Part shown: positions 1-32,000 of the stretch, one piece after another
How positions within the stretch are numbered: position 1 is the first letter of the stretch
Layout: the number at the start of each line of letters is the position of its first letter
Assembly: GCF_000009605.1 (NCBI RefSeq)
Contig: NC_002528.1
Coordinates: 240,001 to 272,000, forward strand
Direction of reading: 5' to 3'
From: Buchnera aphidicola str. APS (Acyrthosiphon pisum)
GTDB taxonomy: Bacteria > Pseudomonadota > Gammaproteobacteria > Enterobacterales > Enterobacteriaceae
DNA length: 32,000 nucleotides
Notes under the pieces: model-generated
What the model was told of the DNA's origin: nothing
The model's database searches: none
What the model saw: only the letters and a program-made list of their open reading frames with translations
Translations under genes and position numbers: made by a program

Positions 1-1293
1 AAGATTACCTCTCTCTTCAAAGTTAGAAAATTGACCTAAGCTGCTGCACCCAGGAGACAAAAGAACGGTATCACCTGATTTGACTTGTTTTGAAATTAAA
101 ATTACTGCTTTTTTTAAATTTTCAACATAAATAGATTTTTTTTCACATATTTTTGACAATTTAATGCCATCTCTTCCAAAACAGTAAATTTTTATTTTTA
201 AAGTTCTAAAAATATTTTTTAATATATTAAAATTTGCAGATTTACTATCGCCGCCTAATAATAATCTTATTGTTCCAGTTGTTTTTATAGAATTTAAAGC
301 AACTTGAGTACTATTTACATTTGTGGATTTAGAATCGTTTATCCAACGTACTCCTTTTTCATTTTTTATTATTTGAAATCGATGTGGTAAATTCGAGAAA
401 CTTTTAAGTACATTTATTGCGTCATTTCTAGGGAATTGCATTGCATCTGAAATAGCTAAAGAGACTAATATATTATTGTAATTATGATATCCATATAATA
501 ATATTTCACTAGTATTTAATATTTTTTTATTTTTAAAAAATAAAATAGGGTCATTGCTTTTAGAACAAATACGATAATCACTTCTATTTGTTCCAAAACT
601 AATCCATTTTTTATTCTTACTATGAATAAGACTTTTTTCTATCTTATCATTAGAGTTAATTATACAAATTTCTGCTTGATTATAAACAGACAATTTAGTG
701 TTTTTATATTGTTGGAATCCATTTGGGTATCGATTGATATGATCTTCGCTAATATTAAGAATAACTGCTATCTTAGATTTTAAATTAAATGTATTTTCTA
801 GTTGAAAACTAGACAGTTCTATTATGTATAAATCTGCTTCTTTATCAAGTATTTCTAGTACGGGAACACCTATATTACCACCTAGAAAAGCTTTATATCC
901 TGATTTTTTTGCAATTTTTTCAATCATGGTAGCTACAGTACTTTTTCCATTAGTCCCTGTTATTGAAATAATAGGACAGGTCACTTCTCTAGAAAATAGT
1001 TCAATATCACTAATAATCTCAATACCTAGCAAACGTGCTTTAATTAAAATAGGTTTAAATGAAGAAATACCCGGACTTATAACAATTAAGTCTGATTCTA
1101 GAATCCACTGATGGTCTAAACTTCCTAAACTATATTCAATATTTTGAGGAATTTTAATAAAATTTGAAGGATGTTTAGATTCATCAATAATTTTAGGTTT
1201 TATTCCTTTTTTTAAAAAAAAATTAATGCAAGATATTCCTGTTAAACCCATTCCTAAAATTAATATTTTTTTACCAAAATAATTATATGACAT
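1..1293 (-). CDS. murD: UDP-N-acetylmuramoylalanine--D-glutamate ligase MurD (C-terminal ~7-10 codons run off the window)
   Basis: Absent from the ORF track because it runs off the left edge. The reverse-strand ATG at 1293-1291 shares its A with the mraY stop (TGATG). The frame is open for all 431 codons down to nt 1: MSYNYFGKKILILGMGLTGISC...SITGTNGKSTVATM (Mur-ligase P-loop)...LLSPGCSSLGQFSNFEERGNL. This is collinear with E. coli MurD as recalled, and the gene sits in the expected dcw-cluster slot. Confidence 0.9.
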   Translation of the reverse strand, partial: MSYNYFGKKILILGMGLTGISCINFFLKKGIKPKIIDESKHPSNFIKIPQNIEYSLGSLDHQWILESDLIVISPGISSFKPILIKARLLGIEIISDIELFSREVTCPIISITGTNGKSTVATMIEKIAKKSGYKAFLGGNIGVPVLEILDKEADLYIIELSSFQLENTFNLKSKIAVILNISEDHINRYPNGFQQYKNTKLSVYNQAEICIINSNDKIEKSLIHSKNKKWISFGTNRSDYRICSKSNDPILFFKNKKILNTSEILLYGYHNYNNILVSLAISDAMQFPRNDAINVLKSFSNLPHRFQIIKNEKGVRWINDSKSTNVNSTQVALNSIKTTGTIRLLLGGDSKSANFNILKNIFRTLKIKIYCFGRDGIKLSKICEKKSIYVENLKKAVILISKQVKSGDTVLLSPGCSSLGQFSNFEERGNL

Positions 1294-2366
1294 CAACATA
1301 CCTTTAAAGAAATGAGACTTATGAGTAACAATATTAGTGACACAATCCAAAATCTTACGATAATCAAAGGTTCTAATATTCCTTTGACTTCATAATGGTG
1401 GTGAACTGGTGCCATTTGAAAAATTCTTTTTTTTCTTATTTTAAACGATATAATTTGTAATATCACAGATATTGTTTCAAAAACAAAAATACCACCCATG
1501 ATAATTAGTAGTAATTCTTGATGTAATAATATTGCTATAGCTCCTAAAGAACCACCTAATGCTAGTGATCCAACATCTCCCATGAACACTTTTGCTGGAT
1601 AGCTATTAAACCATAAAAAACCTAATCCTGAACCAACAATTGCCATACATAATATAGCTAGTTCTGTTGAATTTTTTACATATTGAACATGTAGATAATG
1701 TGAGATATTTATATTGTCGCTAAATAAAGATATTAATGTCAAACCACAAGTTAAAAAAATAACTGGCATAATAGCTAAACCATCTAATCCATCTGTTAGA
1801 TTAACTGCATTACTAGTGCCAACTAGTACAAAATAAGAAAGAAATATATATAAATAGTTTATTTCAAAATCATTCTTTATACAAAAGGGAATTATTAATT
1901 CAGTAGAAATAATATCTTTATTGTTTATCTTAATCATACAGATGAATATGAAAGCAATAATAGATAAAAAAAAATATTTCCATTTTAGTTTTAATCCTTG
2001 ACTATTTTTATACTTTATTTTTTTATAATCATCTATAAAACCTATTAAGCCATATCCTATTAAAATACTTATGACGTACCAAATATAAATATTGGATAAA
2101 TTACAGTATAGTATTGTCGAAAACAATATAGAAAAAATTATAAAAATTCCACCCATGGTAGGTGTGTTTTTTTTTGAATAATGTGTTTTTGGCCCATTAT
2201 TTCGTATAATTTGATATGTTTGTAATTTTTTAAAGTAATATATAAAATATGGCCCAATATATAGATTGATAAAAAAAGAAGTTAATAAGCTAAATATTGC
2301 ACGATATGGAATATAAGAAAGAATATTTAAATTTATATGTAAATATTTATTAAAAAAAATTAGCAT
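1293..2366 (-). CDS. mraY: phospho-N-acetylmuramoyl-pentapeptide transferase MraY
   Basis: 357-aa polytopic membrane ORF with MraY signatures NAVNLTDGLDGLA and VFMGDVGSLALGG. Length is close to the E. coli enzyme. dcw synteny holds, and the start overlaps the murF 3' end by 7 nt. Confidence 0.96.
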   Translation of the reverse strand: MLIFFNKYLHINLNILSYIPYRAIFSLLTSFFINLYIGPYFIYYFKKLQTYQIIRNNGPKTHYSKKNTPTMGGIFIIFSILFSTILYCNLSNIYIWYVISILIGYGLIGFIDDYKKIKYKNSQGLKLKWKYFFLSIIAFIFICMIKINNKDIISTELIIPFCIKNDFEINYLYIFLSYFVLVGTSNAVNLTDGLDGLAIMPVIFLTCGLTLISLFSDNINISHYLHVQYVKNSTELAILCMAIVGSGLGFLWFNSYPAKVFMGDVGSLALGGSLGAIAILLHQELLLIIMGGIFVFETISVILQIISFKIRKKRIFQMAPVHHHYEVKGILEPLIIVRFWIVSLILLLISLISLKVC

Positions 2367-3727
2367 TTTTTTTTGCTCTCCTTAATAAGATCTTCTACTA
2401 CTTTTTCCATTTTTGTACTACGAGATCCTTTAACTAATATGGTTATTTTTTTTTTCTTTAAAAAAACATTTTTTAAATATTCGCTTAATTTTTTTTTATT
2501 TAAAAAATGTTTGCCATTATTAAAAATTTTAGTGATTTCACTACTCATATCACCAATGCTAAAAATTTTATTAATTGCAGATGAATTAGCAGTATTTCCT
2601 ATCATTTGATGATACATCATACTGTTTTCTCCTAATTCGGCCATATCTCCAGTTACTAATATTTTATAACCTGGCATTCTTTCTAAAACTTTTATTGCTG
2701 AAATCATAGATGAAACGTTAGAATTGTAGGTATCATCAATTAAAATTTTATTGGGTTCTAGTATAATAGACTCTAATCTTTTTGAAACAATAGGTGTGTC
2801 CAATAGTCCTATTTTTATTTTTTTTAAAGGTATTTTAAGCGCAAATGAAAAGGCACTAGCTGCTAATGCATTAGATATGTTTTGGTAACCTAAAAACGGT
2901 AATGAAATATTTATTTTTCCACACGGTGTATGCATCGTAAAAGATGTGCCATGTATATGAATTTTAATATTACTACAAAAAAAATTACTATATTTTTTTT
3001 TTTTAATAGAAAAGAACAAAATATTACTGTTCTTTATGTCTTTTTTCCATTGTGAAAAATGATGACTATCTAAATTAATAATAACTGTACTATTAGGTTT
3101 TAAACCAGAAAATATTTCTGATTTTGCTTTAGATACTCCTAATAATGATTTAAATCCTTGTAAATGAGCACAATGAATATTATTAATTAGTATAATATCT
3201 GGTTGACTGATATTACTAGTATAAGCAATTTCGCCCGGTTTACTCGCACCTAATTCAATCACACCATATTTATGTTCTTGTTTTAATTGAAGTAAAGTCA
3301 TTGGAACACCAATATTATTGTTTAAATTATCAATAGTAGATATTGTATTCCCATTTTTCCTAAGTATAGAGGCCGTCATTTCTTTTACTGAGGTTTTTCC
3401 ACAAGAACCGGTAATAGCTAATATTTTTGCCTTAGTTTTTTTGCGAACCCAGCCAGCAATTTGACCTAACGCAATAGAAGTATTTTCCACTATAATATAT
3501 GGAACATGGGGTTTTATATTTTTTTGTGTAACAAATGCAGCACACTTTTTTTTTAAGGCATCGTGTATAAAAATATGAGCATCAAATTTTCTACCTATTA
3601 AAGCAATAAAAAGACAACCTGGAATAATTTTTTTAGTGTCTATGACAATTTCATTTATTAACAAATCTGCTCCATATAGCGTTCCGTTCGTTATTAAAGC
3701 AATTTTTTTTAATGATAAAGAAATCAT
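2360..3727 (-). CDS. murF: UDP-N-acetylmuramoyl-tripeptide--D-alanyl-D-alanine ligase MurF
   Basis: 455-aa ORF with Mur-ligase ATP site ITGSCGKTSVKEM. It lies between murE and mraY, with an ATGA overlap onto the murE stop. It contains in-frame A12 (2993-3004) and A10 (2446-2455) runs. Confidence 0.94.
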   Translation of the reverse strand: MISLSLKKIALITNGTLYGADLLINEIVIDTKKIIPGCLFIALIGRKFDAHIFIHDALKKKCAAFVTQKNIKPHVPYIIVENTSIALGQIAGWVRKKTKAKILAITGSCGKTSVKEMTASILRKNGNTISTIDNLNNNIGVPMTLLQLKQEHKYGVIELGASKPGEIAYTSNISQPDIILINNIHCAHLQGFKSLLGVSKAKSEIFSGLKPNSTVIINLDSHHFSQWKKDIKNSNILFFSIKKKKYSNFFCSNIKIHIHGTSFTMHTPCGKINISLPFLGYQNISNALAASAFSFALKIPLKKIKIGLLDTPIVSKRLESIILEPNKILIDDTYNSNVSSMISAIKVLERMPGYKILVTGDMAELGENSMMYHQMIGNTANSSAINKIFSIGDMSSEITKIFNNGKHFLNKKKLSEYLKNVFLKKKKITILVKGSRSTKMEKVVEDLIKESKKKC

Positions 3728-5217
3728 ATATTTTTTCCTAATAAATTTAATACTATTTTTTTATCTGAATAGTTTATAGATCTATTTTGAATTATTTGTT
3801 TTTCTTCGTGTCCTTTTCCAGCTATTAAAATTATATGATGATATTTTGCTCCGAAATAAGCATAAGATATTGCTTTTTTTCTATCAGGGATAATTAATAT
3901 TTTTTCCTTATTTTTACAACCATTTAAAATATCTTGAATAATTTTTTTTTCTTTTTCATTTCTGGGGTTGTCATTAGTAATGATCACTTTATCTGACATT
4001 TTTTCTGCAATAGCACCCATAATAGGGCGTTTTTTTTGATCTCTTTCTCCTCCGCATCCAAATATACACCATATATATCTTTGGTAATGTGAATGAATGG
4101 CATTAAGTGTTTTTTTTAGTGCATCAGGTGTATGAGCGTAATCGATAATAAAAGTTGGTTTTTTGACATAAGAAAATAATTCCATTCGACCCTGTACTGG
4201 TATTATTTTTTCAGACGTATGGATTAAGTCTGATAAACTATAGCCTAGTTCTAAAAGACAAGCTAATGACAACAGGAGATTAGTGACATTAAAACGTCCA
4301 ATTAAACAAGAGGATATTCTTCCTGTTCCCCAACTAGATTCAAATGTAATATAAATGGAATTATTATTCTGTTCAATATTAGTGGCATTAATCCATTTTG
4401 TAGAATATTTTTTTTGTTTTCTGTTTTGAATAGTAACAGCTACTGTGTAGAAATTAAGTAGTTTTTTTAACCATATTTTCCCATATTGATCATCAGCATT
4501 TAATATAATTTTTTTTACCTTATGTGTACTAAATAATAACCATTTTGCGGATTCATATTTTTCCAAATTTTCATGATAATCTAAGTGATCTTGAGTTAGA
4601 TTAGTGAAAATTGCAATATAAAAAGGAACTTCTTTAACGCGATGTTGTATCAAACCATGTGAAGAAACTTCCATAGTCACTAATTCAGCTTGTTTTTCTA
4701 AGACTTTAGATAAGAATAGTTGAATAAAAATAGGCGAGGAAGTTGTATTATTTGTAGGTTGCAAAGAATTATAAAAACCATTTCCTAAAGTTCCCATAGT
4801 TGCTGTTTTTGTACCTAAAATTGTACTCCACTGATTGATTAATTGTGTTACCGTAGTTTTTCCATTAGTACCAGTTATGCCAATGATTTTTAATCTCTTT
4901 CCTGGTTCTTTATAAAAACGATTTGCTAACAATGATACATTTTCAGATAGTTTAAAAAAGTATATTAGAATAACATTCTTGATATATTTAAATATTCCAT
5001 GCTTATCTTTTTTTTTAGTTTCACATAGAATAGCTGCTGCTTTTTTATTAATAGCTTGAACAATGAAATGACGGCCATCTTTTTTTATCCCCGGAACTGC
5101 TATAAACAAATCTCCTGGAGTTAAAGTTCTGCTATCCATCTTCAAATTTGAAATATATTTTTTTGGAATATTTTTAATCCATGGTAATAATAAATATTTT
5201 AAGCAAATTTTATTCAT
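3724..5217 (-). CDS. murE: UDP-N-acetylmuramoyl-L-alanyl-D-glutamate--2,6-diaminopimelate ligase MurE
   Basis: 497-aa ORF with P-loop GITGTNGKTTV and a DNPR motif (ITNDNPRNE) typical of DAP-adding MurE. The N-terminus LLPWIKN...LKMDSRTLTPGDLFIAVPG parallels E. coli MurE. The start abuts the ftsI stop. Confidence 0.95.
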   Translation of the reverse strand: MNKICLKYLLLPWIKNIPKKYISNLKMDSRTLTPGDLFIAVPGIKKDGRHFIVQAINKKAAAILCETKKKDKHGIFKYIKNVILIYFFKLSENVSLLANRFYKEPGKRLKIIGITGTNGKTTVTQLINQWSTILGTKTATMGTLGNGFYNSLQPTNNTTSSPIFIQLFLSKVLEKQAELVTMEVSSHGLIQHRVKEVPFYIAIFTNLTQDHLDYHENLEKYESAKWLLFSTHKVKKIILNADDQYGKIWLKKLLNFYTVAVTIQNRKQKKYSTKWINATNIEQNNNSIYITFESSWGTGRISSCLIGRFNVTNLLLSLACLLELGYSLSDLIHTSEKIIPVQGRMELFSYVKKPTFIIDYAHTPDALKKTLNAIHSHYQRYIWCIFGCGGERDQKKRPIMGAIAEKMSDKVIITNDNPRNEKEKKIIQDILNGCKNKEKILIIPDRKKAISYAYFGAKYHHIILIAGKGHEEKQIIQNRSINYSDKKIVLNLLGKNI

Positions 5218-6957
5218 TCAGTTCCTTTTATTTGATTTTAAAATCATTTTTTGATTTGACAAGTTATCTGGTTTTATATTCATTTTTTTTAATATTAGTT
5301 TCATTATATTACTAAAAACTGGAGCAGAAACCGCTCCTCCATAATATTTTTTTCCTTGAGGATTATCGAGAATAATTATCAATGAAAATCTTGGATCGCT
5401 AGCTGGTGCAATTCCTGCTGTATAAGCTGTGTATTTTTTAATATAACGCCCATGAATTCCTACTTTTTTTGCAGTCCCTGTTTTTACAGCAACACGATAT
5501 CCTCGGACTGCCGCTTGAAGACCTCCTCCACCTGGTTGAGAAACACTTTCCATCATATTAATTACTTTTTTGACATATTTTGGGGGGAAAATTTGTTTTC
5601 CGCCTGTTGGACGGTCAGTTTTTATAATTGAAAGTGGACGATATATTCCATAACTAGCAATAGTAGAATATAATCTTGCTAACTGAAGTGGAGTTACCAT
5701 AAGTCCGTATCCAAAAGACAAAGTAGCTTTATCTAAATTAGACCACCTTTTTTTAGGAGGGAAAAAACCATGTTTTTCTCCTATTAATCCTAGTTGAGTA
5801 GGTTTACCTAATCCAAATTTAATATAACTATCGAGTAATTTTAAAGTTGGCATGGATAGTGCAATTTTTGACACACCCACGTTACTTGATTTTTGCAATA
5901 TACCAGTTATCGTAAGTTTTTCATGATAGGATACATCTTTTATTTGATGTTTTTGAATTAAAAAAGGTTTTGTATCAATAATTGAATTTTCTTGTATTAT
6001 TCCAAGTTTTAACGCTTCTATAATGACTATTGGTTTTACTGTTGAGCCAGGTTCAAAAAGATCTGTAATTGCTTTATTACGAACATTTTTTTGTATGATA
6101 TGTCGTATATTATTAGGATTATATGAAGGACTATTTGCCATAGCTAGAACCTCTCCTGATTTAATGTTAATTAAAATTGCAGTTCCAGAATCAGATTGGC
6201 TTTTTTTAACCCCTTCTTGTAATTCATTATATACAATAGTTTGTAATTTTGTATCAATGCTAAGATTTAAGTTATTAGATGCTCGTTTATGAACTAAAGA
6301 TATTTTTTCAATAACATGTCCTTTATTATCTTGTCTTATTTTTCTTTTTCCTGGTTTTCCTGTTAATAATAAATCGAAGCTTTTTTCTATTCCTTCAATC
6401 CCTATTCCATCTATATTAGTAAAACCTACTAGTTGAGCTGAAATTTCTTTAAATGGATAGTATCTTTTTGATTCTTCTAATAAAAAAATGCCAGGTAACT
6501 GTAATTTTTTAATATATTCTGAAATTTCAGGATTAATTTGACGAGCTAAGTAAATAAATTTTGATTTTTTATGAGAATTTATACGTAGAAACATTTTTTT
6601 TAAAGGAATAGAAAGAATTTCTGATAAAGCTTGCCAACGTTTATGGTTTTTAATATTTTTTGTTTTTAGAATTACTGATGGATCTGCACAAATTGCGTTT
6701 ACTAATACAGTAACTGCTAACGGATAACCTCTTCGATCCTTAATTGCACCTCTTGTACTAAGTAAAGATTGTGTTCTTAATGTTCGACGATCTCCTTCTG
6801 TTATTAATCGATTAGAACTGATAATTTGTAAAAAAATTACGCGAAGTGTTAAAATAAACAGGGACAAAAAAATAAAGCCATATAATAAAAAAAAACGCCA
6901 ATTTATATAATTTATTTGTTTTGATTTTAAAAATCTATTTTTTTCTTTTTTATACAT
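5218..6957 (-). CDS. ftsI: peptidoglycan D,D-transpeptidase FtsI (PBP3)
   Basis: 579-aa ORF with an N-terminal membrane anchor ([19 protein letters not shown]). Penicillin-binding motifs STVK, SSN and KTGTA are all present. dcw synteny holds. Confidence 0.95.
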
Positions 6958-7021
6958 TTTCTAAATAATATCCATCAATGTACATTTATTTTTATAAAAT
7001 AAAAATTTTTTTATGCTAAAA

Positions 7022-7090
7022 TTATTTTTTTTGAACTGTAGAATGAATAGATAAAGAATTTTTTTCAATTATTAAATTTCTCCATTCATC
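7022..7090 (-). other. ftsL: out-of-frame conserved 3' segment of ftsL (DEWRNLIIEKNSLSIHSTVQKK*), reachable only with one extra A in the upstream run
   Basis: Hand translation of the minus strand from 7090: GAT GAA TGG AGA AAT TTA ATA ATT GAA AAA AAT TCT TTA TCT ATT CAT TCT ACA GTT CAA AAA AAA TAA (stop 7022-7024). It matches E. coli FtsL ...[21 protein letters not shown].... Confidence 0.75.
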
Positions 7091-7275
7091 ATTTTTTTTT
7101 TTTTTTTTTGAATAACATCTTCTTCTTCTGTAATTAATAATCGAGTATTATAAACTGTAATGATGACTAAGCTAGCTGATAATATAATAGCTATTAATAA
7201 AGTTAAATGAATTTTCCCATATAAAAGAAAATCATTTTTGATGATTTTAGGTAAATCATAACGTTGAATTTTCAT
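7072..7275 (-). CDS. ftsL: cell division protein FtsL, truncated as encoded (67 aa); the reading frame is lost inside an A18 run
   Basis: YDLPKIIKNDFLLYGKIHLTLLIAIILSASLVIITVYNTRLL aligns with the E. coli FtsL TM region (...[40 protein letters not shown], recalled). The ORF then ends KKKKKMMNGEI* straight after the homopolymer. It lies between rsmH and ftsI. Confidence 0.85.
   Translation of the reverse strand: MKIQRYDLPKIIKNDFLLYGKIHLTLLIAIILSASLVIITVYNTRLLITEEEDVIQKKKKKMMNGEI
7092..7109 (-). repeat. 18-nt poly(A) homopolymer inside ftsL (T18 on the + strand)
   Basis: Counted directly: 9 T at 7092-7100 plus 9 T at 7101-7109, flanked by a (7091) and g (7110). Confidence 0.97.
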
Positions 7276-7277
7276 AT

Positions 7278-8216
7278 TTATTCTTGTATTTCTGCGATAC
7301 GAAGTACGGAGCTGCGAGCTCTAGGATTATTATTTATTTCATTTTGTGTAGGTAATATACGATTTATAATTTTTAATTTACATGTTGTTAACCTATTTAA
7401 TTGTTCTTCCGTAATAGGCATTCCGTATGGAATAATTGCTTTTGTGCTGTTTTTAATCATGAATTTTTTTACTAATCTGTCTTCTAAAGAATGAAAACTA
7501 ATAATAGATATACGTCCTCCTGGCTTAAGTATTTTTAGCGTGCTTTCTAAAGCTTTTTGAATTTCTTCTAACTCTTGATTGATATAAATTCTAATTGCTT
7601 GAAAACTCCTTCTTGCTGGATGTTTAAATTTATTTTTTGTTGGTATAGTTTTTTTAATAATGTTGGCTAATTCTAGAGTACTGGTTATTTTTTTTATTTG
7701 ACTTCTACGTTTGATAGCATAAGCTATTTTTCTTGAAAAACGTTCTTCTCCGAAATTTTTTAAAACAAAAGAAATTTCTTTAACATTACTTTCAAAAAGC
7801 CATTCGGAAGCAGAAATTCCATAATTAGGATTCATTCGCATATCTAAAGGGCCGTCATTTTTAAATGAAAAACCTCTTCTATAATCGTCAATTTGTATTG
7901 AAGAAACTCCTAAATCAAATATAATTCCATTTACTTTCCCTATAATTTTTTCATTTTTTGCAAAATCTAATAATTTTGAAAAATTTTCATTAATTATATG
8001 AAAACGTGAATCTTTGATTTCACTTCCTATGGAGAAAGCAATGGGGTCTCTGTCAATAGAATATAATCGACCATTTTGTCCTAATTTTTTCAAAATTTCA
8101 TTTGAATGTCCACCTGTTCCAAATGTACTGTCAATATAAATACCGTTTTTTTTTATTTTTAAAGAATCAATTAGTTCTTTTTTCATTACTGGAATATGTT
8201 TAAATATGTGATTCAT
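7278..8216 (-). CDS. rsmH: 16S rRNA (cytosine1402-N4)-methyltransferase RsmH (MraW)
   Basis: 312-aa ORF with SAM-binding [10 protein letters not shown], plus [11 protein letters not shown] and [17 protein letters not shown] blocks typical of RsmH. It is the first gene of the dcw cluster here; no mraZ lies upstream. Confidence 0.95.
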
Positions 8217-8337
8217 TTTTTAAATATAGACGATATAAAGTAAGAATATAGTACATGGTCATTTCTATTTAAATAACCATGTTTAATATTTTTTAGAAAG
8301 AAGAATGTGAAATGTTATTAATTTAAATTTAAAACAT

Positions 8338-8826
8338 TTATCCCCGAGAAATACCAACAATTCCAGAACGAGTTACCTCGATAATTTCTGAAAAATTACG
8401 TATTATTTTTAAAAAAGCATCAATTTTTTTCGTAGTACCAGACAATTGCAATATATATGTTGCAGATGTTATGTCTACAATTTGCCCTCGAAATACTTCA
8501 GTAATATGTTTTATATCATCTCTTCTATGATTGTTTATCTGAACTTTTAATAATACGATTTCCCGTTCTATATGAGAAGATTGTCCAATTTGTACAACTC
8601 TTAATACATCTATTAATTTATGCAGTTGTTTTTCAATTTGTTCAATAGCTTTTTCATTTCCTACTGTTTGTATAGTCATTTTAGATAAAGTAGGATCTTC
8701 AGTAGGTGCTAGCGTAATAGTTTCTATATTATATCCTCTTTGTGAAAAGAGTCCTATTACTCTTGATAGTGCACCTGATTCATTTTCCAATAAAATAGAT
8801 AAAATTCTTCGCATATTTTTAGGCAA
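8338..8826 (-). CDS. ilvH: acetolactate synthase III small (regulatory) subunit IlvH
   Basis: 162-aa [35 protein letters not shown] is an ACT-domain N-terminus as in E. coli IlvH. The start overlaps the ilvI stop by 8 nt. Confidence 0.95.
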
Positions 8827-10534
8827 CCTCTTTTTTCCTTAGCCGCATTTCATTCATGCCACCCCCTTGAATCTGCATAGGATAAACATGCTCAGAATTA
8901 TCTATTTGAACGTCTACGAACACCAAATGACCATCAGACAATTTACTTAATGCAAGCATTAATTTCTCTTCTAATTCTATAGGTTCAGTAATTTGGATAC
9001 CAAAGTGGCCATAGGATTCTGATAATTTTACAAAATCAGGAAGTGAGTCCATATAAGAATGGGAATGTCGTCCTGAATAAATCATATCTTGCCATTGTTT
9101 GACCATTCCTAAAGAAGAATTGTTGAGATTTAATATTAATACTGCTAAATTATATTGTCGTGCTGTAGATAATTCTTGAATATTCATTTGAATACTGCCA
9201 TCTCCTGTAATACAGATAACAGTTTCTTTGGGCAGGGCTAATTTAACTCCTAATGCCGCGGGTAATCCAAATCCCATGGTACCTAATCCACCTGAATTAA
9301 TCCAACGTCTAGGTTTGTTAAATGGATAATATAATGCAGTAAACATTTGATGCTGTCCAACATCTGATGTGATATAAGACGTTCCTTTTGTGAGTTTAAA
9401 AAGAGTTTTAATAACTGTTTGAGGTTTTATCTTATTACTTAGTTGATTGTATTGTAGACTATTTATTTTTTTCCATTTTTTAATAGTATTCCACCAATCT
9501 TCTAACAGTGAAATTTTCTTTTCTTTTTTTAGTAATTCTATCATTTTTTGCAAGACATGTTTAGCATCTCCTACAATAGGTATATTGGCAGATACAGTTT
9601 TAGAAATAGAAGTCGGATCAATATCAACATGTAAAACAATCGCATTTGGACAGTATTTATTTAAATTATTTGTTGTGCGATCATCGAATCTTACACCGAT
9701 TGCAAAAATAACATCGGCATGATGCATGGTCATGTTAGCTTCATACGTACCATGCATTCCTAACATGGAAATATTTTGATCATGAGTGCCTGGAAAACTA
9801 CCTAATCCCATTAAAGAAGTCGTAACAGGACAGTTGATCTTTTCTGCAAAAATTCTTAATTCTTCACTACTGTTAGAACTAATAATTCCGCCCCCTGCAT
9901 AAATCACTGGTCTTTGAGCTTTTAATAATGTATGCAGAGCTTTTTTAATTTGCCCTATATGACCTTTAGTTGTTGGATTATATGAACGTATATTAATATT
10001 ATCTGGCCATTTATAGAGATATTTATTGTCTTTTTTTAAAATATCTTTCGGTAAATCAATTACTATAGGTCCTGGACGGCCACTAGATGCTAACCAAAAA
10101 GCTTTTTTAAAAACAATTGGTATATCTTCAGTTTTTTTAACTAAGAAACTGTGTTTTACTATTGGACGAGAAATTCCGATCATATCACATTCTTGAAAAG
10201 CATCATAACCGATTAATGAAGAAGCGACTTGTCCTGAAATAACAACCATTGGAATAGAATCCATGTATGCTGTTGCAATACCAGTAATAGCATTAGTTGC
10301 ACCGGGTCCAGAAGTAACTAATACTACTCCAGTTTTTCCAGTAGAACGAGAATAACCGTCAGCCATGTGAGTTGCAGCCTGTTCGTGTCTCACTAGAATA
10401 TGTTCGATTCCACCAACGGTTTTTAGAGCATCATAAATATCTAGTACAGCACCACCAGGATAACCAAATATATGCTGTATTCCCTGATCAATTAATGATC
10501 GAACGACCATTTCGGCTCCTGATAATATTTCCAT
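8819..10534 (-). CDS. ilvI: acetolactate synthase III large (catalytic) subunit IlvI
   Basis: 571-aa ORF of the ThDP-dependent enzyme family, with [14 protein letters not shown] at the N-terminus and ThDP-binding [15 protein letters not shown] strong SD (GGAGG, complement of 10541-10545) lies 6 nt upstream of the ATG. Confidence 0.96.
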
Positions 10535-10849
10535 TTTTTTCCTCCAGGATACTAATTTATTAGGTTGTATTTCCTAGATCTCTATCTATCAGTTTATCCT
10601 GTAGTTCATCTAGATAAAATTAGCACTATTTAGTTTAAAAGATTATAAAAAATTCAAAAAATTTATTTTTAATGTTATGTTTTATTTAAGAAGTCATTTT
10701 AAATGATGTCATGTTTTATTACTATTAAATGAAAAATTAATTTTGATTTTTATTATTGCAAATATATCAGATATTATCAATTAATAGAAAGTATTAAGTA
10801 TTATTTAATGTAATTTAGTTTTTATATGTTGAATGATTGGAATATTTTT

Positions 10850-11907
10850 TTCAACTAAAAATCTTTTAAATTTAGGTGAGATCCATGTTGAAAAAACATT
10901 TTTTTTTTGAGTAATAAGACATACCGCTAATTTCTCTTTTAATGCTAACTTTTGAGCTTTTCTAAAACCTAGTATTAATAATCCTGTATCCCAAGCGTCT
11001 GATTCTAAAGCTGTTGAGGAAATTACACTAACTGAAACTAAATTATGATGTATAGGTTTGCCGCTATGAGGATCAATTAAGTGCGAAATATGTTTTCCTT
11101 CAAGAGAATAATAATTACGATAACTGCCTGCTGTACTGATTGCATTATTCTTTAAATATACAAGTAAGTGTATTGATTTTCTTCTATCAACAGGTTTTTG
11201 AATTGCGATAATTTTATCTTTTCTTGTATTTTTTTCTACTTTGACTAATACAGCTCCTCCTACTGAGATAGTATAATTTTTTATTTTTTTTTTGTAAGTA
11301 TACGTGACAAATGATCTACAGCAAAGCCTTCACCAAGAGTGGAAAGATTAATTTCTATCCCATCTATATCTTTTTCTAGAAACATCCCAAAAGAATTTTT
11401 AATAAGTTTTAAATGTTGACTTCCGGAAAGGAAAATTTTTTCTTTTATTTTTTTTTTAGAAGGATAATGAGTGAGTTTTTCTTTAGTGCCAAATCCCCAC
11501 ATATTAATTAATCGACTAATTGTAATATCTAATTTCCCATTAGTTTTTCGATTAATTTTTAGGGCGGTTGAAATAATTTTAAAAAAATCTTGATTGATTA
11601 TTTGACGCTGATGTTTTTTTAGTCTATTAAATTGAGATACAAGAGAATTTTTCTTCCAAGAAGAAAGCATTTTTTCATCTTCATCTAAATTTTGTTGTAT
11701 TAAATTTTTTATGTATTTTTTATTTTTTAAATTAGGGATCTTGACTTGCCAATATGTACCCATAGTTTTTCCTGTTAATGTTGCAATATTTTGTTTTTCT
11801 CTATCTAAATATCTATTATAAAAATTAACGACTATAAATATAAAAAAAATAAAAACACTGTAAATAATTTTTAAGAACATAAATAATATTATTCTCCTAA
11901 TTAACAA
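10850..11907 (-). pseudogene. apbE: FAD:protein FMN transferase ApbE, frameshifted at an A10 run (N-terminal 208 codons at 11907-11281; C-terminal ~144 codons at 11287-10850 in another frame)
   Basis: The N-terminal ORF (LTGKTMGTYWQVKIP...DITISRLINMWGFG...LSTLGEGFAVDHLSRILTKKK*) matches E. coli ApbE up to ...ADHLARLMEQEG. Hand translation of the next frame gives IKNYTISVGGAVLVKVEKNTRKDKIIAIQKPVDRRKSIHLLVYLKNNAISTAGSYRNYYSLEGKHISHLIDPHSGKPIHHNLVSVSVISSTALESDAWDTGLLILGFRKAQKLALKEKLAVCLITQKKNVFSTWISPKFKRFFS* (stop TGA 10850-10852). This matches the E. coli C-terminal half (ISRYLVSVGGA...GISTSGSYRNYYELDGKRLSHVIDPQTGRPIEHNLVSVTVIAPTALEADGWDTGLMVLG...WMSPQFKSFLV). Confidence 0.88.
11284..11293 (-). 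repeat. 10-nt poly(A) run at the apbE frameshift site
   Basis: The + strand reads tta tttttttttt g (T10 at 11284-11293). The minus strand reads ACA AAA AAA AAA TAA. With 11 A it would read ACA AAA AAA AAA ATA AAA AAT TAT ACT, which joins the two halves. Confidence 0.95.
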
Positions 11908-12151
11908 AAATAAATTTTATCTGATAAATAAAAAAATAAAGTTATAGATTTTTTTGAGTTTTCAAATATAAATATTTATTATTTTGTAGTTTGTTTTCTA
12001 ATTTTCAATCTTTTTAAAAATTTTATATAGATATTAACCAGAAATGGAGTTAAATATCGATGGAGTGTATAATAAACATTTATTCTATTGTGTAATGCAT
12101 TATAATAATATCTTTGTTTACAGATTAGATTGTAATTATGAGAAAGAAATA

Positions 12152-13588
12152 ATGAAAAAATCAGCTATAATATTAAGTAAAATAATACTGATTTTGACGC
12201 TATTACTAAGTTTTGGAATGTCTTGGAATAATGTTTTCTCTAACACAAAAAATAGTATTGTTTCCAGAGAAATTTCTCCTAGTTTAGCGCCAATGTTAGA
12301 AAAAGTTATGCCTTCAGTAATTAGTATTAATATTGAAGGAAGTGCAATTACACGTACTTCTCGTTTACCTCATCAATTTCAACCATTTTTTGGTGATAAT
12401 TCCCCTTTTTGTCAAGGAAATTCACCATTTCGACACTCACCTTTTTGTCATATTAATCCTGACTCTGATGATAAAAAAGAAAAATTTCGGGCATTAGGTT
12501 CAGGTGTTATTATTAATGCTGACAAAGGATATGCAGTAACAAATAATCATGTTGTTGAAAATGCAAATAAAATTCAGGTTCAACTAAGTGATGGACGTCG
12601 ATATGAAGCACGAGTAATTGGGAAAGACTCTCGTTCTGATATTGCTTTAATACAATTAAAAAATGCAAATAATTTAAGTGAGATAAAAATTGCTGATTCC
12701 GATAATTTAAGAGTAGGAGACTATACTGTAGCTATTGGAAATCCATATGGTCTTGGAGAAACTGTAACCTCAGGTATTATTTCTGCTCTAGGACGAAGTG
12801 GTTTAAATATTGAGCATTATGAAAATTTTATTCAAACTGATGCGGCAATTAATAGAGGAAATTCTGGTGGAGCCTTAGTTAATTTAAAGGGTGAGCTAAT
12901 AGGTATTAATACTGCTATTTTAGCTCCAGATGGCGGAAATATTGGAATAGGATTCGCTATTCCTTGCAATATGGTAAAAAATTTAACAGCACAAATGGTT
13001 CAATTTGGACAGGTAAGACGAGGAGAATTAGGTATAATGGGCATGGAACTTAATTCAGATTTAGCACAAATTATGAAAATAAATTCACAAAAAGGAGCAT
13101 TTGTTAGTCGAGTTTTACCTAATTCTTCTGCATTTGAAGCAGGTATTAAAGCTGGTGACATTATAATTTCTTTAAATAGAAAACCAATTTCTAGTTTTTC
13201 ATCATTACGTGCTGAAATAGGATCTTTGCCAGTTGCAACTAAAATGGAATTAGGAGTATTTCGCGAGGGAAGAATTAAAAATATTACTGTAGAATTAAAA
13301 CATTCCGTAAAACACAATTTAAATTCAGAAAATGATTATATAGGAATTGAAGGTGTAGATTTAAGTGATTATATATTTAATGAACAAAAAGTTATAAAAG
13401 TAGATAATGTAAAACCACATACTCCTGCATCAAAAATTGGTTTTAAAAAAGATGATATTATTCTTAACGTAAATCAGAAATTAATAAGTAATGTGGACGA
13501 ATTAAAGAAATTTTTACATAGCAAACCTAAAATTTTAGTTTTTAATATAAAAAGAGGAAATGATACTATATATTTAGTAAGCGAATAA
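12152..13588 (+). CDS. degP: periplasmic serine endoprotease DegP/HtrA
   Basis: The ORF-track ORF starts at 12044, but the homologous protein starts at ATG 12152 with a signal-peptide-like MKKSAIILSKIILILTLLLSF. The catalytic triad contexts are present (TNNHVV, SDIALIQ, GNSGGAL), as is the SPFCQ..SPF linker and two PDZ-like C-terminal regions. 478 aa, against about 474 in E. coli. Confidence 0.93.
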   Translation: MKKSAIILSKIILILTLLLSFGMSWNNVFSNTKNSIVSREISPSLAPMLEKVMPSVISINIEGSAITRTSRLPHQFQPFFGDNSPFCQGNSPFRHSPFCHINPDSDDKKEKFRALGSGVIINADKGYAVTNNHVVENANKIQVQLSDGRRYEARVIGKDSRSDIALIQLKNANNLSEIKIADSDNLRVGDYTVAIGNPYGLGETVTSGIISALGRSGLNIEHYENFIQTDAAINRGNSGGALVNLKGELIGINTAILAPDGGNIGIGFAIPCNMVKNLTAQMVQFGQVRRGELGIMGMELNSDLAQIMKINSQKGAFVSRVLPNSSAFEAGIKAGDIIISLNRKPISSFSSLRAEIGSLPVATKMELGVFREGRIKNITVELKHSVKHNLNSENDYIGIEGVDLSDYIFNEQKVIKVDNVKPHTPASKIGFKKDDIILNVNQKLISNVDELKKFLHSKPKILVFNIKRGNDTIYLVSE

Positions 13589-13601
13589 TAATTTTATAGT
13601 T

Positions 13602-13630
13602 CCGCCCGAACAAATACGGGCGGCTTTTTT
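13602..13630 (+). terminator. Rho-independent terminator after degP (GC stem plus T-run), lying between convergent degP and dapD
   Basis: CCGCCCG (13602-13608), an 8-nt loop aacaaata, then CGGGCGG (13617-13623), followed by c and T6 (13625-13630). It starts 14 nt after the degP stop. A 7-bp all-GC stem stands out in this AT-rich sequence. Confidence 0.85.
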
Positions 13631-13631
13631 C

Positions 13632-14456
13632 TTATTTTATATTTCGTAATAATTGATTAATTTCTGTTTTTCCTAATGTTTTTGCATCTACTTTTTTTAC
13701 AATAATAGCAGCATAAAGGTTGTAATTTCTATTTTCGGATGGCAAAGTTCCAGAAACTACTACAGAATGGGCAGGTACTCTTCCGTAAAAAATTTTTCCG
13801 TTCTCTCTGTCATAAATTTTTGTGCTTTGCCCAATAAAAACGCCCATAGAAATCACACATCCTTTTTCTATAACAACTCCTTCTACAATTTCAGAACGGG
13901 CACCAATAAAACAATTATCTTCAATAATTGTAGGATTATTTTGAAGAGGTTCTAGAACGCCACCTATACCTACACCTCCAGATATATGCACATTTTTACC
14001 TATTTGAGCACAAGATCCTATGGTAGCCCAAGTATCTATCATAGTACCTTGATCAATATATGCACCTATATTTATATAAGAAGGCATAATTATTGTATTA
14101 TAATTAATGAATGCACCATATCTTATTGTTGCTGGTGGTACTATTCTGACTTTTTCTTTTTTAAATTGTTTTTCATTATATTTTTCATATTTTAATGGAA
14201 CTTTATCATAGTAACTAGTGTAACTACCTTCTATAAATTTATTTTCTTTAATATATATATATAATAGAACTGCTTTTTTTAACCATTCGTGTGTAATCCA
14301 AGTATTATCTTTTTTTTCTGAAATTCTAATTATGCCATTATTTAATAATTTAATAACACGAAAAATAGTTTGTAAGATTTCATAATCAAGGTTATTTAGG
14401 TTAATTTTATTTTTATTTTCATAAGTTTCTTCAATTATTTTTTTAAGTTCTTTCAT
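13632..14456 (-). CDS. dapD: 2,3,4,5-tetrahydropyridine-2,6-dicarboxylate N-succinyltransferase DapD
   Basis: 274-aa ORF, the same length as E. coli DapD. It has a left-handed beta-helix hexapeptide-repeat region ([42 protein letters not shown]). Confidence 0.94.
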
Positions 14457-14516
14457 ATTTTAATGTGACCTAATTTATTATTAATGAATAAGAAAAATTG
14501 TTAAATTATCAATAAT

Positions 14517-15311
14517 TTAATTTATATTAACTAATTTTTGAGAAATATCTTCATCCTTTTGCCATGTTAAAATATCACATCCATATTCCGTTACTAATAC
14601 AGTATGTTCATATTGAGCTGATAAAGAACGATCTTTAGTTTTCACAGTCCATCCATCTTTCATACATTTTACTTCTGGATTTCCAGAATTAATCATTGGT
14701 TCAATAGTAAAAATCATTCCTTTCTTTAGAATAATATTGTTTTTTTTATTTTTATAATGTAATACATGAGGTTCTTCGTGGAAATTACGTCCAATTCCAT
14801 GTCCACAATATTCTTTTACAACAGAAAAATTGTTGCTTTCAACATAATTTTGAATAATTTCGCCAATTTTATATAACGGTATACCTGGTTTTACTAGTTT
14901 TAAAGACAGATATAAGCTTTCTCGAGCAACTTGACATAAACGTTTAGATAAAATACTAGTTTTTCCTATATAAAACATTTTTGAAGTATCACCATGATAA
15001 CCATCTTTAATGATCGCAATATCTATATTAACTATATCTCCTTCTTTAAATACTTGATTTTTACTTGGAATACCATGACATACTACATCATTAATGGAAA
15101 TGCAGATTGATTTTGGAAATCCATGATATCCTAAACATGCCGAAATAGCTTTTTTTTTATAAACAATATAATCATGACAAATTTGGTTGATATCTTCTGT
15201 ACTAATTTTTGGCTGAAGATGTTCTTTTATCATTTCTAATACTTCAGCCGCTAATTTTCCAGATATGCGCATTTTTTTAATTTCTGATTCTGTTTTAATT
15301 ATGCAACTCAT
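14517..15311 (-). CDS. map: type I methionine aminopeptidase
   Basis: 264-aa ORF, the same length as E. coli Map. Metal-ligand contexts are conserved: GDIVNIDI, GYHGD, CGHGIGRNFHEEP, FTIEPM, YEHTVLVT. Confidence 0.95.
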   Translation of the reverse strand: MSCIIKTESEIKKMRISGKLAAEVLEMIKEHLQPKISTEDINQICHDYIVYKKKAISACLGYHGFPKSICISINDVVCHGIPSKNQVFKEGDIVNIDIAIIKDGYHGDTSKMFYIGKTSILSKRLCQVARESLYLSLKLVKPGIPLYKIGEIIQNYVESNNFSVVKEYCGHGIGRNFHEEPHVLHYKNKKNNIILKKGMIFTIEPMINSGNPEVKCMKDGWTVKTKDRSLSAQYEHTVLVTEYGCDILTWQKDEDISQKLVNIN

Positions 15312-15450
15312 AATATTTAGCCGTTTTTTTATATCAATTTCTCAGATTTAAGATATATTTAAATTATACTGTAAAAATATATATATTTTAAAAAAATTAA
15401 TTATAAATTATATGAAACATCAATAATTATTGGTTTTATTAGCATAAAAA

Positions 15451-15479
15451 ATGATATAAATTACTTTATATGGTATATC
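15451..15479 (+). promoter_or_regulatory. candidate sigma-70 promoter for rpsB-tsf with an extended -10 (ATGATA, 17 nt spacer, TGgTATATC)
   Basis: -35-like ATGATA at 15451-15456, TG at 15471-15472, and a -10-like TATATC at 15474-15479, about 95 nt upstream of the rpsB ATG. An extended -10 is a known feature of enterobacterial rpsB promoters. Such hexamers arise by chance in AT-rich DNA, so this call is weak. Confidence 0.3.
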
Positions 15480-15573
15480 AATTAAAATTAAAAATTAATA
15501 TATTAATCTTTATTTTTTATTTAAGATAATATTTACAAAAAATTTCATATTTTAAAAAATTTTAGAGGTAATC

Positions 15574-16308
15574 ATGGAAATTGTATCAATGCGCGAGATG
15601 TTAAAAGCAGGAGTTCATTTCGGTCACCAAACACGTTATTGGAATCCGAAAATGAAACCTTTTATTTTTGGTATTCGTAATAGAGTACATATTATTAATT
15701 TAGAAAAGACCCTACCAATGTTTCATTTCGCTCTATCAGAATTAAAAAAAATTGCTTTGAAGAAAGGTAGAATATTGTTTGTAGGTACTAAGAAAGCTGC
15801 AAGCAAAGGAATAAAAGAAGTCGCTATTAATTGCGAACAATTTTATGTAAATCATCGTTGGCTAGGTGGTATGTTAACAAATTGGAAAACTGTTCGACAA
15901 TCTATAAAACGTTTAAAAGATCTAGAAATAGAATCTAAAGATGGTACTTTTTCTAAATTGACTAAAAAAGAAGCTTTAATAAGATCAAGAGAATTATTTA
16001 AATTAGAAAATAGTTTAGGAGGTATTAAAAATATGGGAGGATTGCCCGATTGCTTATTTGTTATTGATGCTGCACATGAAAATATTGCAATAACAGAAGC
16101 TAATAACTTAGGTATTCCTGTATTTTCTATAGTTGATACTAATTCTAATCCTGATGGTGTAGATTACATCATACCTGGTAATGATGATGCCATTAGATCT
16201 GTGAATCTTTATTTAAAATCTATAATGCTTACAATTTCTAAAATAAATAATCAAAATTCGTTAGATAAAGTTTTTATTGATACTAAAAACAGTACTAATA
16301 TTGAATAG
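15574..16308 (+). CDS. rpsB: 30S ribosomal protein S2
   Basis: 244-aa [30 protein letters not shown] is nearly identical to the E. coli S2 N-terminus. An SD (AGAGGT, 15564-15569) lies 4-5 nt upstream of the ATG. Confidence 0.98.
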
Positions 16309-16384
16309 AAAATATTTATTAATATTTTAAATATTAATTTAATAAAGTCATAATAAACTATTTATAAAAAAGGAAACTAATATA

Positions 16385-17191
16385 GTGAAAACCAATGTTG
16401 ATACTGGTCTTATTAAAGAACTAAGGTCTCGTACAGGAGCGGGTTTTTTAGCATGTAAACGAGCGTTATTAGAAGAAAATGGAGATATCGAATCGGCAAT
16501 TGATAATTTACGAAAATCAGGAAAATTAACTGCTGAAAAAAAAATTAATAATATTACCAATCAAGGTGCGATTTTTTCTAAGATTAAAAATAACATTGGC
16601 GTCATGCTTGAGTTAAATTGTGAAACTGATTTTGTGTCTAAAGACAACTTGTTTATTTGTCTAGGCGAAGATATTCTAGTAGAAGCATTAGAAAAAAGAA
16701 TAAAAGATATCAATCAATTAAAAGTTATTTTTGAATCAAGAAGAACGGAGTTGGTATCAAAAGTAGGCGAGAACATTAATATCCGTCGTTTTCATTTAAT
16801 AGAAGGTGAAAATATTTTTTCCTATCTTCATGGGGTTCGTATTGGAGTTTTAGTTAGTTCTAGTTCGCTAAATAAAACAATATTAAAAAATATTGCAATG
16901 CATATAGCTGCAAGCAAACCAGAATATTTACATCCAAAAAATGTATCTAGTGAGGTTTTTCAACGGGAATATCAAATTCAACTAGAATTAGCTAAGAATT
17001 TAAATAAGCCTTCAAATTTATTGAAAAAAATTATAGACGGGAGAATGGAAAAATTCGTTAACAATATCTCTTTAACTAGTCAGAGCTTTATTATGAACCC
17101 TATAAAAACAGTAGGAGATATTTTAAATGAAAATCATGCACATATTGAATCATTTATTAGATTTGAATTAGGTGAATTAGTATCTAAATAA
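16385..17191 (+). CDS. tsf: translation elongation factor Ts
   Basis: 268-aa ORF with a GTG start preceded by [37 protein letters not shown] is the EF-Ts UBA-like N-terminus. It lies directly downstream of rpsB, as in E. coli. Confidence 0.95.
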
Positions 17192-17241
17192 AATATAGAT
17201 TTAAAAACATATTAATATAAAATATATTTAGGTTGAGAAAT

Positions 17242-17970
17242 ATGTCTACTGATAAGAAATTCATATACCGACGTATTTTATTAAAGATAAGTGGAGAGGT
17301 ATTACAAGGAGTTAATAAATTTGGTATTGATATAAATTCTTTAAAAAGAATAGCAAAAGAAATTGAATTTATAGTAAAAATTGGTGTACAAGTCGGTTTA
17401 GTTATCGGAAGTGGTAATTTATTTCGTGGTGCAAAATTATCTAAATTAGGTCTTAATCGAGTAGCTTCAGATCATATAGGTATATTATCAACAGTTATTA
17501 ATAGTTTAGCCATGAGAGATACAATTAATTCCATCTCTTCTATTAAAACTTGTCTAATGTCTGCAATACCATTAAATGGTATTTGTGAAATATACAATTA
17601 TGAAAAAGCAATGAATTTATTATCTAATCATGTTGTTGTAATTTTTTCAGCTGGAACAGGAAACCCTTTTTTTACAACGGATTCAGCGGCTTGTTTGCGT
17701 GGTATTGAGACAGAATCTGATATTATTTTAAAAGGAACCAAAGTTGATGGGGTATATTCAAAAGATCCAAATAAAGATTCTCATGCTTTTCTATATAGAA
17801 GACTGACATACAAAGATGTCTTAAAAAAAGAGCTAAAAATTATGGATTTAGCCGCTTTTACACTTGCTAGAGACTATCATATGCCAATTCGAGTTTTTAA
17901 TATACATACTCCCGGTTCTTTATATCGCATCATCATGGGAGATGATGAAGGTACTCTTATTACGAGATAA
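17242..17970 (+). CDS. pyrH: UMP kinase PyrH
   Basis: The ORF track starts at TTG 17233. ATG 17242 gives [19 protein letters not shown], collinear with E. coli MATNAKPVYKRILLKLSGE (242 vs 241 aa). GSGNLFRG and [14 protein letters not shown] motifs are present. Confidence 0.93.
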
Positions 17971-18050
17971 ATTTTGAAAAAAATTTAGAAAAATTCATTT
18001 TAAAATAAAACATTTTATTAGATTAAAAAAAATATTATATAGGTAATCAT

Positions 18051-18608
18051 GTGATTAATCAGATTGATATAAAAACTCGTGAACGAATGGAAGCATGTAT
18101 TCAAACGTTTCATAATAATATTACCAATATTAAAACGGGCAGAGCATCACCGACATTGCTTCATAATATTTATATTGAATATTTTGGATCTAAAACTCCT
18201 TTACGTCAAGTGTCTAATATAATAGTTGAAGATTCTCATACTCTTAAAATCAATGTTTTTGATGATTCGATTACATCTTTAATTAGAAAATCTATTTTAA
18301 ATTCAAATCTTGATTTGAATCCAGTTTTACAAGGGAAAGATATAATTATTCCGATTCCTAGACTAACAGAAGAAAGAAGAAAACAATTAATTAAAGTAAT
18401 CCGTGGTGATGCTGAAAGTAGTCGCATTCAGATTCGCAACATTCGCAGAGACGCAAATGATAAAGTTAAGAGATTACTTAAAGATAAAATTATTAGTGAA
18501 GATAATGAGCATACTTCACAATCAAAAATACAAATAATGACAAATGAATATATTAAAAAAATAGACTGTATTTTAGAAAAAAAAGAAAAAGAACTTATGA
18601 AATTTTAA
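18051..18608 (+). CDS. frr: ribosome recycling factor
   Basis: 185-aa ORF, the same length as E. coli RRF, with a GTG start. It carries KTGRASPTLL and RNIRRDANDK motifs. Confidence 0.95.
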   Translation: MINQIDIKTRERMEACIQTFHNNITNIKTGRASPTLLHNIYIEYFGSKTPLRQVSNIIVEDSHTLKINVFDDSITSLIRKSILNSNLDLNPVLQGKDIIIPIPRLTEERRKQLIKVIRGDAESSRIQIRNIRRDANDKVKRLLKDKIISEDNEHTSQSKIQIMTNEYIKKIDCILEKKEKELMKF

Positions 18609-18690
18609 TATTTGATACTTAAAATATACATATTTGATATAATAAAACATACATTAAAAAATTATTAATTTTTTATAATTAAGAATATTT

Positions 18691-19887
18691 ATGAAGAAAA
18701 TCACTATTTTAGGATCTACTGGTTCCATTGGTATTAACGCGCTATCTATTATTCAAAAAAATCCAGATTTATTTAAGGTAATTGCTTTAGTAGCTAATAA
18801 AAATTTTTCTATTATGTTACGTCAATGTGAGTTATTTTCTCCTGATTGGGTGGCTATGAGAGACGAGAAATCTGCTCATATATTAAGAAAAAAATTAAAA
18901 CATAGTAAAATCAATACTCAAGTTCTTACTGGAGAAAAAGATATTTGTGCGTTAGCTGCATTAGAAGAAACAGATCACGTTATATCTGCAATTGTTGGAA
19001 TGGCTGGTTTGTTACCGACGTTATCTGCAATACATGCTGGCAAAACAATATTATTAGCTAATAAAGAATCTTTAATTACAAGTGGTTATTTTTTTATGAA
19101 AGCACTTTCTTCAAGTGGCGCGAAAATTATTCCTATTGATAGCGAACATAATGCTATTTTTCAAGTGTTACCTTTAGAAATTCAAAAAAACTTAGGTAAA
19201 ACTACTCTAGAGAAAAATAGTATCAAGCATCTTGTTTTAACTGGTTCTGGAGGTCCGTTTTATAAATTTTCTTCATCTGATTTATCTAATGTGACTCCAG
19301 ATCAAGCTTGTTCTCATCCCAATTGGTTGATGGGAAAAAAAATTTCTGTAGATTCAGCTACTATGATGAATAAAGGTTTAGAATATGCTGAAGCAAGATG
19401 GTTATTTAATGCTTTGGAATCAGAAATTAAAATTTTAATTCATCCTGAATCAATTATTCATTCTATGGTGCAGTATTATGATGGTTCTTTATTAGCACAA
19501 TTATCAGTACCTGATATAAGAACATCTATTTCATATGCAATGTCTTGGCCTGACCGTATTTGCACAGAAGTTGATTATTTAAATTTTTATAAAATAAATA
19601 ATCTAACTTTTTTCGAACCTGATTTTACTCAGTTTCCATGTCTAAAGTTAGCTATTGATGCTTTTTCTCAAGGGCAGGCTTCTATGACAGTTTTGAATGC
19701 CGCTAATGAAATTGCCGTGTCATCTTTTCTCGATTCTAAAATTTCTTTTACTAAAATTTATGAAATAAATATGGAAATATTAATGTCTTCCTGTTTTTCC
19801 GAACCAAAGTGTATTCAAGACATTCTAGAAATTGACAGAAAAGTAAGAATATTAGCAAAAAATAAAGTATCATCTTTAATTTTTTAA
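18691..19887 (+). CDS. dxr: 1-deoxy-D-xylulose-5-phosphate reductoisomerase
   Basis: 398-aa ORF, the same length as E. coli Dxr. It has the NADPH-binding ILGSTGSIG, plus LANKESLI, DSEHNAIFQ and HPNWLMGKKISVDSATMMNKGLE. Confidence 0.96.
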   Translation: MKKITILGSTGSIGINALSIIQKNPDLFKVIALVANKNFSIMLRQCELFSPDWVAMRDEKSAHILRKKLKHSKINTQVLTGEKDICALAALEETDHVISAIVGMAGLLPTLSAIHAGKTILLANKESLITSGYFFMKALSSSGAKIIPIDSEHNAIFQVLPLEIQKNLGKTTLEKNSIKHLVLTGSGGPFYKFSSSDLSNVTPDQACSHPNWLMGKKISVDSATMMNKGLEYAEARWLFNALESEIKILIHPESIIHSMVQYYDGSLLAQLSVPDIRTSISYAMSWPDRICTEVDYLNFYKINNLTFFEPDFTQFPCLKLAIDAFSQGQASMTVLNAANEIAVSSFLDSKISFTKIYEINMEILMSSCFSEPKCIQDILEIDRKVRILAKNKVSSLIF

Positions 19888-19889
19888 AC

Positions 19890-19908
19890 GTACATTATGT
19901 TAATGTAC
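19890..19908 (+). other. 8-bp perfect hairpin 3 nt after the dxr stop (GTACATTA tgt TAATGTAC)
   Basis: The arms are 19890-19897 and 19901-19908 with a 3-nt loop. No adjacent T-run follows, so it is not a canonical terminator. It could be an RNA-stabilising or processing hairpin, or chance. Confidence 0.3.
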
Positions 19909-19979
19909 TAATTCATCAATTATTTAATTCAAAACTTTTTTTAATAAAATTTTGTTTTTGAGAGAAACATATACGTACT

Positions 19980-20735
19980 ATGCAGTATAAATATTTATTA
20001 GAATACAACAAAAAAAATCATGAATGTAATCCTTGTCATGTAGCAATTATTATGGATGGAAATGGGCGATGGGCTACTAGACAAGGAAAAATTCGTATTA
20101 TGGGTCATAAAGAAGGTTTTAGAGCAGTAAAAGAAGCAATCAAATTTTCTATTGCAAATAATTTAAAAATATTAACTTTATATGCTTTTAGTAGTGAAAA
20201 CTGGAATCGTCCATTATTTGAAATTAAAGCACTAATGGAATTATTTTTATTTGCGTTAGATACTGAAATTAAAAATTTAAAAAAACATAATATCAGATTT
20301 AAAGTTATTGGTGATATAACATGTTTCGATAAAAAATTACAAAATAGTATTCATTATGCAGAACAAATTACTTTTGACAATACCGGTTTAATTTTAAATA
20401 TAGCAGCAAATTATGGTGGAAGATGGGACATAATTGAAAGCGTTAAAAAAATTATTAATCGAGTGCAGAGAGGAATCTTAGATGTAAATAAAATTCACGA
20501 AAATACTATTTCTCAATATTTATCTACTAGTGAACTTCTTCCAGTAGATTTAGTTATTAGAACAGGAGGAGAAAAAAGAATCAGTAATTTTTTATTATGG
20601 CAAATAGCTTATTCTGAACTATATTTTACTGATGTTTTATGGCCTGATTTTAATTGTCATATTTTTCAACATGCTATAGATTCTTTTGTATCTCGTGAAC
20701 GTCGTTTCGGAGGATTTAAAAAAAATAAAAAATAG
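19980..20735 (+). CDS. uppS: ditrans,polycis-undecaprenyl-diphosphate synthase UppS
   Basis: 251-aa ORF with HVAIIMDGNGRWA, LTLYAFSSENWNRP and RTGGEKRISNFLLWQIAYSELYF motifs. It follows dxr, as in E. coli. Confidence 0.95.
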   Translation: MQYKYLLEYNKKNHECNPCHVAIIMDGNGRWATRQGKIRIMGHKEGFRAVKEAIKFSIANNLKILTLYAFSSENWNRPLFEIKALMELFLFALDTEIKNLKKHNIRFKVIGDITCFDKKLQNSIHYAEQITFDNTGLILNIAANYGGRWDIIESVKKIINRVQRGILDVNKIHENTISQYLSTSELLPVDLVIRTGGEKRISNFLLWQIAYSELYFTDVLWPDFNCHIFQHAIDSFVSRERRFGGFKKNKK

Positions 20736-20968
20736 AAAATTTTATACCATGAATATTTTTATATAAATAAAATTTAAATGTATATCAAATAATAACATTA
20801 TTAATCCATTAAAAAAATATTTTTTTTTACTAAATAAGTTTATAAAAAGTATAAGAAAATAAGTGTATTTTTGAATTTTATTGTTACTTAATAGTATCTC
20901 TTAACTTGCAAGTATTTTAAAAAACTTTATAAAAAAAGAGATTTATTGTAGGGAAAATTATAATAATA

Positions 20969-22822
20969 ATGTTAATAAAAAATTTTTTTATAGCTTTTTT
21001 GATGTTTTTTAGTATTTTAGTTCATGCGGAAAATAAATTTATTGTAAAGGATATTCAGTTCAAAGGATTAAAAAATTTTTCGCAAAATGAAGCATTAAAA
21101 AACATTCCTTTTAGGATTGGAAGTACAATATCTCAATATGATGTAAAAAATAGTATCAAATCTTTGTTTAAAACGGGAAAATTTGAAGATATTAAAGTGT
21201 CATTTTTAGGAAAAACTATTGTCTTTAATATTAGAGAAAGACCGATTATTTCTAACGTCATTGTTTCTGGTAACCATATTATTGCCAGTTCTGTTTTAGA
21301 TCCGTATCTAAAAAAATTAAATATTGAAACAGGAAAATCATTTAATAATTTTTTTACTAATGTATTAACTAAAACGATAAAAGATTTCTATCTTGATATT
21401 GGGAGATGCAAACCCGATATAAAAATATTAAAAATTTTTTCTAAAAACAACAGTGTTAGTATAAAAATACTCATTAATGAAGGAACAGAAATAAAAATTA
21501 ATAGTATTAAAATACTCGGCGTTCAAGCCTTTTCTAAAGAAAAAATTCTTTCATTATTCAAATTGCAAGATTATCATTCTTGGTGGAATTTATTAAGTAA
21601 ATCTACTTATTCTCCAAAAGAATTAAATAATGATTTAGAACATTTAAAAAATTTTTATTTGAGTAATGGGTATTATTATTTTAATGTAAACACTAAAAAA
21701 GTAGATTTTTTGCAAGATAAAAAACAGGTGGATATCACAATAGGTGTTTCTGAAGGAAAGAAATACAAAATTTCCAATTTTTTTGTCAATGGAAATTTAT
21801 TCCCATATCAAAAATTAATTACAAATTTAATTAATATTAATCCTAATGAATTTTATAATCGAGACAAAATTGATATTATAGTAAATAAAATAACAAGATT
21901 TTTATCTGAATATGGATATGTTAATACTAAAGTTATAGTTGACCCGCAAATTGATCATAAAAAGAAAACAATAGCCTTAAATTTTAATATTGATATGAAA
22001 AAACGTTATTTTGTAAAAAGAATTTATTTTACAGGGAATGAAATAACTCAAGATAGAGTTTTACGTCGTAAAATTAAACAAATGGAAGGTAAATATTTTA
22101 ATACAAAATTAGTAGAATTAGGTAAAAAACTATTAGAAAAAACAAAATATTTTAGTGATGTAAAAATCATTCAAAAATTAAATTCTTATGATTCTAATCA
22201 AATTGATATTACCTATCAAGTTAAAGAACAGACTACTGGTTCTATAAATTTTGGTTTAGGATATGGAGTAGATAGTGGTACCAGTTTTAATCTTGCTTTT
22301 TCTCAAGATAATATATTTGGTTCTGGAAATTCTTTAAAAGTCGATATTATTAAAAATGATTATCAAAAATACCTTGATATATCAACAAGTTATCCATATT
22401 TTTTTTATAATAATGCAGATTTAAATGCCAGATTTTTTTACAATGATTTTAAATATAATTTTGACAATATTTCGAATATTATAAAAAATACATATGGTTT
22501 TGAAGGTAATTTGGGATTTTTAATTAATAATTATAATAAGGTAAATTTTGGATTTGGATATACACATAATAGTATTAATAATGAAGAGAAAAAAATACAT
22601 GGTAAGTTTACAGGTGAATTAAATATAAATAAATTGTATTATTTTGTAGGTGTAGACGATACTCGTTTTAAAAAAATCGCAATACCAGGTGATCAAATAT
22701 TTATAAAAGTAACTATTTTAAAATCTAATAAAAATATTTTAATTTTTAAAAATATAGCTGTAGTAAATAATGATATTATTTGTAAATCTAAAATTGTTTT
22801 TGCTAAAAAATACTTATTTTAA
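20969..22822 (+). CDS. bamA: chimeric ORF: BamA (signal peptide, five POTRA domains, about the first 115 residues of the beta-barrel) fused in frame to a FabZ C-terminal remnant; probably a decaying bamA
   Basis: aa 1-~538 are collinear with E. coli BamA residues 1-~540, ending at TGSINFGLGYG...NFGFGYTHNSINN against TGSFNFGIGYG...RAGLGYVHNSLSNM. The remaining ~270 barrel residues are absent and the ORF continues as FabZ-like sequence. 617 aa, against about 810 in E. coli. Confidence 0.85.
   Translation: MLIKNFFIAFLMFFSILVHAENKFIVKDIQFKGLKNFSQNEALKNIPFRIGSTISQYDVKNSIKSLFKTGKFEDIKVSFLGKTIVFNIRERPIISNVIVSGNHIIASSVLDPYLKKLNIETGKSFNNFFTNVLTKTIKDFYLDIGRCKPDIKILKIFSKNNSVSIKILINEGTEIKINSIKILGVQAFSKEKILSLFKLQDYHSWWNLLSKSTYSPKELNNDLEHLKNFYLSNGYYYFNVNTKKVDFLQDKKQVDITIGVSEGKKYKISNFFVNGNLFPYQKLITNLININPNEFYNRDKIDIIVNKITRFLSEYGYVNTKVIVDPQIDHKKKTIALNFNIDMKKRYFVKRIYFTGNEITQDRVLRRKIKQMEGKYFNTKLVELGKKLLEKTKYFSDVKIIQKLNSYDSNQIDITYQVKEQTTGSINFGLGYGVDSGTSFNLAFSQDNIFGSGNSLKVDIIKNDYQKYLDISTSYPYFFYNNADLNARFFYNDFKYNFDNISNIIKNTYGFEGNLGFLINNYNKVNFGFGYTHNSINNEEKKIHGKFTGELNINKLYYFVGVDDTRFKKIAIPGDQIFIKVTILKSNKNILIFKNIAVVNNDIICKSKIVFAKKYLF
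22595..22822 (+). pseudogene. fabZ: 3' remnant of fabZ (last ~76 codons of 3-hydroxyacyl-ACP dehydratase), lacking the catalytic N-terminal half
   Basis: KIHGKFTGELNINKLYYFVGVDDTRFKKIAIPGDQIFIKVTILKSNKNILIFKNIAVVNNDIICKSKIVFAKKYLF* aligns without gaps to the recalled E. coli FabZ C-terminus [76 protein letters not shown]. About 29 of 76 positions are identical and both stop at the same position. The 5' boundary is approximate (22580-22603). Confidence 0.8.
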
Positions 22823-22858
22823 AAACATATATTTACATATAAATTTCCGGAAAAATAT

Positions 22859-25800
22859 ATGAATGAACCAAAATTTATTCATCTTCATGTACATAGTGAT
22901 TACTCAATGATTGATGGATTATCAAAACCTGAAGATTTAGTTAAAAAAGCAGCATCTTTAAATATGCCGGCTATAGCTATAACTGATTACAATAATTTAT
23001 ATGGTGTAATTAAATTTTATAATATGGCTCATAAACTAGGTTTAAAACCTATTATTGGTATTACAGTAAATTTTTTTTCTGATTTGATAAATAATCAATT
23101 AACAAAATTAACTTTATTAGCCTCCACTCAGGAAGGATATAAAAATTTAATTTTATTAATTTCTCGTGCATATCAAAAGGGATATGTTCATAATAATCAT
23201 GTTACTATTGAAAAAAAATGGTTTTCAGAAATTAACAAAGGATTAATATTACTTTCTGGTGGCCCTCAGGGTGAACTTGGAAAAGTTTTGCTTAATGGTC
23301 AATCATCATTGATATCTATTTGTTTGTCATTTTATCAAAAGTATTTTCCGGATTCTTACTATTTAGAATTATTTCGTACAAACCGAGATAATGAAGAGAC
23401 ATATTTACATTTAGCTGTAGATTTATCTTTATCTACAGGAGTTCCTATTGTTGCTACTAATGATGTTTGTTTTTTAAGTCAAGAAGATTTTAAAATTCAT
23501 AAAATTAGAATTGCTATCAATGAAGGTGAAATATTACAACATTCTAAAATTCAAAATAATTATAGCAACCAGCAATTTTTAAAAACTACGGAAGAAATGT
23601 CTGATCTTTTTTCAGATATTCCAGAAGCACTTATAAATAGTGTAGAAATTGCAAAACGCTGCAATGTATTTATACATTCCGGAAAATATTTTTTACCTCA
23701 GTTTCGAACTGGAAAAATAAGTGTTGAAAAATATTTAATTAAAGAAGCTTATAAAGGTATAAAAAAAAGATTAAACTCAAGATATCTAGATATTGAAAAA
23801 TATAAAGATATTTACAGTCAGTATATCAACCGTTTAGATATGGAATTAACTGTAATTAACAAAATGGGTTTTCCTGGATATTTTTTAATTGTTATGGAAT
23901 TTATACAATGGGCAAAAGATAATAATATACCAGTAGGACCAGGACGAGGTTCTGGTGCAGGTTCTCTTGTAGCATATGCTTTAAATATCACAGAAGTAGA
24001 TCCATTATCTTTTAATCTTTTATTTGAAAGGTTTTTAAATCCAGAACGTATTTCTATGCCTGATTTTGATATTGATTTTTGTATGGAAAAACGTGATCAA
24101 GTAATTGATCATGTTTCAGAGATATATGGTAAAAATGCAGTAGCACAAATTATTACCTTTGGAACATTAACTGCAAAAGCTGTTATTAGAGATGTAGGTC
24201 GAGTTTTAGGATATCCATATGGATTTATTAATAAACTATCTAAGTTAGTACCTTTAGATCCCGGGATAACTTTAAAAGAAGCTTTTTCCAAGGAATCTGA
24301 ATTATTCAATTTATATAAAAATAATGAAGATGTTAAAAATTTAATTGATATTGCTAAAAAATTAGAGGGTACAAATAGAAATATTGGCAAACACGCAGGG
24401 GGAGTGGTTATTTCACCTACTAAAATTACTGATTTTTGTCCATTATACTGTGATGAAAAGGGAAATAATCCAGTAACTCAATTTGATAAAAATGATATAG
24501 AATATATAGGATTAGTAAAATTTGATTTTCTTGGTTTACGCACACTAACTATTATTAGCTATGCGGTAGAAATGATTAATACAAAATTAAATCTGAATAA
24601 AAAAAGAACAATAAATATTAATTCAATTCCTCTTGATGACGCTAAATGTTTTAAATTATTAAAAAATTCTGAAACTACTGGTGTGTTTCAATTAGAATCT
24701 TATGGGATGAAAGATTTAATTAAAAGATTACAACCTGATTGTTTTGAAGACATGATCGCTTTGGTTGCACTTTTTAGACCAGGTCCTCTACAATCTGGAA
24801 TGGTCGATAATTTTATTAATCGAAAACATGGACGTGAGAACATTTCATATCCCGATCATAAATGGCAACATATATTATTAAAACCTATATTAGAATCAAC
24901 ATATGGAATTATATTATACCAAGAACAAGTAATGGAAATAGCTCAAGTTTTGTCAGGTTATACATTAGGTAGTGCAGACATTTTAAGACGAGCTATGAGC
25001 AAGAAAAATTTAAAAGATATGTCAGAACAACGTGCTATATTTGAAGAAGGAGCCTCAAATAATGGTATCGATAAAAAATTATCTATAAAAATTTTTGATT
25101 TACTAGAAAAATTTGCAGGATATGGATTTAATAAATCTCATTCTGTAGCTTATGCTCTAGTTTCCTATCAAACTTTATGGTTGAAATCACATTATCCTGC
25201 GGAATTTATAGCTGCAGCTATGACATCTGATATAGATAATACAGAAAAAATTGTTATTTTAATTAATGAATCTCTAAATATGGGGGTAAAAATTATCCCT
25301 CCAAACATTAATTTAAGTAAATATGAATTTTATGTAAATGATCAAGGTGATATAGTTTATGGTCTTGGTGCTATCAAGGGTATAGGCAAAAATTCAGTGC
25401 AAGTTCTTATTAAAGAACGTGAAGAAAATAAATTTTTTCATGACTTATTTGATCTTTGTATGCGAATTGATTCTCAAAAGATAACCCGTAGAGTTTTAGA
25501 AAAATTAATTATGTCTGGTAGTTGTGATTGTTTTGATAAAAATAGAAATTATTTACTTCAATCAATTGATGATGCTATAAATGCGTCAAAAGAATCTTTT
25601 AGAATAAAGTCTTTTAAACAAGATAGTCTTTTTGGTATTTTTCAAAATGAGTTAAATCAAGTAAAAAAAAATAATCTTGTTAATTTAGTCTGCCCTGAAA
25701 AAAATAAATTACAAAACGAATATCAAGTATTGGGATTTTATCTTACAGGACATCCTATCAATCAATATAAGAAAGAATTAGAATGTTATGTAAATGGTGT

Positions 25801-26344
25801 AAAATTATCACAGTTAAAATTCATCAAAAGAAACAAGAAAATTTTAGTAGCAGGAATAATTGTTTCTATCAAAATAAAAATAACAAAAAATAAGAATCGT
25901 ATAGCTATTTTGGTATTGGACGATAATACTAGCCGTTTAGAAGTTGTGATTTTTACAGAATTATTAAATGCATATGAGTCTCTTGTAAAATTAAACAAAC
26001 TATTGTTTGTTCACGGTATGTTAAATGTCAGTTTCATTGATAAAAATATTAAAATGACGGCCTATGCACTTATAGATTTAAGTGTTTTGAGAAAAAAATA
26101 CATAAATAAACTAATAATTATATTAAATAAAGAGAAAACAAACATATTTTTTTTAAATAATTTATACGAATGTTTAGATAAACAATCTAAAGGTAATATT
26201 CCTGTTTTTATTTTTTTCGATAATAAAGAAGTATGTTTAAATAAAAAATTAAATAAAAAATGGTTTGTTGTAATTACTGATGATTTTTTAAATAAATTAA
26301 AATTTTTAGTAGGATCTAAAAACATAGAATTAAAATTTAATTAA
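22859..26344 (+). CDS. dnaE: DNA polymerase III alpha subunit
   Basis: 1161-aa ORF (E. coli 1160). It has the PHP domain FIHLHVHSDYSMIDG, the polymerase core PDFDIDFC and GLVKFDFLGLRTLT, and an OB-fold C-terminus. Confidence 0.98.
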   Translation: MNEPKFIHLHVHSDYSMIDGLSKPEDLVKKAASLNMPAIAITDYNNLYGVIKFYNMAHKLGLKPIIGITVNFFSDLINNQLTKLTLLASTQEGYKNLILLISRAYQKGYVHNNHVTIEKKWFSEINKGLILLSGGPQGELGKVLLNGQSSLISICLSFYQKYFPDSYYLELFRTNRDNEETYLHLAVDLSLSTGVPIVATNDVCFLSQEDFKIHKIRIAINEGEILQHSKIQNNYSNQQFLKTTEEMSDLFSDIPEALINSVEIAKRCNVFIHSGKYFLPQFRTGKISVEKYLIKEAYKGIKKRLNSRYLDIEKYKDIYSQYINRLDMELTVINKMGFPGYFLIVMEFIQWAKDNNIPVGPGRGSGAGSLVAYALNITEVDPLSFNLLFERFLNPERISMPDFDIDFCMEKRDQVIDHVSEIYGKNAVAQIITFGTLTAKAVIRDVGRVLGYPYGFINKLSKLVPLDPGITLKEAFSKESELFNLYKNNEDVKNLIDIAKKLEGTNRNIGKHAGGVVISPTKITDFCPLYCDEKGNNPVTQFDKNDIEYIGLVKFDFLGLRTLTIISYAVEMINTKLNLNKKRTININSIPLDDAKCFKLLKNSETTGVFQLESYGMKDLIKRLQPDCFEDMIALVALFRPGPLQSGMVDNFINRKHGRENISYPDHKWQHILLKPILESTYGIILYQEQVMEIAQVLSGYTLGSADILRRAMSKKNLKDMSEQRAIFEEGASNNGIDKKLSIKIFDLLEKFAGYGFNKSHSVAYALVSYQTLWLKSHYPAEFIAAAMTSDIDNTEKIVILINESLNMGVKIIPPNINLSKYEFYVNDQGDIVYGLGAIKGIGKNSVQVLIKEREENKFFHDLFDLCMRIDSQKITRRVLEKLIMSGSCDCFDKNRNYLLQSIDDAINASKESFRIKSFKQDSLFGIFQNELNQVKKNNLVNLVCPEKNKLQNEYQVLGFYLTGHPINQYKKELECYVNGVKLSQLKFIKRNKKILVAGIIVSIKIKITKNKNRIAILVLDDNTSRLEVVIFTELLNAYESLVKLNKLLFVHGMLNVSFIDKNIKMTAYALIDLSVLRKKYINKLIIILNKEKTNIFFLNNLYECLDKQSKGNIPVFIFFDNKEVCLNKKLNKKWFVVITDDFLNKLKFLVGSKNIELKFN

Positions 26345-26378
26345 TAAAAAATTTTTGATATTATAAAATAAAATTTTA

Positions 26379-26403
26379 ATCAAATTTTTTAAAAAAATTT
26401 GAT
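26379..26403. repeat. 25-nt perfect palindrome (ATCAAATTTTTT A AAAAAATTTGAT) between convergent dnaE and proS; possible weak bidirectional terminator
   Basis: The 12-nt arms are exact reverse complements around the central A at 26391. The sequence is almost all A/T, so a hairpin would be weak and chance occurrence is plausible. Confidence 0.35.
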
Positions 26404-26471
26404 CAATAATATTGTCAAGTAGAAATACGGTTTTTAACTAGTTATTTTTTAGATTCAATAGTTTTGCACCT

Positions 26472-28190
26472 TTACTTTTTAAGTTTTTGGATAATAAAAT
26501 TTTTTATATCTTTTATATTAATTAAAATATTTTCCTTATTTTTTCTTTCGCGATATTCAACATTATCGTAGTTAATTGAACGTTTGCTTATAATAATTTG
26601 ATGTGGAATACCAATTAAATCGACTTCATTAAACATAACTCCCGGTCTTTCATCTCTATCGTCTAATATAACGTCTATACCAGTTTTTTTAAACTTTTTA
26701 TATAAAAAGTGTGCTATTATTTTGATTTTATTATCTTTTTTCATATTTATAGGTAAAATAACTACTTCAAAAGGTGCGATAGAATCTGGCCAAATAATAC
26801 CATTTTTATCGTGATGTTGTTCGATAACAGCAGCTGCGATGCGCGTTATGCCTATTCCATAACATCCCATATATAGATTTTTTAGATTACCATTTTTTAT
26901 CTTTACAGACTGTTGTATTTTTCTAGAATATTTTTGTCCAAGTTGAAATATATGACCAATTTCAATGCTTTGTTTTATATTTAAATATCCTGAACCATTA
27001 GGACTCAAATCATTTTTTGTTACTTTTCTAATATCTTTAAATATAGGCATCGGCAAATCAATATTCCAATTTACGTTGATAAAAAAATGTTTATTAATAT
27101 TTGAACCAATAGTAAAATTTTTCATATTAAAAGTAGAAATATCAGCAATAATGGGAACTTTTAATCCCAAAGGTCCTAAGAATTCTTTTTTTACTCCAAT
27201 TAGTGAAATGACTTCTTTTTCATTAAGAAATACTAAAGGTTTATTAATTATATCAATTTTTTCTACTTTAAAAAAATTCAATTCATGATCTCCTCGTATT
27301 AATAATGCAGCTATTGAAGTAATATCATTTATTTTGGTTTGAATTAAAAAAGTTTGAATTTGATTAATTAATGGTGTGTTTAATTTTTCAGACATTATTA
27401 TAGATTTTTTGGTGTTTGTTTTATTTTTAATCAAACAGGATGAATATTTTTTTTTAAAAAAATCAATTGTTTCTATAGATTCAGCCATATTCATGTTTGA
27501 AGAATATAACTTATCATTAGAAAACACTATTTCATCTTCTCCATTTTGAGAGAAAGCTTGAAATTCATGTGAAATATTGCCTCCCATAGAACCTGAATCA
27601 GCTTTTACTGCACAAAAATTTAAATTCATTTTTTTAAATATATTTATATAACTATCATAAAATTTATTATAAGTATTTTCTAAACAGCTTTGATTAATAT
27701 GAAAAGAATAAGCATCTTTCATAGTAAATTCACGTGTTCTAATAATTCCAAAACGCGGTCGTATTTCATCTCTAAATTTTGTTTGTATTTGATATACAGT
27801 TAAGGGAAGTTGTTTATATGAATGAATTTCAGAACCAATAAAATTAGTAACAACTTCTTCATTGGTGGGACCTAAAATAAATTGGTTTTTACGCCGATCA
27901 AGAAATCTTAATAGTTCTTCTCCATATAGATTTAAACGTCGGCTTTCTTTCCATAAATATTCAGGTTGTATAATAGGCATCAATATTTCTAATGCATTTA
28001 TTTTTTCCATTTCTGTCGTAATAATATTTTTTATTTTTTTTAGGACTCTCATTCCAGTTGGCAGCCAAACATATAAACCTGAAGATGTTTTTCTAATCAT
28101 ACCGCTTCTTATCATTAGTTGATGACTAATAATTTTTGCGTCGTAGGGTATGTCTTTTGAAGTTGATAATAAATATTGACTTGTAAGCAT
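26472..28190 (-). CDS. proS: proline--tRNA ligase
   Basis: 572-aa ORF, the same length as E. coli ProRS, so the inserted editing-domain length is retained. It has class II motifs (FRDEIRPRFGIIRTREFTMKDAYSF and GCYGIGITRIAAAVIEQHHD). Confidence 0.96.
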   Translation of the reverse strand: MLTSQYLLSTSKDIPYDAKIISHQLMIRSGMIRKTSSGLYVWLPTGMRVLKKIKNIITTEMEKINALEILMPIIQPEYLWKESRRLNLYGEELLRFLDRRKNQFILGPTNEEVVTNFIGSEIHSYKQLPLTVYQIQTKFRDEIRPRFGIIRTREFTMKDAYSFHINQSCLENTYNKFYDSYINIFKKMNLNFCAVKADSGSMGGNISHEFQAFSQNGEDEIVFSNDKLYSSNMNMAESIETIDFFKKKYSSCLIKNKTNTKKSIIMSEKLNTPLINQIQTFLIQTKINDITSIAALLIRGDHELNFFKVEKIDIINKPLVFLNEKEVISLIGVKKEFLGPLGLKVPIIADISTFNMKNFTIGSNINKHFFINVNWNIDLPMPIFKDIRKVTKNDLSPNGSGYLNIKQSIEIGHIFQLGQKYSRKIQQSVKIKNGNLKNLYMGCYGIGITRIAAAVIEQHHDKNGIIWPDSIAPFEVVILPINMKKDNKIKIIAHFLYKKFKKTGIDVILDDRDERPGVMFNEVDLIGIPHQIIISKRSINYDNVEYRERKNKENILINIKDIKNFIIQKLKK

Positions 28191-28529
28191 CTTTTAAACT
28201 CTCAAAAATAAAAATTTTTTTATTAAAAATAGAATTGTATGTTTAAAAAAATTTGTTTTTGCATAGTAAATTTAATTTTACTATATGATAAGATCTTTTC
28301 TTAAATAATTTATTTAAAGTTAATATATATCAAAAATATAAATATATAGAATTTTCAATTATCATAAAAATGATATTTTTTTAAAAAAATAAAGATCAAT
28401 ATATTATGTTAATATTTTTAAAAAATAGATCAAGTCTGGTTGTTTCTTTAGCAAAATTAACTTGTTTTTTTTTTAGTACAGAGGTTTAATGAATTTTTTA
28501 TGTATAAATAGTGGTTAAAAATATTTACA

Positions 28530-29681
28530 ATGAATCATAATACAAATGAAGAAAAAACAGAACATCCCACAGAGCATCGCATCAGAAAATTTCGTAAAAA
28601 AGGAAAAACAAGATATTCTAGGGAATTGAGTTCTTTATTTATTTTGTTAGTTGGTTTTATAAATTTATGGTGGTATAGAGATTTAATTGTTTTAAATTTT
28701 AGTAAAATAATGTCCGATAGTTTTCTTTTTGAAAGTAATGATTTTTTAAATAACAACAATAATTTATTAAAAATATTAATGTCTCTAAAAGAGATACTAT
28801 TTTCTTTTTTTCCATTTTTAATATCTTTATTAATTGTAATTATCATACCTCCTATACTTTTTAGTGGAATCAGTCTAAATTTCAGATCATTAACCTTAAA
28901 TTTTTCCAAGTTAAATCCATTTCATGGTTTTAAGAGACTTTTTTCTTTTCAAATAATAGTGGAATTTTTTAAGATAATACTAAAATTATTTATAGTGAGT
29001 ATTATATCTTTTTGGTATTTACAGTTTTCTTTTTCTGAAATTTTATTTTTAGTTAATGCAAATTATGTATCTTCATTATCACATGGATATAATATAATTT
29101 TTTCTTGTTGTTTTTTAGTTATACTAGGCTTATTTCCTATTGTTTTTTTTGATATAGCTTGGCAGCAATTTAACTACTATAAAAAATTAAAAATGACTCG
29201 TCAAGAAATGAGGGATGAATTAAAAGAAAAAGAAGGAAATCCAAATATAAAAATGCGGATTCGTCAAGCAATGAAAGCTGTTATGCGCAGAAGAATGATT
29301 ATCAATACTCCTAAAGCTGATGTAATTATCACTAATCCTATACATTATTCTGTTGCATTAAAATATGATGAAAAAAACATGAATGCACCTAAAGTTATAG
29401 CTAAAGGTATAGGAGAGGCTGCCATCAAAATACAAAATTTAGCTCTTAAACATAATATTTCTATTATCTCTGTACCATCATTAGCTCGTTCATTATACCG
29501 TTATTCCGAAATAGGACAGTATATTCCAGGTCCTCTTTATAAAGCTGTTGCAGAAGTTTTAGCATGGGTTTGGAAAGTGCGCAAATGGAAAAAAGAAGGA
29601 GGTATTTTCCCTGAAAAACCTATCAATATATCAGTCCCATCAGAATTAACGTTCACAGGAGAACATGAAACTAATGATTAA
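28530..29681 (+). CDS. flhB: flagellar type III export apparatus switch protein FlhB
   Basis: 383-aa ORF (E. coli 382). The N-terminus EKTEHPTEHRIRKFRKKGKTRYSRELSS, four TM segments and MTRQEMRDELKEKEGNPNIK are as expected. The autocleavage motif position reads NPIH (29334-29345) rather than NPTH. Confidence 0.95.
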   Translation: MNHNTNEEKTEHPTEHRIRKFRKKGKTRYSRELSSLFILLVGFINLWWYRDLIVLNFSKIMSDSFLFESNDFLNNNNNLLKILMSLKEILFSFFPFLISLLIVIIIPPILFSGISLNFRSLTLNFSKLNPFHGFKRLFSFQIIVEFFKIILKLFIVSIISFWYLQFSFSEILFLVNANYVSSLSHGYNIIFSCCFLVILGLFPIVFFDIAWQQFNYYKKLKMTRQEMRDELKEKEGNPNIKMRIRQAMKAVMRRRMIINTPKADVIITNPIHYSVALKYDEKNMNAPKVIAKGIGEAAIKIQNLALKHNISIISVPSLARSLYRYSEIGQYIPGPLYKAVAEVLAWVWKVRKWKKEGGIFPEKPINISVPSELTFTGEHETND

Positions 29682-31764
29682 TTTTTCTTCTCTTTTACGT
29701 ATTGTAAAAAGTTTAAAAACAACTCAATGGCAAATACTTGCTGGTCCAATACTTATTTTAATGATCTTATCAATGATGGTTTTACCATTAGCCCCCTTTG
29801 TTTTAGATGTTTTTTTTACTTTTAACATTGCTTTGTCAATAATAATTTTACTTGTTTCTATGTTTACGCGTCATACTTTAGAGTTCACTGCTTTTCCAAC
29901 AATTTTGCTTTTTTCTACATTGTTGCGTTTAGCTTTAAATGTGGCTTCTACTCGTGTTATTTTTTTAAGAGGTCACACAGGCACCAATTCAGCAGGAAGA
30001 GTAATTGAATCGTTTGGTCATTTTTTAGTAGGTGGTAATTTTGCTATTGGAATAGTGGTATTTATAATCTTAGTTATTATTAATTTTATTGTTATTACAA
30101 AAGGTGCTAGCAGAATCGCGGAAGTTGGTGCTCGATTTATATTAGATGCTATGCCAGGGAAACAAATGGCAATAGATGCAGATTTAAATGCAGGTTTGAT
30201 TGGGGAAGAAAAAGCTAAAAAACGTCGTATAAAAATTACACAAGAAGCTGATTTTTACGGTTCTATGGATGGTGCTAGTAAGTTTGTACGTGGAGATGCA
30301 ATTGCTGGCATTTTAATAATGGTCATTAATATTTTTGGAGGTTTAATTATTGGCTTAATACAACATCATATGTTCTTAAACAAGGCAGTAGAAGTCTATA
30401 CTTTATTAACTATCGGAGATGGTTTAGTTGCTCAAATTCCAGCTTTAGTTATTTCTACTGCAGCAGGTGTGATTGTAACACGTGTAAGTAGCAATCAAAA
30501 CGTTGGAGAACAAATGGCAAGTCAATTATTTTATAATCCTCAAGTTATTTTATTAAGTGCGATAGTATTAGGAGTTCTTGGTTTAGTTCCAGGAATGCCA
30601 AATATTATCTTTTTAGTATTTACAGTTTTATTATTTATTCTTTCTTGGTGGTTGTATGAAAAAAAATATGATCTAGAAAATGATTTTATAAAATCTAATA
30701 AAAAATATAAATTTATACATGATGCCATCTCAGAAGCATCTTGGAATGATGTTGAATTAGAAGATCCAATTCGAATAGAAATAGGTTACAAGTTAACACC
30801 AATGACTGATATTAATAAAAAAGGTGACTTATTAGATAGAATTCGTATAGTTCGTAAAAAAGTTGCTCAAGAAATTGGTTTTTTACCTCCATTAGTACGT
30901 ATTAAAAACAATATGCATTTATCTGGAAATTCTTATCGTATTTTTATTAAAGGTGTTGAAGTAGGTCAAGGAAAGTGTTTTTATGGACGTTTTATGGCGA
31001 TTCATTCAGGCCGTGAAACAGAATCTTTGCCTTTTGAAAAAGTATATGAACCTACTTTTGGTTTATCTGGCTATTGGATTGATGAAGAATTTAAAAATAA
31101 AGCTCAAAAAAAGGGTTATTCTGTTATAGAATCTAGCGTTGTACTTTCAACACATTTAAATTTTTTAATTACTAATCATATTGATGATTTATTTGGTCGT
31201 CAAGAAGCTCAACAATTGTTAGAACGCGTTACGATAGACCATCCAAAATTAACTGAAGATTTAATTCCAAATACAATTAATTTAACCATTTTTCATAAAA
31301 TTCTTAGAAATTTATTATTAGAACATGTTCCAATACGTGATATGAGAACTATTTTAGAAACATTATCTGAACATGCGGATACTCAAAAAGATCCTAATGA
31401 ATTAACTAGTATCGTGCGTATTGCATTAAGAAAAATTATTATACAAAAATTATTTAATCAAAACAATATTATCGAAATAATAGGACTAGAACCTAATTTA
31501 GAACGATTATTACTAAATAGTTTAAAATCTGGAACTGATACTATAGAACCTAATTTATCTGAAAATTTGTTAATACAAACAAAAGAAGCGATCAAAAAAC
31601 AATTGTTAATAGGTTCTCCTCTAGTGTTATTAGTCCGTCATTCTTTACGATATTTTTTATCAAAATTTTTACGTCAAAATTTTCCAGAACTAACTGTTTT
31701 GTCTCAATTTGAGATTATAGATGTAAAAGAAATAAAAATGACTAATATTATTGGTACTTCATGA
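29665..31764 (+). CDS. flhA: flagellar type III export gate protein FlhA
   Basis: 699-aa ORF. TQWQILAGPILILMILSMMVLPL, GARFILDAMPGKQMAIDADLNAGLIGEE and LLTIGDGLVAQIPALVISTAAGVIVTRVS are near-identical to E. coli FlhA. The start overlaps flhB by 17 nt. Confidence 0.97.
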   Translation: MKLMINFSSLLRIVKSLKTTQWQILAGPILILMILSMMVLPLAPFVLDVFFTFNIALSIIILLVSMFTRHTLEFTAFPTILLFSTLLRLALNVASTRVIFLRGHTGTNSAGRVIESFGHFLVGGNFAIGIVVFIILVIINFIVITKGASRIAEVGARFILDAMPGKQMAIDADLNAGLIGEEKAKKRRIKITQEADFYGSMDGASKFVRGDAIAGILIMVINIFGGLIIGLIQHHMFLNKAVEVYTLLTIGDGLVAQIPALVISTAAGVIVTRVSSNQNVGEQMASQLFYNPQVILLSAIVLGVLGLVPGMPNIIFLVFTVLLFILSWWLYEKKYDLENDFIKSNKKYKFIHDAISEASWNDVELEDPIRIEIGYKLTPMTDINKKGDLLDRIRIVRKKVAQEIGFLPPLVRIKNNMHLSGNSYRIFIKGVEVGQGKCFYGRFMAIHSGRETESLPFEKVYEPTFGLSGYWIDEEFKNKAQKKGYSVIESSVVLSTHLNFLITNHIDDLFGRQEAQQLLERVTIDHPKLTEDLIPNTINLTIFHKILRNLLLEHVPIRDMRTILETLSEHADTQKDPNELTSIVRIALRKIIIQKLFNQNNIIEIIGLEPNLERLLLNSLKSGTDTIEPNLSENLLIQTKEAIKKQLLIGSPLVLLVRHSLRYFLSKFLRQNFPELTVLSQFEIIDVKEIKMTNIIGTS

Positions 31765-31794
31765 TAGATAAAATTAGTTTTTTGTATACAGATT

Positions 31795-31855
31795 GGTGCG
31801 GTGATAAGTAGTACCATGTTAGTGCTACATTATTTCCTCACCTTGCTGGTTTTTT
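31795..31855 (+). other. GC-enriched structured spacer downstream of flhA: nested hairpins followed by a T-run (possible terminator or small RNA)
   Basis: The inner stem is GTAGTAC (31808-31814) / GTGCTAC (31822-31828), 7 bp including one G-U pair, with a 7-nt loop. The outer stem is GGTGA (31800-31804) / TCACC (31838-31842). TTGCTGG and T6 (31850-31855) follow. 31791-31860 is about 41% G+C, against roughly 10-15% in other spacers here. Confidence 0.3.
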
Positions 31856-31887
31856 AGGACAAATAGATGTCATATAAATTAATATTT

Positions 31888-32000
31888 TTACATTTTTTTT
31901 ACTACTCTAATACCAAGCATATTAAGTCCTTTTTTTAATGTTTTAGCTGTTAAAATAGATAATTTAAGTCTACTTTTACAAGTTTTTATTTTTTTGGGAA
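31888..32000 (-). CDS. argS: arginine--tRNA ligase, 3' end only (last ~36 codons; the rest lies beyond the window)
   Basis: Reverse translation gives ...PKKIKTCKSRLKLSILTAKTLKKGLNMLGIRVVKKM* (stop TAA 31888-31890). The ...L..GL.(L/M)LGI....M* ending resembles the ArgRS C-terminus as recalled. argS is convergent with the flhA operon in E. coli. The fragment is short, so the call is tentative. Confidence 0.55.
   Translation of the reverse strand, partial: PKKIKTCKSRLKLSILTAKTLKKGLNMLGIRVVKKM

Follow-up and report, generated by a model that had tools for sequence, protein, structure and literature searches.

Slippage of the RNA polymerase on runs of adenines sets in at a length of about nine or more (PMC1088944, PMC5574713), and it can be frequent enough to return a considerable part of the transcripts of a broken gene to the proper frame. 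In aphid symbionts, 12-50% of the transcripts of cell-wall genes frameshifted at poly(A) tracts are reported to be corrected (Tamas 2008, as cited in PMC5009743 and PMC3164680), and the A11 tract of Citrobacter rodentium tssM gives ~20-25% frameshifting (PMC4256274). In the Buchnera of Acyrthosiphon pisum, 151 of 157 transcription insertions lie in homopolymers (A/T runs), 80% are of a single base, and the insertion frequency climbs exponentially as the runs get longer, within an analysed range of up to 11 nt (PMC5574713). The Buchnera genes listed under "homopolymeric frameshift" by Degnan, Ochman and Moran (2011, Table S3) are apbE, murF, ddlB, fabD, cmk and others. The catalogued Buchnera homopolymer frameshifts are nearly all losses of one A, that is, the class mended by the dominant +1 transcript error.

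The locus described here concerns FtsL, from which, in E. coli, the septal peptidoglycan synthase FtsWI receives its "go" signal. It lies in the first third of the window, by which we mean the whole 32-kb stretch of A. pisum-type Buchnera DNA that was analysed, and its frameshift is placed exactly between the membrane anchor of FtsL and its activating patch. The lesion sits in a sense-strand run of 18 adenines, a length that exceeds the one at which the RNA polymerase slips.

The ftsL locus and its poly(A) tract

The window has a G+C content of 26%, and mraY, murF, murE, ftsI, a short ftsL, rsmH, ilvH and ilvI (dcw cluster) are encoded on the minus strand in its first third. The dcw neighbours mraY, murF, murE, ftsI and rsmH are all intact, which argues that the pathway activated by FtsL is maintained; for murF, this condition is found only in the "Tokyo"/APS lineage within the strain set of Degnan et al. 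(2011). ftsL is located between rsmH (mraW) and ftsI, all three on the minus strand, in an order that is kept in all the related loci, and a gap of 64 nt separates the stop of the restored ftsL from ftsI downstream. The features of the locus are collected in Table 1.

Table 1. Features of the ftsL locus, in positions of the window.
Feature	Position	Strand	Basis
A18 homopolymer (T18 on the + strand), oligo-Lys block, frameshift site	7092..7109	-	sequence
ftsL 5' ORF, 67 aa	7275..7072	-	ORF list; Pfam FtsL 34.7 bits, profile positions 1-53
ftsL out-of-frame tail, (N)DEWRNLIIEKNSLSIHSTVQKK + stop at 7024-7022	7022..7091	-	corresponds to E. coli FtsL residues ~78-99
rsmH (mraW), intact, 312 aa, immediately upstream of ftsL	7278..8216	-	ORF list; Pfam Methyltransf_5 in related loci
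ftsI (PBP3), intact, 579 aa	5218..6957	-	ORF list; Pfam PBP_dimer + Transpeptidase in related loci

The 67-aa ORF reads MKIQ...VIQKKKKKMMNGEI* and is followed by a second in-frame stop. It comprises a short cytoplasmic N-terminus, a transmembrane helix, the proximal coiled coil and a KKKKK-MMNGEI end before the double stop. Shifted by one base, the frame gives NDEWRNLIIEKNSLSIHSTVQKK* and stays open until its own stop. An earlier note, made from the letters of this DNA, had reported both the split of ftsL by an A18 run and the stop-free tail frame, and both were found at the positions that it gave. Its further claim, that one additional A restores the gene, held as well: when tract lengths from 15 to 22 were simulated, A19 gave an in-frame fusion of 84 aa, and A16 and A22, to which the note did not refer, restore the frame equally (83 and 85 aa, respectively). 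The tract of the window is one A below A19, which is the length that provides the canonical spacing.

This tract is the longest homopolymer in the window, where the runners-up measure 12 and 10, and by our own arithmetic on the base composition only about 3e-4 runs of at least 18 T would be expected in 32 kb. The length of an 18-nt homopolymer taken from assemblies is uncertain by +/-1 on any platform. In some genomes the short ftsL ORF (67 aa) carries the annotation "cell division protein FtsL". Programmed ribosomal frameshifting was considered as a candidate and set aside, since folding of the tract and what follows it, 96 nt in all, gave no sign of a stimulatory 3' RNA structure (MFE -8.5 kcal/mol, z = 0.01 relative to shuffled sequences) and no Rfam family was matched anywhere in the window.

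Homology and conservation of the out-of-frame tail

Judged by its similarity to known proteins, the tail is genuine FtsL sequence. The A19 product aligns with E. coli FtsL residues 20-99 (PDB 8hhf chain L) without gaps (E = 3e-16), a gapless fit that is obtained with this tract length only and that bears out the E. coli sequence and the 16-residue spacing between TRLL and EWRNL that the earlier note had given. The profile matches rise accordingly once the tail is added. For Pfam PF04999 (cut-off 22.9), the score goes from 34.7 bits for the 67-aa ORF to 64.3 bits for the restored 84 aa, and for TIGR02209 (cut-off 42.45) it passes from 22.8 bits, below the cut-off, to 47.7 bits, above it. NCBIfam NF008040, the equivalog model of full-length enterobacterial FtsL, increases from 45.4 to 73.1 bits, missing the cut-off of 96, and the match of the restored FtsL stops at profile position 87 of 109, in the sense that a full-length C-terminal region is not present. 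On its own, the 23-aa tail matches PF04999 positions 55-76 (E = 4e-4), which directly continues the match of the ORF to positions 1-53. The segment put out of frame is smaller than had been proposed: the distal third of the periplasmic coiled coil is lost (E. coli residues ~78-99), but not the whole of it. The tail as a separately expressed protein was discarded, there being no ATG, GTG or TTG before the stop in the tail frame and no membrane anchor.

The restored product, searched against 5.8 billion proteins, retrieved 22 intact Buchnera FtsL of 80-88 aa, all of them carrying the tail. Stops or lack of conservation of the tail frame in relatives were also looked for, and the frame turned out to be open in the three other frameshifted lineages (see below) and to be kept by the 22 intact proteins, so that the view of the tail as homologous and conserved holds. 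The WRNLIIE motif is invariant in 21 aligned FtsL (20 from Buchnera and one from Providencia). The identity of the tail core to intact relatives is 0.84-0.89 in the shifted lineages, compared with 0.66-0.89 among the intact ones; this core hardly varies, synonymous sites included, and the 22-23 codons of the tail give little dN/dS power.

The alignment between E. coli and Buchnera FtsL has an offset of 16, and the tail spans E. coli W81 to S95. It holds the AWI positions R82, N83, L84, L86, E87 and A90 as well as the CCD (constriction-control domain) positions E88 and G92 (E. coli numbering), E87 being invariant in 100 of 101 homologs. The AWI/CCD counterparts in the restored protein (R66, N67, L68, I70 and E71) are therefore encoded in the out-of-frame tail only. 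In E. coli, mutations in AWI are dominant-negative and leave FtsWI unactivated, the AWI patch works through FtsI, and mutations of the AWI/CCD residues are either dominant-negative or activating, with E88K as an example of an activating allele (PMC7733951). The 5' ORF, for its part, keeps L8 and I12, which are invariant in Buchnera and correspond to E. coli L24 and I28, involved in FtsW recruitment (PMC7733951), and its hydrophobic stretch HLTLLIAIILSASLVIITVY aligns with the E. coli transmembrane segment. As read from this alignment, DNA-encoded translation ends at 67 residues, just before the E. coli-type FtsWI-activating segment. In the AlphaFold model of an in-frame allele of the same species (P0001), residues 8-82 form one uninterrupted helix (mean pLDDT 87.7), with the conserved lysine block in the middle of it. 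The idea of a Lys at the E88 position as a Buchnera-specific "FtsN-bypass" was dropped, given that this position is K in 30 and Q in 14 of 101 homologs and K is not restricted to Buchnera.

The restored protein had also been described as short at both ends, which is true and common to all Aphidinae Buchnera FtsL: E. coli residues 1-16 and 100-121 have no counterpart in it. We take the C-terminal region of E. coli FtsL after residue 99 (100-121) to be the one that binds FtsQ. Its loss is consistent with the lack of ftsQ, for which a review reports 0% of Buchnera genomes, and with that of ftsK and ftsN (PMC10591338). Buchnera would then have a minimal FtsL of ~84 aa in which the presumed FtsQ-binding end is gone and the residues that recruit FtsW and activate FtsI are retained, giving an approximation to the core that is sufficient when FtsQ, FtsK and FtsN are absent.

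Tract length in other Buchnera strains and lineages

Tract lengths at the DNA level were sampled through exact-protein look-ups and one metagenome scan, in which ftsL accounted for 2 of the 6 matches (Table 2).

Table 2. Tract alleles of ftsL and their reading frame.
Source	Tract	State
Window plus six further independent assemblies (from different sequencing runs)	A18	shifted
CP002302.1 and one other A. pisum-type assembly	A16	in frame, 83 aa
One A. pisum-type assembly	A13	in frame, 82 aa
One A. pisum-type metagenome contig	A17	shifted other way
D. noxia Buchnera, same 67-aa product on four complete-genome-sized contigs	A13	shifted, needs +1A
SRR19400219	A13	shifted, needs +1A
CP034870.1 and two independent ERR runs	A9-C-A10	shifted, needs +1A
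SRR33317141 (CP034870 type)	A10-C-A10	in frame, 84 aa

At the locus, the A. pisum strains are separated by only a few SNPs in every 3 kb; compared with CP002302.1, for instance, the ftsL flanks are ~99.7% identical (9 SNPs in ~3.2 kb). On such near-identical flanks, tracts of A13, A16, A17 and A18 are found, with the frame being switched on or off between close strains. According to their flanking SNPs, the A. pisum-type sequences fall into three haplotype groups, and A18 is present in all three, A16 in two and A13 in one. By parsimony, the presence of A18 in every group suggests that the sampled A. pisum strains descend from a shifted ancestor and that the in-frame alleles were derived at least twice. 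The derived alleles are mostly in frame (A16 twice and A13, versus A17 once), a bias that is suggestive only (p ~0.1, by our own arithmetic).

The three other lineages have the shift in the same K-block, run into the same MNGEI* frame and need +1A. Although pairwise identity among the four shifted loci reaches only 78-81%, the tail is open in all the shifted lineages, with WRNLIIEKN intact and the stop at about the same place, and in the window, D. noxia and CP034870 the addition of one A brings back the 16-residue distance that separates TRLL from EW in E. coli. The A10-C-A10 allele differs from its shifted CP034870-type relatives by at most 2 SNPs in ~3.2 kb. In-frame alleles thus recur (A16 twice and A13 in A. 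pisum, A10-C-A10 in the CP034870 lineage), and the shifted state may be mildly deleterious and transient. In any case, near-identical strains of a laboratory model symbiosis offer natural in-frame and out-of-frame ftsL alleles that are directly comparable.

Predicted rescue by slippage and its alternatives

How could a frameshifted ftsL be maintained in a genome that keeps the rest of the cluster? In our judgement, the window probably bears a true -1A frameshift in a hypermutable tract that is read through mainly by transcriptional slippage, the rescue itself being a prediction made by analogy with the described cases. RNA polymerase would slip on the 18-A run and yield transcripts of mixed length, among which those with +1 (A19) would be the expected commonest error and would restore the frame, so that a functional FtsL of 83-85 aa could still be produced; ribosomes that slide on the A-run and genome copies that differ in tract length may contribute to it. 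Replication slippage would, in turn, keep creating further alleles in sister strains, both in frame (A16, A13) and not (A17), and the out-of-frame allele could persist and spread because the rescue would blunt selection against it. If full-length FtsL came only from slipped transcripts, a regulator of an essential pathway would be dosed by polymerase infidelity. What speaks against this reading is, among other things, that a series of six AAA codons should by itself lower the yield of protein (PMC4363877).

The window itself provides published examples of such transcription errors. apbE, which is 4 kb away from ftsL, is split at an A10 run with both halves intact, and one published +1A transcript insertion falls exactly on this frameshift site (11284-11293), while three further published insertions map to A-runs in murF, murE and rsmH. 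The published Buchnera CirSeq indel lists, in which only runs of up to 11 nt were analysed, contain no entry at ftsL (~LSR1 247,130-247,148); due to this ceiling, the empty entry amounts to no data rather than to a negative result.

Several alternatives have to be weighed against transcriptional rescue. A recent pseudogenisation without rescue, in which the 67-aa product would lack activity or be superfluous and only the shortness of time would have kept the tail intact, seems unlikely. It would agree with the fact that genes of Buchnera are inactivated chiefly through homopolymer indels (PMC3164680), as well as with the uneven presence of the gene: ftsL is found in 84% of Aphidinae Buchnera genomes and in none of those of Lachninae (review, PMC10591338), and the EWRNL tail is missing in the Buchnera of Baizongia and Chaetogeoica, so FtsL is not indispensable in every Buchnera. 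In addition, with only a handful of SNPs per 3 kb, the A. pisum strains are too close for the tail to have decayed, and its conservation among them says little. Nonetheless, four lineages as distant as the shifted ones each retain an unchanged WRNLIIEKN in a tail that is still open, the window has intact ftsI and mur genes, and the derived A. pisum alleles tend to be in frame, with the suggestive value given above. With A18 on three haplotype groups and intact tails in four shifted lineages, the frameshift may have persisted under purifying selection, a point on which the 22-23 codons of the tail have little dN/dS power. A homopolymer consensus error is improbable too. According to it, the true modal length in the DNA would be A19, ftsL would be intact and A18 would be a systematic under-call. 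Stutter at runs as long as A18 usually shortens them. The near-identical public assemblies read 13, 16, 17 and 18, and A19 corresponds to the canonical spacing of E. coli and of most Buchnera. However, A18 is read in the window and in six other independent assemblies, which belong to at least three projects and to three flanking haplotypes, and this counts against a one-off assembly error; moreover, no A19 product appeared among the homologs from the 5.8-billion-protein collection, and the same out-of-frame state occurs in three lineages with shorter and more reliably called runs (A13, A13 and A10), which makes the phenomenon itself robust.

The tract polymorphism (A13, A16, A17 and A18) makes toggling at the DNA level a live alternative, as it does for a +/-1 consensus error. 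In this case, a within-host mixture of A18 and in-frame copies in the polyploid Buchnera would supply FtsL. Tract length does vary between otherwise near-identical strains in two lineages, Buchnera is highly polyploid (Komaki and Ishikawa 1999, as cited in PMC3164680), and within-host homopolymer indel polymorphisms have been validated in other Buchnera (Table S2, PMC3164680), but a single tract length is resolved in each assembly, and we regard such a source of FtsL as very improbable. Highly unlikely, although not mutually exclusive with transcriptional slippage, is a rescue that is mainly translational, with ribosomes sliding on a faithful A18 mRNA and some of them exiting in the tail frame. 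E. coli ribosomes slide on lysine-encoding A-runs of at least 11 and exit in other frames (PMC4363877), a threshold well surpassed by A18. Nevertheless, the region 3' of the tract has no stimulatory structure (z = 0.01), the mechanism measured in aphid symbionts is transcriptional slippage, and sliding has been described mainly as a loss of output by premature termination and not as an efficient frame correction (PMC4363877).

Beyond a tolerated lesion rescued by slippage, the tract could be imagined as a heritable dosage rheostat of the divisome activator, kept by host-level selection for a low-output setting and not by mutation alone, although we find this distinctly improbable. If it were true, tract length would set the yield of full-length FtsL and hence the division rate of Buchnera. 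The alleles A13, A16, A17 and A18, as well as A9-C-A10 versus A10-C-A10, would be sorted at the level of the aphid host, part of the differences in symbiont titre between aphid clones would originate here, and the +1A-requiring state of four lineages would reflect selection for low output. Regardless of this, the ftsL absences scored in the aforementioned review may be partly explained by frameshifts of this kind.

Comparison with known systems

The ftsL tract shares with homopolymer contingency loci (PMC2831843) the existence of heritable tract-length alleles that switch frame or expression between very close strains. Unlike those loci, it belongs to a clonal, bottlenecked and polyploid bacterium, and its alleles have been compared by sequence alone. 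In Buchnera, a homopolymer polymorphism in the ibpA promoter, with alleles differing between very close strains, was reportedly described by Dunbar et al. in 2007. Ribosome sliding (Koutmou et al. 2015, PMC4363877) resembles the situation of ftsL in the iterated AAA codons, the at least 11 A's within a bacterial ORF and the loss or change of frame, with the difference that it was characterized with reporters as an output-reducing error, whereas ftsL is a natural frameshifted gene.

More similar are tssM of C. rodentium (A11; PMC4256274) and dnaX of Thermus thermophilus (A9; described in PMC1088944), in which realignment on an A-run also generates two length variants and a C-terminal interaction domain is present in the slipped product only. 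Both of those cases have been shown by experiment, and dnaX is programmed to give two products, while ftsL is known from sequence and its short product has no evident role.

The genes catalogued by Degnan et al. (2011) come from the same genomes and have the same kind of lesion, most entries being -1A and needing +1A, and their inactivation recurs independently. ftsL is not in their Table S3 of inactivated Buchnera genes; its A18 run is longer than any entry (maximum 14), and, unlike what is catalogued there, it has in-frame alleles in close strains. The closest resemblance is to the Buchnera and Blochmannia cases of Tamas 2008 and Wernegreen 2010, as described in papers that cite them: a sense-strand poly(A) run in an otherwise intact gene of an AT-rich endosymbiont, a single-base indel followed by an open and conserved downstream frame, an envelope or division function, and one gene struck in several lineages. 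What separates ftsL from them is that slippage is predicted from its sequence and that it is not among the cases found in those accounts; likewise, the literature on Buchnera and ftsL, mostly at the level of titles and abstracts, yielded no ftsL frameshift. Slippage-rescued poly(A) frameshifts are thus a known kind (Tamas 2008; Wernegreen 2010; Degnan 2011), of which ftsL is most likely a further, previously uncatalogued example, made attractive by the 18-A length of its tract, the position of the break just before the FtsWI-activating patch, its recurrence and its natural alleles.

Slippage at A-runs and frame breaks in the window

Besides the one at the apbE break, three further published transcription insertions of Buchnera, mapped from their LSR1 coordinates (CirSeq) onto the window, fall at A-runs of murF, murE and rsmH, all intact genes (see the table), which shows that slippage happens at ordinary A-runs of this operon region. 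As for long homopolymers, all seven runs of at least 10 bases are T on the + strand. Minus-strand genes contain six of these runs, as poly(A) of the sense strand: murF has an A10 and an A12, neither of which disturbs its frame, ftsL has the A18, and apbE has three A10. The reading frame is broken by two of these six. In + strand genes between 12 kb and 32 kb of the window, A-runs reach 9 at most.

In the split apbE, the N-terminal part comprises 208 aa, ending in ...TKKK*, and covers positions 1-147 of Pfam ApbE, while the downstream frame runs for about 170 codons without a stop and covers positions 149-264, one additional A being required to rejoin both halves across the A10. This break agrees with the entry "apbE -1A (10A)" in the published list of Buchnera homopolymeric frameshifts (Degnan 2011, Table S3).

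Features discussed, in window positions
Feature	Position	Strand	Remark
Run of at least 10 bases	2446-2455, 2993-3004, 10899-10908, 11448-11457, 28465-28474	+	T
murF, mapped insertion	3537-3554		LSR1 243583 +A
murE, mapped insertion	4021-4038		LSR1 244067 +A
Restored FtsL codon K72	7056-7058		equivalent of E. coli FtsL E88
rsmH, mapped insertion	8137-8154		LSR1 248185 +AA
apbE, split	10790-11907	minus	break at A10 (T10 at 11284-11293)

FtsL in related loci and other lineages

The ftsL tract reads A17 in an A. pisum-type contig (L018, JGI contig Ga0209545_101199, approximately positions 84-100), where FtsL is predicted to terminate straight after the K-block and the frame would be repaired by -1 or +2. 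This is either a genuine allele or an example of a ±1 consensus uncertainty at the tract.

Outside Buchnera, an enteric-type FtsL from Logan assemblies (P0075, P0175 and P0176, one 90% cluster) appears in three lengths side by side: an intact 105-aa form, accompanied by a 67-aa form (...LVLEKMYWILNGAT, on 11 contigs) and a 63-aa form. The shorter two resemble products of a frameshift at the corresponding site, directly before the EWRNL segment. Within other Buchnera lineages, four homologues (P0070, from Baizongia pistaciae; P0098, from Chaetogeoica; P0068 and P0043) are family-like until IIKKKQ or the K-rich block, after which the EWRNL tail is absent; they could represent an older, decayed form of the ftsL lesion, or true divergence. 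In Buchnera of Uroleucon ambrosiae, outside the window, FtsL is intact (P0005); for ftsB, which encodes its coiled-coil partner, the published list gives "-1A (9A)" (Degnan 2011, Table S3).

The position of E. coli E88

Lys occupies the E88 position in all 22 intact Buchnera FtsL, and is not exclusive to Buchnera, since of 101 homologues 51 have E at this position, 30 have K and 14 have Q. In E. coli, FtsL E88K is an activating allele that lowers the need for FtsN (PMC7733951); ftsN is absent from Buchnera (reviewed in PMC10591338).

Follow-up and report, generated by a model that had tools for sequence, protein, structure and literature searches.

The apbE gene of pea-aphid Buchnera, which codes for a FAD:protein FMN transferase, is put out of frame by one missing A and carries no other stop or indel. 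It lies on the minus strand at positions 10805..11880 of the window, the whole stretch of 32,000 nucleotides that was analysed; once one A is added, translation from the ATG at 11880 gives 358 aa. We put the chances at about even that the gene, broken as it is by the -1A event, still gives a minority of full-length ApbE by slippage, in an amount that could be enough for the Rnf complex and would thereby keep the gene under purifying selection.

The N-terminal reading frame (11281..11880, minus strand) comprises 199 codons and is closed by a premature TAA at 11281-11283, which follows ...ILTKKK and gives a product ending in ...VDHLSRILTKKK*. The ATG at 11880 is the start used by public annotations and is matched by homologues; public assemblies annotate the resulting 199-aa product, which is recorded in 24 contigs. 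The 208-aa N-terminal ORF described by the earlier note, which was made from the sequence alone, was recovered at 11281..11907 (minus strand) when the TTG at 11907 is taken as start. The A10 run that this note had seen at the end of the ORF was also found, with exactly ten A counted on the coding strand at 11284..11293 (minus strand). This tract is the site of the -1A frameshift, and its in-frame length is A11. In the A11 version, the junction reads DHLSRILTKKKIKNYTISVGGA and aligns to E. coli ApbE DHLARLMEQEGISRYLVSVGGA without a gap, as had been proposed.

Downstream of the tract, a second reading frame (10808..11284, minus strand) runs from IKNYTISVGG to IQHIKTKLH, ends in ...KRFLVEKNIPIIQHIKTKLH and ...WISPKFKRFLVEKNIPIIQHIKTKLH*, and is closed by the TAA at 10805-10807. 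The stop-free continuation without Met that had been announced is indeed open and has no usable start codon, but it is 159 codons long and not 144. Three further details had to be corrected: the C-terminus given as WISPKFKRFFS* was a mistranslation of the true end, the feature reaches 10805 and not 10850, and the repaired protein measures 358 aa (from the ATG) or 367 aa (from the TTG) and not ~352 aa. In the ORF listing, no ATG, GTG or TTG of the downstream frame yields an ORF of at least 30 aa, and internal initiation of the C-terminal half was rejected on the ground that no in-frame ATG, GTG or TTG is usable. Open frames of 174 codons are expected by chance ~0.001 times in a window of the same composition.

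The repaired protein reaches E = 1.9e-63 and 214.9 bits (cut-off 25.6) with the Pfam family PF02424, covering profile positions 1-263 of 266. Its alignment with E. coli ApbE (2o18) is end to end, spans residues 40-357 and has E = 1.7e-89. As encoded, the Pfam match is split over two frames: the N part accounts for profile positions 1-147, and the C part, with E = 2.4e-27 on its own, for 149-264. All columns invariant across 37 ApbE sequences are kept in the A. pisum gene. Among them are His267 (codon at 11081..11083, minus strand, motif SHLIDP) and Asp295 (codon at 10997..10999, minus strand, motif ESDAWDTG), which an ungapped alignment to V. cholerae chain 6nxi pairs with His257, the general base in catalysis by V. 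cholerae ApbE, and with Asp285, respectively. With the frame open and the Pfam match and invariant residues retained, the claim of a gene one A short and free of secondary decay stands. As the catalytic His and Asp are both encoded 3' of the frameshift, the 199-aa fragment cannot be an active flavin transferase, and activity of this fragment alone was rejected. The position of V. cholerae Ser241, part of a proposed Asp-Ser-His triad, is occupied by Ala251 (ISTAG, versus ISTSG in E. coli and IATSG in V. cholerae). Since Ala is also found there in most intact Buchnera orthologues, it is a trait of the lineage rather than decay of the A. pisum copy.

The protein starts with a hydrophobic segment, MFLKIIYSVFIFFIFIVVNF (11821..11880, minus strand), with a maximum Kyte-Doolittle value of 2.76 for a 17-residue stretch, and neither a lipobox nor a Cys occurs in its first 37 residues. 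These features had been pointed out for this strain, and they extend to all Buchnera ApbE examined: no lipobox was present in any Buchnera ApbE with a full N-terminus, and Pantoea has LMGC. Lacking the lipobox Cys, the protein is not a lipoprotein, and the segment is probably an uncleaved signal anchor. ApbE variants that are truncated or non-lipidated are active.

Among the pea-aphid Buchnera sampled, A10 is the fixed allele. It was found in 8 of 8 A. pisum Buchnera sequences, namely the window, CP002301, CP002302, AP036055, three Logan assemblies built from independent read sets and one JGI metagenome contig, which together span continents, years and sequencing technologies. The eight sequences differ at SNPs and are therefore independent. 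A metagenome scan for the pattern just 3' of the tract added a single A. pisum contig, which carries A10. The same state, '-1A (10A)', was reported for Buchnera-Ap Tokyo, 5A and Tuc7 by Degnan et al. 2011 (PLoS Genet 7:e1002252, Table S3). Homopolymers are error-prone in some chemistries, and a true genome with A11 and an intact gene had been considered; given A10 in eight independent sequences and in the published strains, sequencing or assembly error is refuted for practical purposes.

These data also bear on the idea that the tract toggles in DNA, with a minority of A11 genome copies, per cell or per host, in the highly polyploid Buchnera supplying ApbE under an A10 consensus. Long A runs are unstable between strains in the same window, the poly(A) run of ftsL having 14, 16, 17 or 18 A depending on the assembly, and the apbE tract region measures 18, 19 and 20 nt in three related lineages. 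Degnan et al. 2011 observed indel polymorphism inside samples, and genes of this kind have been termed 'pseudo pseudogenes' by Baranov et al. Nevertheless, all eight consensus sequences show A10 with no variation, and the full-length 358-aa ApbE is absent from the assembled datasets of a 15-billion-protein collection, where no A11 consensus is on record. We consider toggling in DNA improbable.

Out-of-frame tracts are also found in related symbionts. The Buchnera of A. caraganae (L087) has A12 at the apbE tract, with a downstream frame that is fully open and conserved. In a truncated ApbE (P0118) near-identical to the A. caraganae product, the tract is likewise read in the other wrong frame, and its source is probably the Buchnera of A. 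kondoi. The A12 of A. caraganae recovers independently the allele listed by Degnan et al. 2011 in Table S3 as '+1A (12A)' in A. kondoi; the same table gives '-1T (9T)' for S. graminum and, for U. ambrosiae, deletion of apbE along with the whole rnf operon. Sister strains were without multiple disruptions of apbE, a state that the earlier note had named as refuting its claim. Uninterrupted runs of 10-12 A are carried by the out-of-frame lineages; in the Acyrthosiphon clade the tract is long because codons that interrupt it elsewhere in Buchnera (Gly, Thr, Gln, Arg) became AAA. The change from A11 to A10 is replication slippage on this lysine-coding poly(A) tract. In a genome scan at species level with an ApbE alignment, only two of 80 loci were from Buchnera, both distant (Pterocomma and Pemphigus).

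The main alternative to continued production of ApbE is that the gene is a young non-functional pseudogene, in which the -1A event took place shortly before the sampled strains diverged, too recently for a second lesion to have followed, and marks the onset of the usual erosion. The earlier note had posed the choice between recent inactivation and rescue by slippage, and this is the right choice to pose. The pseudogene reading is a serious one, and we hold it to be somewhat short of an even chance. A homopolymer indel is the usual first inactivation step in Buchnera, and 11-13 genes are inactivated in this manner per A. pisum strain (Degnan et al. 2011). In addition, four Aphidinae lineages have either a broken apbE or none, as expected with relaxed constraint, which Degnan et al. 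2011 considered for repeated breakage. However, A. pisum, A. kondoi/caraganae and S. graminum each show one homopolymer lesion as their only damage, which leaves a short window for neutral evolution, and the A12 allele is common to the symbionts of two named aphid species. The two other A10 runs of the gene also count against an abandoned gene, being still in frame in all strains: the second, at 11448..11457 (minus strand, SKKKIKEK), aligns to E. coli ApbE without a gap, and the third, at 10899..10908 (minus strand, ITQKKNVF), lies in the downstream part and is identical in all strains compared.

Substitution rates in the downstream half can be read in both ways. After the tract, dN/dS is 0.19-0.25 in pairs that include A. 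pisum, well under 1, versus 0.125-0.17 in intact pairs, and downstream dN (0.084-0.124) is mildly above that of intact-intact pairs (0.056-0.076). Within the species, two of the three SNPs 3' of the tract are nonsynonymous. The stop target of the 159 codons amounts to 31.7 site-equivalents in this genome of 26% G+C, and the probability of finding no stop under neutrality is 0.85 at the diversity of the strains (~0.5% of sites); it drops to 0.53 once 0.02 substitutions per site have accumulated, and to 0.04 once they have reached 0.1. Along the A. pisum branch, ~0.3 synonymous substitutions per site have accumulated by a three-point estimate from pairwise values. The dN/dS of 0.19-0.25 is compatible with continued selection on the downstream half, and it is also compatible with neutrality confined to roughly the final tenth of the branch; an inactivation of that age would fit both the open frame and the low dN/dS.

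ApbE attaches FMN to RnfG and RnfD, at the acceptor motif D-x-x-[ST]-G-A-[ST], and from established biochemistry Rnf is not expected to work without flavinylation. A. pisum Buchnera has intact copies of rnfA, B, C, D, G and E, in line with the statement of the earlier note that rnf genes are kept, and rnfA-E are likewise intact in A. kondoi; in U. ambrosiae rnf and apbE are both lost. Against a plain pseudogene, RnfG and RnfD are therefore still encoded, and no other clients of ApbE are known here. No Buchnera RnfG was present among the best 120 matches to E. coli RsxG, which all came from enteric relatives.

Some expression data count for inactivation. The apbE gene of strain APS has been treated as a pseudogene since at least 2007, and on microarrays it is weakly expressed, in the low-GC class. 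The CirSeq survey of transcriptome-wide errors in pea-aphid Buchnera, which covered annotated protein-coding transcripts only, contains no restoring event, and the supplements of that paper hold no per-gene Buchnera entry for apbE. In favour of slippage, single-A insertions in Buchnera transcripts become exponentially more frequent as runs lengthen, up to 11 nt. Scanning for promoters and terminators gave 14 sites versus 11.3 expected and is uninformative in such AT-rich DNA. No frameshift-stimulating structure was detected when the RNA fold around the tract was compared with shuffles (z = -0.41), and a programmed ribosomal frameshift with a 3' stimulator was therefore ruled out.

The slippage that we favour could follow two routes. 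RNA polymerase may add one A on the A10/T10 template by backward slippage, or the ribosome may slide by -1 on the A-AAA-AAA directly before the TAA; both would produce an identical protein, ...ILTKKKIKNY.... As ApbE is a catalytic maturation enzyme, a low level could suffice to flavinylate RnfG and RnfD, and a trickle of ApbE serving the retained Rnf complex would hold the downstream frame under purifying selection. This proposal is supported by a real, fixed lesion without secondary decay and 159 codons still open, by separate out-of-frame events at the same tract (A10 versus A12), by the retention of the client genes in A. pisum and A. kondoi and by the precedent of slippage at long poly(A) runs in other symbiont genes. 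On the other side, breakage or loss in four lineages is also readable as relaxed constraint, dN is mildly raised, expression is weak, and neither an A11 consensus nor an RNA stimulator was seen. The corrected apbE product in A. pisum Buchnera is accordingly put forward as a candidate only. More tentatively, apbE may be a long-kept slippage-dependent gene throughout the Buchnera of Acyrthosiphon, in which the A10 and A12 lineages would have stayed clean downstream of the tract since a trickle of ApbE flavinylates RnfG and RnfD, and outright loss would come only with loss of rnf, as in U. ambrosiae; we regard this wider reading as possible.

Since the downstream half lacks a start codon, any peptide from it would prove recoding, which makes apbE a clean test locus. 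Tryptic peptides of this half include NYTISVGGAVLVK, SIHLLVYLK and NNAISTAGSYR; the junction peptide IKNYTISVGGAVLVK suggested by the earlier note is cut by trypsin after IK.

The lesion is already published, with its tract length, several strains and the A. kondoi counterpart in the 2011 supplementary table, and the possible rescue of poly(A) frameshifts of endosymbionts by polymerase slippage has been known as a general phenomenon since 2008. What is new here is the A12 allele of A. caraganae with its fully open downstream frame, together with the dN/dS of 0.19-0.25 estimated after the tract and the conservation of the catalytic His and Asp located downstream. The entry of Degnan et al. 2011 concerns the same gene, organism, tract, length and inferred event; it places apbE under 'thiamine', has no link to Rnf, as ApbE was recognised as a flavin transferase only afterwards, and deals neither with the downstream frame nor with selection nor with where the catalytic residues lie. 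As far as we found, the pairing of the apbE state with the rnf state is not pointed out in the literature, and it was overlooked because that table filed apbE under thiamine synthesis. As a discovery, the lesion matters little, and its modest value lies in the connection between ApbE and Rnf. With six rnf genes kept and apbE broken, either Rnf runs on a trickle of ApbE derived from slippage or Rnf is already non-functional. The question bears on metabolic models of the energy and redox metabolism of Buchnera, that of the pea aphid being the best-studied aphid symbiont.

Three known systems can be compared with apbE. The first is its orthologue in E. coli and Salmonella (PDB 2O18, 4XGV, 3PND), whose catalytic His and Asp are conserved in the Buchnera copy and whose clients in E. 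coli, RnfG and RnfD, are named RsxG and RsxD there; the same clients are expected for Buchnera. Unlike these enzymes, Buchnera ApbE has an interrupted frame, no lipobox Cys and an Ala at the position equivalent to Ser241. Secondly, dnaX of Thermus thermophilus and genes of IS elements undergo transcriptional slippage at A9/T9, at least 9 A in the sense strand giving a variable number of A and products in different frames. Slippage in those genes is programmed, is conserved and yields two products that are both in use, whereas the apbE tract seems to have arisen accidentally through AT bias, and only its corrected product could be useful. The third system is the class of frameshifted Buchnera and Blochmannia genes for which Tamas et al. 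2008 (PNAS 105:14934), as summarised in later papers, report 12-50% corrected transcripts by slippage at long poly(A) tracts. For this class, also described by Wernegreen et al. 2010 (MBE 27:833), RNA polymerase slippage is proposed to give a mixed mRNA pool, and it was demonstrated for genes other than apbE: in Blochmannia for a histidine gene, and in the Buchnera of a different aphid for cell-wall genes. Genes of this class have, like apbE, a single poly(A) indel in an otherwise intact gene of an AT-rich reduced genome, with a frameshift that is conserved across populations and paralleled in sister species. For apbE, a single indel was found in an undegraded gene, and the frameshift is conserved, with A10 in eight sequences and A12 in the symbiont of A. 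caraganae.

Three-frame translation of the reverse complement of 10800-11960 placed apbE, the gene for the FAD:protein FMN transferase, on the minus strand. The N-terminal frame starts at 11907 (TTG) or 11880 (ATG), ends ...EGFAVDHLSRILTKKK and is closed by a TAA (11281-11283) immediately 3' of exactly ten A (11284-11293). The downstream frame consists of 174 open codons, from a stop at 11330-11332 to the TAA at 10805-10807. Addition of one A fuses both frames (...DHLSRILTKKKIKNYTISVGGAVL...); with nine or twelve A, the third frame is entered and a stop is met about 22 residues further on. An earlier note made from the sequence had described tract, N-terminal fragment and junction correctly. 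Its C-terminal end had to be corrected: 'KRFFS*' arose from a base slipped in 'aaaagatttttagttgaa', whose translation is K R F L V E. Past the tract there are 159 codons rather than 144, with a tail reading ...WISPKFKRFLVEKNIPIIQHIKTKLH*, and the feature ends at 10805 rather than 10850. Counted from the ATG at 11880, which is the start in public gene calls and is aligned with the starts of homologues, the repaired protein (translated with one A added) is 358 aa long instead of ~352. Two additional A10 runs, at 11448-11457 and 10899-10908 on the minus strand, are in frame, leaving only one of the three out of frame. The 32-kb window has seven A/T runs of at least 10 nt, and three fall in this one short gene (10805-11880), an unusually high number of slippery tracts.

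The two frames match one protein family. With a G+C content of 26.4% and stops amounting to 8.5% of codons after shuffling, chance is expected to yield ~0.001 open stretches of 174 codons over all six frames of the window. The Pfam ApbE profile (PF02424) matched the N-terminal fragment at profile positions 1-147 (E = 7.8e-29), the downstream piece at positions 149-264 (E = 2.4e-27) and the repaired protein at positions 1-263 of 266 (E = 1.9e-63). E. coli ApbE (PDB 2o18) was aligned with residues 40-357 of the repaired protein (E = 1.7e-89), ungapped at the junction and at both other A10 runs.

The product of the neighbouring ilvI gene is letter-for-letter identical in three complete A. pisum Buchnera genomes (CP002301, CP002302 and AP036055) and in Logan assemblies from three read sets, and the order dapD-degP-apbE-ilvIH-rsmH-ftsL-ftsI-mur is found in all six loci. 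In each of them the 199-aa ApbE fragment was called and A10 is present at the same place, with one to four SNPs per locus relative to the window apbE; a JGI metagenome contig provides an eighth copy, again with A10. The fragment is recorded in 24 contigs, and one allele, named 'str. APS', corresponds exactly to the window. The earlier note had set a real lesion against a sequencing artefact with a true tract of 11; A10 in all eight pea-aphid sequences, at loci differing by SNPs, excludes the artefact for practical purposes, and we give it almost no weight. At 11758 (codon 41), the window alone has a synonymous T (GGT); the seven other pea-aphid sequences, the otherwise identical APS-type assembly among them, all read C (GGC). 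Either a private variant or an old error in base calling may account for this T.

In other lineages, tract length was counted from flank to flank, the conserved flanks being ATACT and TTATAC. Most other Buchnera have 21 nt with an interrupted run, in frame; A. pisum has 20 nt (AC followed by A10) and A. caraganae 19 nt (A12), both out of frame. The annotated ApbE of the A. caraganae symbiont is truncated at 212 aa and, like a near-identical copy in nr, ends ...DHLSYILKKKNKKLYYLS; here the same tract is translated in the other of the two wrong frames. Removal of one A opens this gene to its normal end, with good conservation. On the strain comparison proposed in the earlier note, A10 is constant in the pea aphid and A. 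caraganae carries a single lesion. The closest intact relative (L088, protein P0001; JGI 3300009473, 642,906 nt; 82% identity) has 18 nt, one codon fewer, with a longest run of A10 in frame, and by synonymous distance A. caraganae lies closer to its genome than to A. pisum. Hence a lineage near the A12-frameshifted one keeps apbE intact, and the A10 and A12 frameshifts are independent events at one hypermutable tract, in agreement with Degnan et al. Among the eight lineages compared, other codons interrupt the run of intact apbE (longest A stretch 3-8), L088 being the sole exception, and the frameshifted genes are those of the two lineages with 10-12 uninterrupted A.

ApbE, a Mg-dependent enzyme, takes FMN from FAD and attaches it to the Thr or Ser of D-x-x-[ST]-G-A-[ST] in extracytoplasmic redox proteins; RnfG and RnfD bear covalent FMN of this type. 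In V. cholerae ApbE, Ser241, His257 and Asp285 are the conserved residues of the active site; an ungapped alignment pairs them with Buchnera A251, H267 and D295, the Ser-to-Ala change being common to most intact Buchnera orthologues. Since all three lie downstream of the tract (codons 196-199), activity of the 199-aa product is excluded. No in-frame ATG, GTG or TTG was found in the downstream part, which thus cannot be produced on its own, and a working enzyme requires recoding. At the N-terminus, the lipobox (LMGC in the Pantoea orthologue) occurs in none of the Buchnera ApbE sequences having a full N-terminus, and the first 20 residues are strongly hydrophobic in all of them. The earlier note was right about the missing lipobox and the hydrophobic segment, which are general in Buchnera ApbE and not particular to this strain. 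This N-terminus fits a signal anchor, with the enzyme still facing the periplasm, and activity is known for ApbEs that lack lipidation.

Six lineages were aligned by codon, and selection was assessed by Nei-Gojobori dN/dS. After the tract, values were 0.19-0.25 in pairs with A. pisum, 0.15-0.18 between A. caraganae and intact lineages and 0.125-0.17 in intact-intact pairs; before the tract, all pairs gave 0.12-0.28. The repaired protein retains all columns invariant in 37 ApbE sequences. The stop target of the downstream frame is 31.7 site-equivalents in 477 nt, and the chance that a neutral frame had acquired a stop would be 47% at 0.02 substitutions per site, rising to 96% at 0.1. By a three-point estimate from pairwise distances, the A. 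pisum branch is ~0.3 synonymous substitutions per site long; non-translation, if real, would take up at most its latest part. Other observations speak for the opposite view: downstream dN is mildly raised on the A. pisum branch, and of the three SNPs within the species after the tract, two change an amino acid (D222N and H264Y), each at a variable column. Pea-aphid strains differ at only ~0.5% of sites, and apbE, with 5.5 SNPs per kb, does not stand out from the region. Sequence by itself would be compatible with both a recently dead and a leaky but selected gene.

Recoding could occur by RNA polymerase inserting one A on the run or by the ribosome sliding -1 on A-AAA-AAA ahead of the TAA, both routes yielding the identical product. 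Such slippage has precedent. A CirSeq study of pea-aphid Buchnera described single-A insertions rising exponentially as runs lengthen to 11 nt, and many bacterial genomes show selection against such runs once they reach ~9 nt. Against rescue, that CirSeq study saw no error restoring a reading frame, the full-length product is absent from assembled public data, no stimulatory RNA structure was found beside the tract and the transcript level is low. We consider the chances evenly balanced that low-level function continues through slippage. That apbE is a young dead gene is a serious possibility, falling a little short of probable, and an in-frame apbE carried by minority genome copies appears unlikely.

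The A18 run of ftsL (7092-7109, minus strand), between ftsI (5218..6957) and rsmH (7278..8216), puts this essential cell-division gene out of frame. Its length differs among the assemblies of pea-aphid Buchnera (18, 17, 16 or 14 A), and the full 83-aa FtsL is obtained only from the A16 copy (CP002302). The gene is absent from Table S3 of Degnan et al.; either this is long-homopolymer assembly noise or ftsL is a much stronger candidate than apbE for slippage-dependent expression. In murF and murE (2360-5217, minus strand), indels between pea-aphid strains (around 16165 and 18161 in L001-L006, the pea-aphid loci) comprise 3 nt in murE and 1 nt near the 3' end of murF, with products of 497 vs 498 aa and 455 vs 458 aa; the window sides with the Japanese APS-type assembly AP036055. 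The murF A12 run (2993-3004) is in frame in the window, and in strains 5A and Tuc7 this gene is frameshifted according to Degnan et al.

The apbE lesion is real, with the 3' end of the feature corrected, and had been published before. Viñuelas et al. (2007) listed apbE among the pseudogenes of strain APS, together with cvpA and yigL, in a weakly expressed class of low GC. Degnan et al. (2011) discussed recent inactivation or correction by transcriptional slippage, citing Tamas et al. (2008), the same sound alternative as in the earlier note. Their Table S3 gives apbE as -1A (10A) in A. pisum strains Tokyo, 5A and Tuc7 and as +1A (12A) in A. kondoi, with rnfA, B, C, D, G and E all intact; as -1T (9T) in S. 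graminum, where rnfC is -1A (10A) and the other rnf genes are intact; and as deleted, with all rnf genes, in U. ambrosiae. Retention of rnf, as stated in the earlier note, holds for A. pisum, and Charles et al. (2011) likewise listed RnfABCDEG. The pairing of apbE with rnf, which follows from the modern function of ApbE, was not found stated elsewhere in the literature, and it makes the locus a convenient test case: Acyrthosiphon symbionts keep both rnf and a frameshifted apbE, and in Uroleucon both are deleted.

Follow-up and report, generated by a model that had tools for sequence, protein, structure and literature searches.

The window analysed in this study, a 32-kb stretch with a G+C content of about 26%, belongs to the 640,681-bp genome record of Buchnera aphidicola str. 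APS (host Acyrthosiphon pisum) of the year 2000 (BA000003/NC_002528). Between uppS and dnaE it holds a single ORF (Table 1), and an exact look-up in the protein collection showed that its 617-aa product is identical to BU237 (BAB12952.1; WP_010896020.1; UniProt P57331), while the same exact product had no match in the contig index. The preliminary description of this locus had read the ORF as the N-terminal part of BamA joined in frame to the C-terminal part of FabZ, and the Pfam, NCBIfam and structure alignments bore out this reading.

Table 1. Features of the uppS–dnaE interval and positions that distinguish the APS record (window coordinates)
Feature	Position	Strand	Basis
uppS, upstream neighbour as in all relatives	19980..20735	+	ORF list, relatives' loci
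Fused bamA–fabZ ORF, 617 aa	20969..22822	+	ORF list; exact-sequence match in protein collection
BamA part: signal peptide, POTRA1-5, about the first third of the Omp85 barrel	20969..22608	+	Pfam, NCBIfam
Deletion junction, ...GGTAAGTT / TACAGG...	22603..22614, break between 22608 and 22609	+	Base-level comparison with both reference flanks
FabZ part: third base of codon 81, residues 82-151, native fabZ stop	22609..22822	+	NCBIfam FabZ profile
dnaE, intact, 36 bp downstream of the fused ORF	22859..26344	+	ORF list; protein identical to AIST DnaE
Substitution in the BamA part: ACA (Thr379) versus ATA (Ile)	22104..22104	+	AIST and every other A. pisum BamA in the cluster
Private substitutions of the APS record versus AIST	35, 100, 4549, 4566, 11758, 22104, 27941, 28476		

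In the Pfam scan, the ORF contained five POTRA repeats (E = 1.4e-53), followed by a match to positions 1-95 of the 325 in the Omp85 profile at aa 448-542, and by a match to positions 78-136 of the 138 in the FabA-like profile at aa 552-606. The NCBIfam profiles gave the same picture, with positions 1-543 of 802 matched in the BamA profile, 1-515 of 741 in TIGR03303, and 76-136 of 137 in the FabZ profile. When the last 79 aa were scanned alone, FabZ similarity was recovered with NF000582 (E = 3.4e-14) and TIGR01750 (E = 6.6e-12); homology searches with the ORF in two halves had been proposed in the preliminary description. Against solved structures, aa 435-542 of the ORF paired with residues 435-542 of E. 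coli BamA, where the alignment ended although the chain runs to residue 810, and the tail aligned to positions 83-150 of the E. coli FabZ chain 6n3p_A (154 residues; E = 3.6e-13), whose positions run about 3 above the native FabZ numbering. The signal peptide was read from the hydrophobic N-terminus of the translation alone and is putative.

To the base, the ORF consists of BamA residues 1-546, one hybrid codon, and FabZ residues 82-151. The BamA part, which comprises aa 1-546 and the first two bases of codon 547, is collinear with positions 8001-9640 of locus L001, from another A. pisum Buchnera, and with positions 2980-4619 of locus L009; after those two bases the sequence passes directly to the last base of FabZ codon 81, so that the hybrid codon (TT plus T) encodes Phe547. 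The FabZ tail proposed earlier was thus recovered, with its limits moved from a switch at about aa 543 and 76 FabZ residues to a junction at aa 547 and 70 residues. In comparison with L001 and L009, one contiguous block is missing (L001:9641-10771; L009:4620-5750), which agrees with the single in-frame deletion that had been postulated. This block measures 1131 bp, or 377 codons, and not the roughly 2.5 kb of the first estimate, and it spans the end of BamA (residues 547-800), the 126-bp spacer and the start of FabZ (residues 1-81). As 1131 is divisible by three, the bamA frame runs on into that of fabZ. On either side of this single gap, the window is 99.6-99.8% identical to the A. pisum loci L001-L008.

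Base-level inspection revealed a blunt junction with no strict microhomology. A 6-bp overlap suggested by BLAST was rejected, as two mismatches fall within those 6 bp. The two ends of the deletion carry an imperfect TAAG(TT/AG) repeat, with TAAGTT on the left and TAAGAG on the right, and slippage between these repeats was likewise rejected, since it would require two extra substitutions. A 36-mer spanning the junction had no match in the genome-contig and metagenome-contig collections.

The best BamA homologue of the ORF, an 800-aa protein (P0001), matches the first 89% of the ORF at 99% identity. From the 18 contigs carrying this protein, eight loci (L001-L008) were taken from Logan, JGI and ENA assemblies, and all of them display the order uppS, bamA (800 aa), a 126-bp spacer, fabZ (151 aa), a 36-bp spacer and dnaE. 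Intact 800-aa bamA and 151-aa fabZ genes were present in all other A. pisum Buchnera assemblies retrieved, among them complete genomes with sizes from 641,716 to 642,122 bp, and across about 40 Buchnera lineages both proteins are conserved in full-length form. A scan of the genome contigs for FabZ relatives returned 478 pattern stretches, none of which was confirmed by tblastn. The more distant neighbourhoods were therefore drawn from exact BamA look-ups, namely those of the Aphis gossypii symbiont (L010:5001-11473) and of a lineage whose BamA is 49% identical (L011:5001-11563). There, as in the A. pisum strains, bamA, fabZ and dnaE are adjacent, and neither skp, lpxD, lpxA, lpxB nor rnhB lies between them. 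Judged from gene order, skp and lpxD have long been absent from Buchnera, because the adjacency is found in the Aphis gossypii symbiont and in the L011 lineage as well; the earlier suggestion that both genes had been lost in the same event as the bamA barrel does not hold for any Buchnera locus examined. The comparison of the bamA–dnaE interval across Buchnera that had been called for thus yielded intact bamA and fabZ in A. pisum, in Aphis gossypii and in L011. As far as the compared sequences reach, the deletion is unique to the APS record.

Several further differences were noted in these alignments. The L011 lineage has an unannotated gap of about 970 bp where other lineages have dxr and uppS. 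In the JGI metagenome contig 3300005264, 124 bp of flhA are missing (L003:18232/18233; window 30069-30192), so that the gene is called as 133 plus 522 aa, and rsmH is shortened to 165 aa (L018:12581-13078); these changes are strain-specific gene erosion in another pea-aphid Buchnera. On the reverse strand of the window, murF and murE (2360-5217) encode 455 and 497 aa, as they do in AIST, versus 458 and 498 aa in other strains, small length differences at the gene ends that are common to the two Japanese sequences. An ApbE-family ORF (11281-11907, reverse strand) has only 199-208 aa in all strains and adjoins a long non-coding stretch (flanks 10535-11280); it may be what remains of a once longer gene.

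To find the sister genome, the exact sequence of the window's own DnaE was used as the probe. The only contig returned with exactly this DnaE was AP036055.1 (641,802 bp) of strain AIST, in which an 800-aa bamA and a 151-aa fabZ lie, both intact, upstream of dnaE. AIST comes from another Japanese pea-aphid line, kept since 1999, and for its genome, 55 long PCR products amplified from aphid DNA were sequenced to a depth of about 3,582-fold (Mizutani et al., 2024; PMC11812322). It is a sister Japanese line distinct from the Tokyo clone of the APS record; derived bases that set the window and AIST apart from other strains, as at position 46, mark the two as true sisters. Over the 32-kb window, AIST (L014 and L009) differs by 8 substitutions, one homopolymer indel and the 1131-bp block, whereas 38-55 substitutions over 17-20 kb separate the window from the other A. 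pisum strains tallied. The 8 substitutions that set it apart from AIST are all private to the APS record, with AIST carrying the base of all other A. pisum strains at each position, and two of them lie only 17 bp apart in murE. Under equal branch lengths, such an 8:0 split has a binomial probability of 0.004, and this asymmetry suggests that the private differences of the 2000 record are mostly residual base errors. The two genome sizes differ by 1,121 bp (641,802 versus 640,681 bp), a gap that corresponds almost entirely to the 1131-bp deletion. A homopolymer at about position 7092 forms a poly(A)/Lys run crossed by the ftsL ORF (7072-7275, reverse strand; 67 aa); the length of this run varies between strains, and FtsL is called with 61, 67 or 83 aa across A. 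pisum Buchnera genomes, which looks like homopolymer slippage or miscounting.

The comparison with AIST also bears on the two halves of the ORF. Their similarity to BamA and FabZ is far beyond chance, because both halves correspond base for base to the intact AIST genes except for the one substitution at 22104. Over the FabZ part, the DNA shows no difference from the intact AIST fabZ (100% identity). The good conservation of a FabZ half cut off from its active site had previously seemed odd and had been taken to imply either a recent event or selection on the fusion. Selection is not needed to account for this conservation, since identity to the sister gene means that no evolutionary time has passed. 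Resequencing that restored the missing sequence had been named as an observation that would overturn the fusion; AIST comes close to this, although it is a sister line from another aphid clone than the Tokyo one.

Taken together, we consider it likely that the deletion is a sequencing, clone or assembly artefact of the year-2000 APS record. The independent assemblies lack the junction, AIST and the eight P0001 loci are intact, and the blunt junction offers no repeat that could have driven replication slippage. The 8:0 asymmetry lends indirect support, as a 1131-bp deletion belongs to another class of error than miscalled bases. The deletion would then have originated in clone-based Sanger shotgun sequencing, for example through a deleted or chimeric E. 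coli clone that bridged a poorly clonable stretch and was accepted by the assembler; we place the artefact at the clone level because the junction has no repeat that could make an assembler collapse the region. The symbiont genome would never have been in the deleted state, and the fusion protein would not be made in the aphid. What speaks against an artefact is that loss of bamA is reported to be tolerated in at least one Buchnera lineage, that of Baizongia pistaciae, from which yaeT (bamA) is reported absent (Charles et al., 2011; PMC3246468), and a real loss of bamA is thus biologically possible. A misassembly and a recent event had both been among the options first listed. A real and very recent deletion specific to the Tokyo APS clone, fixed or heteroplasmic among the genome copies of each cell, is the main competitor to an artefact, and we regard it as unlikely. 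Such a deletion would have arisen by illegitimate recombination, with the frame kept by a one-in-three chance, and would have left a dead fusion pseudogene under no selection. It would account for a clean, single deletion within an otherwise near-perfect sequence; AIST represents a different clone, so the deletion could postdate their split; and other genes, such as flhA and rsmH in the JGI contig, have likewise eroded in individual A. pisum strains. However, it requires the loss of two genes that about 40 Buchnera lineages keep in full, no independent assembly contains the junction, and the other private differences of the record look like errors. Both bamA and fabZ are essential in E. coli, and this knowledge weighs further against their loss. 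Buchnera is moreover not known to have end-joining repair, and the junction shows no microhomology.

That the deletion is not only real but fixed in the Tokyo APS clone, which would mean a viable aphid line whose Buchnera has neither the BamA barrel nor active FabZ, appears quite improbable to us. OmpA and OmpF would still be encoded in that Buchnera (PMC3246468), and Bam-dependent insertion of outer-membrane proteins and FabZ would have to be dispensable, or compensated by the host or by polyploid heteroplasmy. Still harder to accept is a selected, functional fusion, in which a periplasmic POTRA-only chaperone with a FabZ-derived tail replaces canonical BamA; we assign it a very small probability. 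In its favour are an uninterrupted frame of 617 aa and five intact POTRA domains, but one in three chance joins would keep the frame, the fusion is found in no other genome or metagenome of the searched collections, and full-length BamA and FabZ are the rule in Buchnera. Selection on the fusion was rejected on the identity of its FabZ part to the intact AIST fabZ at the DNA level, which leaves no time for selection. The least probable reading, to which we give next to no credence, supposes that pea-aphid Buchnera lost Bam function at an earlier time and throughout the lineage, with skp and lpxD going in the same 2.5-kb event. Nothing beyond the ORF itself speaks for it, and it is refuted by the 800-aa BamA in every other A. 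pisum Buchnera retrieved, AIST included, along with an intact fabZ in all the strains examined, by the 1131-bp size of the deletion, and by the gene order of distant Buchnera, which keep bamA and fabZ in an interval devoid of skp and lpxD.

The fusion itself is already known and published. Citing BuchneraBASE, Charles et al. (2011; PMC3246468) described BU237 (yaeT/bamA) as "truncated and fused with fabZ", and considered this "probably a sequencing error" or specific to the Tokyo clone; in the literature on BU237, P57331 and BuchneraBASE, we found no discussion of the fusion beyond that report. The present analysis adds the exact breakpoints, sets the record against the AIST genome of 2024 and shows that the private differences between the two are split 8:0. 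The same report lists fabZ as missing in BAp in the biotin and fatty-acid route (PMC3246468), an entry that we trace to the fused APS record. The main value of the fusion, which is probably not biological, is therefore one of caution about this reference. RefSeq and UniProt continue to supply the truncated protein under the name 'outer membrane protein assembly factor BamA' (WP_010896020.1, P57331), and the APS record has no annotated fabZ, so that metabolic and envelope reconstructions based on NC_002528 are wrong in treating fabZ as missing and BamA as truncated. For these two genes, the AIST, 5A or Tuc7 genomes are preferable to NC_002528. A real deletion would have a bearing on whether a reduced symbiont can dispense with BamA, but the evidence speaks against one.

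With the full-length BamA of other A. pisum Buchnera (ACL30605.1/WP_009874193.1, 800 aa; AIST BFR92046.1), the ORF shares 99% identity over aa 1-546, including the putative signal peptide, the five POTRA domains characteristic of BamA and the first barrel strands. The barrel of E. coli BamA comprises about 387 residues (about 424-810), of which the ORF keeps about 123, close to the 115 of 385 first estimated, and the complete 16-strand C-terminal barrel is absent. Unlike the full-length protein, the ORF lacks residues 547-800 (254 residues), which are present in all sister strains and contain the C-terminal strands needed for barrel closure; the loop-6 (V/I)RG(F/Y) motif is missing with them, its counterpart NNVRGF lying in the deleted stretch of the AIST protein. 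With FabZ (3-hydroxyacyl-ACP dehydratase, hot-dog fold; E. coli 6n3p), the last 70 residues of the ORF share the C-terminal part, and they are identical to residues 82-151 of AIST FabZ. Unlike E. coli FabZ, the ORF has no residues 1-81, and hence none of the catalytic His54, the catalytic Glu68 or the central hot-dog helix; when AIST FabZ was aligned to 6n3p, the GHF and E-(S/A)MAQ motifs fell at residues 53-72, upstream of the breakpoint at residue 82, as the first reading of a tail devoid of the His/Glu region had anticipated. As predicted from these losses, the fusion, if made, could neither close a 16-strand barrel nor dehydrate acyl-ACP. Whether it is an artefact or a real deletion, the ORF is no evolved fusion protein, because the defining features of both parent families are lost and the frame had a one-in-three chance of being kept. 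It is the same object as BU237 of BuchneraBASE and Charles et al. (2011; PMC3246468), with no difference between them. The Buchnera of Baizongia pistaciae is also reported to lack BamA, but there the loss is lineage-wide and accompanied by loss of OmpA and OmpF (PMC3246468), whereas the deletion described here is limited to one record and the sister strains keep bamA.
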